In this document: positions 1 through 22,591 of the stretch, piece after piece
How positions within the stretch are numbered: the first letter of the stretch is position 1
Layout: every line of letters starts with the position of its first letter
IMG/VR virus record: IMGVR_UViG_3300019378_001956
Length of the DNA stretch: 22,591 nucleotides
From: a virus
Strand: one strand, 5' to 3'
The notes under the pieces: model-generated
The model's input: only the letters and a program-made list of their open reading frames with translations
Database searches by the model: none
Told to the model about the DNA's origin: nothing
Program-made: the position numbers and the translations under genes

Positions 1-548
1 ACTATATATTCAATATTTAATCTAAGATAGTTCATTTTCACATAAGCAGGATTCGCTGACGTGTTCATTGGTAAATCAAAAGTAACCTTGACATCCGCCA
101 AATCCTCTGCGGTAAATTTTAAATCATCAAATTTAACATTATATGCTGTGAGAACATCTTTAGGTGGAGCATTACCTGGTGCAAACAAACCTAATGTAGG
201 TATGCTAATCACAGGTTGGCCGAATGATCCATGACCCATATTAGGATACGCAAATTTCGCATACTCATACTCAACCTGAATGCTTTTAATACGAGCATTA
301 GCTGGTATATTATCGAGTACATGGAAATTAGTGACTTCAATCTGTGAAGGCTTAAATTTACCACCATTAACCGAAGCGACGGCATACATATAACCTGCTC
401 CAGGGTCTTCATTACCCCAATGCCCATAAATGGTTGTATCATGTAATCCCTGAATATCCTCCATCTCACGATAGATACCAGTATTACCATTAACATTACG
501 CATTCCAGTGTTATTTTCCCATACTGGATATAATGTTACTCTAGCCAT
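1..548 (-). CDS. Tail-tip/baseplate-region protein, partial (runs off the left edge; absent from ORF track)
   Basis: Manually translated: ATG at 548 (8-nt overlap ATGGCTAG with the upstream stop), MARVTLYPVWENNTGMRNVNG...YVKMNYLRLNIEYI, open for 182 codons to the window edge; beta-strand-rich; follows the TMP and the 259-aa gene. Confidence 0.8.
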   Translation of the reverse strand, partial: MARVTLYPVWENNTGMRNVNGNTGIYREMEDIQGLHDTTIYGHWGNEDPGAGYMYAVASVNGGKFKPSQIEVTNFHVLDNIPANARIKSIQVEYEYAKFAYPNMGHGSFGQPVISIPTLGLFAPGNAPPKDVLTAYNVKFDDLKFTAEDLADVKVTFDLPMNTSANPAYVKMNYLRLNIEYI

Positions 549-1320
549 TTTTAACAAAACCTCCATAAGTTTGGTTAAATAGTAAACAGTTTAATTCCAT
601 ACTAAAGTAATCGTTTTTCAATATTCCAGATGTATTTGTGTATTGTCCTACACCATTTTTGAAATGGAATTCAACACTCACATACTTAGCATTGGACGGT
701 ATGTTAGTTGTTTGTACATTACAACGTCCACGATTGCCCGTTGCGACATTTGCAATATCAGTTATTTCTTTACTGGAAATATAATTATGGTTTTTATCGA
801 AATAAACAAATCCTACTTTAATGCTGCTGATATGTGGTGATGCTTCATAAGTAGTACTGAACAATATCCTTGTTGTACCAGATGGTATGGCTACACCTGT
901 ACCGTTTTGATGGATTAAAAGGTAAAATGGAGAGGTATTGTCCACCCCATTAACTAGATAATCATTTTTCACCACCAATTTATAACCATTAGTGAAATTT
1001 TGAATATTTGCAATAGATTCTATTGGATCAAATGTACTATCAAAATGCTCACAAACATAAAGAAAACCCCCTATAGCATCAATATCTGTTTCACTACAGT
1101 AAGCAATACTATCATTAAACTTATTAACTAAGTTCGGATTTTTTGTTAAAGCAAAAGAATAGACATCAAAATCCTCATATCCTTTTGATTGTGTGGGATT
1201 TAATGACACTTCACATTTATGGCTTTGAAAACCAATATCAGTTTCCAAATAACCATATTTGTAGCCGATAATATTACCATGAACACGGCATCTACCAGGG
1301 TTAACACTTATTTTCTCCAT
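541..1320 (-). CDS. Tail protein immediately downstream of TMP (candidate distal tail/Dit-like, with a beta-sandwich/CBM-like C-terminal half)
   Basis: 259 aa; GGAGG RBS inside the TMP 3' end; position directly after TMP; FVYFDKNHNYISS and IPSNAKYVSVEF segments resemble jelly-roll/CBM strands (pattern impression only). Confidence 0.6.
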   Translation of the reverse strand: MEKISVNPGRCRVHGNIIGYKYGYLETDIGFQSHKCEVSLNPTQSKGYEDFDVYSFALTKNPNLVNKFNDSIAYCSETDIDAIGGFLYVCEHFDSTFDPIESIANIQNFTNGYKLVVKNDYLVNGVDNTSPFYLLIHQNGTGVAIPSGTTRILFSTTYEASPHISSIKVGFVYFDKNHNYISSKEITDIANVATGNRGRCNVQTTNIPSNAKYVSVEFHFKNGVGQYTNTSGILKNDYFSMELNCLLFNQTYGGFVKNG

Positions 1321-1323
1321 TAT

Positions 1324-4300
1324 TTATGCACCTCCCATACGAGCTATACGTTTATCCCTTTTAATTAATGCATCAGCAATACGGTCAATCAATCTTTTAT
1401 CAGTGACTGATTCAGTTAATTCTTTGATTAATGCATCAGTATCAATATTTTCAACATTACCATCAACAGTAACATCCACTTTATGTTCTAATGTTAATTT
1501 AACCTCTTCAACATTACCCCTAGAATTATTATTGTCAAATAATCCTTCTAATGGATTGGAATGTGTACGTGGGGCAGATCTGCCTCCAGGAATATGAACA
1601 TTAATTGGACCTCCAGCAGATGGTGCCGGATGACTATAACTGCATGGACCAGCAGTCCAACCACCACGTTGCCTTAAAGCAGTTGTATCGAAAGTATAAC
1701 CATTAATAATAGCAGCACAATGACCAAAACCACCCCAATTCAAACCGCAATCAACATAACCACCATAACCACAGGTATTTGCAAGAGCCACCATTGCAGA
1801 AGCACCATCATAACAATTCCATGAACCCGCAGCAATAGCATTTTGCCAAGAGCCATGAGCATCACTATTGTAGTACAATTCATAAGGTATTGCACTAGCA
1901 ATTGCCGTAGCAATCCTAACAAAGGATTCCCAACTGATATGAGGTGTTCCACCTTCAAAGTCTTTAACACGGAAAGATAAACCAGTGTCAATATCACCAA
2001 CACCAGTATGTACTGCCGGCCCTTTCATTTGCCATTCACGAGCAGTCTGTTTAATATAAGCAATGTTTGGATCTGCAACAGCATCCCATCCACCAGCAAA
2101 ACAATTAGGACAGGCACCACGTTGAATCAAATCAATAAGATTTAAATTATCAGATGCAGTTTTATCCATATACTCCAAGGTTACAGGACTAACCAATCCA
2201 TTATCCATCGCTTTAACCGCAGTAATAGTGTAAGGCAATTGATTATCACGTCTTAAACTATTAGCCACACCACGAGTGATACGAGTCATAACCGCAGGGT
2301 CACGACCAACACGCCTTATAGTGGAAGGTGATCCAGTAGAATCACCACCAGCCCACTGTGATGGATTCTGCAATTTCCTGTAAAAAGTACCAATCGTAGA
2401 GGATAACTGGTCAAAGTAAGCAGTAGCTTCATTTTTAATCCTTGCAGCAGCACTTATTATACTGTCTGCCATTACCGCCCATGCAGACCTCATCTCTGAA
2501 GTGACTTTCATTGTTTCATTCAACATTAAAGCTAATTGCTGACGAGTAGTATTAGTAGCACTAGTCATAGCAGTCCTATGAGTTAATAACATAAGATTTA
2601 ACTGAGTACGTAGATTATTACTCATAGACAACAAATTCAAGTTCAAACCAGTACTAATATTCTGGAAAGTAGTTAAATCATTAGACTGAATTTGACCATA
2701 AGCAAGTTGATCCTGTAAAACCATATTCTGCAAAGTAGTCATCATCATTGTTGCTAATGCATCATAAGATTCACCAATCATAACATTAGTATCATCAGTC
2801 ATACCCATTGCAGAATCCAAACCACCAGACACACTAGATAAATCCATACTGGCTAAATCAACATTTTCTAACGGATTTTCATCCAAATCATAATAAGGCA
2901 TTAAATCATCAGTATCCAATGATAATTTCGGTTCACCAAATTTATCAACTATCTCTGCACCAACTTGCCTTGCATACTCACCAGCCGGCTTAATAGCATC
3001 CTTAATCTTTTGAACAGCATTTTTAAATTCATCAGTGATACTATTTTGAACAATACCTGGTGAATGTATACCCATAGCATTAAGTACACCATTAATAATT
3101 TCTTTACCAAAGTTTAATGCAGCAGCTATAGCCTGAGGTATAGCTTCACGAATACGATCAGGAACCTTAGTAAACTCAGTATAAATTTTACCAGGTAATT
3201 GTTGTACAGTAGTTGAAGCACTGTTAACCATTTCACCAGCTTTTTGCCTAGCAGTATTAACCCATTGACTACCAGCATTAATAATATTACAAGTAGTTTG
3301 AGCCAAATAACTAAAGAATCTACCAGGTAAACCACTAATATAATTAATAATACCATTAACAAAACCTGAAGCAGCATTAATTGCTGCACTTACAATTTGA
3401 CCTGCCCATTGGAAGACAAAATTAATAATCATTGTTAAAATTGTCATGTATGCAGTCATGATTAAATTCCAGATCATAGTCAACATTTGAGGTAAAGTAA
3501 TTTGACCACTAAGGAATGCCTGGAAAATATTAATAAGCTGAGATACTGCATTCCAGATTACCAATAAAATATTACTGAGTAAATTCCATGCCGGCATAAA
3601 CATTTCAACAAGATAAGTTACTATCTCCACGAAAATATCAATTAAAGGCCTAATAGCTTCCACAATAGGTGAAATAATACCACTTACAAAGCCGGCTATT
3701 GCATTGAATACTTCCTGGAACACTTCCCAAGTTTTCCTTAATGCTGGAACAATACCCGGACTACAACCCAAAAGAATACAAATGATTTTTCGTAATACAT
3801 CTACAACAAACATTACAGGATTAGTAACATAACCCAAGAATGATAAAAATGTATTAAATGCTCCTTGAACACCAGAAATAGCCCTAACAATAAACGCTAT
3901 TGTATCTCCTAATGCACCAAATGCGTCAATAATCATCCGGACAATATCAATCTTTGTTCCAGGAGGGAATAATTCTGTCCAAACTTGTTTAGCCCAATCA
4001 TACACGGGTTGTAATGCAGTACAAATATCATCCCAAGCCTGTTTTAAGTCCTTAAGGAAACCTTGAACATTAGGATTATTGATAAATGCAGCCCACAACC
4101 TTTTTACACCATCTGCAATGGCTTCAAACATTGTTCCAACATCTTTCCACCATCCAAAAGCAATACCTAACTCATAAACAGCAATAGCAATAGCTGCAAT
4201 AACTGCAACGATTGCCCACAATGGGGCTCCGGCTAAAGTAACACCACCAATTGCAGCAGCGGCTCCCCAAAGACTAGTGATAAATCCAGGCATAGCACTT

Positions 4301-5712
4301 ACAACCAATCCCCAGATTGTAGTTTCAGCAGCAGCCGCAGCACCAGCAAGTAATAGAATACCGAAAGCAACACCACCAATGAGTAAAGCACCTTGAGCCC
4401 AGCCATTATTCTGAATCCATTTTACCAAGTTAGTAAAACCATCAACTAAACCAATGATTAAAGGAGTAATAGGTACAAGTACACTTGCAATTAATTGACT
4501 TCCTGTAACAGTTAAAGCTGCCCATGCATCATCTAATGTAACAATTTCACTAGCCGTTTGAGTGAAACCCATATCATCTAAGGTTTTATTCATTGCTTGG
4601 AGTAATGATGTTTTATTATTTATATCTCCATCCCAGCCATTTTTCATGAGCATATCTTGAGAAATACCTAATTCCTGCAATCTACGGAATTGACCATCCA
4701 TTGCATCAGATACTGCAAGAATCGCATCTTCTTGAGTACGTCCTTCTTTGACGAAAGCAGATGACATTACAGCAGTTGTTTTAGTTAATTGCTCCATAGA
4801 TTGTTGAGGCAATTGTAATTTTACGCCCATTTCCAATGCCGATGCTGCTACAGCATTCATGTCAACTTTACGGAATTCATTTTGCATCTCCCGGACATGA
4901 CCTGTGAATTCTTGTAATCTTGGACCAGACATTCCTTCTAATCTTTGAGCAAATCTTTCAAAACTTGCTGTTGCATTGATGGATGCTCTTGCACCTTGAA
5001 CCATACTATTTACCAGGTCAAAACCTATCATTCCTACAGTCATACTTGCTGCAGATCGGAGGAATCCGAAACTGTTTCCTAGTTTTTTAGTACTATCTTC
5101 AGTTCCTTTAAAACTATTTTGAGTATTCCTTCCTGCATCCCCTGCAAGTAATAGTTTTTCTCTTAGTTGATCTGCATCCCTTGCTGCATCATCCAAACCA
5201 TTATTGGCTAGACTATCAAGAATCATTTTTAGTTCTTGACCTATACCTATTAAGATTACGATTATTGCTCTTAGCATTTCTGCGGTGGATACTGTTTGAT
5301 TCATTCCTGTACTTCCACCTATCGAGTCTAATGCATTGTCTAGTTGGTTTGCACTTCCTTTTGTTGCGTTAAGTGTAGTATCTAATAATTTGACATTACT
5401 TTCTACTTGATTAAAATTTGAGCCTGAGATTCTTTTCATTGAATTATTTAATACGTTTACATTACCTGCTATTAGTAATAGTCTTGATTGTAATTGTAAT
5501 GATTCTTGACTTACTTGTCTGAAGGGTAATGCATTTATTTTTGATAGATTTGTGCTTAATCTGTTTGCACCATTACTTGCAGTGTTGAAGTTGTTATTTA
5601 ATCCTAGAGCTAAATTTTTTACATTGGATAGTTGTGCTTCTACTTTTTCTATTATTGCAGTTGCACGGTCTTCTGCTCTTATGATAATGTCAATTTGTTG
5701 TTGAGATACCAT
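1324..5712 (-). CDS. Tape measure protein with C-terminal transglutaminase-like cysteine peptidase domain
   Basis: 1462 aa after the tail chaperones; N-terminal IDIIIRAEDRAT motif, Ala/Gly-rich helical core, hydrophobic segment and Trp/Phe-spaced amphipathic repeats; C-terminal NCYDGA...GHC...FDT (C1300, H1331, D1342); GGAGGT RBS upstream. Confidence 0.92.
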   Translation of the reverse strand: MVSQQQIDIIIRAEDRATAIIEKVEAQLSNVKNLALGLNNNFNTASNGANRLSTNLSKINALPFRQVSQESLQLQSRLLLIAGNVNVLNNSMKRISGSNFNQVESNVKLLDTTLNATKGSANQLDNALDSIGGSTGMNQTVSTAEMLRAIIVILIGIGQELKMILDSLANNGLDDAARDADQLREKLLLAGDAGRNTQNSFKGTEDSTKKLGNSFGFLRSAASMTVGMIGFDLVNSMVQGARASINATASFERFAQRLEGMSGPRLQEFTGHVREMQNEFRKVDMNAVAASALEMGVKLQLPQQSMEQLTKTTAVMSSAFVKEGRTQEDAILAVSDAMDGQFRRLQELGISQDMLMKNGWDGDINNKTSLLQAMNKTLDDMGFTQTASEIVTLDDAWAALTVTGSQLIASVLVPITPLIIGLVDGFTNLVKWIQNNGWAQGALLIGGVAFGILLLAGAAAAAETTIWGLVVSAMPGFITSLWGAAAAIGGVTLAGAPLWAIVAVIAAIAIAVYELGIAFGWWKDVGTMFEAIADGVKRLWAAFINNPNVQGFLKDLKQAWDDICTALQPVYDWAKQVWTELFPPGTKIDIVRMIIDAFGALGDTIAFIVRAISGVQGAFNTFLSFLGYVTNPVMFVVDVLRKIICILLGCSPGIVPALRKTWEVFQEVFNAIAGFVSGIISPIVEAIRPLIDIFVEIVTYLVEMFMPAWNLLSNILLVIWNAVSQLINIFQAFLSGQITLPQMLTMIWNLIMTAYMTILTMIINFVFQWAGQIVSAAINAASGFVNGIINYISGLPGRFFSYLAQTTCNIINAGSQWVNTARQKAGEMVNSASTTVQQLPGKIYTEFTKVPDRIREAIPQAIAAALNFGKEIINGVLNAMGIHSPGIVQNSITDEFKNAVQKIKDAIKPAGEYARQVGAEIVDKFGEPKLSLDTDDLMPYYDLDENPLENVDLASMDLSSVSGGLDSAMGMTDDTNVMIGESYDALATMMMTTLQNMVLQDQLAYGQIQSNDLTTFQNISTGLNLNLLSMSNNLRTQLNLMLLTHRTAMTSATNTTRQQLALMLNETMKVTSEMRSAWAVMADSIISAAARIKNEATAYFDQLSSTIGTFYRKLQNPSQWAGGDSTGSPSTIRRVGRDPAVMTRITRGVANSLRRDNQLPYTITAVKAMDNGLVSPVTLEYMDKTASDNLNLIDLIQRGACPNCFAGGWDAVADPNIAYIKQTAREWQMKGPAVHTGVGDIDTGLSFRVKDFEGGTPHISWESFVRIATAIASAIPYELYYNSDAHGSWQNAIAAGSWNCYDGASAMVALANTCGYGGYVDCGLNWGGFGHCAAIINGYTFDTTALRQRGGWTAGPCSYSHPAPSAGGPINVHIPGGRSAPRTHSNPLEGLFDNNNSRGNVEEVKLTLEHKVDVTVDGNVENIDTDALIKELTESVTDKRLIDRIADALIKRDKRIARMGGA

Positions 5713-5775
5713 AAACCATGTACCTCCATTTGTTAATATTTTTAAAAAAAATAGTTTTAAGATGAATAAAATTGA

Positions 5776-5970
5776 TTATTTTTTCTTTGGTACTTTATTC
5801 ATCTCTTTATGTAGGTCTGCTCGACCTTTTGTGATAAATAATGTTTGAGCTAAGGTTAAATCGCCCAAGTTATCACATAAATGATATCCGCAGTAATCTA
5901 ACCATATTATATTTTTAGCTTCATTCGTCTTCAGGAAAGTCTTTAACTTCTTTTTCCAAGTCATCATCAT
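5776..5970 (-). CDS. Tail assembly chaperone extension (gpT-like), probably made by +1 frameshift from the upstream chaperone
   Basis: Overlaps the chaperone 3' end by 50 nt, lies directly upstream of TMP, is in the +1 frame and has no clear RBS. Confidence 0.7.
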   Translation of the reverse strand: MMMTWKKKLKTFLKTNEAKNIIWLDYCGYHLCDNLGDLTLAQTLFITKGRADLHKEMNKVPKKK

Positions 5971-6370
5971 CTAAACCAGATATAATTCTGACTTGATCAT
6001 AAATTTCATCAAAAACACGCCTGCCCATAGCCTCTACTTCATCACGAGTAAATGGATCATCTTTATAAACATCATTATCCAGACTTAAAAATACTGCCTC
6101 AATTTTAGCTTTAGCAGAAGCTTTTCCAGTTTCTTTTACATTGATTTTTGCTTGAGCTTCCATTTGAGATTGAATTTGTTTTCTTCTACTTCTATTTTTT
6201 GCTCTTTCAGTAGTGGTGTATTCCCCAATAGCTTCATTTTCTATTTCTTCTATTTTGTTCCATTCACCATTACTCAAAGGTCTTAAGGCGACAGTATCGT
6301 CTTTTGATTTGATATATCTTTCTTTAGTTTCATTTATTCCATTTAATATTTGGGATTTAGTTAACACCAT
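5921..6370 (-). CDS. Tail assembly chaperone (gpG-like)
   Basis: 149 aa, acidic and helical, between major tail protein and TMP; GGAGGT RBS upstream. Confidence 0.8.
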   Translation of the reverse strand: MVLTKSQILNGINETKERYIKSKDDTVALRPLSNGEWNKIEEIENEAIGEYTTTERAKNRSRRKQIQSQMEAQAKINVKETGKASAKAKIEAVFLSLDNDVYKDDPFTRDEVEAMGRRVFDEIYDQVRIISGLDDDDLEKEVKDFPEDE

Positions 6371-6436
6371 GTTAATTTACCTCCAAGTTTTTTCCATTTT
6401 TAAATTTTAAAAAAAAATAAGATTAATTTAAAACCT

Positions 6437-6685
6437 CTATTGAGGTTCTAAAGTAATTTCTAATGTTTCAGTACTAGAAGTGATTATTACCTCTTGACTG
6501 TAAGTTACGTAACCTGTTTTTGTTGCAGTTACAGTAACTGTACCTACAGGAACATCATGTAATGTACATCCACCTTGACTACCAGTAGTGCCTGTAATTT
6601 GGCCTATTGCAACTTCAACTTGACTTACAGGGTTTGTTCCATCAGTTACGCTTACTGCTAAATCATCAATAGTTTCAGGATTCAC
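6437..6685 (-). CDS. Ig-like (PEGA/carboxypeptidase-regulatory-like) domain; probable +1 frameshift extension of the major tail protein
   Basis: 82 aa, VSVTDGTNPV...TGTTGSQGGCTL.DVPVG...VTATKTGYVTY pattern; GTG start one nt after the MTP stop; the +1 frame is open from 5 codons earlier (CTC CCA GTA ACT GAG GTG). Confidence 0.75.
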   Translation of the reverse strand: MNPETIDDLAVSVTDGTNPVSQVEVAIGQITGTTGSQGGCTLHDVPVGTVTVTATKTGYVTYSQEVIITSSTETLEITLEPQ

Positions 6686-6686
6686 C

Positions 6687-7721
6687 TCAGTTACTGGGAG
6701 CTATCTTAGGCTGGTTATTGACTAATTTTACATACATATCTGTAGTAACTTCTGTAGTATTATCTGCGAGCCTAACTTTTTCAGAACCAAGTGTGGCCAT
6801 GTTTAAGGTTGCTTCTACATCATCAATACCGGATGAATCAAATTCTGCTAACAATGTACATTTAGGGAATTTAATAGTTAAACCCAAACCAGGGTATTCA
6901 CATAATTCCACATTAAGTTCTAATGGAACTTGCAATATTTTACATTTAGCAGGCTCAAGAAGATCTACATCACCATACCGTGCATCTAATATTGCTCTTA
7001 CAGTTTCTTGAGTTAATGTAGTTACAATACTGATGCTGTTTTCTCTTTTATTTGCTTTAGCTTGTCCTTGAGGATGTCTATAACCAAAACCAATTGTTTT
7101 ATCGACATCATGATTGTTATTTCCTTCAAGAGTGAAACTTGTTTGTACACCGGCAGGATCATTACCATTCAATTTTAAGCTAACATCATAGAACATGATG
7201 AATAAATCATTTATTAACTCTTCAGCTCTTTCATATTCATTTTCATCTTCTAGAATATCAGCAAGTTCAGTTTTATAGATGAAATCTGCTCCAAGAGTCA
7301 TATCTTCAGAGGATACTTCGAGTTTCATTGAATCAACAAGTAATCCAAATAGATAGAAAACTAATTCATCATTGACTGATACTCCTCTGAAACTTTTTAA
7401 TAATTTAGATTCTCCACCCCAAAATTCATGAGTATTTTTATTATTATTTCCGGCTGTGAATTTATAGTTATCTAAGAATCCATAGAAGTAATGTCCAAGT
7501 ATTTGAAGGTTTGCTGAAGTTTCAATACTTCCACTAGGTTTTATTACGCCTGCTCTTGCTTTTTGATTCATTCTTGAACCGAAACTTTTGGTTACTGGTT
7601 CGTCATTGAGTTTAAAATCCATGCTGTCTACTTCATGGTCAAAATCTAAGTCAAACTCTGCTTTTTCTTTATCCTCCCCATAGACGGCTTCGGGTTCCAA
7701 ACCAAATACTCTACAACTCAT
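6687..7721 (-). CDS. Major tail (tube) protein
   Basis: 344 aa, acidic and beta-rich, FGLEPEAVYGE N-terminal motif typical of tail tube proteins; located between the tail terminator and chaperones; GGTGA RBS. Confidence 0.8.
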   Translation of the reverse strand: MSCRVFGLEPEAVYGEDKEKAEFDLDFDHEVDSMDFKLNDEPVTKSFGSRMNQKARAGVIKPSGSIETSANLQILGHYFYGFLDNYKFTAGNNNKNTHEFWGGESKLLKSFRGVSVNDELVFYLFGLLVDSMKLEVSSEDMTLGADFIYKTELADILEDENEYERAEELINDLFIMFYDVSLKLNGNDPAGVQTSFTLEGNNNHDVDKTIGFGYRHPQGQAKANKRENSISIVTTLTQETVRAILDARYGDVDLLEPAKCKILQVPLELNVELCEYPGLGLTIKFPKCTLLAEFDSSGIDDVEATLNMATLGSEKVRLADNTTEVTTDMYVKLVNNQPKIAPSN

Positions 7722-7723
7722 TT

Positions 7724-8257
7724 TTAATCACCATCATTATCATTATTATCATTATTATTTTCAATTTTTCGTTTACAACAATTCATCCAATCAATATAAT
7801 ACTTAGCAATGATTCTTACACTAGTAGCAGGGGCTTTATCAGATTTATTTCTTATAGATACTTCGCCTACAGGATATAATGTTTCAAACTCAATTTTACT
7901 TATAATCCTGTCACTATTAAGTTTAATGTGATTTTTAGCTATACTTGCTGCTACTCTACTAGCAAGATTTTTTCCTTTCATTTCAGATTCTTCAATATCA
8001 TCTTCATCATATACTACACAAACAAATTCATATGGTGTTTGTAAGTATAATTTTTGTGATAATGCACCTGATTTTTCATTAGCAATGGTTGTTGGATGTT
8101 CAAATAACCAGATTAAAGGTTCTTCCATTTCTTCTTCCATTCGGTAAGATGGAATGAATGTTTCAACATCAGATAATAAACCTTCAGGAGTCATTTCTGA
8201 TGTGATGCATTCTTTTATCCTTGTGGTTATTAATTCTTGACTACTTATAATATTCAT
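7724..8257 (-). CDS. Tail terminator/completion protein
   Basis: 177 aa; position between the gp10-like gene and the major tail protein; acidic. Confidence 0.6.
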   Translation of the reverse strand: MNIISSQELITTRIKECITSEMTPEGLLSDVETFIPSYRMEEEMEEPLIWLFEHPTTIANEKSGALSQKLYLQTPYEFVCVVYDEDDIEESEMKGKNLASRVAASIAKNHIKLNSDRIISKIEFETLYPVGEVSIRNKSDKAPATSVRIIAKYYIDWMNCCKRKIENNNDNNDNDGD

Positions 8258-8682
8258 TTCAATGTACCTCTGCTTGCAATTACTACTGCACTATCCACAG
8301 AACGTATTACCTCAGCCATACTGCGTTCAACAAAATGTTTTGGTTTTTGACCTTTCACGGATTTAAGGAACCATTCGTTGCCTCTCCAATAAAAATGTAA
8401 TGCTTTCGCATGTTTTGGAGTTATACGATGATGGAGTGGACCATATATTCCAGTTCCATCATTAACCCAGGGTAAGTAATAAGTGTCATTCCTTATTTCC
8501 CTTGTATTTAATGATTTAATTACATGATAATTTCTTGATCCATAACCTGATTTTTTGGGAGTGTTTTTTTCAAATAATGTTTTAGTGTTATGTGCTAATT
8601 GGTCTAAAAGTTTAGTTTTGAATTCACCAACACTTTCACTTAAAACTTTTTTTGTTATTTTTACATCGATTATGAGTTTCAT
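8254..8682 (-). CDS. HK97 gp10-like neck/tail-completion protein
   Basis: 142 aa basic; TPKKSG, YLPWVNDGTGIYGP, ITPKHAKALHF and VKGQKPKHFVERS motifs typical of the gp10-like family. Confidence 0.8.
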   Translation of the reverse strand: MKLIIDVKITKKVLSESVGEFKTKLLDQLAHNTKTLFEKNTPKKSGYGSRNYHVIKSLNTREIRNDTYYLPWVNDGTGIYGPLHHRITPKHAKALHFYWRGNEWFLKSVKGQKPKHFVERSMAEVIRSVDSAVVIASRGTLK

Positions 8683-8683
8683 A

Positions 8684-9085
8684 TTAAATCTTGAATATAT
8701 TTGCTTTACGAGGTTTGCGGAATGGTTTTAAATCTTGTTTTAAATCATCTGTAAAAACAGCACTTGTGATTACGCCAGTATTCCAATCATCCACTTTTTT
8801 TAATGGGTTGTCTCTACGTCCGAATGAAAATGCTATAATATTTGCTGTTAACCTAATACAAACATTACGTACTGCAGGAGGTACTTTTACAATGATTTCT
8901 TCACCATATTCATCGTAATAGTTATACCACTCTCTTTTACAGTAATGGTTAATATGGGATTCACTTTGAAGAATCCAATCTTCAATTAGTTCATTGAATT
9001 CTTCTGTGTCATCTCCAGTATAACCAAATTGTTTAGGTTTTGTTCTTGTTAATTTAAGTACATCTTCAACTGTGCAGTAAGACAA
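8684..9085 (-). CDS. Head-tail connector/adaptor protein
   Basis: 133 aa, TTG start with GGTGA RBS; MSYCTVEDV N-terminus, ESHINHYCKR and VPPAVRNVCIRL motifs typical of gp6/gp15-like adaptors. Confidence 0.85.
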   Translation of the reverse strand: MSYCTVEDVLKLTRTKPKQFGYTGDDTEEFNELIEDWILQSESHINHYCKREWYNYYDEYGEEIIVKVPPAVRNVCIRLTANIIAFSFGRRDNPLKKVDDWNTGVITSAVFTDDLKQDLKPFRKPRKANIFKI

Positions 9086-9099
9086 GATTTATCACCTTT

Positions 9100-9651
9100 T
9101 TATTCGTTTGTGATAGATACATAAATTCCTGCTGAAGTTGTGCCTGCATCAGTATATAACGGGTAGATTGTACCGTTTGTTTGAGCATCACTTGTAATAT
9201 AGAATTTTTGACCTACAAATGATTCTTCAGGACTATTGGTTAATACTTCAACTTCAGTATAACCACCAGATACTACTCCAGTAGTTTTTACTGTTCCACT
9301 ACCCCATTCAGTTTCTCCTTGAGCATCACCATAACTAGTGAATGCATAATTTACTGTTTGTGGTGTAGGATTTGATTCTTCAAGTACAATGCTTAATGAA
9401 CTTGTTTCACTATTTACAGTTAAAGTACTTTCATAGTCAACATAACCAGATTTAGATGCTACAACTTCATATTGTCCTTCAGGAACATTGCTTATTGTGC
9501 ATCCTCCAGCACTACCTGTTTTTCCAGTGTACTCATTCTCACCATCAGATAATGTTACATCAACATTTCCTATTGGATCTGTTCCATCTGTAACACTTAC
9601 ACTAATGTTATGAGTAGTGGCAGGTGTTGGTGATGGAGGGATTAAGCTTCC
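9100..9651 (-). CDS. Start-codon-less 183-codon ORF: Pro-rich linker + Ig-like domain + second beta-rich domain; probable -1 frameshift extension of the major capsid protein (absent from ORF track)
   Basis: Manually translated GSLIPPSPTPATTHNISVSVTDGTDPIGNV...GIYVSITNE*; frame open 9696-9100 with no in-frame ATG/GTG/TTG; overlaps the MCP stop in the -1 frame; exactly fills the gap to the next gene's RBS. Confidence 0.85.
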   Translation of the reverse strand, partial: GSLIPPSPTPATTHNISVSVTDGTDPIGNVDVTLSDGENEYTGKTGSAGGCTISNVPEGQYEVVASKSGYVDYESTLTVNSETSSLSIVLEESNPTPQTVNYAFTSYGDAQGETEWGSGTVKTTGVVSGGYTEVEVLTNSPEESFVGQKFYITSDAQTNGTIYPLYTDAGTTSAGIYVSITNE

Positions 9652-10649
9652 TTTAACCAGGCTAAACCAATTGCATCTTCTTCTACAAATTGTACATCAG
9701 CATACATAGTAGAAGCAATATCCCATACATTAGCTCTTAAGTTAAAAGCAGATTCAACGATAATTCCTTCAGGGTCAGTTAACCATTGAATATTCTCTTT
9801 ATGAGTTAAAATTACTGGTTTTTTAGTGAAACCATTCATAGGATTACTGAAACTAGGAACTGCGAATAAATGCATATCTTCAATTACAGGTTCACCAGTA
9901 CTGGAAATATAAGCATTCATATCTAATTTATCATGATTCCATGCAATGTATCTGTAAGCAGCAGTAACAAGTTTGGATGGGGCAAACATTGCCAATCCCC
10001 CATCATTTTTATAAACATCAGGGAACTCATCCAAGAAATGATATATTTCTTGTATTGGATTGGAATCATCGGCAGTTAAATCAATTTCTTCATTGTTTAA
10101 ATCAGCATCAGATGATGCTTTTTTAAGAATACCATCAACAACTTTATAACCAGTAGAAACATCAGATTCAGAACTGGATTTATCTCCATAAACAAGAACT
10201 CTTTCTAATGCTCTACCATTTGCTTGAGCAAACATTTCAGTTAAAGTATTCATGAATTTTTGACCTTCAATACTGTCTTTCATTACAGTACGATGAACAC
10301 CAGTTAATGCACGGAGTTCTTCAGCATCAAAACTCCTGTCAGTGAAATTAGGTTCTTGAGAATCAGATAATACTTGAGGAGTACCTGAGATTCTACCTGC
10401 TTCTAATTCAACGTTAAAACGGATTTTATCTACTTGTCTTTTATGATTAGTTGAAGTAATTCTTTTAGTTTTTTCAAGAAATACTGCATTGTCTTCTAAG
10501 TGTCTTATGTAAGTGTCAGATTTTTCTGCTTGTAAAACACCATTATTTAATTTACCTTCACCTTGGCCGATATCAACAAATTTGATTACAAATTTTTCTC
10601 CAAGGTCTACTTTTTGTTTGATTTCATTTTCTACTATCTGAATTGACAT
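9642..10649 (-). CDS. Major capsid protein (HK97 fold, PBSX XkdG-like)
   Basis: 335 aa after protease/scaffold; GVLQAEKSDTYI, KDSIEGQKF and ALERVLVYGD motifs resemble XkdG-type capsid proteins; GGTGA RBS. Confidence 0.9.
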   Translation of the reverse strand: MSIQIVENEIKQKVDLGEKFVIKFVDIGQGEGKLNNGVLQAEKSDTYIRHLEDNAVFLEKTKRITSTNHKRQVDKIRFNVELEAGRISGTPQVLSDSQEPNFTDRSFDAEELRALTGVHRTVMKDSIEGQKFMNTLTEMFAQANGRALERVLVYGDKSSSESDVSTGYKVVDGILKKASSDADLNNEEIDLTADDSNPIQEIYHFLDEFPDVYKNDGGLAMFAPSKLVTAAYRYIAWNHDKLDMNAYISSTGEPVIEDMHLFAVPSFSNPMNGFTKKPVILTHKENIQWLTDPEGIIVESAFNLRANVWDIASTMYADVQFVEEDAIGLAWLKEA

Positions 10650-10686
10650 GAAAAATCACCACATAATAAAATTTATTCTATTTTTT

Positions 10687-11304
10687 TTACCAGGTCATAC
10701 CATTAGAGTTTCTACCAGATCTTGCATTGAAACTTTTATCTGGTTTGTTGCCTTTTACCAAATCTGGATCTACACTTTGAGATGATGGAGTGTAATTTCT
10801 AGGTAAGTATTTCACTACCACTTCATCTTCAATATTTAAAGTTCCATCATCGTTTAATGGTAATTCTACAGTTGTAGGTTCACCATCCTCATTACTTTCG
10901 TCACCTTCATCTCCTTCAGGATTTGGAGTTGGTTCCTGATCAGCCGGTTCCGGATTTTCTAACTTAGCTAACCTTTCATCAGTTTTAGCCTGATTTTCTT
11001 CTATACTATTTAATTTTTCTAAAATCTCTTTACTAACACTATCAGTTTCCCCAGGAGCAGGTTCACTTTTAGCAACTATTTTATCAAGTAAACGTTCCAT
11101 GAAACTACCACTGAGAGTTACATTATCATCAGTTGGTGTATTATTTTGGCTCATTTTATCAACCTCAGTATCAACATATTTTTTAATAAATTCATCATCA
11201 TTCTCATACACTTCAAAAGTAGCTAACGGATGATAAGGCTTATCAACAATACTAATGCTTGCAGGCGTCCAATCCTGTATATCACGAAAATGTAACCTAC
11301 TCAT
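10687..11304 (-). CDS. Scaffold protein with N-terminal protease-like strand motif
   Basis: 205 aa, highly acidic, coiled-coil (KEILEKLNSIEENQAKTDERLAKLE) and Pro/Glu/Asp low-complexity region; N-terminal SISIVDKP motif; GAGGT RBS and ATGA overlap. Confidence 0.7.
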   Translation of the reverse strand: MSRLHFRDIQDWTPASISIVDKPYHPLATFEVYENDDEFIKKYVDTEVDKMSQNNTPTDDNVTLSGSFMERLLDKIVAKSEPAPGETDSVSKEILEKLNSIEENQAKTDERLAKLENPEPADQEPTPNPEGDEGDESNEDGEPTTVELPLNDDGTLNIEDEVVVKYLPRNYTPSSQSVDPDLVKGNKPDKSFNARSGRNSNGMTW

Positions 11305-11648
11305 TGTATCAAACCTCTATCCATTTCATCGACACTTCTTGTTGGAGCAGCAGCAATACTAAAACCAGTGTACTTACCATCATGAATAGCTTGTTGGATT
11401 TCCTGGTCTAATACATCAATGCTTCCCATTAATGTTCCTTTAGGTAGGATGTTTCCTTGCCATTGCATGGTGTTATCAAGTACGTATAATTCAAGTATTT
11501 TACCCACATTTCTTAGTGTGTGTTGAACGTCTGCGAGTACTCCGTTTCTTGCGATGATTAATGCTGCTTTTCTTATTGTTTCTTCATCCAATACTTCACC
11601 TGCACGGTCGGGTATGCCTGGTATGAGTATTGGACCTTTAACAATCAT
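11301..11648 (-). CDS. Prohead (maturation) serine protease, XkdF/HK97-like
   Basis: 115 aa; VKGPILIPGIPDRAGE, DVQH (His), LPKGT and GKYTGFSI (Ser) motifs match XkdF-type proteases; GGTGA RBS. Confidence 0.85.
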   Translation of the reverse strand: MIVKGPILIPGIPDRAGEVLDEETIRKAALIIARNGVLADVQHTLRNVGKILELYVLDNTMQWQGNILPKGTLMGSIDVLDQEIQQAIHDGKYTGFSIAAAPTRSVDEMDRGLIQ

Positions 11649-11783
11649 AACTCAATCACCACTTCATTTTTTATGATTAAAAAAATAGCTTTAGTATTTA
11701 AAATATTTATGATAGTTAAAAAAATTTTTCTTAAGGGTTAAGGGTGAGAAGAAAATTCCGCTTTGCAGCTTTTTGTTTTCCCC

Positions 11784-11804
11784 TCAATAATATAAAGTGG
11801 AAAA
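11784..11804 (-). promoter_or_regulatory. Conserved promoter-like repeat, copy 1 (upstream of protease-capsid operon)
   Basis: TCAATAATATAAAGTGGAAAA identical to 19800-19820; contains TTTATATT on the minus strand (11796-11789). Confidence 0.6.
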
Positions 11805-12012
11805 TTAGAAAATAAAATTAAAAAACAATGCAAAAATTAACATAATTAATCATTAATAATAATTCATAGTATATAATCTTTTAGAGAGCATTTGAAGAGT
11901 AATATCAAAAAAACAAGGTACACATAAGTTATTTACCACAAAATATATAAAAACAAATTCATATAATAAAAAATAGGGGTTGAAAAAATAGTGCCTCAAA
12001 GAGAGTGTTGTA

Positions 12013-12043
12013 TCTTATTATCAAGTACCAGTTGATAATAAGA
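12013..12043. repeat. Perfect 12-bp inverted repeat with 7-nt loop
   Basis: TCTTATTATCAA-gtaccag-TTGATAATAAGA in the divergent intergenic region. Confidence 0.85.
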
Positions 12044-12230
12044 AAAACAACAGAGAACATAAACAGTATACTAGTATGAGTTTATGTACATATATTTAAA
12101 TACTCAAATATTTAAATGTTACCATTTAAACTTAATACTATTTTTATACTATTTATATCTTATTAAATCTTTGATAATACTTATTTTAAAACCTCTAACT
12201 TAAAATAAATTTAAAAAGAGGTGAAAAACC

Positions 12231-12434
12231 ATGATACCAGTAGTATCAAGTAATTTACGAGCAGTGGATTACAATCCATTAAATGGAACATTAACTATTG
12301 CATTCCGCAATGGGAGTGTGTATGAATATTACAATGTTCCACAATATATTTTTGAAGGATTGCTTTCTGCCCCATCAAAAGGCAGATACCACCACAGATA
12401 CATAAAATCTTATCCATACTGTAGGATAAATTAA
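12231..12434 (+). CDS. KTSC domain protein
   Basis: 67 aa; VVSSNLRAVDYNP...LTIAFRNGSVYEYYNVP..IFEGLLSAPSKGRYHHRYIK matches the KTSC consensus; GAGGTGA RBS at 12218-12224. Confidence 0.92.
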   Translation: MIPVVSSNLRAVDYNPLNGTLTIAFRNGSVYEYYNVPQYIFEGLLSAPSKGRYHHRYIKSYPYCRIN

Positions 12435-12451
12435 AACAAAAAAATGTAATT

Positions 12452-12483
12452 AGAAAAGCATTCTAAACTATGAATGTTTTTCT
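12452..12483. terminator. Candidate bidirectional terminator hairpin between convergent genes
   Basis: AGAAAAGCATTC-8 nt-GAATGTTTTTCT (12 bp, one G-U), flanked by T-rich runs on both strands. Confidence 0.55.
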
Positions 12484-12617
12484 TTTTCTATTTTATTTAA
12501 TAATTCTGAAAAATCTAATTCAAATAAATCTTTACCTTCATTATTGTCACAGGCATACAATCCACTGAGGCTTGTAAATTCATGTTCTATTTCTTTTAAT
12601 AAGTTATCAGAAATCAT
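12468..12617 (-). CDS. Small acidic protein, 49 aa (absent from ORF track)
   Basis: MISDNLLKEIEHEFTSLSGLYACDNNEGKDLFELDFSELLNKIEKEKHS*; AAGGAG RBS 6 nt before ATG. Confidence 0.6.
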   Translation of the reverse strand: MISDNLLKEIEHEFTSLSGLYACDNNEGKDLFELDFSELLNKIEKEKHS

Positions 12618-12693
12618 ATTTTTCTCCTTTTTTATTCAATACAATAAAAATTACTTTGTGTGATGGCATTTAAGAATAATCGCCTCAAAAAAA

Positions 12694-13059
12694 TTAAATA
12701 TGTAAGAGATTTCTTAAAAAACTTATTTTATAGTCTTCTACACCTTTAATAATCGGTTTGAATTGAGGATATTCTTCAAGAAAATTTAAAGTATATTGGA
12801 GTTCATATTCATGTGCTTCATTAAGTTTGTTTTCACGCACTAATCTACGAGGGATAATACTTTGTTCTTGATCTAACTCTTCAAACTCTGGATGATTAAA
12901 TGAAGCATACTTTCTAAGAATATTAATATTAGGAATAACTTCTTGGACAATATCCATTAATCCATTTGGAATACCTGAAGGTACATTGATAAATTCTTCC
13001 AATTGATCTTCAGACCAATTTCTTACAAAATCATAATTTGGAATCAAAACTTTACTCAA
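12694..13059 (-). CDS. Putative immunity/antitoxin protein for the MuF-ART toxin
   Basis: 121 aa, acidic, directly downstream of the ART domain; TTG start with GGAGGG RBS; own TATA box. Function is inferred from position only. Confidence 0.55.
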   Translation of the reverse strand: MSKVLIPNYDFVRNWSEDQLEEFINVPSGIPNGLMDIVQEVIPNINILRKYASFNHPEFEELDQEQSIIPRRLVRENKLNEAHEYELQYTLNFLEEYPQFKPIIKGVEDYKISFLRNLLHI

Positions 13060-13104
13060 TAATATCCCTCCATAATTTTATACTATTAGATATGTAATTT
13101 CTAC

Positions 13105-13112
13105 TATATAAA
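13105..13112 (-). promoter_or_regulatory. TATA box (TTTATATA) for the putative immunity gene
   Basis: Consensus archaeal TATA box located just after the MuF-ART stop and 45 nt upstream of the TTG start. Confidence 0.5.
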
Positions 13113-13116
13113 TCTA

Positions 13117-14760
13117 TTATAACAATTCCCAATGCGCAAGATATTCTGATTCCTCTTTAATAAGTTGTAAATCAATATTTTTATCCAACAAAACCTCATA
13201 TTCCCATCTTGTATATGTTACTCCTTCAATATATAATATTTTTGTTCCTTTAGAAATCACAATATAATTTACATAATCCCCATATTCTTCAGGTTTAACA
13301 TTTTCTGAAAGTGATGTTGATAAACAAGCATCAGAGTGATAGATTCCATCTTCAGCACGGTTAGACATAGGTTCTTTTTGTCTTCTAACAACGACCAAAT
13401 CTTCTTCTAAAACTTTGCCTTTTTCAAAAATATCATTTAATATTTTTAATGATTTATCAAAACTCATATAATATTGAGGGTGGTAAAATATTAGTTTTAA
13501 CCATTTAATAGAATATTCTTTCTTTATCTCATTTAATTTAGAATCGTCAATATTAGCTATTTTTCTTAAGTATTCATTCAATATGGAAAATCCCTTACCA
13601 GAATATAATTTAATAAATTTATATTCATCTTTTGTTAATTCATCCTTTGTGATACCATATTTTATTTCAAATGTAGTTCTAGCAGACTTAGTTTCTTCAA
13701 CACCATAAACTGTTTTATCACCTATTTTAACTGCTTTATTTTTATCTTTTTCAAAAGTTTCATGTAAATTATCAAGTTCAAATTTTGTGTAATCTATTTT
13801 TGAATTTTGTTTTTGGGGTTTAATTTTACTGGTTACTTTTTCACTGACGGATTTGATTTTTGATTTGACAGTTTTTACCGGTTTTTTAACAGAATTTGTA
13901 ACTTTATTAATCATATCATTATTATTTTTTGATTTATTTGATTTTTTGGATTTTCTAGTTTGAGTAGTACTTTTCTTACCTGAACCTCTAATGTCGGATG
14001 GGGGTCTGTTACTGTAGCTTAACCAGCATCGGCAATTGGCTACGTTTTCTGCTCCACCGTTTAAATCTCCAGGATACATCATCCTTGCAGGATAAGAACC
14101 ATAAATATCAAATGTTTCATCAATAGGGACAGATTCGATAAATTTAGCTTTATGCCAAACACGTGTACGTTTAGTACGGCCATTATTCCAAGATTTATAT
14201 TGGTATCCATCATAGATTGCTTTTATCCAGCTTAAGTTACATTCGTTAGTATGAAATGAGTCACGAATAATATTTTTTATTCTTTTTTGTGCATGTTCAC
14301 CATATTCGGATTTTAGCTTTTCTGTTAATTCAGCTTCAGAGAGATTACCTAAATTCTTAGTATTTATATAATCTTCAATTTTACCTTGTAAATTAGGTAT
14401 TTCTTCTCGAATACGATTACCTAGAATAAACTGATATCTATTTGATATGTTGGATACTGCTGCTTCAACTGCTTTTTCTGGAATTCCATAGCTAATACGT
14501 TTTGTATCATTTTTTAGGTTAGTGTCAATTATCTTCTCAACATTCCTGTTTACTGTTGATTTTTTTATTGGATCACTAGTTCCAGTTACAGCATCTTCAA
14601 TTACAGCATCGATTATTTTATCTTGAAAAGTAGCTGCTTGACTAGCTGCACGGTTAATATTTTTATACTTGTATTGCAAGTGTATATCATCTTTCAATAC
14701 AAGTACTTCATGTAATCTTTGTGCTTTTAAGGCATATTCTAGTATTTCTCTATTAGTCAT
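13117..14760 (-). CDS. MuF (SPP1 gp7-like) minor head protein fused to C-terminal VIP2-type ADP-ribosyltransferase
   Basis: MuF motifs (RVWH, VPIDETF, MMYPGD, ENVANCRC) to about aa 290; Lys-rich linker; ART motifs LYSGKGFSILNEYLRK, VVVR459, CLS481TS483 and E520-Y-E522-VLL. Confidence 0.88.
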   Translation of the reverse strand: MTNREILEYALKAQRLHEVLVLKDDIHLQYKYKNINRAASQAATFQDKIIDAVIEDAVTGTSDPIKKSTVNRNVEKIIDTNLKNDTKRISYGIPEKAVEAAVSNISNRYQFILGNRIREEIPNLQGKIEDYINTKNLGNLSEAELTEKLKSEYGEHAQKRIKNIIRDSFHTNECNLSWIKAIYDGYQYKSWNNGRTKRTRVWHKAKFIESVPIDETFDIYGSYPARMMYPGDLNGGAENVANCRCWLSYSNRPPSDIRGSGKKSTTQTRKSKKSNKSKNNNDMINKVTNSVKKPVKTVKSKIKSVSEKVTSKIKPQKQNSKIDYTKFELDNLHETFEKDKNKAVKIGDKTVYGVEETKSARTTFEIKYGITKDELTKDEYKFIKLYSGKGFSILNEYLRKIANIDDSKLNEIKKEYSIKWLKLIFYHPQYYMSFDKSLKILNDIFEKGKVLEEDLVVVRRQKEPMSNRAEDGIYHSDACLSTSLSENVKPEEYGDYVNYIVISKGTKILYIEGVTYTRWEYEVLLDKNIDLQLIKEESEYLAHWELL

Positions 14761-14773
14761 TTATCTATTGTCC

Positions 14774-16222
14774 TTATCTTAGTAAATCTTCATCCTCATC
14801 TTCATCGATTGGTTCTTCTAATGATGGTTCTATTGGATAATCCTCTTCCATACTACTAATGATTGTTTCTAATCTTTCATCAGTGTTCATTGCATCATTA
14901 CCGTAAAGAATATTGTCTAGGCTTTGGTTATTCATGAATCTTGCATTATAGTATTCATCTGTTTCTTCCATGTGTAGTTCAAATGATTCACCGAATCTGT
15001 TAATGAATTCTCCAAGAGTCATTGCACCATTTTGCAAGAGTTTAATCCCTCTTTCGAGCAGATTATCTTCCTCTTCAAAATTACATGGCAAGTATTCAAC
15101 TTTATGATTTTCAGTAGCGTACTCATGCTTGATTATAGTCTTATTTACTAAGTTTGCAATTCTTTTCTGCAAAATACCTACAGTTGACTTACTATAATTC
15201 TTAAGTAACATTTCAGTTCTATTGGAAGCAATACCTGTAGAATCACTATCACCTAATCTTTCACGTGGCACACGATGAATTCTTCTTATACGATCTCCAA
15301 TAGATTCTGATAATTCAAGGAAACTACCTTCTTTTTTCTCCTCACCAATTTTATGAACATTAATCTCTACAGGCTTATCTTCAGTTGTTGGCATTGTTAA
15401 TACTAAAGCAGTTCCTGGTTCATTAGTAACATCTTTGAATTCTTTTTCCAAGTCCGATTCAAAATCATCAGCAGTATAATCATCACTTTCTTCAAGATTA
15501 CCGGATATGGTTATGATATAATTGGGTACTCCATGAGTTCTGAAATGTGATAATTGATATTCAACAATTGCATTATCAGTCATTATTGCATCAACTTCTG
15601 AGAGATAGGATGGTTTACCATAAACTTTAGATTCGGAGGATTTGGTATTGAACCAGATAATCTCATTGGCCATTGTTTCAGGAGTAATATCTTCATTAAA
15701 GTTTCCTGTTTTTTTATTCAGGAAATCATTATTAGTTGGATCATATAATTTGAAATATGTGGTGACATTACTGATTTTGTTTACAACTCGTTTTTTGTCT
15801 TTGCACATTCTTAGGTATAGGCTGCTAATGTGGTTGATGATTTTGAAGTCTTTTCCTTCACGTAGTATTTCCAATCCAGCATAACCAAATGTTTCTAAAT
15901 CTTCTAAGAATGCTTCTGTTTCTTCATCGAAGTTGAAATCATATATGAAGTCTTCTAATTCTTGAGGTATTTCTACTCCTTCTTTGCTTATGATTTTTTT
16001 ACCGCTGAATATTGCATCTTCACATTTTGTTCTGATACATATATCATGTAATCCTGATACGTCTCTTAGTTTATCTAATCTGAATGGGTCGAATGGTGGG
16101 TCGATTACTTCATTTCCATATTGTAAATCATCTTTGCTTAGTTCTTGACTTTTTATTTCATATTCATTTAGTACACTTTTGATTACAGCTTGTTTTAAAA
16201 ATTGATTTGATATTACTTTCAT
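14774..16222 (-). CDS. Portal protein
   Basis: Follows TerL; KVYGKPSYLS, FRTHGVPNYIITISG and IRRIHRVPRERLG motifs of HK97/PBSX-type portals; start moved from 16285 to the ATG at 16222, which has a GGTGA RBS (482 aa). Confidence 0.92.
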   Translation of the reverse strand: MKVISNQFLKQAVIKSVLNEYEIKSQELSKDDLQYGNEVIDPPFDPFRLDKLRDVSGLHDICIRTKCEDAIFSGKKIISKEGVEIPQELEDFIYDFNFDEETEAFLEDLETFGYAGLEILREGKDFKIINHISSLYLRMCKDKKRVVNKISNVTTYFKLYDPTNNDFLNKKTGNFNEDITPETMANEIIWFNTKSSESKVYGKPSYLSEVDAIMTDNAIVEYQLSHFRTHGVPNYIITISGNLEESDDYTADDFESDLEKEFKDVTNEPGTALVLTMPTTEDKPVEINVHKIGEEKKEGSFLELSESIGDRIRRIHRVPRERLGDSDSTGIASNRTEMLLKNYSKSTVGILQKRIANLVNKTIIKHEYATENHKVEYLPCNFEEEDNLLERGIKLLQNGAMTLGEFINRFGESFELHMEETDEYYNARFMNNQSLDNILYGNDAMNTDERLETIISSMEEDYPIEPSLEEPIDEDEDEDLLR

Positions 16223-16391
16223 TATGTCACCTTCACTATATACTTTGACAAAATAGAAAAGAATTATTCGTTTACTTTTGAACAAACATATATTATTTCT
16301 ATATGAATATTGAACACGAAAATTAAAAACACGGGGTTTTATATTTTTGAGTTGAACAAATAAATTATAAATACCTAAAAATATTAAACAA

Positions 16392-17741
16392 TCATCGGCT
16401 TTTTCTTTTTCTTAACACAGTACCTCTCTTCTGAGGATACAAACCTTCATGCAATAAAGTCACACTATCAACACGATCATTATGAGTAGACTCATCATTA
16501 ACAACAATATTCTCAGAAGGAAACTTGACAGCTTGCTTTTTAAATTCTTTTAACCATTTACCTTTAACAAATAATATTTTACCAGTTTTAATACCACGTA
16601 CCGCACGTGAAGCACGCATTATCTTAGACTTAGGTACAGGAATAAAAGTAGGATTATATTCTTTGAATTCATTTTGCCAGTAATTCTTAACTATTTTACC
16701 AGCTGCTGCAGGTTGTTTTTCAATCCAATTATCATACTCACTATTAACTTCCATTATTCTACTCATGTAAGTTTCCAGTTTTCCAGGCCTTTTTTGTGTA
16801 CTTTTTTGGTCATGAATCATTCCAATTTTACCTTTAAAAACAGTACTGAAAGAACCTACAGTATAATCCGCAGTTTTAGATTCAGTAGCTGCAATATCCC
16901 ATGTGATAACCTGTTGGAGTATTTCCCATTCAGTTAAATATTCATCGTATTCTTGTTTGGATATTGTTGCATCATCTATTAAGTCATAATCAAATATGTC
17001 TCCTGCTGTTACTTCATAATCCCAATTACCTATCTGGTATTGATAATCTGCTTTACTTAATTCCTGTAATGATTCCAAATAATCTTCCCTATCAATATAA
17101 GGATTATCCCAGAAGTTCATTTCAAAAAAAGGATATGGGCCTTCAACAAATCTTTCTTTAAGATAAGTGGATCCGTCTGCATCTGCAGGGTTACTGATAT
17201 AATATAGACTTAATGGAAATTTCATTAAACCTTTAGTTCCACGTAGACTTCTGTTTAGGAATTGTAAGTTAACTTTAAAGAATTCACTTGCTTCATCTAC
17301 AATTATGCGATGGTAAGCACGGCTTTTGAATTTCTCTTTATCTTTTTCTAAAAGCATGTATGAATAGTATATTTTAGCATTAGTATCATGATTGATAAAA
17401 CAACGTTTAGATTGGTTATGCTCCACATTTGGGAATTCTTTTGTCCACTCATCGATATAATCAACAATTCCTCCTGTTGCTATAACATTATCATAGGTGG
17501 ATCTTAGTATTAAGCACCTGTAGTTTTTTGCTTTGAAGTGTTGTAATGCTAATACTGCACCCAGTATACTTTTTCCACTGTATGCTGAACCGCCAATAAG
17601 TTTTCTTTTGTGCTTGTCACATATAGCGTAAAGTTGTTTTGCATAGGGTTTGATTGGTATGAATGGATTATTTGCTATACTATCTTGTATTATTTGCCAA
17701 TCTTCACTTGTTAATGATAGTTTAGTATAGTCTACTTTCAT
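16392..17741 (-). CDS. terL: Terminase large subunit
   Basis: Walker A GGSAYSGKS, Walker B IIVDEASE, motif ISNPA, nuclease WDIA and HNDRVDS. Confidence 0.95.
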   Translation of the reverse strand: MKVDYTKLSLTSEDWQIIQDSIANNPFIPIKPYAKQLYAICDKHKRKLIGGSAYSGKSILGAVLALQHFKAKNYRCLILRSTYDNVIATGGIVDYIDEWTKEFPNVEHNQSKRCFINHDTNAKIYYSYMLLEKDKEKFKSRAYHRIIVDEASEFFKVNLQFLNRSLRGTKGLMKFPLSLYYISNPADADGSTYLKERFVEGPYPFFEMNFWDNPYIDREDYLESLQELSKADYQYQIGNWDYEVTAGDIFDYDLIDDATISKQEYDEYLTEWEILQQVITWDIAATESKTADYTVGSFSTVFKGKIGMIHDQKSTQKRPGKLETYMSRIMEVNSEYDNWIEKQPAAAGKIVKNYWQNEFKEYNPTFIPVPKSKIMRASRAVRGIKTGKILFVKGKWLKEFKKQAVKFPSENIVVNDESTHNDRVDSVTLLHEGLYPQKRGTVLRKRKSR

Positions 17742-18361
17742 AATTTATCAAGGAAATCTTCAGTAGTGTTTTCTATATTTTGTATTCTTTCCATTTCTTC
17801 TGGAGTATATTCATAAATATTTTCTTCACCAGGAACTTCCAAGTTTAAATCTGCATCAACATGATGTTCATTAGTTGATTCACTAATACGTGTACTTCTA
17901 CCACAAGATAAACGATAATTTTTATATAAATCATCCAATACTTTCATTAACGTATGAAACATGTTTATTCTAGTGGATAATGCATTACCTTTTTCATTAG
18001 CCATTAATTCTTGGAGTAGTTTATCTGCAAAATCTAATGCTTCTTTGAAAGTTTTTTTGAATTTTTCATTTGTTTTTTTGAAATCTTCATCATTTTCTTT
18101 CATTTCTTCTAGAATTTTATGTTGGTCGTAGAGGCCTGCTCTTTCAAACCAACACCATTGACTACTCATATTTTGAATTGCATTTAATGTAACTTCTTTA
18201 GATTTTTTAGAATTAGTTGTCTTTTCTTCGGTTTTTATGAGTTCATGGGCTTTTTCTAGTGATCTTTCTTCTGGTGATAAGTTAAGAAAAATTTTGAATC
18301 TATTGTATGCTTTTGCGGATTCTCCTTTTAGTTTTTCCCAGGATAGTTTTTCTTTAGCCAT
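17738..18361 (-). CDS. Terminase small subunit (putative)
   Basis: Directly upstream of TerL (ATGA overlap); WEKLKGESAKAYNRF...RSLEKA...WCWFERAGLYD helix-turn-helix-like pattern followed by coiled-coil; likely start ATG 18361 (8-nt overlap with the upstream stop). Confidence 0.75.
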   Translation of the reverse strand: MAKEKLSWEKLKGESAKAYNRFKIFLNLSPEERSLEKAHELIKTEEKTTNSKKSKEVTLNAIQNMSSQWCWFERAGLYDQHKILEEMKENDEDFKKTNEKFKKTFKEALDFADKLLQELMANEKGNALSTRINMFHTLMKVLDDLYKNYRLSCGRSTRISESTNEHHVDADLNLEVPGEENIYEYTPEEMERIQNIENTTEDFLDKL

Positions 18362-18716
18362 GATTATCACATGTTTTTTCTTCAATTTCTTCTAAGTGTT
18401 TTAGCACTAATTCTTCTGCTATTTCTTCTGCTCTTTCATTTATTGTTTTATCAATAACATCAAGTTCTTCTTTTTTCTTTTTTTCAGCCCATTTATCTAT
18501 TATTAGTACGATTATTATTGCTATTATAATACTTAATACACCTAGTTGTAGTTCTACATCACTGAATCCTTTGTTAGTCATCCTGGTGTTTAGGCCCGTT
18601 ATGATTAATCCGATTCCACTGCTGACTAAGGTTGTTGTAGTGACTGTTTTTGCGAAGTTTTTTATCCATATTGTTTTACGGTAAGGTATTATTTCTGTTA
18701 GTTTAGGTGATGTCAT
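18354..18716 (-). CDS. Two-TM membrane protein (holin-like candidate)
   Basis: Likely start ATG 18716 with GGTGA RBS (120 aa); hydrophobic segments LVSSGIGLIITGL and LGVLSIIIAIIIVLII; charged C-terminus. Confidence 0.6.
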   Translation of the reverse strand: MTSPKLTEIIPYRKTIWIKNFAKTVTTTTLVSSGIGLIITGLNTRMTNKGFSDVELQLGVLSIIIAIIIVLIIDKWAEKKKKEELDVIDKTINERAEEIAEELVLKHLEEIEEKTCDNHG

Positions 18717-19029
18717 CGTTATCACCACAGGTGCAGTCTTCACAATCACTTTCTGCAGGTATTGTTTGTAGGCCGAAGTTTTTTTCACCATAACGGATGT
18801 AGTCTTCAAGTGTAATATTTCGTTTGAAGAAACTGTTTGCATATTTCATATCTATATATGATAATGCAGTTGCTATGATTATTCCTAGTATTTGTGTTAT
18901 TTGGGTTTCTTGACCGTTTAAATTAATACCTTGTGCTACAACTATGGGTACAATGTATCCTGCAATTAATAATCCTATTACTTTAAAGACACTTGAACCA
19001 TTTCCTATAATATTACTATCACTTGACAT
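18703..19029 (-). CDS. Two-TM membrane protein (holin-like candidate) with Cys/acidic tail
   Basis: 108 aa; VIGLLIAGYIVPIVVA and ILGIIIATALSYI hydrophobic segments; C-terminal CEDCTCG; GGTG RBS. Confidence 0.6.
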   Translation of the reverse strand: MSSDSNIIGNGSSVFKVIGLLIAGYIVPIVVAQGINLNGQETQITQILGIIIATALSYIDMKYANSFFKRNITLEDYIRYGEKNFGLQTIPAESDCEDCTCGDNDDIT

Positions 19030-19062
19030 TTTTATACACCTTTTTTAAGTTTAGTTACAGAT

Positions 19063-19087
19063 TGGAAAGGGAAGGATTCAAACCTCC
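19063..19087 (-). other. tRNA-3'-half-like motif B (T-arm plus acceptor-like strand)
   Basis: GGAGG-TTTGAAT-CCTTC (5-bp stem with one G-U, degenerate T-loop) followed by CCTTTCC-A; no complementary 5' acceptor strand found. Confidence 0.4.
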
Positions 19088-19206
19088 AAGATGAAAGACC
19101 ATTATAAACATCTTAATCAAAATGTAAATTACAACGAAAGACCAAAATCTAAAAAAAATAAGTGTCTTCTTTTTGAACCTCTCCCATCAATTAATATAAT
19201 TTAAGA

Positions 19207-19231
19207 TGAGGAACGGGGGAATCGAACCCCC
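19207..19231 (-). other. tRNA-3'-half-like motif A (T-arm plus acceptor-like strand)
   Basis: GGGGG-TTCGATT-CCCCC perfect T-arm followed by GTTCCTC-A; no D-arm, anticodon arm or 5' acceptor strand upstream. Confidence 0.55.
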
Positions 19232-19534
19232 ATCTTCACTACTATTATATAACATTTGATGATTTCTAATTGTAAAAAAAAGAGATACCATATAATGTGA
19301 GAAAAAAATATGTAATAATAAATTAATCCTATCCAGAATTATTATCCATTTTCCAAAATATTATTATTTCAATTTACAAATTTTAGGAGAAATACTAATT
19401 AATGATTTAAATATGAAAACATATTGACTTAATAACCGCTGATTTTAGCAGAAGAACTTTTATTAAACCAAAAAAATTTCTTTTCCAGCTTAACATATAT
19501 TATTAAATTCGTATAAAGACCAGGATGCATTTTT

Positions 19535-19759
19535 TTAGTAATGAAAATGGTCTATGATAACATGGCCACATTTGTTGCAGATAATTTCACCATGTATTTG
19601 GTCATAGACAAGATCCTTTTTTTCATTACAATTATCACATTTTAAACCAGAAATAAACCAATCTTGAAGCACTTCCGTAGACTCATAATCTTCAGTTTTA
19701 GTTTCTTCCCGAATCTTTTGTGATTTCACGTGTTTAAAATTCTTAGGATTAACAAACAT
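19535..19759 (-). CDS. Stand-alone TFB/TFIIB-type zinc-ribbon protein
   Basis: 74 aa; CDNC-x8-D-x2-HGEIIC-NK-CGHVI matches the TFIIB/TFB N-terminal Zn-ribbon pattern CxxC...DxxxGExxCxxCGxV. Confidence 0.8.
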   Translation of the reverse strand: MFVNPKNFKHVKSQKIREETKTEDYESTEVLQDWFISGLKCDNCNEKKDLVYDQIHGEIICNKCGHVIIDHFHY

Positions 19760-19799
19760 TACACACTCTACACATTAAAAAAATTTTTTTAGTATCCCT

Positions 19800-19820
19800 T
19801 CAATAATATAAAGTGGAAAA
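19800..19820 (-). promoter_or_regulatory. Conserved promoter-like repeat, copy 2 (upstream of Zn-ribbon gene)
   Basis: Identical 21-mer to 11784-11804; TATA-like TTTATATT at 19812-19805, about 45 nt upstream of ATG 19759. Confidence 0.6.
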
Positions 19821-19831
19821 ATAGAAAAAAA

Positions 19832-20080
19832 TTAAATTAAAATAGTAATAAAATCAAAATTTAAATTTAAATCATCATAAAACTTGTGTATTTCAAAATC
19901 AACATCAGCCCATAATCTCCAAAATTCATTTTCAGACATGGAGGAGTTTAATTTAAAAATATATTCAATATTTTTATCTAAACTTCCTGGTAAAACATGC
20001 ATAGTGCATGATTCTATTTCAGGATATTTTGGTACAATTTCTTCCTGAATATATTTTAATATTTCATTATAATTATTCAT
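19832..20080 (-). CDS. Hypothetical protein
   Basis: 82 aa, ATGA overlap with the upstream gene, GGTG RBS. Confidence 0.7.
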   Translation of the reverse strand: MNNYNEILKYIQEEIVPKYPEIESCTMHVLPGSLDKNIEYIFKLNSSMSENEFWRLWADVDFEIHKFYDDLNLNFDFITILI

Positions 20081-20391
20081 GTTCTTACACCTAGTCTTCT
20101 GGCTTCTTTTAATATACTTTCGTGTTCTTTTTTGAAATCTTTCTGAGGATGTTTGGATAAAAATGTTGTTCCAATGAAATTATTCTCATTACTAATAAGT
20201 TCACCATCCTTAATTAATTTTCTTCTTTTTCTTTGATACCGTGCTTTACTATCCTGAATACTTTTATGCCTACAATCATAACTACAATAAGTAGTTCGAT
20301 TTTGAGTTTTAATATATAGTTTTCCACAGTAAACACATCTGCTCAGATAGAATCTTAATTGTGGATTTCCGGGTATTTTCTGGAACAACAT
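20077..20391 (-). CDS. Zinc-finger protein (CxxCG...YCSxxC) with basic helix
   Basis: CVYCGKLYIKTQNRTTYCSYDCRHK followed by an Arg/Lys-rich helix; likely nucleic-acid binding. Confidence 0.75.
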   Translation of the reverse strand: MLFQKIPGNPQLRFYLSRCVYCGKLYIKTQNRTTYCSYDCRHKSIQDSKARYQRKRRKLIKDGELISNENNFIGTTFLSKHPQKDFKKEHESILKEARRLGVRT

Positions 20392-20397
20392 ATTTTT

Positions 20398-20589
20398 TTA
20401 TCTTCCTGTTTCAGCTTGACATCTTCTTTTGATGTGCAATTTTAACTTATCCCTAGACATATTATAAGGTTTATTTAGTTCATCTTGGATTATTTCCGTT
20501 AATTGTTCCTTATCACAGCAACTATAACCATACCATGAAAGGCTCAAATACCTATGCATATCTTCAACAGTCAAATCCTCACTCTTCAT
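20398..20589 (-). CDS. Hypothetical protein
   Basis: 63 aa, coupled to its neighbours, GGAG RBS. Confidence 0.65.
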   Translation of the reverse strand: MKSEDLTVEDMHRYLSLSWYGYSCCDKEQLTEIIQDELNKPYNMSRDKLKLHIKRRCQAETGR

Positions 20590-20737
20590 GTATTAACTCC
20601 CTAATTTCATTACAAGCAACAATCTTACCCTGAAAATATACTGCTAGATTACTGTTCCCTCTTTTTTTAGCAAGTGCTCGGTCCTCCTCTGCATTAGCTA
20701 TAATATTATTGAGTATATCCTGAATAATTTCACTCAT
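20579..20737 (-). CDS. Hypothetical protein (52 aa)
   Basis: Likely start ATG 20737 (MSEIIQ...) with GGTGA RBS rather than 20779. Confidence 0.6.
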   Translation of the reverse strand: MSEIIQDILNNIIANAEEDRALAKKRGNSNLAVYFQGKIVACNEIRELIHEE

Positions 20738-20741
20738 TTTT

Positions 20742-21089
20742 CTATTCACCAACTTTTTCAGTATTGCCTTCAACTTCAAAACAGTAAAAATAAAACCTAT
20801 CCCAAGGTTGTATATCAGGATAAATCTTTAGTAGACACTTTTTCAAATCATCTACAGAATTAAAACCTTCACGTCTAGCATCTTCAGCATTTAGTGTTTT
20901 CCACATTTTGTAACCTACATCAGTAATAGTGATGAATATTTTTTCCGGGCAATCTTCAAAAACACATACTGCAAAGTCACCCGGAACTACATCCGCCCTA
21001 CCTGAAGGCCTTCTTAAAGTTTGAGTTTTAACTCCACTACGAATGAGTGGATAAAACTCTTTTTTAAATTTAATCGCTACTATTTTCAT
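20742..21089 (-). CDS. ASCH domain protein
   Basis: IKFKKEFYPLIRSGVKTQTLRR...PGD...LNAEDARREGFNSVDDL...IYP...FE is the classic ASCH pattern; likely start ATG 21089. Confidence 0.88.
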   Translation of the reverse strand: MKIVAIKFKKEFYPLIRSGVKTQTLRRPSGRADVVPGDFAVCVFEDCPEKIFITITDVGYKMWKTLNAEDARREGFNSVDDLKKCLLKIYPDIQPWDRFYFYCFEVEGNTEKVGE

Positions 21090-21354
21090 CACCTTCTTCA
21101 GGAGTTTCATCTGGTTCTGGTGGGACATAACTGTCACATGCTTCTACAATAGCTTCTGCAATATGAAGATTGAATAATTTATCACCCGCATCTACTCTGG
21201 AGATGACCCTAGTTTTTTCACGATCATATACTCTAAGCACATCACCTTTAGGATTATATACCATCCCATGGTTAGCTTCTATGTTTTCAACACTTGTTAC
21301 TACTTCATTTTCAATGTTTAATATTACAAATCTTTCAATCATTTTCTTTGTCAT
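21070..21354 (-). CDS. Hypothetical protein
   Basis: 94 aa, GGTGA RBS, acidic C-terminus. Confidence 0.7.
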   Translation of the reverse strand: MTKKMIERFVILNIENEVVTSVENIEANHGMVYNPKGDVLRVYDREKTRVISRVDAGDKLFNLHIAEAIVEACDSYVPPEPDETPEEGDENSSD

Positions 21355-21368
21355 ACTTTCACCTTTTT

Positions 21369-21530
21369 TTATTGAGCGTTACCAGTATCTACATGGATTA
21401 TAGGGAATCCATCAACAGTTCCTTTTCGTCTAATTTTCAATCGTGGACGAGGCAAATGGAAATGGGCAACGTTTAAATAAAATTTATTTCTAGGCCCATT
21501 ACCCGGATTTTTTCTTACTTTATACCCCAT
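21369..21530 (-). CDS. Small basic hypothetical protein (53 aa)
   Basis: MGYKVRKNPGNGPRNKFYL...; GGAG RBS before ATG 21530. Confidence 0.55.
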   Translation of the reverse strand: MGYKVRKNPGNGPRNKFYLNVAHFHLPRPRLKIRRKGTVDGFPIIHVDTGNAQ

Positions 21531-21630
21531 CTTTATCTCTCCAAAATGCACAACAATCCCAATCAGAAACTAATTCATCAAAAAGATTACAAATATGCAT
21601 ATGATATTTACAATTACCGCAGCATTTCAT
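21520..21630 (-). CDS. Cys-rich micro-protein, 36 aa (absent from ORF track)
   Basis: MKCCGNCKYHMHICNLFDELVSDWDCCAFWRDKDGV*; GAGGTGA RBS upstream. Confidence 0.6.
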   Translation of the reverse strand: MKCCGNCKYHMHICNLFDELVSDWDCCAFWRDKDGV

Positions 21631-21638
21631 AAAAATAC

Positions 21639-21815
21639 TCACCTCATTGGATGGAAACCTTCAAGTTTAACTTTACCCTCTTCTATTTCACAGATTAATT
21701 CATCTAGTTTTTCACATCTATCTATAGCACTTGCGTACTGTTTAGTTTCAATGTCAAATTGAATTCTTTGAATTTCCTTGCAAATATTCCCAATAGTCAA
21801 ACATAATTCAGTCAT
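21639..21815 (-). CDS. Hypothetical protein, 58 aa (absent from ORF track)
   Basis: MTELCLTIGNICKEIQRIQFDIETKQY...GFHPMR*; GGAG RBS; 8-nt overlap with the upstream stop. Confidence 0.6.
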   Translation of the reverse strand: MTELCLTIGNICKEIQRIQFDIETKQYASAIDRCEKLDELICEIEEGKVKLEGFHPMR

Positions 21816-21924
21816 TCATATCATGCTCCCTTTTTTGATTGTATTGTTCCTGTAACTCTTCCATGACTTTTAAGAATTCATCGGCATCTGGAAAAATATA
21901 AACACCAGTATTATTTTCATTCAT
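21808..21924 (-). CDS. Hypothetical acidic protein, 38 aa (absent from ORF track)
   Basis: MNENNTGVYIFPDADEFLKVMEELQEQYNQKREHDMND*; GGGGT RBS; packs tightly between its neighbours. Confidence 0.5.
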   Translation of the reverse strand: MNENNTGVYIFPDADEFLKVMEELQEQYNQKREHDMND

Positions 21925-21927
21925 ACT

Positions 21928-22194
21928 TTAATACCCCACTTCTAAAATTTCTAAGACTTTTGCTGAAGCATAAGCCACATCCTTTTCAGTATGATCTTCA
22001 TTCAATATTTCCACATTTACCCTTGCACAGCGTGGAATATCATTCATAAAACAACCACACATGCAATCGTATTCTTTTTCGGATGTTGTTAGGAAGATTA
22101 CATCTCCTGGTTTTAGTTGTTGTATGTTTTCTGCCCAGACAGTGTATTCACCGTCTTTGAATGTTTTTTCTTCGAAATCATCTAACGTACACAT
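21928..22194 (-). CDS. Hypothetical protein (88 aa)
   Basis: Likely start ATG 22194; the track's GTG start at 22203 lies within its GGTGA RBS. Confidence 0.65.
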   Translation of the reverse strand: MCTLDDFEEKTFKDGEYTVWAENIQQLKPGDVIFLTTSEKEYDCMCGCFMNDIPRCARVNVEILNEDHTEKDVAYASAKVLEILEVGY

Positions 22195-22314
22195 TTTTTT
22201 CACCCTTTAACCAAAATATTAACATTGTTATATTTTATCATTGTTTGATAAAGAAATAATAAATAAATAATAAATAATAATAATTTCCTCTCTAAAAAAA
22301 CGAATAATAAGTCA

Positions 22315-22429
22315 AGTATGTATTTGTATGTATAATACAGATAAATACATACTCTACTTACGGGAGCCTCGCAAGATACACTTGAAACACTTGAAACGGA
22401 ACTCAAAGGCAATACATACTTGTATGTAT
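22315..22429. repeat. Array of five GTATGTAT octamers (direct and inverted) plus a tandem 9-mer ACACTTGAA x2
   Basis: GTATGTAT at 22316, 22326 and 22422; ATACATAC at 22345 and 22412; ACACTTGAA at 22378 and 22387; AT-rich tract 22255-22286 adjacent. Confidence 0.75.
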
Positions 22430-22431
22430 CA

Positions 22432-22591
22432 TCATGCATAATTAACAAAAGCAACATCCTCCTGCTCCAAAATATCCCTAATCTTACTAAAAGAAACCTT
22501 CTGTTTCTTACACTCACGCTCCAACATATTCAAACCAATAACACCTTTACGTTCATAAATGTTCCTGGCCCAAGATAAAACCTCTTTAATA
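22432..22591 (-). CDS. C-terminal fragment of a protein entering from the right edge (absent from ORF track)
   Basis: ...IKEVLSWARNIYERKGVIGLNMLERECKKQKVSFSKIRDILEQEDVAFVNYA* open from the window edge to TGA at 22434-22432. Confidence 0.6.
   Translation of the reverse strand, partial: IKEVLSWARNIYERKGVIGLNMLERECKKQKVSFSKIRDILEQEDVAFVNYA

Follow-up and report, generated by a model that had tools for sequence, protein, structure and literature searches.

How do tailed viruses of methanogens open the pseudomurein wall of their hosts, and does the end of a tape measure protein do so for the virus described here? Little is known of the ways in which archaeal viruses pass the envelope of their hosts. 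The window, by which we mean the whole stretch of 22,591 nucleotides analysed (IMG/VR virus record IMGVR_UViG_3300019378_001956), contains on its minus strand a gene (1324-5712) that translates to a 1462-aa tail tape measure protein (TMP) plus stop. The initial annotation had called this protein a TMP, and both profiles and gene position agree: phrog_58 matches it with E 4.5e-30, five further TMP PHROGs also match (phrog_1272 is among the TMP profiles; E values range to 5e-9), phrog_38386 reaches E 9e-162, and the gene is flanked by the tail chaperone on one side and by distal tail genes on the other. The proposed Methanobacteriales host can now be narrowed. The TMP is 100% identical to an entry named 'phage-related protein' in an M. 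millerae MAG, an exact match that identifies the host as Methanobrevibacter. We read the virus as a Methanobrevibacter siphovirus or provirus. The gene and its surroundings, with the hydrophobic stretches of the protein, are as follows.

1324-5712, minus strand: TMP gene, 1462 aa plus stop (TMP PHROG profiles; preceded by genes for tail tube and chaperone)
5776-6370, minus strand: tail assembly chaperone genes, directly upstream of TMP (phrog_344, E 6.9e-9)
541-1320, minus strand: 259-aa tail gene downstream of TMP, in the position of a distal tail component (gene order)
4147-4509, minus strand: hydrophobic Gly/Ala-rich segments of TMP, aa 402-522, a candidate membrane-inserting stretch (Kyte-Doolittle 19-residue windows 2.0-2.5)
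3409-3849, minus strand: second hydrophobic region of TMP, aa 622-768 (hydropathy windows 1.6-2.0)

The source contig and a 99%-identical provirus share the gene order downstream of TMP (259 aa, ~940 aa, ~838 aa, then a fibre protein). The 259-aa gene gave no family match of its own, and the ~940-aa gene gave a weak Dit PHROG match. The same virus also packages a MuF-ADP-ribosyltransferase.

The C-terminal part of the TMP stands apart in composition. Gly makes up 13.9% of aa 1200-1400 versus 4.8-8.1% in the protein's four other segments, and Cys and His each make up 3.5% versus 0-1% and 0-1.6%, respectively. Trp is also at 3.5% there, but it reaches 3.9% in the hydrophobic middle and stays below 1% in the remaining three segments. 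The reported switch to a Gly/Trp/Cys-rich region is borne out and extends to His, with high Trp shared by the hydrophobic middle. All three motifs proposed for a Cys-His-Asp peptidase are found in the translation where they had been placed, NCYDGA at 1299-1304, GHCAA at 1330 and FDTT at 1341. The last 260 or so residues had been taken for one globular domain, and this part of the description needs revision. A folded domain is predicted for aa ~1209-1364 only; a low-confidence linker comes next, and then a charged tail of some 60 aa.

1621-2088, minus strand: transglutaminase-like Cys-His-Asp peptidase domain, predicted, aa ~1209-1364 (AF2 model, structural and profile matches)
1813-1815, minus strand: codon of Cys1300, predicted nucleophile in the NC-x-D motif (invariant; aligned with the NCTD Cys of PeiW/PeiP)
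1720-1722, minus strand: codon of His1331, predicted general base in the GH motif (invariant; aligned with the GH of PeiW/PeiP)
1687-1689, minus strand: codon of Asp1342, predicted third triad residue in the D-T-T motif (invariant; aligned with an Asp of PeiW)
1513-1620, minus strand: Pro/Gly-rich linker, aa 1365-1400 (pLDDT 35-53, without secondary structure)
1327-1512, minus strand: charged tail at the C-terminus, aa 1401-1462, which probably anchors the protein at the tail tip (tail length similar in homologues)

The predicted structure of the domain is transglutaminase-like. Mean pLDDT in the AF2 model is 74 overall and 84 over model residues 21-170 (block means 75-94), with the catalytic core at 85-94. 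Cys1300 (model residue 106) opens helix 106-119, His1331 (residue 137) lies within strand 135-142, and Asp1342 (residue 148) directly follows strand 145-147 of the His hairpin. Judged from the secondary structure of the model alone, this placement of Cys at a helix start with His and Asp on the next beta-hairpin corresponds to the arrangement of the transglutaminase/papain superfamily. Asp1342 is equivalent in position to the D-P-T of Transglut_core members.

Structural searches gave the same picture. Among 48,161 PDB chains, TglA came first (Z 8.3), accompanied by PeiW (Z 7.9, rmsd 2.6 Å, 100 of 148 residues) and PeiP (Z 7.4). The top 30 of these representatives all fall into the transglutaminase-/papain-like class (Z 8.3 to 4.5), and 30 of the 31 ranks after TglA, PeiW and PeiP are transglutaminase-, NAT- or papain-like. 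Structural Z scores of 7-8 are middling. Foldseek placed PeiP as the best match and gave probability 1.00 for both PeiP and 3isr, so PeiP and PeiW are among the best structural matches in two separate searches. The fold suggested by the initial annotation is therefore the one that the model points to, in residue order as well as in overall shape.

PeiW and PeiP are pseudomurein endoisopeptidases of the Methanothermobacter (pro)viruses psiM100/psiM2 (MEROPS C71, PF12386; PDB 8jx4, 8z4f). Pei (C71) enzymes hydrolyse the epsilon(Ala)-Lys isopeptide bond in pseudomurein. The proposed tie to these two enzymes is supported by profile searches: a domain profile run against the PDB found PeiW (E 3.3e-4) and PeiP (E 2.4e-3) and no other peptidases. 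The alignment matches Cys and His to both enzymes and an Asp to PeiW. An endo-beta-1,2-glucanase match in a single-sequence PDB search (E 0.26) is spurious. Aligned by hhalign to a 121-sequence Pei alignment, the domain scored 95.3% (E 2.4e-8); against cellular Methanobrevibacter proteins that combine PMBR repeats with Transglut_core, it scored 98.1% (E 6.6e-14). At the level of profiles, then, these PMBR-transglutaminase-like proteins of the cell are its nearest relatives, ahead of the viral Pei endolysins.

Single-sequence Pfam cut-offs, on the other hand, were missed. The TMP scores 16.8 bits on PF01841 (Transglut_core), under the 23-bit cut-off, and has no match to PF12386 (Peptidase_C71; gathering cut-off 22 bits) at E<=1. 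Among 27 relatives, 18 match PF01841 (best E 5.8e-6) and just four match PF12386 (best E 0.0012). A genome-wide Peptidase_C71 family search at E<=0.01 did not recover the 99%-identical genomic copy. Peptidase_C71 matches in open frames of ~870-1500 aa were considered as TMPs and turned out to be the cellular PMBR and Transglut_core proteins. Since the domain falls below the Peptidase_C71 and Transglut_core thresholds, 'Pei-like' here stands for remote homology and a likely function, not for family membership.

The comparison with PeiW and PeiP shows both likeness and distance. All share a transglutaminase-like fold with Cys-His-Asp order, the motifs Y-x-[FY]-YYN, NC-x-D and GH, and a cysteine nucleophile suited to reducing habitats, and all are encoded by viruses of pseudomurein-walled methanogens. 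Identity is only ~15%, however, and the His-Asp hairpin has 11 residues in the TMP domain versus ~15 in PeiW/PeiP. PeiW and PeiP are free late-gene endolysins with an N-terminal PMBR and a presumed role in egress, whereas the TMP domain is carried as a fusion at the end of a tail structural protein, with a presumed role in entry. The 1462-aa TMP has no PF09373 (PMBR) match. PMBR is not universal in Pei enzymes, as the Pei of MSTV1 also lacks it (PMC2989375).

The domain recurs far beyond chance. A full-database HMMER search with the domain, its homologues clustered at 50% identity, gave 207 clusters at E<=1e-3, 131 of them at E<=1e-10. In nearly all of 162 aligned homologues, the domain sits near the C-terminus of TMP-like proteins of 1200-2400 aa. 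In 147 long proteins the Asp is 27-144 aa away from the C-terminus (median 99 aa); their tails are similar in length and poorly conserved in sequence. Cys1300, His1331, Asp1342, Asn1299, Tyr1277 and Tyr1280 are 100% invariant in the 162 sequences, whose identity otherwise falls to ~35%. Fused enzyme-like domains can in general become catalytically dead structural or wall-binding modules, and nothing specific to this domain suggests it; with a complete triad and flanking Asn and Tyr kept against such divergence, we consider a dead module very improbable here.

The body of the TMP and its C-terminal domain have different distributions. The body (aa 300-1150) matches annotated TMPs in 98 phage records, 91 of them from bacterial phages, and the domain query matches seven Methanobacteriales-virus records and none other among phage records. 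Compared with the bacterial-phage records that share the TMP body, the domain is restricted to viruses of Methanobacteriales. Across the host's order, 29 of 328 genomes have it, which amounts to about 9% of the species genomes of Methanobacteriales; the order-level survey (328 genomes) and the phylum-level survey (329) cover the same genomes. The named domain carriers are Methanobrevibacter. The domain of MSTV1, a relative whose host can be cultivated, is 35% identical. One carrier labelled 'Lachnospiraceae bacterium' raised the possibility of a bacterial host. We dismiss this label: with a GC content of 30%, an MCM helicase, an ERCC4 nuclease and a capsid protein best matched by MSTV1, the contig is probably a mis-binned archaeal virus. 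A module swap, with a murein hydrolase at the same place in bacterial TMPs, was also considered. Four bacterial TMP homologues were inspected directly (two from Staphylococcus, one each from Mycobacterium and Clostridium), and no enzymatic domain was found in them. In phiIPLA7, the hydrolase is encoded as a separate tail gene.

This distribution bears on whether the domain acts on the wall or on the virus's own proteins. A protein-directed protease might process the TMP itself or further tail proteins, either at assembly or on ejection, for example releasing a C-terminal piece much as T5 pb2 is cleaved after R1127 (PMC10038345). C-terminal processing is common among TMPs, T5 being the example, and the top structural neighbours include the protein-cleaving proteases TglA and LapG (Z 7.2). 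Yet self-processing would leave the confinement to Methanobacteriales viruses unexplained, as the 91 bacterial-phage records with homologous TMP bodies gave no domain match and the four TMPs inspected have no enzymatic domain, and the sequence relatives that were detected bind or cleave pseudomurein. We regard it as improbable.

The reading we prefer, at a rough probability of 0.6, is that the virion carries, in the C-terminal domain of the TMP, a lysin for entry through pseudomurein, by analogy with the muralytic domain of T5 pb2. The source for the C-terminal muralytic domain of T5 pb2 is said to be Boulanger et al. 2008. T5 pb2 also bears out the more general claim that bacterial TMPs can carry muralytic domains (PMC10038345): a hydrophobic stretch precedes its C-terminal muralytic peptidase, which is expelled first, and its C-terminal residues trimerise against the tip plug (Linares et al. 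2023). Both proteins have the same layout of a long helical part, hydrophobic segments, a peptidase and a short C-terminal end, the likeness here being one of architecture only. The enzymatic domains show no homology; that of pb2 has a zinc metallopeptidase motif and acts on bacterial murein, whereas the TMP domain has Cys-His-Asp and would putatively act on archaeal pseudomurein. By analogy with pb2, the charged tail (aa 1401-1462) is a probable tail-tip anchor.

In the mechanism we propose, the C-terminal part of the TMP would be an active transglutaminase-fold cysteine peptidase using Cys1300, His1331 and Asp1342. The tail lumen would house the TMP, its C-terminus at the tip, and the peptidase end would be the first part expelled once the tail has opened on a host. 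At that site it may locally cut peptide cross-links or stems of pseudomurein, and the opening in the wall would let the hydrophobic TMP segments and the DNA reach the membrane. We infer catalytic activity, the pseudomurein substrate, the bond cut, the location in the virion and the timing. The missed Pfam cut-offs, the middling Z scores and the overall pLDDT of 74 count against an entry lysin, and so do two further points. The fold does not fix the substrate, since it also serves protein-directed proteases such as LapG and TglA, deamidases and acyl transferases. In addition, three copies of a globular domain of ~160 aa would need unfolding or compaction inside the tail lumen.

The domain could also act on the envelope in another way, by cutting a surface or S-layer-type protein or an adhesin, or by covalently anchoring the tail tip to wall peptides. 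Isopeptide formation as well as cleavage is known for transglutaminase-fold enzymes. The cellular proteins that are the best profile-profile match of the domain, with PF09373 and a C-terminal Transglut_core (for example L007 and L011-L014), could be wall-building rather than wall-cutting; autolysins or cross-linkers are both candidate roles. They share Y-E-F-YYD, NC-x-D-x-A, GH and D-x-T with the TMP domain. Unlike it, they are cellular, lie in open frames of ~870-1500 aa and score 82-90 bits on PF01841; they also exceed the C71 cut-off. Ig-like domains were found in one of two scanned (L012). Entry, however, requires a hole and not a cross-link, and the Pei homologues are hydrolases (PMC2989375), which favours cleavage. 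We therefore think an envelope role other than pseudomurein hydrolysis unlikely, to about the same degree as self-processing.

A TMP leaves the virion ahead of the DNA, and its domain might instead be an effector ejected into the host, where a deamidase, acyl transferase or protease activity would be turned on host or defence proteins. The injected bacterial effectors SseI, RavJ and Ceg10 belong to the fold family, and the MuF enzyme would be a precedent for a second packaged enzyme in this virus. But the matches to SseI, RavJ and Ceg10 (Z 3.6-5.0 in the PDB scan) are far weaker than those to PeiW and PeiP, the profile matches are confined to wall-associated families, and an effector role for a TMP domain was not met in the literature surveyed. 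This makes an ejected effector less likely still than the two preceding alternatives.

If the domain is an entry lysin, it would explain the passage of tailed viruses across the thick wall of pseudomurein. Conserved and apparently active, this Pei-related peptidase at the tip-facing end of a TMP offers a concrete, assayable candidate for an entry mechanism, one that would concern viruses of Methanobrevibacter, Methanobacterium and Methanothermobacter. It would also carry the bacterial principle of a TMP-borne lysin over into another domain of life, to a wall of different chemistry. The family is large and diverse, and gut and rumen methanogens could be targeted with a new set of 'lysis-from-without' enzymes drawn from it; enzymes that act from outside on intact methanogens would be attractive for DNA and protoplast work and for methane mitigation. 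A 2024 review of archaeal virus entry asks whether further archaeal virions carry enzymatic activities, and pseudomurein-degrading enzymes appear in it solely as egress endolysins (PMC10791045). In the papers covered by our full-text literature search, the TMP-borne domain is not described, and the main text of the MSTV1 paper has neither mass spectrometry nor a TMP analysis. The chances are about even that this is the first recognised virion-associated wall lysin of an archaeal tailed virus, a TMP-borne family of pseudomurein-cutting enzymes that may have been captured from cellular PMBR-transglutaminases and may differ from PeiW, PeiP and PeiR in bond specificity.

With a TMP-borne lysin acting at entry, it would be left to a separate endolysin to lyse the cell when infection ends. 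Endolysins of the PeiR type (Peptidase_C39-like), found in rumen Methanobrevibacter viruses, resemble the putative TMP peptidase in that they are cysteine peptidases directed at pseudomurein and occur within one virus group with it, but they belong to another fold family, are encoded by a separate late gene and have no detectable similarity to the TMP domain. Relatives of the virus encode lysis enzymes of their own: MSTV1 has a separate PeiW-like endolysin, vir075 a separate PeiR endolysin, and the 99%-identical provirus a C39-like endolysin candidate at its end.

[quoted passage not shown] From about residue 1200 its composition shifts to Gly 13.9% and Cys, His and Trp 3.5% each. The motifs NC1300YDGA, GH1331C and FD1342T are found in the translated ORF, exactly where the initial annotation had placed a Cys-His-Asp peptidase. 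The composition switch it described also holds, but its single domain spanning the last ~260 aa does not: in the AF2 model only ~aa 1209-1364 fold, and a disordered linker and charged tail follow. The layout of TMP is hydrophobic segments, then peptidase, then a short tail.

Features of the window and of TMP
541-1320, minus strand: 259-aa gene directly after TMP, in the usual distal-tail-protein position
1324-5712, minus strand: TMP gene, 1462 aa; six tape-measure PHROGs match it, the best at E 4.5e-30
TMP aa 402-522 and aa 622-768: hydrophobic segments, N-terminal of the peptidase domain
TMP ~aa 1209-1364: folded domain (AF2 model)
Directly C-terminal of the folded domain: disordered Pro/Gly linker (AF2 model)
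After the linker: charged C-terminal tail, ~60 aa
13117-14760, minus strand: head-module protein whose C-terminal part is an ADP-ribosyltransferase exoenzyme domain (PF03496, E 7.7e-10)

The fold, the triad and the profile matches together place the TMP domain in the transglutaminase-like superfamily. In the AF2 model (mean pLDDT 74; 85-94 in the catalytic core) a helix begins with the Cys, and the beta-hairpin that follows carries the His and Asp. This is the papain/transglutaminase arrangement that had been proposed from the motifs. The top Foldseek match is PeiP, which with PeiW represents the pseudomurein endoisopeptidases of Methanothermobacter viruses (Pfam Peptidase_C71). An independent scan of 48,161 PDB representatives gave TglA (Z 8.3), PeiW (Z 7.9; rmsd 2.6 A over 100/148 residues), PeiP (Z 7.4) and LapG (Z 7.2), and 30 of the 31 rows below these are transglutaminase-, NAT- or papain-like. 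The domain shares with canonical members the register of Asp relative to His and the D-x-T motif, but its His-Asp hairpin is four residues shorter (H+11 versus H+15).

The only peptidases found in a PDB profile search were PeiW (8jx4, E 3.3e-4) and PeiP (8z4f, E 2.4e-3); both align with the domain at the Y-x-F-YYN, NC-x-D and GH motifs, and PeiW does so at the Asp as well. The kinship with C71 and transglutaminase families envisaged in the initial annotation stands as remote homology (95.3%, E 2.4e-8 by hhalign against a 121-sequence Pei alignment; 98.1%, E 6.6e-14 for the best match, cellular PMBR-Transglut_core proteins), but not at the Pfam C71 cut-off. As a single sequence in Pfam, the domain scores 16.8 bits against Transglut_core, under the 23-bit cut-off, and has no Peptidase_C71 match; its relatives match Transglut_core in 18 of 27 cases (best E 5.8e-6) and Peptidase_C71 in 4 of 27. 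Because the C71 threshold is not reached and pseudomurein-binding repeats (PMBR) are absent from the domain, we describe it as predicted to work like Pei, without C71 membership.

Related features outside the window
L007, L011, L012, L013, L014 (Methanobrevibacter genomes G001-G003): open frames of ~870-1500 aa with PMBR and C-terminal Transglut_core
L015:6935-8062 (G001:C91), minus strand: last gene, 376 aa, of a provirus whose TMP domain is 99% identical
L017/L018 (JGI 3300042599 Ga0466706_220433; NCBI MDR1018671.1): 43.5-kb contig binned "Lachnospiraceae bacterium", 30% GC
Drs3 TMP (Methanobacterium virus Drs3, MH674343.1 / NC_062738.1), 25655-27889: annotated "prominin" in GenBank and RefSeq

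The cellular proteins, found in long open frames by a Peptidase_C71 genome search, combine PMBR with a strong Transglut_core (82-90 bits); Pfam confirmed PMBR and PF01841 for L007 and L012. L007 and L013 exceed the Peptidase_C71 cut-off, and a conserved ORF of ~255 aa comes after L007, L011 and L013 (three of the five loci). Autolysin and cross-linker are candidate roles. Given the matches to these proteins and to the Pei family, both detectable relatives of the TMP domain are, judged by sequence, wall-associated families specific to pseudomurein-bearing methanogens. That the domain instead acts on another envelope target, or cross-links, is improbable.

When 1.84 billion representative proteins were scanned in full with HMMER, 207 homologue clusters reached E<=1e-3, and for 131 of these E was below 1e-10; in nearly all 207 the match lies near the C-terminus of a 1200-2400-aa protein. 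The distance from Asp to the C-terminus is 27-144 residues (median 99; 147 long homologues). Cys1300, His1331, Asp1342, Asn1299, Tyr1277 and Tyr1280 are invariant in 162 aligned sequences, with pairwise identity down to ~35%. Such a triad and C-terminal position would not be expected to persist in a module that had decayed or was purely structural, and an inactive module, at odds with the invariant triad, has very little to recommend it.

Homologues of the TMP body (aa 300-1150; tblastn) occur in 98 of 50,697 phage records, 91 of them bacterial phages, e.g. of Mycobacterium, Staphylococcus and Clostridium. Among phage records the C-terminal domain matches only seven, all Methanobacteriales viruses (MSTV1, vir075, PhiF3, vir249, Drs3). 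A self- or tail-processing protease would leave this apparent restriction unexplained, and we consider that reading unlikely. Across 328 species genomes from the host's order, 29 carry the domain; 28 of the 31 matches fall within open frames that are 1197 aa or longer. A Methanobacteriales host, as first suggested, is borne out: TMP is 100% identical to a Methanobrevibacter millerae MAG protein (contig SUTE01000061), and named carriers of the domain are Methanobrevibacter. Lachnospiraceae was rejected as a carrier host; besides a TMP with the same domain, the 30% GC contig so labelled has genes for an MCM helicase, an ERCC4 nuclease and a capsid protein resembling that of MSTV1, and it probably comes from an archaeal virus that was wrongly binned with a bacterial MAG. 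A weak intein-splicing match was obtained for the last gene of this contig (1329 aa).

The T5 TMP, pb2, also has a hydrophobic stretch before a C-terminal peptidase, there a muralytic metallopeptidase; this domain sits at the tail tip and is expelled first, and local peptidoglycan digestion has been proposed (PMC10038345). From this model and the matching layout, we propose that the TMP peptidase, predicted to be active and virion-borne, would be ejected onto the host wall and would cut pseudomurein peptides, its putative substrate, locally, and that the hydrophobic segments would insert to form a DNA conduit. Proteolytic release of the domain, if any, would be a presumed step. An injected effector acting inside the cell is a doubtful alternative to wall cleavage at entry. 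Cysteine is a fitting nucleophile for an enzyme at work in the gut or rumen, where conditions are reducing; Pei enzymes likewise require such conditions (PMC2989375).

The TMP domain is probably not the lysis enzyme. MSTV1 has a separate PeiW-like endolysin, and vir075 a separate PeiR, a Peptidase_C39-like endolysin, beside the domain. The 376-aa protein of the L015 provirus combines an Ig-like domain (Big_3_5/CarboxypepD_reg, aa 128-185) with a C-terminal C39-like CGP...GHY signature and gives weak endolysin PHROG matches but no Pfam peptidase match; it may be a divergent pseudomurein endolysin of the PeiR/C39-like type. The cellular genes PTH2, amino-acid kinase and MarR directly follow, marking the provirus end. 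The source contig of the window stops short of the endolysin position.

TMP-borne virion lysins are a known kind; new here, for a predicted lysin, are the fold, the wall polymer and the domain of life. The literature searched, including the MSTV1 paper, a human-gut archaeal virome survey, an archaeal virus entry/egress review and a viral lytic protein survey (coverage did not extend to Medvedeva et al. 2023), does not describe any peptidase carried by these TMPs. Public records label the gene "tape measure", "hypothetical" or, for Drs3, "prominin". The latter is probably a mis-annotation from weak Pfam Prominin matches on hydrophobic or coiled regions, which occur in other TMPs too.

The 259-aa gene has no Pfam or PHROG match; relatives keep it beside TMP, with a length of 259 aa in G001 and 273 aa in L017. 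The head-module ADP-ribosyltransferase protein would be a second virion-packaged enzyme of the same virus. TMPs with a 99-100% identical C-terminal domain (that of the window and proteins P0002-P0006) vary in full length (1462, 1471, 1484, 1573 and 1576 aa), which suggests recent indels in the body of the protein; near-identical proviruses would accordingly differ in tail length.

Follow-up and report, generated by a model that had tools for sequence, protein, structure and literature searches.

A likely +1 frameshift at a rare proline codon, CCC, in the tail tube gene of a Methanobrevibacter virus

Frameshifted structural genes in phages and archaeal viruses

In Bacillus phage SPP1, a +1 frameshift at CCCUAA in the major tail gene yields two proteins, gp17.1 and gp17.1*, at a measured ratio of 3:1 (PMC6316719). 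Related signals occur in Listeria phages. According to the relevant passages of PMC5009743, the tsh gene uses CCC_UGA, and the cps gene of phage PSA undergoes a +1 shift at ACA_CCC_UCC with a 3' stimulator described as a pseudoknot; the latter, as described there, provides an experimentally supported precedent for a shift at a CCC that precedes a sense codon. The same passages report, after Zimmer 2003 and Dorscht 2009, that the Listeria phages A118 and A500 combine a -1 shift in the capsid gene with a +1 shift in the tail gene, and that accessory C-terminal beta-sandwich domains are added to phage capsid and tail proteins via +1 shifts, -1 shifts or direct fusion. Hardly any recoding is documented in Archaea: among the cases listed in a 2021 review, one -1 frameshift was shown by experiment, and those in haloarchaeal viruses, including one +1 shift, are suggestions only (PMC8211752). 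For the capsid gene of MSTV1-like viruses, a -1 frameshift at the slippery sequence A_AAG_GAA has been predicted by Baquero et al. 2024 (PMC11375127), whose passages on frameshifting, the tail tube and Ig-like domains mention no frameshift in a tail tube gene. The compendium of Medvedeva et al. 2023 aside, we found no published case of domain addition by +1 frameshifting in the tail of an archaeal virus.

The locus described here lies in the window, by which we mean the whole stretch of 22,591 nucleotides that was analysed. It belongs to a tailed virus of Methanobrevibacter, a gut and rumen methanogen. Judging from the comparisons presented here, a trick known from bacterial phages is very probably used in this virus on part of the tube subunits: we consider it likely that the tube gene gives rise to two proteins by a programmed +1 slip at a rare CCC, the long form carrying a beta-sandwich. 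The window resembles SPP1 in that the major tail gene has a rare CCC close to its 3' end, that peptidyl-tRNA-Pro slips by +1 onto an overlapping proline codon (here proposed), that the extension is about 85-87 aa long and folds into a small, tail-exposed beta-sandwich (here predicted), and that both forms share the entire tube domain (here also predicted). It differs from SPP1 in its archaeal host, in having the common sense codon AGT after CCC with the stop two codons later, in an extension that is predicted to be CarboxypepD_reg/transthyretin-like where that of SPP1 is FN3, and in a 17-nt Shine-Dalgarno-like element six bases downstream. Comparison with the Listeria systems, as they are presented in the passages of PMC5009743, gave a similar picture. 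The window shares the combination of A118 and A500 (-1 in the capsid gene, +1 in the tail gene), its CCC_AGU parallels the CCC plus sense UCC of PSA cps, and CCC makes up about 5% of proline codons in the low-G+C Listeria host and 7% (12/167) in the window. However, the PSA stimulator is a pseudoknot, whereas that proposed for the window is a short primary-sequence motif with no stable or covarying structure found, and the Listeria cases have bacterial hosts and protein evidence, whereas the shift in the window is predicted from sequence.

The tube gene and its 3' junction

All genes of the window are on the minus strand. The features of the locus are the following.

6687..7721, minus strand: tail tube (major tail) gene in the zero frame, 344 aa, assigned from PF18906, phrog_35581, identity to vir075 and gene order
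6695..6698, minus strand: proposed shift site CCC_A, at which CCC (6698-6696) would re-pair with CCA (6697-6695)
6687..6689, minus strand: TGA that ends the short product in the zero frame; the element begins with these three bases
6673..6689, minus strand: conserved 17-nt element TGAGGTGAATCCTGAAA, Shine-Dalgarno-like (GAGGTGA), candidate 3' stimulator
6437..6694, minus strand: +1-frame extension of 85 codons (VTEVNPET...LEPQ) plus TAG, predicted to form a short linker and then a 7-strand beta-sandwich
6437..6685, minus strand: listed 82-aa ORF with a GTG start one base past the TGA

The 344-aa ORF matched positions 1-342 of 434 of the profile phrog_35581 (E 1.9e-107, 361 bits), scored 28.8 bits against PF18906 Phage_tube_2, above the cut-off of 27, and shares 49% identity with the protein annotated as tail tube in Methanobrevibacter gottschalkii virus vir075. 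It is located between the neck genes and the tail chaperone/tape measure genes, with a chaperone gene (phrog_344) and a 1462-aa tape measure ORF 3' of it. vir075 was the sole nucleotide match to the window in the phage collection, and the order of the structural module is alike in the two. The capsid gene of the window ends TTA AAG GAA GCT TAA and has a -1 frame extension, a site in agreement with the A_AAG_GAA given for MSTV1-like viruses in the passages of PMC11375127. Gene order, similarity to vir075 and the capsid -1 site point to membership of the window in the animal-associated subclade of the MSTV1-like viruses ('Usuviridae'), an assignment that concerns the structural module and the capsid -1 site.

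At its 3' end the tube ORF reads AAG ATA GCT CCC AGT AAC TGA. The +1 frame is closed by a TAG at 6703-6701, opens at 6700 so as to overlap the last four tube codons, reads CTC CCA GTA ACT GAG GTG AAT CCT and remains open until the TAG at 6439-6437. Coordinates and frames thus confirmed an earlier note on this DNA, which had described the end of the tube gene, the overlapping TAG and the +1 frame in these terms, and at the level of sequence this anatomy is established. From base composition, the chance of an 87-codon open frame in DNA of 32% G+C is estimated at ~0.001. Between the +1 TAG and the zero-frame TGA lie four codons, GCT, CCC, AGT and AAC, of which CCC is the only one able to re-pair: the move from CCC to CCA alone keeps two or three base pairs. 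The putative P-site slip codon is a rare CCC overlapping a second proline codon, as in SPP1/Listeria-type sites. The tube gene usually lacks any second CCC. The fused product might also be made by transcriptional slippage, by a -2 shift or by a shift at one of the other codons, given that the frame change needed (+1 being the equivalent of -2) does not reveal the mechanism and that five consecutive C are present in certain relatives (TCC CCC in L006). Polymerase slippage is known from homopolymers far longer than three C, however, and the window has only three in a row. The re-pairing of CCC to CCA, unique among the four codons, also speaks against another route, and the relatives in which a stop directly follows CCC imply that the shift must fall at or before CCC. 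We regard these other routes as most unlikely.

With a +1 slip at CCC, most ribosomes would still terminate at TGA after GCT CCC AGT AAC and release a 344-aa subunit of about 38 kDa by length. On some ribosomes, peptidyl-tRNA-Pro on CCC in the P site would slip one base forward onto CCA, after which reading of GTA ACT GAG GTG in the +1 frame would give a 427-aa subunit of about 47 kDa, whose flexible linker and transthyretin-like beta-sandwich would project from the tail. We infer the slip itself, and its efficiency as far as 'most' and 'some' express it, from the comparisons reported here. When CCC_A is read as one proline, the predicted junction peptide of this virtual fusion (P0002) is NNQPKIAPVTEVNPETIDDLAV, which can also be written KIAPVTEVNPETIDDLAV or IAPVTEVNPETIDDLAVSVTDGTNPVSQVEVAIGQITG. 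In SPP1/Listeria-type signals a slow A-site stop comes right after CCC; in the window the stop comes two codons on. A hungry or slow codon after CCC was considered and ruled out, as AGT is the commonest serine codon of the window (131/345). CCC_A is found in frame at three more places in window genes, so by itself it is not strongly shifty. Two host MAGs, with 33 and 35 tRNA genes, had tRNA-Pro(UGG) as the sole proline tRNA found; the host thus seems to read all proline codons through tRNA-Pro(UGG), on the basis of tRNA sets that were taken from MAGs carrying related proviruses and that are incomplete, tRNA-Trp and tRNA-Ala(UGC) being missing as well. With tRNA-Pro(UGG) only, CCC would be poorly read and CCA would be a perfect landing site.

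Relatives, initiation signals and the extension domain

Three collection scans returned 15 split loci (about 8 distinct junction sequences), and in 15/15 the domain is in the +1 frame, never in +2, and CCC is present. Six extra split loci that were fetched by protein identity (about 3 further junctions) were likewise +1 and CCC. Conservation of the frame and of CCC in relatives, which the earlier note had named as a check, was thus found in all 21 split loci, a set of about 11 distinct junctions obtained via tube-protein similarity. The split tube proteins come from independent assemblies and span 57-100% identity. CCC is invariant in the split relatives, whereas 0/7 other conserved proline columns keep one codon across 8 sequences. 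It is followed directly by TAA or TGA in L045, L042, L006/7, L107/8, L109/10 and L111; L042, L045, L107, L109 and L006 match the SPP1 signal type in having exactly CCC-TAA or CCC-TGA. Across 26 distinct cassettes, CCC is likewise invariant and the base after it is always A or T.

In vir075, unlike the window, the tube-domain gene is fused to the domain in frame: its tail tube protein is one 442-aa ORF that is 49% identical to P0002 through the junction. P0002 itself aligned to positions 1-427 of 434 of phrog_35581 with 385 bits. In-frame fusions were found in L001, L005, L113, L114 and L210, of which L113 and L114 read TCT CCC ATA ATT GAG GAG A(A/C)T CCT GAA and have one base fewer than the split forms between CCC and GAGG. 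Most of the 55%-identical tube proteins are without any extension, and long spanning frames in these relatives were rejected as extensions, being mostly the chaperone gene. The family of tube proteins shows frameshifted, directly fused and domain-free states, and the conservation of frame and site in diverged relatives, together with the fused homologues, is of the kind seen for SPP1/Listeria-type shifts.

The difference of exactly one base between in-frame and split relatives would also be seen if a one-base insertion, through gene decay or an assembly error, had broken a fused tube-domain gene whose extension is no longer made, and decay is common in proviruses and metagenomic contigs, which the window resembles. 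Against this stands the recurrence of the same +1 break at CCC in about 11 distinct tube-gene sequences with 57-100% protein identity, whose synonymous divergence excludes a single recent clone of split forms. The 344-aa protein occurs at 99% identity on 6 further contigs, so the split is not one assembly's error. Moreover, the extension is open, and its dN/dS of 0.05-0.06 against the closest CCC_AGY relatives (dS 0.4-0.55, or about 0.5) indicates from the sequence comparison that strong purifying selection acts on it in the CCC_AGY lineage to which the window belongs. Decay or error as the source of the split is in our judgement extremely improbable.

The 24 bases 5' of the GTG at 6685-6683 are without a GGAGG/GGTGA-type ribosome binding site, in contrast to most well-supported gene starts of the window, which have (G)GAGGT or GGTGAT; the absence of a separate upstream site had been remarked upon in the earlier note and holds. 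This bears on the possibility that the ORF is a separate small gene, in which ribosomes stop at TGA and reinitiate at GTG (TGA-G-GTG) to make a free ~9-kDa beta-sandwich uncoupled from the tube. Reinitiation is physically possible in the window because the GTG lies one base past the TGA, as it also does in the cassettes of the tail-tube CCC_AGY clade, and gene callers annotate such ORFs in L109 and L111. However, the GTG occupies the variable position of the element, where other cassettes have GAG, GGG, GCG or GGA, and candidate start codons are not fixed in position among relatives. In L107/L108, whose tube protein is 83% identical, there is none to use: the first 81 codons of the +1 ORF include neither ATG nor GTG nor TTG, and the gene caller left this ORF uncalled. 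In addition, the domain is covalently fused in relatives, a free domain would have no evident way of attaching to the tail, and the invariant rare CCC and strict +1 phase would be left unexplained. Reinitiation cannot account for the relatives, and as an explanation of the window we find it unlikely. The arrangement is that of a structural gene with an overlapping +1 ORF that, from its sequence, lacks an initiation signal of its own. The proposal in the earlier note that a +1 slip from CCC to CCA extends the tube protein is supported by the fused relatives, the kept frame and CCC, the CCC-stop signal of several relatives, the start-less lineage and the selection on the extension. Internal initiation from the Shine-Dalgarno-like element was also considered and rejected, as no conserved in-frame start lies 5-10 nt 3' of it; the codons there are GAA, ACT, then ATT, GTC, GTA or AAT.

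The 82-aa ORF scored 31.4 bits (E 2.4e-7) against PF13620 CarboxypepD_reg, for which the curated cut-off is 32.3, and the fused relatives carry precomputed PF13620. An AlphaFold model, which covers the domain alone and not the whole fusion P0002, had a pLDDT of 90 and 7 strands. Its best Foldseek matches, with TM 0.67-0.73, included the C-terminal transthyretin-like domains of carboxypeptidases N, D and M, 5aq0 (carboxypeptidase D transthyretin-like domain) and 9hfj (SusC N-terminal extension domain), consistent with a predicted seven-strand transthyretin-like fold. The domain had previously been called Ig-like; it is a predicted beta-sandwich, but profile and fold matches make it probably transthyretin-like/CarboxypepD_reg, and Ig-like only in a loose sense. 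It is 46% identical to the domain in the -1 extension of the capsid gene, and this paralogous capsid extension scored 41.3 bits against PF13620. By analogy, the role of the domain may be adhesion to the host surface or to gut glycans.

The tail-tube +1 shift at CCC appears to be kept across many rumen and gut Methanobrevibacter viruses. If it takes place, the strategy of SPP1 and Listeria phages works, or arose independently, on archaeal ribosomes, one virus displays paralogous domains via a -1 shift in a head gene and a +1 shift in a tail gene, and virion proteomes should hold a 47-kDa tube species. Automatic annotation splits or misses such extensions, and surveys of gut archaeal viromes would then count too few 'Ig-like' adhesion domains.

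A downstream element at fixed spacing

All split forms have CCC, six bases and then the near-invariant 17-nt element TGAGGNGAATCCTGAAA, which begins exactly six bases past CCC. In an alignment of relatives with no more than 57-59% identity between tube proteins, a single position of the element varied. CCC-N6-TGAGGNGAATCCTGAAA with a +1 domain is also found behind the capsid genes of three families (SU10_MCP, phrog_1623 and PF05065), and the six-base spacing is the same in the 26 distinct cassettes, capsid-gene ones included, where those from the pattern search were chosen for having the element. The zero-frame TGA is in place across every cassette. Half of the cassettes have an SPP1-like stop after CCC; the window belongs to the half with a sense codon, as do the capsid cassettes CCC AGT CCT TGA, CCC AAA GAA TGA and CCC AGC GAC TGA. 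The earlier note did not mention the 17-nt element.

What is new here is the CCC-N6-element cassette, present in every split form and common to capsid genes of three families. A single fixed-spacing nucleotide cassette across unrelated upstream genes, as in these window-type +1 forms, is undescribed in the passages of PMC5009743. The element is a likely stimulator, and we infer that it replaces the missing shifty stop of the window; its fixed spacing makes it a concrete, mutable candidate for +1 stimulation independent of a stop codon. It is kept also in recently fused in-frame relatives (L113 and L210), so its conservation may partly be at the protein level (P-x-x-E-x-N-P-E) or inherited.

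We know of no mechanism by which a Shine-Dalgarno-like sequence acts from downstream of the shifting ribosome. A factor bound to the element in trans, such as a 30S subunit retained on this start-less ribosome binding site, may act as a roadblock at the mRNA entry channel; alternatively, the element might act by pairing with rRNA. The four host MAGs searched for such pairing contained no SSU rRNA, and the anti-Shine-Dalgarno sequence was therefore deduced from the ribosome binding sites of window genes. It is possible, although we advance it only tentatively, that CCC-N6-UGAGGNGAAUCCUGAAA serves methanogen viruses as a portable +1 recoding cassette for hanging one kind of display domain on capsid or tail proteins, its downstream, near-perfect Shine-Dalgarno-like stimulator being of an undescribed kind that makes the shifty stop dispensable. 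A host that reads CCC only via tRNA-Pro(UGG) would help such a cassette, which, if real, would offer a tractable way to study how archaeal ribosomes shift by +1.

RNA structure was also considered. The predicted fold of the 99 nt 3' of CCC was no more stable than those of shuffled sequences (z = +0.93), and all that RNAalifold gave for 11 relatives was an invariant mini-hairpin of 4 pairs (-2.3 kcal/mol) that showed no covariation. An Rfam scan of 6300-6900 returned only a sub-threshold snoRNA match (20 bits vs 45), which we took as chance. A helix between UCUCC in the shift-site region and GGAGA in the element was rejected as a conserved structure: the variable base of the element has a pairing partner just ahead of CCC in roughly half of the 26 cassettes (U/A, C/G, A/U or U/G), but in the clade of the window both bases are U.

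The end of the tail tube gene and its overlapping +1 frame

Every gene of the window lies on the minus strand. The tail tube gene has neck/connector genes on one side; on the other come the gene for a tail assembly chaperone (phrog_344) and then the tape measure ORF of 1462 aa.

Features at the tube gene junction
6687-7721, minus strand: siphovirus tail tube protein, 344 aa (P0001); PF18906, 28.8 bits (cut-off 27); phrog_35581, E 1.9e-107
6703-6701, minus strand: stop TAG closing the +1 frame before the junction, from reading of the frame
From GTG 6685 to stop TAG 6439-6437, minus strand: extension ORF as listed, 82 aa; CarboxypepD_reg PF13620, E 2.4e-7, slightly below the curated cut-off

The 3' end of the tube gene reads ...CCT AAG ATA GCT CCC AGT AAC TGA, while the +1 frame after the TAG at 6703-6701 reads CTC CCA GTA ACT GAG GTG AAT CCT... 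and is open until the TAG at 6439-6437. The earlier note had described the end of the gene and the overlapping frame accurately. Within the four codons open to a shift, CCC to CCA is the only re-pairing possible. CCC accounts for 12 of the 167 proline codons in the window's genes and is usually the sole CCC of the tube gene. Since AGT is the commonest serine codon in the window (131/345), no slow A-site codon follows CCC here. When CCC_A is read as a single proline, the virtual fusion protein (P0002) has 427 aa and spans positions 1-427 of the 434 in phrog_35581 (385 bits); the match of the short form P0001 ends at profile position 342.

A fusion protein is predicted, and a +1 slip at CCC_A would very probably be its source. 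The +1 slippage reading had been put forward in the earlier note, and it is supported by fused relatives, by the constancy of the +1 frame and of CCC, by a lineage that lacks a start codon and by purifying selection. Transcriptional slippage could also yield a fusion, but is unlikely with just three consecutive C residues. Reinitiation at TGA-G-GTG, which would release a free 9-kDa domain, is possible in the window but not supported: the GTG has no ribosome binding site upstream, as had been noticed earlier.

Modeling of the extension domain from an alignment of relatives gave a seven-strand beta-sandwich (pLDDT 90). Structurally it comes closest to the transthyretin-like domains found in carboxypeptidases N, D and M and to the SusC N-terminal extension domain, so the original "Ig-like" description applies in a loose sense only.

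Fused and split relatives

Viral contigs, genomes and metagenomes were searched for relatives with the tube protein, and an exact-protein look-up added further ones. The sole nucleotide match in the phage collection was Methanobrevibacter gottschalkii virus vir075, an animal-associated MSTV1-like virus (PMC11375127), and homologous loci are present in four Methanobrevibacter MAGs (goat, roe deer and other sources). The window thus represents an archaeal tailed virus or provirus. vir075 encodes its tail tube protein in a single 442-aa ORF with 49% identity to P0002, continuous over the junction; P0039, P0043, P0108 and P0122 (431-445 aa) are fused as well. This covalent fusion in relatives argues against reinitiation. 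The DNA of the fused forms, TCT CCC ATA ATT GAG GAG A(A/C)T CCT GAA, is the split sequence one base shorter between CCC and GAGG. Many relatives, above all those at ~55% identity, have no extension.

Wherever the domain is out of frame with the tube gene, the frame is +1 and never +2 (15 loci with ~8 distinct junctions, plus 6 loci with ~3 further junctions), and all of these split loci carry CCC at the junction, so that the conservation of codon and frame proposed earlier as a check was borne out at every one. Among eight distinct sequences, none of the seven other conserved proline columns kept a single codon throughout, and the codon was unchanged in only 11 of 79 conserved columns of four-fold or higher degeneracy.

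The sites fall into two classes. In one, CCC precedes a stop: CCC TAA in L042 and L006/7, CCC TGA in L045, L107/8, L109/10 and L111. In the window's class, CCC AGY NNC TGA, a sense codon follows; it recurs in L041, L002/3, L044, L037/43, L046, L048 and L112 (57% identity). For this class, dN/dS of the extension was 0.06 at dS 0.41-0.55 (window versus L041 or L044) and 0.05 (L041 versus L044), which clearly points to expression. Gene decay or assembly error as the origin of the split is excluded: the split recurs among relatives, the extension is under selection (dN/dS 0.05-0.06) and a 99% identical allele occurs on six contigs.

L107/L108, with a tube protein 83% identical to the window's, contain no ATG, GTG or TTG in the +1 ORF until codon 82, and 298 bases received no annotation from the gene caller; judged from its sequence, their domain is for this reason expressible through frameshifting only. 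Reinitiation accounts poorly for such a lineage, and candidate starts are not conserved elsewhere.

The near-identical ENA contigs L111 and L112 (tube protein 57% identical to the window's) read ACT CCC AGT CCC TGA and ACT CCC AGT CCA TGA, respectively. The former holds a CCC_AGT and a CCC-stop site; in the latter just the upstream CCC_AGT is left, with the usual six bases between it and the downstream element. In the IMG/VR and metagenome relatives L008, L050 and L096 (tube protein ~60% identical), the tube gene ends TTA AAG GAG TAA and the -1 frame continues for 61 very acidic codons (EEEPTEEEP...). The A_AAG motif is shared with the capsid -1 site, which suggests that the tube protein of this lineage is extended by a -1 frameshift.

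A conserved element downstream of the shift site

Alignment of the junctions revealed a nearly invariant 17-nt block, TGAGGNGAATCCTGAAA, beginning exactly six bases past CCC. It is kept in L006, whose tube protein and extension are 59% and 35% identical to the window's, and differs at two positions in L109 and L111. Its TGA lies in the zero frame in all cases; its +1 reading is E-x-N-P-E, with the synonymous positions of GAG, AAT, CCT and GAA invariant. The GTG needed for reinitiation merely contains the element's variable base. Its core, GAGGTGA, matches the (G)GAGGT / GGTGAT ribosome binding sites that serve the genes of the window.

An exact-pattern scan of IMG/VR, which selects for the element itself, returned 54 matches, 29 with CCC at -9. 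Beyond tube genes, three families of major capsid gene (SU10_MCP PF17236; phrog_1623; PF05065/phrog_10) carry the cassette at their 3' ends, in each case followed by a +1 CarboxypepD_reg/prealbumin-like domain.

Capsid-gene cassettes, CCC-N6-TGAGGNGAATCCTGAAA (IMG/VR)
L224/L240, L198/L218, L201/L205/L206, L212/L238, L233: CCC-stop in some; CCC AGT, AGC or AAA in others

The 26 distinct cassettes divide evenly: CCC is followed by a stop in 13 of them and by a sense codon (AGY or AAA) in the other 13. The base 3' of CCC is A or T in all 26. The recently fused in-frame loci L113 and L210 still have the element; the more diverged L114, L001 and L005 have progressively lost it. The junction comparison showed no conserved start codon after the element, and no stable or covarying RNA structure was found. 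The element is likely a stimulator that would make a shifty stop dispensable. This reading is qualified by the selection built into the scan and by the survival of the element in recently fused loci, and we know of no established way for a Shine-Dalgarno-like motif to act from a position 3' of the shifting ribosome.

In L226 (10353-10646, minus strand) the element has grown at its 3' part into tandem copies of CCTGAAAC, giving PETPETPETPET in the linker; as read from these repeats, linker length varies through expansion of the element itself. The 114-aa +1 extension of L048 (780-1109, plus strand) has a ~28-aa Gly/Asn-rich insert that separates the domain from the E-V-N-P-E-T linker.

Known systems, host tRNAs and other frameshifts in the window

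The predicted mechanism and purpose match those of SPP1 gp17.1* and Listeria phage Tsh/Cps. The CCC TAA sites equal the SPP1 signal CCCUAA (PMC6316719), and the CCC TGA sites equal CCC_UGA of the Listeria phage tsh genes; as in cps of Listeria phage PSA, an accepted +1 shift with a 3' stimulator, the window's CCC precedes a sense codon (PMC5009743). The lone +1 case in a review of recoding in archaea from 2021 is a suggested one, in haloarchaeal myovirus HSTV-2 (PMC8211752). Within the literature covered, we found no publication on a +1 shift in a methanogen-virus tail tube gene. New here are the fixed-spacing element, the division of the sites into two classes, the lineage that lacks a start codon and the finding on host tRNAs.

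In host MAGs G001 and G004, all detected tRNA genes were typed (33 and 35; loci L115-L186, L241-L245), and tRNA-Pro(UGG) was the only proline tRNA; tRNA-Pro(GGG) was not found in these incomplete MAGs. BLAST with tRNA-Pro(UGG) found no second proline tRNA gene in the four MAGs and recovered the UGG gene in three (none in G003). If UGG is the sole proline tRNA, CCC would be read by U:C wobble and CCA (or CCU) would be the better partner after the slip, which would also fit the A-or-T rule for the base after CCC. This evidence is only suggestive because G001 and G004 also lack rRNA, tRNA-Trp and tRNA-Ala(UGC).

Capsid features
9642-10649, minus strand: capsid gene, ending TGG TTA AAG GAA GCT TAA
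9100-9696, minus strand: capsid -1 extension, a frame of 198 codons that has no usable start and overlaps the capsid gene; CarboxypepD_reg (41.3 bits) and a second domain of ~90 aa

The capsid gene shares the A_AAG_GAA -1 site predicted earlier for MSTV1-like viruses, the only frameshift mentioned in that paper (PMC11375127). The domain in the capsid extension and the one in the tail extension share 46% identity. Pairing of a capsid -1 with a tail +1 shift resembles Listeria phages A118 and A500 (PMC5009743).

For the tail chaperone frames at 5776-5970 and 5921-6370 (minus strand), the step from the first chaperone frame to the second is +1 rather than -1. Where they overlap, the DNA reads GAC TTT CCT GAA GAC GAA TGA, so that a TTT_C slip is conceivable; TCCTGAA, which forms the core of the 17-nt element, occurs in this stretch as well.

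Follow-up and report, generated by a model that had tools for sequence, protein, structure and literature searches.

Candidate frameshifts in opposite directions join related beta-sandwich domains to the capsid and tail tube proteins of a Methanobrevibacter virus module

Introduction

In the viral record IMGVR_UViG_3300019378_001956, the genes for the major capsid protein and the tail tube protein each overlap, at their 3′ ends, an open reading frame (ORF) in another frame, and the two ORFs encode related small domains. This locus raises the question of whether, and by what route, these domains are attached to the virion proteins. The analyzed stretch of 22,591 nt, hereafter called the window, carries all of its genes on the minus strand. 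It is best explained as the structural module of a tailed virus or provirus that is MSTV1-like and belongs to Methanobrevibacter, a methanogen of the gut and rumen. Programmed frameshifting in archaea has mostly been predicted, as for the G-T chaperones of haloarchaeal viruses and Mg-chelatase genes (PMC5009743).

A preliminary description of the window had proposed recoding in opposite directions, with a −1 attachment for one domain and a +1 attachment for the other. The ORFs and their conservation in relatives agree with this assignment (−1 for the capsid and +1 for the tail), and the comparative evidence makes frameshifting the most likely route for both. A portion of the capsid and tail tube subunits thus probably receives small, mutually related surface domains through ribosomal slips in opposite directions. 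Three candidate conserved recoding sites, −1 A_AAG, +1 CCC_N, and +1 TTT_C, lie within about 4 kb. No virus-encoded tRNAs were found within the window.

Results

Capsid gene and its −1 frame extension

The capsid region contained the following features.
9642..10649, minus strand: major capsid protein (MCP, HK97-like) gene in the zero frame, with stop TAA at 9644-9642
9100..9696, minus strand: −1 frame extension ORF of 198 codons from stop to stop, overlapping the last 18 MCP codons
about 9376-9615 and 9103-9372, minus strand: domain 1 and domain 2 of the capsid extension, respectively, which also includes a Pro/Thr linker
9648..9654, minus strand: candidate −1 slippery site A_AAG_GAA, two codons ahead of the MCP stop

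The MCP matched the profiles phrog_1623 (E = 2e-50) and Pfam Phage_capsid, and tblastn gave 58.6% identity over 336 residues to MSTV1 (PP537965) and 62.7% to vir075. In the 198-codon −1 frame, ATG, GTG, and TTG were all absent; at the codon usage of the neighboring genes, about nine such codons would be expected, and the naive probability of a start-free frame of this length is about 8e-5. An ATG was present in the −1 frame of relatives only where the preceding Ala codon was GCA, and it was therefore judged to be incidental.

The pattern NTA AAG GAR NNN TAR was kept in the window and eight distinct relatives with MCP identities of 55-87%, and the extension was in the −1 frame in all of them. 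AAG is a rare Lys codon in the window (25 of 202). The site A_AAG_GAA does not match the canonical X_XXY_YYZ heptamer, and only a weak hairpin was found downstream (z −1.55).

Tail tube gene and its +1 frame extension

The corresponding features of the tail region were as follows.
6687..7721, minus strand: tail tube protein gene in the zero frame, with stop TGA at 6689-6687
6437..6700, minus strand: +1 frame extension ORF of 87 codons from stop to stop, encoding a short linker and one CarboxypepD_reg-like domain
6695..6698, minus strand: candidate +1 shift site CCC_A, with tRNA-Pro re-pairing from CCC to CCA, three codons ahead of the tube stop

The tube protein matched Pfam Phage_tube_2 and positions 1-342 of phrog_35581 (E = 1.9e-107), and shared 50% identity with the protein annotated as tail tube in vir075. 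The +1 frame is closed upstream by TAG at 6703-6701 and open from 6700 to 6440; its overlap with the tube gene is limited to the final four sense codons. The same layout was found in eight further distinct relatives with tube identities of 77-88%, which were independently assembled from goat, roe-deer, and rumen samples.

CCC was invariant in all nine distinct sequences with the +1 layout, window included. Two of the relatives, L043 and L046, end in CCC_TAA and CCC_TGA, respectively, the classic site of SPP1 and Listeria phages, and the tube stop of L043 sits 6 nt further upstream. CCC is a rare Pro codon in the window (7 of 115, or 6%; CCA, 38 of 115). Neither a stop nor a slow codon directly follows the CCC of the window, which reads CCC AGT AAC TGA; AGT is the commonest Ser codon there (89 of 209), so that the A site holds no obvious slow codon. 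In other relatives, the domain is fused to the tube protein in frame, as in L006, vir075, L039/L040, and the phrog_35581 profile, and L006 has CCT in place of CCC. The dN/dS of the tail extension against relatives L003 and L038 was 0.10-0.30; by this measure, the extension is under purifying selection.

A GTG codon at 6685-6683, one base past the tube stop, is a possible start for the tail extension. Since this GTG is kept next to the stop in eight of the nine +1-layout sequences, separate initiation or termination-reinitiation is possible, and the tail domain could then be made as a separate 82-residue protein unlinked to the tube, the capsid −1 shift being retained. Coupled reinitiation is known in archaea, and gene callers predict such products (P0010 starts at the GTG-encoded residue). 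Nevertheless, we consider this explanation unlikely. No suitably placed Shine-Dalgarno (SD) sequence precedes GTG 6685, whereas such a sequence lies 5-9 nt ahead of nine of the ten neighboring gene starts. L046 has GAG instead of this GTG, and the displaced stop of L043 also speaks against coupling. Furthermore, a free domain would have no anchor, although relatives join it covalently to the tube C-terminus, and nothing would explain why CCC is invariant while the in-frame relative has CCT. A +1 slip that joins the domain to the tube protein is the reading followed below.

Conserved block past the tail junction

The most conserved 17-nt segment of the aligned stretch (roughly 870 nt per sequence) lies downstream of the CCC.
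6673..6689, minus strand: conserved 17-nt SD-like block TGAGGTGAATCCTGAAA, starting 7 nt after CCC

Sixteen of its 17 columns were invariant in the nine sequences, and the longest run of invariant columns in the aligned stretch, 11 nt, falls within it. The term "SD-like" refers to the general anti-SD sequence. Use of the block as an SD for a downstream start was rejected, because no conserved in-frame ATG, GTG, or TTG was found within 30 nt. RNAalifold predicted no conserved helix downstream of the tail CCC in the nine junctions (−3.2 kcal/mol), and the 101 nt past the CCC of the window folded worse than shuffled sequences (z +1.26). The block (6689-6673) might conceivably be a new unstructured 3′ stimulator of archaeal +1 frameshifting, acting, for example, via rRNA pairing, which we regard as quite a long shot.

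Chaperone pair

The preliminary description had counted a third recoding event at the chaperone genes, which the relatives corroborated.
5776..6370, minus strand: tail assembly chaperone pair, consisting of G (5921-6370) and the T part (5776-5970, +1 frame)
5935-5938, minus strand: candidate chaperone slip site TTT_C

The pair matched the profile phrog_344 (tail assembly chaperone). Among the 34 distinct junction sequences, one of them from the window, the T part was always in the +1 frame, and TTT CCT GAA was intact in 31, with one or two substitutions in the other three.

Relationship and fold of the extension domains

The capsid and tail domains had been described as paralogous, with shared sequence motifs. 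The quoted motifs are present, and alignment of the two extensions by BLASTP bore out the relationship (37 of 82 positions identical, or 45%; E = 5e-21). A link to methanogen adhesin-like proteins, which the description had proposed to look for, did not appear: when longer proteins were sought by word index, none of the large adhesin-like proteins of hosts emerged as a close relative, which is a weak negative, and the search yielded only six matches, all small (174-206 aa) and of viral type.

The capsid copy scored 41.3 bits against Pfam CarboxypepD_reg (PF13620), over the gathering threshold of 32.3; the tail copy fell slightly under it with 31.2 bits, and its L046 homologue reached 48.2 bits. 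The AF2 model of the capsid extension domain had a pLDDT of 95, and its Foldseek matches were the transthyretin-like domains of carboxypeptidases D, N, and M, CnaB, and the SusC NTE. The first domains of both extensions have a transthyretin-like/carboxypeptidase-regulatory fold. The Pfam matches included neither Big_2 nor I-set nor classical FN3 (PF00041), and their sole fn3-named entry was fn3_3 (PF14686), below threshold; further weak matches were to PEGA, SpaA/prealbumin, and Ig_DR_A0283-like families. The label "Ig-like" is valid only loosely, in the sense of a beta-sandwich.

The preliminary description had also spoken of a module duplicated onto head and tail. In the tree, the head and tail copies belonged to separate clades of a module family that is widely shuffled, and a recent duplication within the genome was rejected for this reason; judging from this tree, the paralogy of the two copies is old. 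Members of the family sit on the MCP (through −1), on the tube protein (in frame or through +1), and on separate anchor proteins of small size.

Domain 2 of the capsid extension, which the preliminary description did not include, is an orphan beta domain of 90 residues unrelated to domain 1. It had no Pfam match, none of its Foldseek matches reached an E value under 0.2, and its best VIA Z of 5.2 was within the noise range. These failures to match are no evidence of a new fold.

Current annotation misses the extension products. In the vir075 record, the extension is annotated as a separate hypothetical protein, and NCBI Methanobrevibacter records name it "carboxypeptidase-like regulatory domain-containing protein." The MSTV1 record leaves the extension unannotated.

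Conservation of the frame breaks

An accidental origin of one or both frame breaks, either by assembly error or by an inactivating indel that a decaying provirus acquired recently, with the domains no longer expressed, would be conceivable from the layout of relatives: tube-domain fusions are in frame in L006 and vir075, so that a one-base indel could yield the +1 layout, and the family member vir272 has an in-frame capsid fusion (PMC11375127). However, the same frames recur in many independent assemblies and in sequences with synonymous sites near saturation (dS 0.3-1.0), and the extensions have stayed open under purifying selection, with dN/dS in the range given above. Open frames of 87 and 198 codons would be unlikely to last unselected at 32-35% G+C. 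We regard an accident as very improbable, this reading being essentially refuted by the conservation among the aligned sequences.

Transcriptional slippage or RNA editing offers a generic route to the same two products, with nothing specific in its favor, and is hardly credible as the source of the long forms, given that the homopolymer runs at the junctions do not exceed three bases (AAA at 9654-9652 and CCC at 6698-6696) and that known polymerase slippage requires runs of about six or more.

Discussion

Proposed mechanism

Ribosomal slippage at both junctions would operate as follows. On the capsid message, most ribosomes would terminate at TAA 9644-9642, and some would slip back by one base on A_AAG, with tRNA-Lys moving from AAG to AAA, and continue in the −1 frame. 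The long capsid form would carry the junction ...WLK|GSLIPP..., the Pro/Thr linker, the transthyretin-like beta-sandwich, and the second small beta domain. On the tail message, most ribosomes would terminate at TGA 6689-6687, and some would slip forward by one base on the rare CCC, from CCC to CCA, to give a long tube form with the junction ...KIAP|VTEVNPE... and one paralogous beta-sandwich. Long and short forms would co-assemble, and a share of the head and tail subunits would show the domains outward. We infer the slippage itself, its efficiency, and the incorporation of the long forms into virions.

Domains displayed in this way may serve in adhesion, by weak binding to the host wall or gut glycans after the example of phage Ig-like domains. 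The binding of glycans, pseudomurein, or mucus, the coordination of head and tail, and the sub-stoichiometric display envisaged in the preliminary description would likewise follow by analogy only.

Implications

The same exchangeable beta-sandwich family appears to be used on both the head and the tail of gut methanogen viruses, and such decoration would bear on the persistence of archaeal viruses and on host finding in the gut and rumen. The relatives include variants with CCC directly at the stop, in-frame fusions, and variants free of the extension, which can serve as natural controls and make this a handy comparative and experimental system. If block TGAGGTGAATCCTGAAA did prove to be a stimulator, one Methanobrevibacter virus module would hold three mechanistically distinct recoding signals and would offer a first means of studying +1 and −1 frameshifting in archaea by experiment.

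Comparison with known systems

The closest system is that of the MSTV1-like viruses ("Usuviridae"), for which an MCP −1 shift at A_AAG_GAA was proposed as a bioinformatic prediction only (Baquero et al. 2024, PMC11375127). The window shares with them a homologous MCP (59% identity to MSTV1), A_AAG_GAA just ahead of the stop, and a −1 extension bearing a homologous beta-sandwich domain. It differs from them in the second, orphan domain of its capsid extension. In addition, the C-terminal domain of the MSTV1 tube protein is in frame, unlike that of the window, and the tail tube +1 shift is not in the MSTV1 paper (PMC11375127).

Phage Ig-like domains (Fraser et al. 2006/2007, cited in PMC5009743) are mobile beta-sandwich modules on head and tail proteins. 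Whether they are joined by a frameshift, −1 or +1, or in frame seems to depend on the chance of insertion (PMC5009743). Modules of the type found in the window are similarly joined by −1, by +1, or in frame, but their fold class is prealbumin/transthyretin-like and not Big_2, I-set, or FN3.

In the Bacillus phage SPP1, a +1 shift at CCC_UAA yields gp17.1* beside the tail tube protein gp17.1, as proven experimentally, with a measured ratio of 3:1 (PMC6316719, PMC8718954). As in SPP1, a +1 slip on a rare CCC at the tube gene's end, predicted in the window, would add about 87 residues folded into one beta-sandwich on the outside of the tube, and relative L043 has the identical CCC_TAA. The tail domain of SPP1 is FN3, whereas that of the window is transthyretin-like/CarboxypepD_reg.

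The Listeria phages A118 and A500 extend the capsid protein by a −1 shift and the tail protein by a +1 shift at CCC_UGA, and PSA uses +1 for both (Atkins et al. 2016, PMC5009743). Short and C-terminally extended forms of both capsid and tail proteins occur in these phages and are predicted from sequence in the window. The window resembles A118 and A500 in its candidate capsid −1 and tail +1 shifts, the latter on a rare CCC (5% of Pro codons in Listeria and 6% in the window) in a low-GC host; PSA cps shifts on CCC before a sense codon (CCC_UCC), as predicted for the window. The Listeria phages have bacterial hosts and the tail CCC directly at the stop, whereas the window is archaeal with its tail CCC three codons earlier and, unlike them, has no predicted downstream pseudoknot. 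The novelty suggested by the preliminary description was overstated, because the capsid shift had been published (PMC11375127) and the combination of shifts was on record for A118 and A500 (PMC5009743): the window is an archaeal case of the −1 capsid/+1 tail layout already known from these two phages.

Two related extensions behind the capsid and tail tube genes

Every gene of the region is carried on the minus strand, in the order prohead protease, scaffold, major capsid protein (MCP), three neck genes, tail tube, tail assembly chaperone pair (G and T parts), and tape measure, and the G+C content is 31–35%. Among annotated relatives, Methanobrevibacter gottschalkii virus vir075 (BK068243) and Methanobrevibacter smithii tailed virus 1 (MSTV1, PP537965) are closest, and Methanobrevibacter MAGs of goat, roe deer, and rumen origin contain the nearest proviral copies.

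9642–10649, minus strand: MCP gene
9100–9696, minus strand: capsid extension, stop-to-stop frame of 198 codons, −1 relative to the MCP gene, behind its TAA (9644–9642)
9103–9372, minus strand: domain 2 of the capsid extension, about 90 residues
6687–7721, minus strand: tail tube gene
6437–6700, minus strand: tail extension, +1 relative to the tube gene
6673–6689, minus strand: conserved 17-nt block, beginning at the tube stop codon
5776–6370, minus strand: chaperone pair
5921–5970, minus strand: G/T overlap, with a candidate slip site TTT_C at 5935–5938
1324–5712, minus strand: tape measure gene

The capsid and tail extensions were 45% identical over 82 aligned residues (E 5e-21), and both lie in open frames, which confirmed the preliminary description of paralogous extensions behind the MCP and the tube in the −1 and +1 frames. 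The capsid copy matched Pfam CarboxypepD_reg above the threshold, and the tail copy fell 1 bit below it.

The AlphaFold2 model of the capsid extension, with an alignment depth of 84 homologues, had a pLDDT of 95. Its domain 1 is modelled as a prealbumin-like beta-sandwich, because its matches were transthyretin-like domains of carboxypeptidases D, N, and M, CnaB domains, the SusC N-terminal extension, and, in a viral library, a siphovirus "Carboxypeptidase regulatory-like domain protein" (39% identity). The module had been called Ig-like, a name that applies in a loose sense only. Domain 2 gave a confident all-beta model (pLDDT 92) with no match in Pfam and no convincing match among solved structures (best Z 5.2). 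In relatives it is a mobile module that also occurs in tail extensions (P0010) and on a small protein with an N-terminal anchor, sometimes as two tandem copies (P0005 and P0006).

The candidate capsid −1 site

The final 18 MCP codons are overlapped by the −1 frame, whose 198 codons include neither ATG nor GTG nor TTG; about 9 would be expected (naive P ~8e-5). Selection may have acted against internal starts in a frame that depends on frameshifting. Junctions were compared among relatives with 55–87% MCP identity. The motif NTA AAG GAR NNN TAR was common to the window and eight distinct junctions, all with a −1-frame ORF that encodes a domain, and L007, a relative with no extension, lacked the motif. 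For MSTV1-like viruses, Baquero et al. (2024) predicted a programmed −1 shift at A_AAG_GAA and reported one member with the capsid fusion in frame (PMC11375127). The candidate shift of the window is this one, and the capsid half is thus already known.

The extension has no start codon in the window, MSTV1, or L020, and a −1-frame ATG was present only where the Ala codon preceding TGG was GCA. Because this incidental GCA TGG creates an ATG, the extension is annotated as a separate small protein in vir075 (BK068243, 18903–19190) and in an NCBI Methanobrevibacter record (P0065). It is unannotated in the MSTV1 GenBank record (PP537965, 20433–20722). The window −1 ORF appears in a public collection as P0001, for which the gene caller read an in-frame TGA as W and so extended it upstream; this reach is an artefact of the alternative genetic code setting, not evidence of a start codon.

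The probable tail +1 site

The tube C-terminus was classified in more than 100 loci from three collection scans. The domain was found in the +1 frame in eight further distinct sequences with tubes 77–88% identical to that of the window (L042, L003/L004, L045, L046, L043, L038/L044, L047, and L049), and a prealbumin-like domain was fused in frame to the tube in L006, vir075, and L039/L040. No extension domain was detected behind the tube in three relatives at 73–77% identity or in the whole group at ~55%. Purifying selection acts on the tail extension as read in the +1 frame, with a dN/dS of 0.10–0.30 at a dS of 0.3–0.76, similar to the tube gene.

The frame is limited upstream by a TAG (6703–6701), and between this and the tube stop TGA (6689–6687) lie GCT CCC AGT AAC alone. 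Every +1 junction follows the pattern CCC NNN NNN T GAGGWGAATCCTGAAA, with CCC invariant; the in-frame L006 has CCT there. The tube gene ends with CCC TAA in L043 and CCC TGA in L046, which are the +1 sites of SPP1 gp17.1* (PMC6316719) and the Listeria tsh genes (PMC5009743), respectively. CCC is rare in the window structural genes (7 of 115 Pro codons), comparable to the 5% quoted for Listeria.

Separate initiation would have to use a GTG at 6685, the sole candidate start, which lacks a Shine-Dalgarno sequence and is GAG in L046. Of the 10 neighbouring gene starts, 9 have a GGAGGT- or GGTGAT-type motif 5–9 nt upstream. The extension is most likely reached when tRNA-Pro slips forward one base, from CCC to CCA. 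This +1 slip would yield a tube fusion of ~427 residues, to which the in-frame proteins of vir075 and L006 (443 and 447 residues) are colinear. However, the codon after CCC in the window is AGT, a common one, which counts against the slip, and a weak point is that no RNA structure was predicted downstream of the CCC.

The block TGAGGTGAATCCTGAAA, running from 6689 to 6673, is invariant in 16 of 17 columns among nine diverged sequences, synonymous positions included, and is the most conserved stretch of the ~870 nt aligned per sequence; its excess is modest because a second window reaches 15/17. It resembles an extended Shine-Dalgarno sequence and is presumably complementary to the archaeal 16S 3′ end (GAGGTGA, then TCC), with no start codon at a usable distance after it. 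A role as a 3′ stimulator of the +1 shift is speculative.

The candidate chaperone +1 site

A conserved +1 slip on TTT_C is supported for the chaperone pair: across 34 distinct junction sequences, the window among them, the T part is always +1 relative to G, where −1 is usual. The motif TTT CCT GAA is unchanged in 31 and carries one or two substitutions in the other three, and some relatives have a +1 frame that opens just two codons before it. A +1 chaperone shift was predicted earlier for haloarchaeal virus HSTV-2. Given the conserved capsid, tube, and chaperone junctions, the earlier proposal of three recoding events within ~4 kb is plausible.

History of the head and tail copies

A tree built from 31 domain copies grouped the window capsid copy with those on the L046 and vir075 capsids, and the window tail copy with other +1 tube copies and with the one that L005 and L041 carry on a small separate protein. 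The two copies thus group apart, and the suggested duplication, read as a recent one, was not borne out. In relatives whose MCP is of another type, the same two modules are borne by small proteins; these share a conserved basic N-terminal segment, and their genes lie between the MCP-like and tube genes.

L003: 2171–2584
L042: 2671–3084
L045: 2390–3040
L005: 2194–2580
L006: 2121–2534
L010: 1917–2513

The small protein is possibly a decoration protein, a third mode of module attachment. The tree groupings and the copies on small separate proteins indicate that the domains are exchangeable display modules, inserted variously in frame, out of frame, or as part of separate anchor proteins. By analogy, they may serve in adhesion to the host wall or gut glycans and may be displayed sub-stoichiometrically.

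Comparison with known systems

A literature search found no published tail-tube +1 shift for any archaeal virus. The combination of a capsid −1 and a tail +1 shift is already known from Listeria phages A118 and A500, in which the tail shift occurs at CCC_UGA (PMC5009743), and the capsid shift is published for MSTV1-like viruses. SPP1 gp17.1* is the tube protein lengthened by an 87-residue domain through a +1 shift at CCC_UAA (PMC6316719). As cited in PMC5009743, Fraser and Hendrix drew a like picture of exchangeable modules in bacterial phages.

Follow-up and report, generated by a model that had tools for sequence, protein, structure and literature searches.

We consider it likely that a -1 ribosomal slip at the tetramer A_AAG, close to the end of the major capsid protein gene of a methanogen virus, joins a start-less open frame to a fraction of the capsid proteins, which would carry its domains on the virus. 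The first-pass annotation had interpreted the locus as a frameshift, and this is now supported by conservation, selection, the absence of a conserved start codon and the predicted folds. The window, as we call the whole stretch of 22,591 nucleotides that was analysed, is the structural module of a tailed Methanobrevibacter virus that is MSTV1-like ('Usuviridae'-type). The features concerned are as follows.

9642-10649, minus strand: major capsid protein gene, HK97 type, 335 aa, zero frame (from phrog_1623, Pfam Phage_capsid and identity to the MSTV1 and vir075 capsid proteins)
9651-9657, minus strand: candidate -1 shift site G_TTA_AAG, with the tetramer A_AAG (9654-9651) as conserved core
9583-9637, minus strand: predicted RNA hairpin, a possible stimulator, with closing helix UCCAUC/GAUGGA, beginning 13 nt 3' of AAG
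9100-9696, minus strand: 198-codon -1 frame without a start codon, uninterrupted between its two stops (from frame reading, shuffles and dN/dS)
9103-9651, minus strand: stretch predicted to be translated after the shift, 183 aa, then the stop at 9102-9100 (from reading of the -1 frame)
9607-9651, minus strand: Pro/Ser/Thr-rich linker GSLIPPSPTPATTHN, differing in sequence and length between lineages
9382-9606, minus strand: domain 1, CarboxypepD_reg/PEGA, a transthyretin-like Ig-like beta sandwich (from Pfam, AlphaFold2 and Foldseek)
9103-9357, minus strand: domain 2, an unnamed beta domain of ~85 aa, TVNYAFTSYGDAQGETEWG...GIYVSITNE (frame residues 114-198)

Capsid gene and the overlapping frame

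The capsid gene matched phrog_1623 'virion structural protein' (E 2e-50) and, slightly under the Pfam cut-off, Phage_capsid (E 6e-05), and in tblastn its product aligned over 100% of its length with the annotated capsid protein of MSTV1, at 58.6% identity; for the vir075 capsid protein the identity was 62.7%. The order of the head module (protease, scaffold, capsid protein, adaptor, tail tube) is common to the window, MSTV1 and vir075. The 3' end of the gene reads TGG TTA AAG GAA GCT TAA, with the stop TAA at 9644-9642, and the MSTV1-type gene end A AAG GAA GCN TAA is present in it as TTA AAG GAA GCT TAA (9656-9642). The Ig-like domain of the tail tube lies in the +1 frame in the window, whereas it is in frame in MSTV1 and vir075. 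No tRNA genes were found in the window.

What appears as a 550-bp 'gap' after the capsid gene is coding sequence whose start has been mis-assigned by gene callers, and the value of the result for this window is chiefly one of annotation. The frame 9696-9100 behind the capsid gene, which the first-pass annotation had read as open and start-less, does run open over 198 codons from stop to stop and contains zero ATG, GTG or TTG; near-cognate starts are the only ones present, e.g. CTG (codon 13) and ATC (codon 19). When the 594 nt were shuffled, 0 of 20,000 shuffles remained open in the -1 frame. Reading of both frames bore out the overlap that had been described, which extends over the final 17 sense codons of the capsid gene and reads GTT AAA GGA AGC TTA ATC CCT in the -1 frame. 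In the public protein collection there are versions of the extension whose calls begin at Met codons inside it or at upstream codons that are out of frame. For one such call of 208 aa (P0003) we rejected the first 26 codons, those before AAA, as coding because the -1-frame stop before the window's open frame lies 10 codons downstream of where the call begins; a start of this type is possible in a variant copy only and is not conserved.

Conservation and selection among relatives

At 24 related loci the capsid gene ends with an invariant TAAAGGAAGCWTAA and the -1 layout is the same; these loci come from the genome of the isolate MSTV1, from vir075, from IMG/VR contigs and from MAGs of Methanobrevibacter. 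Conservation of TTAAAG and of the -1 overlap had been proposed as a check, and ...TA AAG GAA GCW TAA together with the overlap is indeed kept in 24/24 relatives of this layout; in the 11 frameshift-type loci that were aligned, this string is invariant in all 11 and the adjacent codons vary. The dN/dS ratio of the -1 frame was 0.24-0.38 in 8/10 pairs, at dS up to 1.9, and for the window against L020 it was 0.24 for the whole frame and 0.20 for domain 2 alone. The two pairs with high ratios, the window against L004 (0.82) and against MSTV1 (1.48), have small or saturated dS, in a domain that diverges fast. Judged by these codon comparisons, the -1 frame is under purifying selection.

One locus, L021, encodes a 438-aa direct in-frame fusion of capsid protein and Ig domain, with the junction LAWLIEGSAST. 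It is without AAAG, and its 'GS' lines up with the GS found after the predicted shift (LAWLK, then GS); as encoded, this fusion shows the domain working at the C-terminus of the capsid protein. An in-frame homologue had been named beforehand as a sign of a sequencing indel in the window. Such a homologue does exist, once, but no indel here follows from it: the -1 layout recurs in two dozen assemblies that are independent of one another, one of them of an isolate genome. The view that the frame is unexpressed, being either a sequencing or assembly indel or the decaying remnant of an in-frame fusion, can draw on L021, but it is contradicted by the same offset and site in 24 independent assemblies, the isolate genome among them, by a frame kept open over dS >1 at dN/dS ~0.2-0.4, by the shuffles (0/20,000 open) and by AlphaFold2 pLDDT of 96 for both domains. 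We regard it as extremely improbable, and the comparative data already effectively refute it.

Initiation within the frame

A conserved start codon in the -1 frame was not found across the relatives. The codon from which vir075 has its annotated ATG is ATG, TTG, CTG, CAT or CGT by lineage, and it tracks the third base of a capsid Ala codon, or a Trp/Tyr change; since this position follows the capsid codons, the start codon is not under selection. If the -1 frame were translated independently, with initiation at a weak or non-canonical codon, its product would be a free decoration protein (~185 aa) held on the capsid by non-covalent binding, and the candidate starts would be CTG 9660-9658 or ATC/TTA right after the capsid stop. 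In vir075-type loci there is an ATG two codons before AAA, from which GenBank annotates a 95-aa protein, and the same position is TTG in L004 and L064 and CTG in the window and L020; AAGGAAG also resembles the ribosome-binding core AGGAGG with one mismatch. Moreover, stand-alone proteins of domain 2 or of Ig plus domain 2, with normal starts, occur in other methanogen viruses, and one of them directly follows an unrelated SU10-type capsid gene. However, the MSTV1 group has CAT/CGT at the start position and its whole frame is start-less, and the variation at that position merely tracks a synonymous third base of the capsid Ala codon. Unlike the real genes of the window, the frame has no GGAGGT- or GGTGA-type ribosome-binding site upstream; the free proteins bear an extra N-terminal anchor peptide of ~40 aa, which this frame is without, and in L021 the domain is covalently fused to the capsid protein. 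We consider a free protein unlikely on this evidence.

Shift site, codon usage and tRNA-Lys

The slip heptamer G_TTA_AAG that had been proposed does lie at 9657-9651. It departs from the canonical X_XXY_YYZ heptamer, in which two tRNAs re-pair in tandem, and P-site re-pairing from TTA to GTT would be poor. In the MSTV1 group the heptamer is C_ATA_AAG or C_GTA_AAG, where the A-site tetramer A_AAG alone re-pairs. The overlap available for a shift in vir075-type loci is 7 codons, and A_AAG is the sole slippery motif there. The shift site is the sole in-frame NNA_AAG of the capsid gene, one of 10 in the 5334 codons of the window's genes; as nine further sites occur in these genes, the tetramer alone is no strong signal. 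AAG is rare in the window (42 of 396 Lys codons, vs 354 AAA). (G_UU)A_AAG is a documented bacterial -1 site, and A_AAG is shift-prone in E. coli, where there is a single tRNA-Lys (PMC5009743). Two host MAGs have tRNA-Lys(UUU) as their only tRNA-Lys, and 12 of the 16 Methanobrevibacter genomes sampled show no tRNA-Lys(CUU) gene, while the other 4 have one, found by the same search. For one frameshift-type provirus, the host MAG (G019) contains a second gene resembling tRNA-Lys, with an unread anticodon, and therefore the tRNA argument is not universal.

The two frames might be joined by another route, given that the site is non-canonical and the joining route is itself predicted from sequence: RNA polymerase could slip, the ribosome could make a +2 shift or hop, or the -1 shift could fall on a different codon within the overlap. 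The nearby stop codon might play a part, as GAAGCWTAA downstream of AAG does not vary either; the invariance of GAAGCW, however, comes from dual coding (KEA and stop in the zero frame, KGS when read at -1). At A3, the longest homopolymer is far below the lengths known for transcriptional slippage, no other repetitive motif is present in the 7-codon overlap of vir075-type loci, and the GS of the L021 fusion aligns with a shift at or before GGA. Another route is, in our judgement, very unlikely.

With a -1 slip at A_AAG, most ribosomes would terminate at TAA 9644-9642 and yield the 335-aa capsid protein, while a minority would slip back one base as tRNA-Lys reads the rare AAG (9653-9651), re-pair with AAA at 9654-9652 and read on in the -1 frame, GGA AGC and onwards, to the stop at 9102-9100. 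The trans-frame product would comprise the capsid protein through K333, the Pro/Thr linker, the Ig-like domain and the ~85-aa beta domain, with a predicted junction of ...AWLK, then GSLIPPSPTPATTHNISV...; its length, 333 + 183 = 516 aa, agrees with the ~516-aa fusion given by the first-pass annotation. The longer subunits would co-assemble into the capsid, and the two domains would be displayed outside on some capsomers. The slip itself, the exact codon, its efficiency, incorporation into the virion and any binding function are what we infer from this arrangement.

In other methanogen viruses, TTA AAG GAG TAA or CCA AAG GGA GAT TAA closes the tail tube gene, and a -1 frame of 50-68 codons follows each of these ends. 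From these gene ends, the A_AAG_G device appears to serve tail tube genes of unrelated methanogen viruses also.

Downstream RNA hairpin

The 91-nt stretch with the predicted hairpin had a minimum free energy of -21 kcal/mol (z -2.9). A comparable closing helix was present in the minimum-energy fold of 8/11 lineages, with the hairpin beginning 11-13 nt downstream and z-scores from -1.1 to -3.0 across lineages; canonical -1 signals are defined by a hairpin or pseudoknot 5-9 nt downstream of the site. RNAalifold on 10 lineages gave no consensus RNA structure, and covariation is impossible here because the 3' arm is fixed by conserved TDG codons. The folding predictions make the hairpin a possible stimulator of the -1 shift.

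Domains of the extension

The AlphaFold check that had been suggested, together with Foldseek, returned a transthyretin-type Ig-like domain followed by a second beta domain, as described beforehand. The linker had a lower AlphaFold2 pLDDT in the first block (86). Domain 1, which the first-pass annotation had called an Ig-like PEGA/carboxypeptidase-regulatory domain, matched Pfam CarboxypepD_reg (PF13620) over its cut-off (E 2e-10, 41.3 bits vs 32.3) across frame residues 31-108, where PEGA matched also (E 1.7e-07). It was predicted with pLDDT 96, its Foldseek matches were transthyretin-like domains of carboxypeptidases N, D and M and CnaB2 (TM by target <=0.77 for carboxypeptidases N and D), and it aligns with the extensions of MSTV1 and vir075. 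The 'adhesion' label attached to the Ig-like extension is not supported by the evidence here.

The second, ~85-aa beta-rich domain was found where expected, at residues 114-198, with pLDDT 96.3 and pTM 0.84, and a Pfam search with it and 10 relatives gave no match. Against the PDB, Foldseek gave a best E of 0.3 and no convincing solved fold; a wide VIA-align search reached a best Z of 5.3, under the usual noise level, and the Atlas, by shape and by features, returned unnamed clusters only. Herpesvirus gB fragments, microtubule inner proteins, Tudor/SH3-like barrels and LolA came up as weak, scattered matches from which no fold was assigned, and such weak matches do not prove a new fold. Homologues of domain 2 formed 169 representative clusters at E<=0.001, and the domain occurs also in giant proteins of the hosts and in further proteins of methanogen viruses; the two-domain extension itself is shared with at least three other lineages (L020, L064/L065 and L067). 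Two domain 2 proteins of 420-520 aa (P0116 and P0114) were rejected as in-frame capsid fusions, BLASTP against the capsid protein being empty. Domain 2 is a widespread unnamed module that merits family definition, and it may bear on surface binding by gut archaeal viruses and by host adhesin-like proteins.

A further, tentative proposal, which we hold to be possible though doubtful in its joint form, is that the level of decoration is set by the tRNA-Lys repertoire of the host and that domain 2 is a portable surface-display or adhesion module of undescribed fold. The rare AAG would be intrinsically shift-prone because most sampled Methanobrevibacter show only tRNA-Lys(UUU). If so, capsids would be barer in hosts having tRNA-Lys(CUU), and domain 2 would be shared by gut methanogen viruses and giant adhesin-like host proteins, the viruses attaching it through a frameshift or a fusion, or else having it as a free decoration protein.

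Comparison with known systems

To our knowledge recoding in archaea is poorly documented, and aside from a Sulfolobus fucosidase gene the examples, among them tail chaperone genes in haloarchaeal viruses, have been predicted only. The present virus family offers a conserved and simple tetramer site in methanogens that dominate in the gut of humans and animals, and since MSTV1 is cultivable, protein-level proof of -1 frameshifting in a methanogen virus is within reach.

In T7 gp10A/gp10B, as predicted here, a -1 shift near the capsid gene end gives a minor longer capsid protein, but the T7 extension is short and not Ig-like (PMC5009743). Frameshift-made Ig-like C-terminal extensions are known from T3 gp10, Lactobacillus phage A2 and Listeria phages A118, A500 and PSA (Atkins et al. 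2016, PMC5009743). The likeness to these extends to a minority of major virion subunits that gain an Ig-like domain by a shift few codons before the stop, to head and tail proteins of one phage being affected, by -1 or +1, and to the coexistence of in-frame and out-of-frame versions among relatives. The difference is that their hosts are bacterial and their shifts proven at the protein level, whereas here the host is archaeal and the shift is predicted from sequence. The shift site of phage A2 is C_CCA_AAA. That of PSA is CCC_UGA, and A_AAG tetramer sites of the -1 type include (G_UU)A_AAG, Bacillus subtilis cdd A_CGA_AAG and IS1222 G_CGA_AAG (PMC5009743). At the bacterial A_AAG sites, one tRNA-Lys slips from AAG to AAA without good P-site re-pairing, as we predict here, and the G_TTA_AAG of the window is identical letter for letter to (G_UU)A_AAG. 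However, those sites were measured with the single hypermodified bacterial tRNA-Lys(UUU), while archaeal tRNA-Lys(UUU) may behave differently, and they often have an upstream Shine-Dalgarno-like element or a downstream structure, where the window has a candidate hairpin only.

The nearest system is the MSTV1-like family itself, for which, in the main text of the paper, a programmed -1 frameshift at 'A AAG GAA' was predicted in most 'Usuviridae' to append an Ig-like domain to the capsid protein, with one direct fusion noted (Baquero et al. 2024, Nat Commun 15:7702; PMC11375127). That prediction was reached independently of this analysis and is presented there as in silico only, without mass spectrometry or SDS-PAGE (PMC11375127). 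In an M. smithii vesicle proteome later than the 2024 paper, virion proteins were not reported. The window and the MSTV1-like cassette share a homologous capsid protein, the same gene end and a -1 frame with a homologous Ig-like domain, and each set has one direct-fusion exception, vir272 in the published one (PMC11375127) and L021 here. The mechanism is thus already published for this family and the window is an additional member, which differs, as compared with the 2024 main text, in an extension about twice as long, with a second beta domain after the Ig-like one. To that account the present analysis adds the two-domain extension, the recurrence of domain 2 and the rarity of AAG together with genomes that show tRNA-Lys(UUU) only.

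The capsid gene and the frame behind it

The tailed virus whose structural module makes up the window has relatives in two GenBank records, the isolate virus MSTV1 and the M. gottschalkii virus vir075 (BK068243). Two overlapping features concern us here.

10649-9642, minus strand: HK97-type capsid gene, 335 aa (phrog_1623, E 2e-50)
9696-9100, minus strand: -1 frame of 198 codons plus stop, open throughout

The capsid gene also matched Pfam Phage_capsid, slightly under the family cut-off (E 6e-05), and ends ...GCC TGG TTA AAG GAA GCT TAA; read in the -1 frame, the overlap is GTT AAA GGA AGC TTA ATC CCT CCA... On re-reading the DNA we found the coordinates and frames of both features to be as the first-pass annotation had them, and likewise its heptamer G TTA AAG at 9657-9651, its fusion product of 516 aa (333 + 183) and its frame devoid of a start codon, since ATG, GTG and TTG are indeed absent from the 198 codons of 9696-9100. 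When the 594 bases of this frame were shuffled, none of 20,000 shuffles remained open.

Conservation of the layout in related viruses

An IMG/VR scan, a one-genome-per-species scan and two look-ups by protein brought the number of loci that share the layout to 24, and the capsid gene ends [T/A/G]TA AAG GAA GC[A/T] TAA in every one of them; the candidate slip site and the -1 overlap, whose conservation had been proposed as a check, are thus kept in 24/24 loci. In MSTV1, whose capsid protein is 58.6% identical to that of the window, the 291-nt unannotated gap behind the capsid gene is a start-less -1 frame with a homologous Ig-like domain. In vir075 (62.7% identity of the capsid protein) the annotation gives the equivalent frame as a hypothetical protein of 95 aa that starts at an ATG, which is a chance product of GCA TGG. 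Alignment of 11 frameshift-type loci showed 14 invariant bases, TAAAGGAAGCWTAA, and the codons 5' of TAAAGGAAGCWTAA change freely at both synonymous and non-synonymous positions. Since the two frames of vir075-type loci overlap by no more than 7 codons, the frame switch must fall inside these codons there, and A_AAG is the sole slippery motif that they contain.

Gene callers mishandle this frame and invent different starts for it. In the public protein collection it was called from internal or out-of-frame starts; P0003, for example, presents it as a 208-aa 'protein' starting MGYCFYYVCW..., and because P0003 begins upstream of the stop bounding the window's frame, a near-identical copy lacking that stop exists.

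Coding evidence and the in-frame fusion

Pairwise Nei-Gojobori comparison of the -1 frame put dN/dS at 0.24-0.38 for 8 of 10 pairs, dS reaching 1.9. Between the window and L020, its closest relative, dN/dS was 0.29 for domain 1, the Ig-like part of the extension, and 0.20 for domain 2, the second beta domain. The remaining two pairs were higher (0.82 and 1.48), which we take to reflect a fast-diverging surface domain and unreliable dS, and which still stand as a caveat. Two codons before AAA in the -1 frame, the vir075 group has ATG, loci L004 and L064 have TTG, the window and L020 have CTG, and members of the MSTV1 group have CAT or CGT; as this codon tracks the third position of the Ala codon in the capsid gene, no start codon is maintained in the -1 frame. 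Ahead of it we noticed no ribosome-binding site of the GGAGGT or GGTGA type, such as the real genes of the window have.

In L021, a locus of a Methanobrevibacter MAG with a capsid protein 68% identical to the window's, the Ig-like domain is carried in frame. The fusion is of 438 aa, lacks the AAAG motif and has the junction ...LAWLIEGSASTPE...; its 'GS' lines up with the GS that every other locus has behind the predicted shift (LAWLK|GS). The first-pass annotation had held that such a fusion in a homologue would imply a sequencing indel in the window. This implication fails, because two dozen independent assemblies, including an isolate genome, share the offset, so that the L021 fusion argues against an indel. 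The sequences argue that the Ig-like domain would work as a C-terminal part covalently joined to the capsid protein, and that most lineages would attach it to some capsid subunits only.

The candidate slip site and host tRNA-Lys

From this comparative evidence, a -1 ribosomal shift at A_AAG very probably yields a capsid fusion with the Ig-like domain and domain 2, and the -1 recoding first proposed for the window is supported to the same degree. In the best-supported reading, tRNA-Lys would slip by -1 on the ribosome, from AAG (9653-9651) to AAA (9654-9652). The heptamer G_UUA_AAG departs from X_XXY_YYZ and is non-canonical, as had been recognized. The A_AAG tetramer is a classic -1 site of bacteria, documented as (G_UU)A_AAG, as A_CGA_AAG in Bacillus cdd and as G_CGA_AAG in IS1222 (PMC5009743). 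Among the 5334 codons of the window's genes, lysine is encoded by 42 AAG and 354 AAA, and in-frame NNA_AAG was observed 10 times where 16 were expected, with a single instance in the capsid gene.

In E. coli the shiftiness of A_AAG accompanies a single tRNA-Lys(UUU) that serves both Lys codons. Two Methanobrevibacter MAGs with related proviruses, G001 (holding L021) and G002 (holding L023), possess tRNA-Lys(UUU); tRNA-Lys(CUU) was absent among the 30-31 tRNA genes of these two incomplete MAGs, and the tRNA-Glu found was UUC only. A similarity search with a tRNA-Lys gene detected a tRNA-Lys(CUU) gene in 4 of 16 sampled genomes of the genus and none in the other 12; in two of the four it adjoins tRNA-Gln(CUG). 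Because the MAGs are incomplete and G019, which hosts a provirus of the frameshift type, carries another tRNA-Lys-like gene, of unread anticodon, the tRNA-Lys link is a lead rather than a result.

9637-9583, minus strand: predicted hairpin, z -2.9 in the window

A hairpin starting 11-13 nt after AAG forms part of the predicted minimum-energy structure in 8 of 11 lineages; in its closing helix, UCCA(UC) pairs with the (GA)UGGA that the conserved TDG codons supply. We do not claim it as a stimulator, since it lies far from AAG, other lineages give weak z-scores (-1.1 to -1.7), RNAalifold found no consensus structure downstream of the candidate site and the 3' arm cannot covary.

Domains of the extension

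9357-9103, minus strand: domain 2, residues 114-198 of the frame (AlphaFold2 model)

Residues 31-105 of the -1 frame matched Pfam CarboxypepD_reg (E 2e-10; 41.3 bits, cut-off 32.3), PEGA being a further match of the extension. AlphaFold2, using a 47-sequence alignment, modelled the 183 aa as two all-beta domains behind a short linker (mean pLDDT 96). By Foldseek, domain 1 groups with CnaB-type domains and with the transthyretin-like domains found in carboxypeptidases N, D and M. Both the PEGA/carboxypeptidase-regulatory-type domain and the second beta-rich domain of the first-pass annotation are thereby borne out. Modelled alone, domain 2 reached pLDDT 96.3 and pTM 0.84; it had no match in Pfam and no convincing one among solved structures (best E 0.3 in Foldseek; best Z 5.3 in VIA-align), and Atlas searches gave unnamed clusters only.

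As an unnamed module, domain 2 is widespread, with 169 representative clusters at E<=0.001. It occurs singly behind a ~40-aa N-terminal peptide in ~125-aa proteins, as tandem copies, behind CarboxypepD_reg domains and within giant proteins (2,000-4,600 aa), of which P0122 (2453 aa), the one scanned, combines it with Big_3_5 and PMP repeats. One of the small proteins and one protein with a tandem pair are placed as follows.

L147 5001-5399: P0037, 132 aa, with domain 2, immediately behind the capsid gene (SU10-type, unrelated) of a different methanogen virus
L149 4093-4719: P0009, a tandem pair of domain 2, in an integrase-bearing element

Head decoration proteins are usually encoded right behind the capsid gene, where P0037 lies. 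A neighbour of P0009 has faint Pfam matches to pseudomurein-binding repeats (PMBR).

Other gene ends

6687-7721, minus strand: tail tube gene
6437-6700, minus strand: second CarboxypepD_reg-like Ig domain, +1 frame, behind the tail tube gene
5921-6370, minus strand: tail assembly chaperone gene
5776-5970, minus strand: downstream frame, +1 (or -2), overlapping the chaperone gene
13117-14760, minus strand: upstream MuF-like minor capsid gene with a long C-terminal extension
L031 2511-2717, L052 2523-2675, L053 2231-2383: -1 frames of 50-68 codons each behind tail tube genes

The tail tube gene overlaps its +1 frame by three codons only (ATA GCT CCC AGT AAC TGA), CCC being rare in the window (12/5334 codons). 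This layout is kept in IMG/VR loci L025, L026 and L060, and the Ig-like domain is fused in frame in L028, L061/L062, vir075 and MSTV1. Loci L029 and L030 end ...TCC CCC TAA with a +1 frame, resembling the CCC_UGA of Listeria phage PSA. Alternatively, the domain would have its own start, at GTG 6685 in the window or at an ATG in L029.

A chaperone gene with an overlapping downstream frame is the usual G/GT arrangement. Here the -1 frame meets TAA at once and the +1/-2 frame is open instead, with AAA_G and TTT_C as candidate +1 sites. The tail tube genes of L031, L052 and L053, from other methanogen viruses, have ends of the ...GTT AAA type (TTA AAG GAG TAA; CCA AAG GGA GAT TAA), and common to their -1 frames are an acidic tail and the motif N(S/T)xNS(I/V)xxLSVGxI. 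The sequences suggest that A_AAG_G may be a recurrent -1 device in methanogen viruses. In a related virus, L147 1-1145 matched Phage_Mu_F and, faintly, an ADP-ribosyltransferase toxin.

Comparison with known systems

A -1 shift at 'A AAG GAA' has already been predicted for this virus family (Baquero et al., 2024), where sequence inspection and AlphaFold models, without mass spectrometry or SDS-PAGE, indicated that a C-terminal Ig-like domain would sit on a fraction of capsid proteins, with direct fusion in one of ten viruses, vir272 (PMC11375127). In a later M. smithii vesicle proteome, Orc1/Cdc6 was the only viral protein reported in all three replicates. The present analysis adds the two-domain extension, the distribution of domain 2, the codon-usage and tRNA-Lys observations and the gene-caller errors. 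The two-domain form recurs in L064/L065, in L067 and in L020, whose capsid protein is 90% identical, with an identical candidate site in all. Shifts of -1 or +1 append Ig-like extensions to capsid and tail proteins of phages T3, Lactobacillus A2 and Listeria A118, A500 and PSA, among whose relatives a mix of in-frame and out-of-frame versions was noted too (PMC5009743).

What the first reader, a model, noticed from the sequence alone, without database searches (positions are those of the whole stretch)
12694..14760. MuF-ADP-ribosyltransferase polymorphic toxin with candidate immunity gene in an archaeal virus head module
Seen: the MuF domain (ends ...ENVANCRCWL) is followed by a Lys-rich linker and a VIP2/exotoxin-type ART domain with an intact R-S-E set (R459, S481-T-S483, E520-x-E522). 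A small acidic ORF lies directly downstream. Established: MuF proteins carrying C-terminal toxins plus a downstream immunity gene are a described polymorphic-toxin family of bacterial temperate phages; ExE ARTs typically modify Arg; T4 Alt is a capsid-packaged, injected ART that modifies host RNA polymerase. Inference: this virus injects an ART to reprogram or kill methanogen cells (host takeover, anti-defence, or competition against non-lysogens), and the 121-aa protein neutralises it. The archaeal target is unknown.
Basis: partly seen in the sequence, partly recalled or inferred. Interest (0 to 1): 0.85.

Follow-up and report, generated by a model that had tools for sequence, protein, structure and literature searches.

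The report
Archaeal virus capsid toxin with antidote
A virus of gut methane-producing archaea fuses a protein-modifying enzyme (an ADP-ribosyltransferase) to a capsid protein and encodes next to it a small partner predicted to block that enzyme; this arrangement is known from bacterial viruses but I found no description of it in archaeal ones.

Summary
On the minus strand, just after the terminase and portal genes, 13117-14760 encodes a 547-aa protein. It has a MuF-like head domain (aa 1-260), a Lys-rich linker, and a C3/VIP2-type ADP-ribosyltransferase (ART; Pfam PF03496, E=7.7e-10) with R459, S481-T-S483 and E520-x-E522. A 121-aa acidic ORF (pI 4.8) follows.

The interpretation passed every test I could run:
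- **Swapped C-termini:** close relatives keep the MuF half (87-95% identity) but carry at least four unrelated C-terminal domains.
- **Linked partner:** the downstream small ORF changes with that domain. Its identity tracks the ART (r=0.97), not the MuF half (r=0.28).
- **Predicted binding:** ipSAE 0.85, best control 0.09, on the ART's substrate-recognition loops.
- **Lysogen expression:** by ordinal mapping, the homologue in the cultured virus MSTV1 is ORF35, reported as highly expressed in lysogens while structural genes are silent.
- **Other contexts:** stand-alone ART-plus-small-gene pairs and orphan copies occur in Methanobacteriaceae chromosomes.

This is a MuF polymorphic toxin/effector with a cognate inhibitor, a kind known in bacterial prophages. 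The searchable literature does not describe it for archaeal viruses. Enzyme activity, injection, toxicity and the target are untested.

The parts
13981..14760 (-). MuF-like head-morphogenesis domain (aa 1-260), ending in the conserved ...PGDLNGGAENVANCRCWLSY block
   Evidence: PHROG 13287 (E=1e-78) and 'head morphogenesis' phrog_2468 (E=2e-16). Pairwise match to the Pfam-positive MuF region of P0057 (E=2e-8). Invariant columns W202 to L247. The gene sits directly after the portal gene.
13741..13980 (-). Lys-rich, mostly disordered linker (aa 261-340); the recombination junction lies at its start
   Evidence: 27.5% Lys, pI 10.2. pLDDT below 35 except for a predicted helix at 283-311. Nucleotide identity to L004 falls from 91-100% to 18-56% after about codon 255.
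13120..13740 (-). C3/VIP2-type ADP-ribosyltransferase domain (aa 341-547)
   Evidence: Pfam PF03496, E=7.7e-10. A profile of the homologues hits C3larvin and SpvB in the PDB. Foldseek hits Certhrax, C2-I, C3, VIP2 and CDTa at E about 1e-7. All 31 homologues hit PF03496.
13384..13386 (-). Codon of R459 (the Arg of the R-S-E triad)
   Evidence: Invariant in 31 of 31 homologues.
13312..13320 (-). Codons of S481-T482-S483 (STS motif)
   Evidence: Present in the window. T482 is kept in 30 of 31. S481 is Ala in 9 and Pro in 1 of 31. The motif aligns to the STS of C3larvin.
13195..13203 (-). Codons of E520-Y-E522 (ExE catalytic motif at the end of the ARTT loop)
   Evidence: Both Glu are invariant in 31 of 31.
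13060..13116 (-). 57-nt spacer with a TATA-like box (TTTATATA, 13105-13112) and a GGAGGG ribosome-binding site (13066-13071); candidate own promoter of the small gene
   Evidence: Sequence. A TATA-like box sits right after the ART stop codon in 6 of 7 ART-class loci, and the spacers are 53-78 nt. Other C-terminal classes mostly have overlapping or closely abutting small ORFs. The motif count in the whole window is not above chance.
12694..13059 (-). 121-aa acidic protein: candidate cognate inhibitor (immunity protein) of the ART
   Evidence: pI 4.83. Confident model, pLDDT 91 and pTM 0.81. No known family or fold. Predicted complex with the ART: ipSAE 0.85, best of 3 controls 0.09. It co-varies with the ART. 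The MSTV1 homologue (59% identity) maps to ORF35, which is expressed in lysogens.
12687..12693 (-). T7 run directly after the small gene's stop codon; candidate archaeal oligo-T terminator
   Evidence: Sequence. All 7 ART-class loci have a T5-T10 run within 25 nt of the stop. That oligo-T runs terminate archaeal transcription is from my own knowledge.
14774..16285 (-). Portal protein gene (context)
   Evidence: Pfam Phage_portal, E=1.6e-11; phrog_12 portal.
16392..17741 (-). Terminase large subunit gene (context)
   Evidence: Pfam Terminase_6C and Terminase_6N.
11301..11648 (-). XkdF-type prohead protease gene; downstream limit of the variable cassette region (context)
   Evidence: Pfam Peptidase_S78_2, E=3e-13. 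It is 91-97% identical in relatives whose C-terminal domain and small ORF are replaced or diverged.

Best explanation
The 547-aa gene encodes a minor head protein of a Methanobrevibacter tailed virus of the MSTV1 type. Its MuF-like N-terminal half would tie it to the portal and capsid interior. A flexible Lys-rich linker carries a catalytically competent-looking R-S-ExE mono-ADP-ribosyltransferase.

By analogy with MuF/gp7 proteins and T4 Alt, a few copies would be packaged and enter the next host cell with the DNA. There the enzyme would ADP-ribosylate a host macromolecule, most likely on arginine.

The 121-aa acidic protein is its cognate inhibitor. It is predicted to sit on the ARTT loop, the PN loop and the alpha-3 region, which is the substrate-recognition face next to the NAD+ cleft. 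It appears to be its own transcription unit, with a TATA-like box, an RBS and an oligo-T run. It would therefore be made in lysogens, protecting them from incoming or leaky ART.

The segment 'linker + C-terminal domain + small gene' is a recombination cassette. It is exchanged among viruses just behind the conserved NCRCWLSY block, giving a polymorphic toxin/effector-immunity system.

Shown here: the architecture, conserved catalytic residues, domain swapping, co-variation and predicted binding. Taken from a paper: lysogen expression of the MSTV1 homologue. Inferred: packaging, injection, activity, inhibition, toxicity and Arg specificity.
For: **1. ART identity**
- Pfam PF03496.
- PDB profile hits to C3larvin (E=3.3e-5) and SpvB.
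- Foldseek hits to Certhrax, C2-I, C3, VIP2 and CDTa (E about 1e-7).
- R459, E520 and E522 are invariant in 31 homologues.

**2. Head-protein identity**
- PHROG 'head morphogenesis' hits.
- MuF motif match to Pfam-positive MuF proteins.
- Gene order TerL, portal, this gene, protease, MCP.

**3. Polymorphism**
- Among 120 homologues, MuF and C-terminal identities are decoupled.
- C-termini fall into 7 multi-member BLAST classes.
- By profile comparison these collapse to ART-like (classes 0, 2, 3), class 4/5, class 1 and class 6.
- Short forms of about 325 aa without a C-terminal domain also exist.

**4. Cassette behaviour**
- L004: TerL 99%, portal 98%, MuF 93%, but the C-terminal domain and small ORF are replaced.
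- L013: MuF 90%, ART 56%, small ORF 55%, protease 92%.
- L008: portal 24% and a different MuF, yet ART 75% and small ORF 86%.

**5. Linkage**
- All 10 ART-class loci with downstream sequence (7 distinct) carry the 121-aa family.
- Only 2 of about 50 other loci do, and both are remote ART class 3.
- Over 21 locus pairs, small-ORF identity correlates with ART identity (r=0.97, Spearman 0.90) but not with MuF identity (r=0.28).

**6. Predicted binding**
- ipSAE 0.85 (three runs, 0.84-0.86); best of 3 controls 0.09.
- Runs agree in at least 91% of contacts; partner pLDDT at least 89.
- The tool's mark was reached by 58 of 80 solved complexes and 2 of 110 mismatched pairs. These counts hold only roughly here, because my own alignments were used.
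- ART interface residues: 384-392, 488-492 and 512-519.
- The small protein's invariant R49 touches ART residue 518.
- The partner matches no solved fold, so a pass from memory is unlikely.

**7. Lysogen expression**
- Ordinal mapping of the GenBank CDS makes ORF35 = XCD08686, the 59%-identical homologue. The mapping was checked for ORF1, ORF4-8 and ORF26.

**8. Independence from the virion**
- Stand-alone ART-plus-small pairs, tandem small-gene arrays and orphan copies occur in Methanobacteriaceae chromosomes. No window-type head genes lie within 3.5 kb of most of them.
Against: - No experiment exists on this protein or on any homologue found here. Activity, virion presence, injection and toxicity are all inferred.
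- The protein does not reach Pfam's MuF model. The MuF core (aa 190-250) folds with pLDDT below 50.
- The first Ser of STS is Ala or Pro in 10 of 31 homologues. Some family members may therefore differ in activity.
- About 27 of 48 chromosomal copies of the small family are not next to a recognisable ART. These may be orphan immunity genes, but the family could also have an ART-independent role.
- Phage ARTs such as Alt are modulators rather than killers, so 'toxin' may overstate the effect.
- The ORF35 mapping is by ordinal position. The paper's supplementary tables could not be read.
- The TATA motif is not enriched in the window as a whole.
- Pairwise-identity correlations use non-independent pairs.
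Confidence: 0.72

Rival explanations
1. Same molecules, different logic. The ART is a non-lethal host-takeover or anti-defence effector that the incoming virus needs. The lysogen-expressed small protein is a superinfection-exclusion factor that disarms the ART of incoming related viruses, rather than self-protection against a toxin.
For: The MSTV1 authors themselves suggested superinfection exclusion or silencing of defence for ORF35. T4 Alt, the best-known packaged ART, reprograms RNA polymerase rather than killing (PMC9503650). Jamet et al. propose that ART-type MuF toxins may be only moderately toxic and may guide the lysis-lysogeny decision (PMC5576092). Orphan chromosomal copies would fit host defence against injected effectors.
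Against: Stand-alone ART-plus-small pairs outside virus head modules look more like toxin-antitoxin pairs, where the partner protects the producer. Fast diversification into unrelated C-terminal domains with matched partners is the signature of toxin/immunity systems. The two readings are not exclusive.
Confidence: 0.3
2. The 121-aa protein is an assembly or packaging chaperone, or a stabiliser, for the ART-bearing head protein. It is not an inhibitor or immunity factor.
For: It lies inside the head module. It is predicted to bind the ART domain. A dedicated chaperone would also co-vary with its client.
Against: The MSTV1 homologue is highly expressed in lysogens when head genes are silent. 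The gene has promoter-like and terminator-like signals of its own. The family also occurs with stand-alone ARTs and as orphans far from any head genes. The predicted interface covers the ARTT and PN loops, which recognise the substrate in C3-like ARTs. That placement fits inhibition better than folding help.
Confidence: 0.08
3. The ART is not delivered by the virion. It acts in the producing cell late in infection, like T4 ModA and ModB, or on viral proteins. The small protein only times its activity.
For: No virion proteomics is available. The gene is transcribed with the late genes.
Against: Every ART relative at 43% identity or more in the size range searched is fused to a MuF-type head domain, from at least three different MuF lineages, apart from two shorter ORFs that keep at most a remnant of the MuF end. 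Repeated independent fusion to a portal-associated, head-internal protein is hard to explain unless packaging matters. Published surveys draw the same inference for phage MuF-ART fusions.
Confidence: 0.1
4. The small protein is the substrate or a switch of the ART, for example ADP-ribosylated on its invariant Arg49, rather than a simple blocker.
For: R49 is invariant in 15 of 15 family members. It lies in the predicted interface, touching ART residue 518, two residues before E520. ExE ARTs usually modify Arg (my own knowledge).
Against: The predicted interface is extensive (84-89 contacts), like an inhibitor complex rather than a transient enzyme-substrate encounter. No coordinates were available to check whether R49 points into the NAD+ site.
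Confidence: 0.07

Closest known systems
MuF polymorphic toxins of temperate bacteriophages (Jamet et al. 2017, PMC5576092)
   Same: A conserved MuF head domain after the portal gene. A variable C-terminal toxin domain; ART domains make up 14% of that set. A small ORF under 150 aa lies directly downstream. Short MuF forms lack both the toxin domain and the small ORF. The context is a temperate virus or provirus.
   Different: The host is an archaeon (Methanobrevibacter). That survey analysed only bacteriophage and bacterial proteomes and does not mention archaea. The MuF domain here is too diverged for Pfam's model. The small partner is a new family with no known fold. It appears to have its own promoter and is expressed in lysogens.
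EFV toxin of the Enterococcus faecalis V583 prophage (a MuF1-ART fusion cited in PMC5576092)
   Same: [quoted passage not shown]
   Different: It comes from a bacterial prophage. I did not compare the sequences directly. No cognate partner of the 121-aa family is known for it.
Phage T4 Alt (a capsid-packaged, injected ART)
   Same: An ART of the Alt/VIP2 group carried in the head and delivered with the DNA, modifying host proteins on Arg (PMC9503650).
   Different: Alt is a separate internal head protein, not a MuF fusion. T4 is virulent. No dedicated inhibitor gene follows alt. Injection is shown for Alt but only inferred here.
C3-like and binary-toxin ARTs (C3bot, C3larvin, Plx2A, Certhrax, VIP2, C2-I, CDTa, SpvB)
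   Same: The same fold and motif order: the alpha-3 'YxxxGxxxxNxxLR' region, Arg, STS, and the ARTT loop ending in the catalytic Glu.
   Different: Sequence identity is only 13-20%. The motif here is ExE, as in VIP2, iota and Certhrax, not the QxE of C3. There is no secretion signal or cell-binding component. Delivery would be by the virion, into an archaeal cell that lacks those toxins' eukaryotic targets.
ART effector-immunity pairs of bacterial secretion systems (Tre1-Tri1; Listeria Lmo0066 ART-ARH pair, PDB 8za7)
   Same: An ART toxin neutralised by a protein encoded directly downstream. The 8za7 ART chain is among the structural hits.
   Different: Those immunity proteins are ADP-ribosylhydrolase-fold enzymes. 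That statement is from the PDB title for 8za7 and from my own knowledge for Tri1. The 121-aa protein is a small helical protein with no ARH or macro similarity. It is predicted to act by occlusion only.
SPP1 gp7 / Mu gpF minor head proteins
   Same: Gene position after the portal gene and the conserved C-terminal MuF motif. gp7 is present at 1-2 copies per capsid, bound to the portal (as cited).
   Different: gp7 has no toxin domain. Homology here is remote and below Pfam's threshold.

Membership tests
R-S-E ADP-ribosyltransferases, Pfam PF03496 (ADPrib_exo_Tox; Alt/VIP2/C3 group) | Match to the family model above its curated cut-off | tested here: met
   38.9 bits against a cut-off of 23.4, E=7.7e-10, aa 367-533. 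All 31 aligned homologues also match.
R-S-E ADP-ribosyltransferases, Pfam PF03496 (ADPrib_exo_Tox; Alt/VIP2/C3 group) | Catalytic Arg, Ser-Thr-Ser and (E/Q)xE in the right order | tested here: met
   R459, S481-T-S483 and E520-Y-E522 are present. R and both E are invariant in 31 sequences. The first Ser varies in 10 of 31. The motifs align to those of C3larvin.
R-S-E ADP-ribosyltransferases, Pfam PF03496 (ADPrib_exo_Tox; Alt/VIP2/C3 group) | ART fold | tested here: met
   In the AF2 model, mean pLDDT per 10-residue block is 64-95 over aa 341-547, mostly 80-95. Foldseek hits Certhrax, C2-I, C3, Plx2A, VIP2 and CDTa at E 1e-7 to 5e-6, prob 1.00.
R-S-E ADP-ribosyltransferases, Pfam PF03496 (ADPrib_exo_Tox; Alt/VIP2/C3 group) | NAD+-dependent ADP-ribosyl transfer | not testable with these tools
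   This needs an enzyme assay.
MuF / SPP1 gp7 head-morphogenesis proteins (Pfam PF04233) | Match to the Pfam Phage_Mu_F model above its cut-off | tested here: inconclusive
   There is no hit for the window protein at E<0.1. Relatives reach 15-20 bits against a cut-off of 29.6.
MuF / SPP1 gp7 head-morphogenesis proteins (Pfam PF04233) | Demonstrable homology of the core motif to bona fide MuF proteins | tested here: met
   phrog_2468 and phrog_3517 'head morphogenesis' (E=2e-16 and 1.4e-9). Microbacterium phage Jayden 'MuF-like minor capsid protein' (E=9e-7). Residues 185-253, including NCRC, align to residues 221-279 of P0057, which overlap its Pfam MuF match at 163-276 (E=2e-8).
MuF / SPP1 gp7 head-morphogenesis proteins (Pfam PF04233) | Gene directly downstream of the portal gene in the packaging/head module | tested here: met
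   The portal gene is at 14774-16285 and this gene starts at 14760. The order is the same in all related loci.
MuF / SPP1 gp7 head-morphogenesis proteins (Pfam PF04233) | Presence in the virion, bound to the portal | not testable with these tools
   No virion proteomics was found in the MSTV1 paper.
MuF polymorphic toxin systems (Jamet et al. 2017) | Conserved N-terminal MuF with unrelated C-terminal domains among close relatives | tested here: met
   MuF identity is 80-95% where the C-terminal domain is ART at 55-61% or is unrelated. There are 7 multi-member classes and at least 4 unrelated groups. The junction lies after about codon 255.
MuF polymorphic toxin systems (Jamet et al. 2017) | A small ORF (<150 aa) immediately downstream that changes with the toxin domain | tested here: met
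   All 10 ART-class loci carry the 121-aa family; other classes carry other small ORFs; short MuF forms mostly have none. Identity correlation is r=0.97 with the ART against 0.28 with MuF.
MuF polymorphic toxin systems (Jamet et al. 2017) | Temperate virus or provirus context | tested here: inconclusive
   No integrase lies within the window. The identical protein occurs on contigs up to 118 kb. Homologues sit in Methanobacteriaceae chromosomes. The relative MSTV1 is a temperate provirus. This points to a temperate virus but is not shown for this copy.
MuF polymorphic toxin systems (Jamet et al. 2017) | Toxicity of the C-terminal domain and neutralisation by the downstream protein | not testable with these tools
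   Only predicted binding is available: ipSAE 0.85 against a best control of 0.09. Expression and rescue experiments are needed.

The most novel reading that the evidence does not exclude
Gut methanogen viruses wage virion-delivered, strain-specific warfare. Each MSTV1-type virus injects one of several interchangeable effectors, and only cells carrying the matching small inhibitor are spared. Such cells are lysogens, or hosts that have captured orphan copies or arrays of the inhibitor. On this reading the 121-aa family is both a viral immunity gene and a domesticated archaeal anti-viral defence. The ART's target would be a core archaeal machine not previously known to be controlled by ADP-ribosylation.
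Probability: 0.3. Interest if true: 0.85.

Novelty: new member of a known kind. Interest (0 to 1): 0.64.

Why it matters
Methanobrevibacter is the main methane producer of human and ruminant guts, and very little is known about how its viruses manipulate it.

- **Extension to archaeal viruses.** The finding carries the phage 'MuF polymorphic toxin' idea over to archaeal viruses.
- **A testable role for MSTV1 ORF35.** In the only cultured M. smithii virus, ORF35 is unexplained and highly expressed in lysogens. The hypothesis here is that it is the antidote to ORF34's ART domain.
- **A new inhibitor family.** The small protein defines a family of ART inhibitors with no known fold.
- **A route to targets.** The enzyme offers a handle for finding ADP-ribosylation targets in archaea.
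- **Possible host defence.** Orphan and arrayed copies in host chromosomes hint at a defence against injected viral effectors.

Tried and rejected
**Searches on the 121-aa protein that found nothing**
- Pfam, PHROGs, NCBIfam and PADLOC give no family.
- The PDB sequence profile gives no match below E=0.5.
- Foldseek against the PDB and BFVD gives nothing below E=2.
- VIA-align over 48,161 chains gives a best Z of 3.6, which is background level for a helical protein.
- The ESM Atlas shape search gives a best TM of 0.41.
- None of this shows that the fold is new.

**Alternative C-terminal domains.** Pfam, NCBIfam and PADLOC give no family for classes 1, 4, 5 and 6. What they do is unknown.

**RNA evidence on the window itself**
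- One faecal metatranscriptome (X23) holds a single 232-nt contig. It is 100% identical and lies at 12829-13060, entirely inside the small ORF.
- Contigs cannot show expression level, and uncovered parts prove nothing. I treat this as a weak hint only.
- The second 'RNA?' run (X24) holds portal pieces and is uninformative.
- The DNA runs X9 and X14 gave only short fragments of relatives.

**Other dead ends**
- TTTATATA is not enriched in the window (5 found, 4.4 expected). Only its conserved position counts as evidence.
- No whole genome is held for the window.
- The search for related loci could not use the small-protein alignment, which is too diverged.
- The supplementary tables of the MSTV1 paper are not held. 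Medvedeva et al. 2023 and Makarova et al. 2019 could not be read. I therefore cannot exclude that one of them already mentions this fusion.
- Full-text searches combining ADP-ribosyltransferase or ADP-ribosyl with Methanobrevibacter terms found no paper.

**Readings considered and rejected**
- vir080's annotation 'head maturation protease' for its ART-bearing gene: the protein is Pfam MuF plus ART.
- The ART as a degraded pseudo-enzyme: its catalytic residues are invariant.


Full report
**1. What is in the sequence**

The window reads almost entirely on the minus strand. It carries a tailed-virus late region in the order terminase large subunit (16392-17741), portal (14774-16285), the 547-aa gene of the finding (13117-14760), a 121-aa ORF (12694-13059), an XkdF-type protease (11301-11648), a scaffold-like ORF and the capsid gene.

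Pfam places an ADP-ribosyltransferase (ART) exoenzyme domain at aa 367-533 (PF03496, E=7.7e-10, 38.9 bits against a cut-off of 23.4).
- ...ENVANCRCWL at aa 238-247
- R459
- S481-T-S483
- E520-Y-E522

The linker (aa 261-340) is 27.5% lysine. The 121-aa protein is acidic, with pI 4.83. It starts at a TTG that has GGAGGG 6 nt upstream.

The window protein does not reach Pfam's Phage_Mu_F model, so the 'MuF' label rests on remote homology:
- PHROG 'head morphogenesis' families (E=2e-16 and 1.4e-9).
- A tblastn hit to a phage protein annotated as MuF-like minor capsid protein.
- A pairwise match (E=2e-8) of aa 185-253, including the NCRC motif, to the stretch of protein P0057 that Pfam does call Phage_Mu_F.

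**2. Whose virus it is**

The best match among phage records is Methanobrevibacter smithii tailed virus 1 (MSTV1, PP537965), at 43.7% identity over the full length. Two further Methanobacteriales viruses also match.

In one-genome-per-species archaeal and bacterial genomes, 8 of 9 relatives lie in Methanobrevibacter or Methanobacteriaceae assemblies. Named members of the small-ORF family come from M. woesei and Methanobacteriaceae. 'Archaeal virus head module' is correct.

The identical protein occurs on contigs up to 118 kb, and MSTV1 is a temperate provirus. A temperate lifestyle is likely, but the window itself does not show it.

**3. The enzyme half**

I aligned 31 full-length homologues (alignment A1).
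- R459, Q461, S485, E520 and E522 are invariant.
- T482 is kept in 30 of 31.
- The first Ser of STS is Ala in 9 and Pro in 1.

A profile of A1 finds C3larvin (E=3.3e-5), SpvB, Lmo0066, Certhrax and CDTa among solved structures. The Arg, STS and catalytic-Glu motifs are in register, and so is the alpha-3 'Y..G....N..LR' region.

The AlphaFold2 model behaves as follows:

| Region | Confidence (pLDDT) |
|---|---|
| ART, aa 341-547 | 64-95 per 10-residue block, mostly 80-95 |
| Helical N-terminal part, aa 31-185 | about 80-89, falling to about 70 near aa 180 |
| MuF core, aa 190-250 | below 50 |
| Linker, aa 254-333 | below 35 |

Foldseek matches the model to Certhrax, C2-I, C3bot, Plx2A, VIP2 and CDTa (E about 1e-7 to 5e-6, prob 1.00).

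The motif is ExE, not QxE. In characterised relatives ExE goes with arginine as the acceptor. That link is from my own knowledge, and the specificity is an inference here.

**4. Is it polymorphic?**

A search of 5.8 billion proteins returned 177 relatives, and I analysed the 120 listed. Identity of the MuF half and of the C-terminal 190-207 residues is decoupled:
- Sixteen proteins have MuF at 87-95% but ART at only 54-61% (P0002 alone reaches 90%).
- About twenty have MuF at 78-93% with an unrelated C-terminus, or none.
- Others have MuF at 39-53% with ART at 42-58%.
- P0057 has a different, Pfam-positive MuF but an ART 74.5% identical.

BLAST clustering of the C-termini gives seven multi-member classes plus singletons, and short forms of about 325 aa. 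Profile-profile comparison merges them as follows:
- Classes 0, 2 and 3 form one ART superfamily (probabilities 96%, 95% and 55%).
- Classes 4 and 5 merge (94%).
- Classes 1 and 6 are unrelated to everything else.

Pfam, NCBIfam and PADLOC do not recognise the non-ART domains.

Nucleotide identity between the window and its closest relative with a different C-terminus (L004) is 91-100% up to about codon 255 and 18-56% afterwards. The junction therefore lies right behind the conserved NCRCWLSY..NRPPS block.

**5. The small ORF travels with the C-terminal domain**

Gene-by-gene comparison with the window:

| Locus | TerL | Portal | MuF half | Linker | ART | Small ORF | Protease | MCP |
|---|---|---|---|---|---|---|---|---|
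| L004 | 99% | 98% | 93% | 49% (45 of 80 aa) | replaced | replaced | locus ends | locus ends |
| L013 | 94% | 88% | 90% | 63% | 56% | 55% | 92% | 87% |
| L008 | none | 24% | 35% over 69 aa | none | 75% | 86% | none | none |

I then built three HMMs (MuF, ART, small family) and surveyed 64 loci from phage records, metagenomes, IMG/VR and GTDB genomes.
- All 10 ART-class loci with downstream sequence carry the 121-aa family directly downstream. Seven of these are distinct, and they sit on at least four MuF lineages.
- Only 2 of about 50 other loci do. Both belong to the remote ART class 3.
- Classes 1, 4 and 5 share a different small-ORF family. Class 6 has another, and class 2 another.
- Short MuF forms mostly have no small ORF.

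Across the 21 pairs of the seven distinct loci, small-ORF identity correlates with ART identity (Pearson 0.97, Spearman 0.90). It does not correlate with the identity of the MuF half of the same polypeptide (0.28). The pairs are not independent, so the p-values mean little, but the contrast is plain.

GC content drops to 25-26% across 12-14 kb, against mostly 30-35% in the flanks. This fits an imported cassette.

**6. Does the small protein bind the enzyme?**

The 121-aa protein models with pLDDT 91 and pTM 0.81 as a compact helical domain closed by its two terminal strands. It matches no family or fold in Pfam, PHROGs, NCBIfam, PADLOC, the PDB, BFVD or the ESM Atlas.

I ran a complex prediction of the ART (aa 341-547) with the small protein, each with its own alignment.
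- ipSAE was 0.85 (three runs, 0.84-0.86), against 0.09 for the best of three controls.
- The runs share at least 91% of contacts, and the partner's pLDDT is at least 89.
- The tool's mark was reached by 58 of 80 solved complexes and by 2 of 110 mismatched pairs. The tool warns that these counts hold only roughly, because my own alignments were used.
- A score of this kind supports binding but does not show it.

Because the partner resembles no solved protein, a pass 'from memory' is unlikely.

The confident ART contacts are 358-373, 384-392, 419-431, 488-492 and 512-519. By the alignment to C3-like enzymes, 384-392 lies in the alpha-3 region, 488-492 follows STS (the PN loop), and 512-519 is the ARTT loop that ends in E520. 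In C3 and iota-type enzymes these elements recognise the substrate; that statement is from my own knowledge.

On the small protein, the invariant R49 touches ART residue 518. The picture is of a lid over the substrate face.

**7. When is it made?**

In all seven ART-class loci the small ORF is separated from the ART stop codon by 53-78 nt. Six of the seven spacers have a TATA-like box directly after the stop, and most have a GGAGG-type RBS (6 of 7). Each small ORF is followed within 25 nt by a T5-T10 run. By contrast, the small ORFs of the other classes mostly overlap or closely abut the upstream gene. The TATA octamer is not enriched in the window as a whole, so only its conserved position counts.

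Independent support comes from the literature. [quoted passage not shown] The authors found no recognisable domain in it and suggested superinfection exclusion or silencing of host defence (PMC11375127).

The GenBank record's CDS order reproduces the paper's numbering wherever I could check it:
- ORF1 is the integrase, ORF4 is HEPN, ORF5-8 match.
- ORF26 has a CxxC...CxxxC zinc finger.

On that numbering ORF34 is the MuF-ART protein. ORF35 is the 108-aa protein that is 59% identical to the window's 121-aa ORF. An offset of one would land on the minor capsid protein or the protease. Both have recognisable domains, so the mapping is well supported, but it is still ordinal. The paper does not mention an ART or MuF in its main text.

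On the window itself, one faecal metatranscriptome holds a single 232-nt contig, and it lies exactly inside the small ORF. This is a weak hint only.

**8. The module outside virions**

A profile search of 251 Methanobacteriaceae genomes found the small family in 38, and several carry it in multiple copies. I fetched 40 regions holding 48 copies:

| Position of the copy | Number |
|---|---|
| Directly behind an ORF that hits the ART profile | 15 |
| In tandem behind another family member | 2 |
| Behind an unrelated gene | 18 |
| No upstream ORF within 250 nt | 9 |
| At a contig edge | 4 |

- Many of the ART-hit ORFs are ART-only proteins of 91-246 aa. One intact example is a 198-aa protein that keeps the R, STS and ExE motifs. 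Some are split into two ORFs.
- One locus (L089) has an ART fragment followed by three small genes.
- Pfam identified some of the unrelated upstream genes as a nitroreductase (the same arrangement in four genomes), an AAA ATPase, a DEAD-box helicase and an Ig-like protein.
- Only three regions show head genes of the window's type within 3.5 kb.

The pairing with the ART is therefore a property of the ART domain and not of capsid assembly. Orphan copies and arrays also exist, as they do in bacterial polymorphic-toxin loci. My ART profile is narrow, so some 'orphans' may have diverged ART neighbours.

**9. Mechanism proposed**

The mechanism I think most likely, at about 0.72 confidence, runs as follows.
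1. A few copies of the MuF-ART protein are built into the head next to the portal.
2. They enter the next cell with the DNA.
3. They ADP-ribosylate a host macromolecule.
4. The small acidic protein binds the substrate face of the enzyme and blocks it.
5. It is transcribed on its own in lysogens, so lysogens are protected from incoming virions and from leaky expression.
6. Recombination behind the NCRCWLSY block swaps 'linker + effector + inhibitor' as one unit.

Shown here: the architecture, conserved catalytic residues, swapping, co-variation and predicted binding. Taken from a paper: lysogen expression of the homologue. Inferred: packaging, injection, activity, inhibition, and lethal versus modulatory effect.

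The rivals are listed separately: superinfection exclusion by effector neutralisation, a chaperone role, late intracellular action without delivery, and the small protein as a substrate.

**10. Comparison with what is known**

MuF proteins with C-terminal toxins and a downstream small ORF were described for temperate bacteriophages, and 14% of those toxins are ARTs. The EFV toxin of an E. faecalis prophage is a studied example (PMC5576092). Iyer et al. note that many Alt/VIP2-family ARTs are fused to MuF (PMC9503650). The kind is therefore known.

What I could not find in the searchable literature is any mention of it in viruses of archaea. Two relevant papers could not be read. Public annotation calls the MSTV1 genes 'hypothetical protein', and calls the vir080 homologue a 'head maturation protease'. 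Automatic NCBI names do call two homologues 'ADP-ribosyltransferase'.

I file it as a new member of a known kind. It has three notable features: an archaeal host, a new inhibitor family, and an explanation for a published but unexplained lysogen-expressed gene.

**11. Verdict**

Interest is moderate to high (0.64). Experiments in a system that already exists in culture (M. smithii PS and MSTV1) could settle it.

Noticed in passing
L089 (G011:C1:1467900-1476200), minus strand: A chromosomal array. An ART gene split into two ORFs (94 and 123 aa) is followed by three tandem members of the 121-aa family (116, 134 and 145 aa). The same genome holds 8 family copies in all. This resembles the orphan toxin-fragment/immunity arrays of bacterial CDI and Rhs loci.
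   Followed up: partly
L065, L073, L074, L076 (four Methanobacteriaceae genomes): A 130-131-aa member of the small family sits 1 nt behind a 172-aa nitroreductase-family gene (PF00881) in four different genomes, with no ART or head genes nearby. It may be a domesticated orphan copy, or a hint of an ART-independent role.
   Followed up: partly
L004, L005, L006 (downstream small ORFs of C-terminal classes 4, 5 and 1): The small ORFs behind classes 1, 4 and 5 are homologous to each other (shared H.LEQ..D..GN..SE.IK motif). Yet the class 1 C-terminal domain shows no profile similarity to classes 4 and 5.
   Followed up: partly
window 12125-12617: Between the small ORF and the protease gene lie a 49-aa minus-strand ORF and the only clear plus-strand gene, a 67-aa KTSC-domain protein (PF13619, E=5e-24). 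Relatives carry quite different genes at this spot, for example 170-aa and 315-aa ORFs in L006 and L009. It looks like a second variable insertion site in the head module.
   Followed up: no
L003 4065-5561 (BK063677 vir080_00032): The gene is annotated 'head maturation protease (phrog_595)', but it scores as Pfam Phage_Mu_F (E=4.6e-11) plus ADPrib_exo_Tox (E=3.6e-11). The public annotation looks wrong.
   Followed up: yes
window 12001-14000: GC content dips to 25-26% over the ART/small-ORF cassette, against mostly 30-35% on either side. This fits horizontal acquisition of the cassette.
   Followed up: no
P0138 (394-aa metagenomic protein): A 394-aa protein matches residues 19-59 of the 121-aa protein in five separate stretches. 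It may be a repeat protein built from the N-terminal segment of the family.
   Followed up: no
L045-L051, L019, L040, L011, L035 (related loci): Short MuF forms of about 313-330 aa end soon after the NCRCWL block. Most have no small ORF within 200 nt downstream. This mirrors the short-MuF against MuF-toxin contrast reported for bacteriophages.
   Followed up: partly
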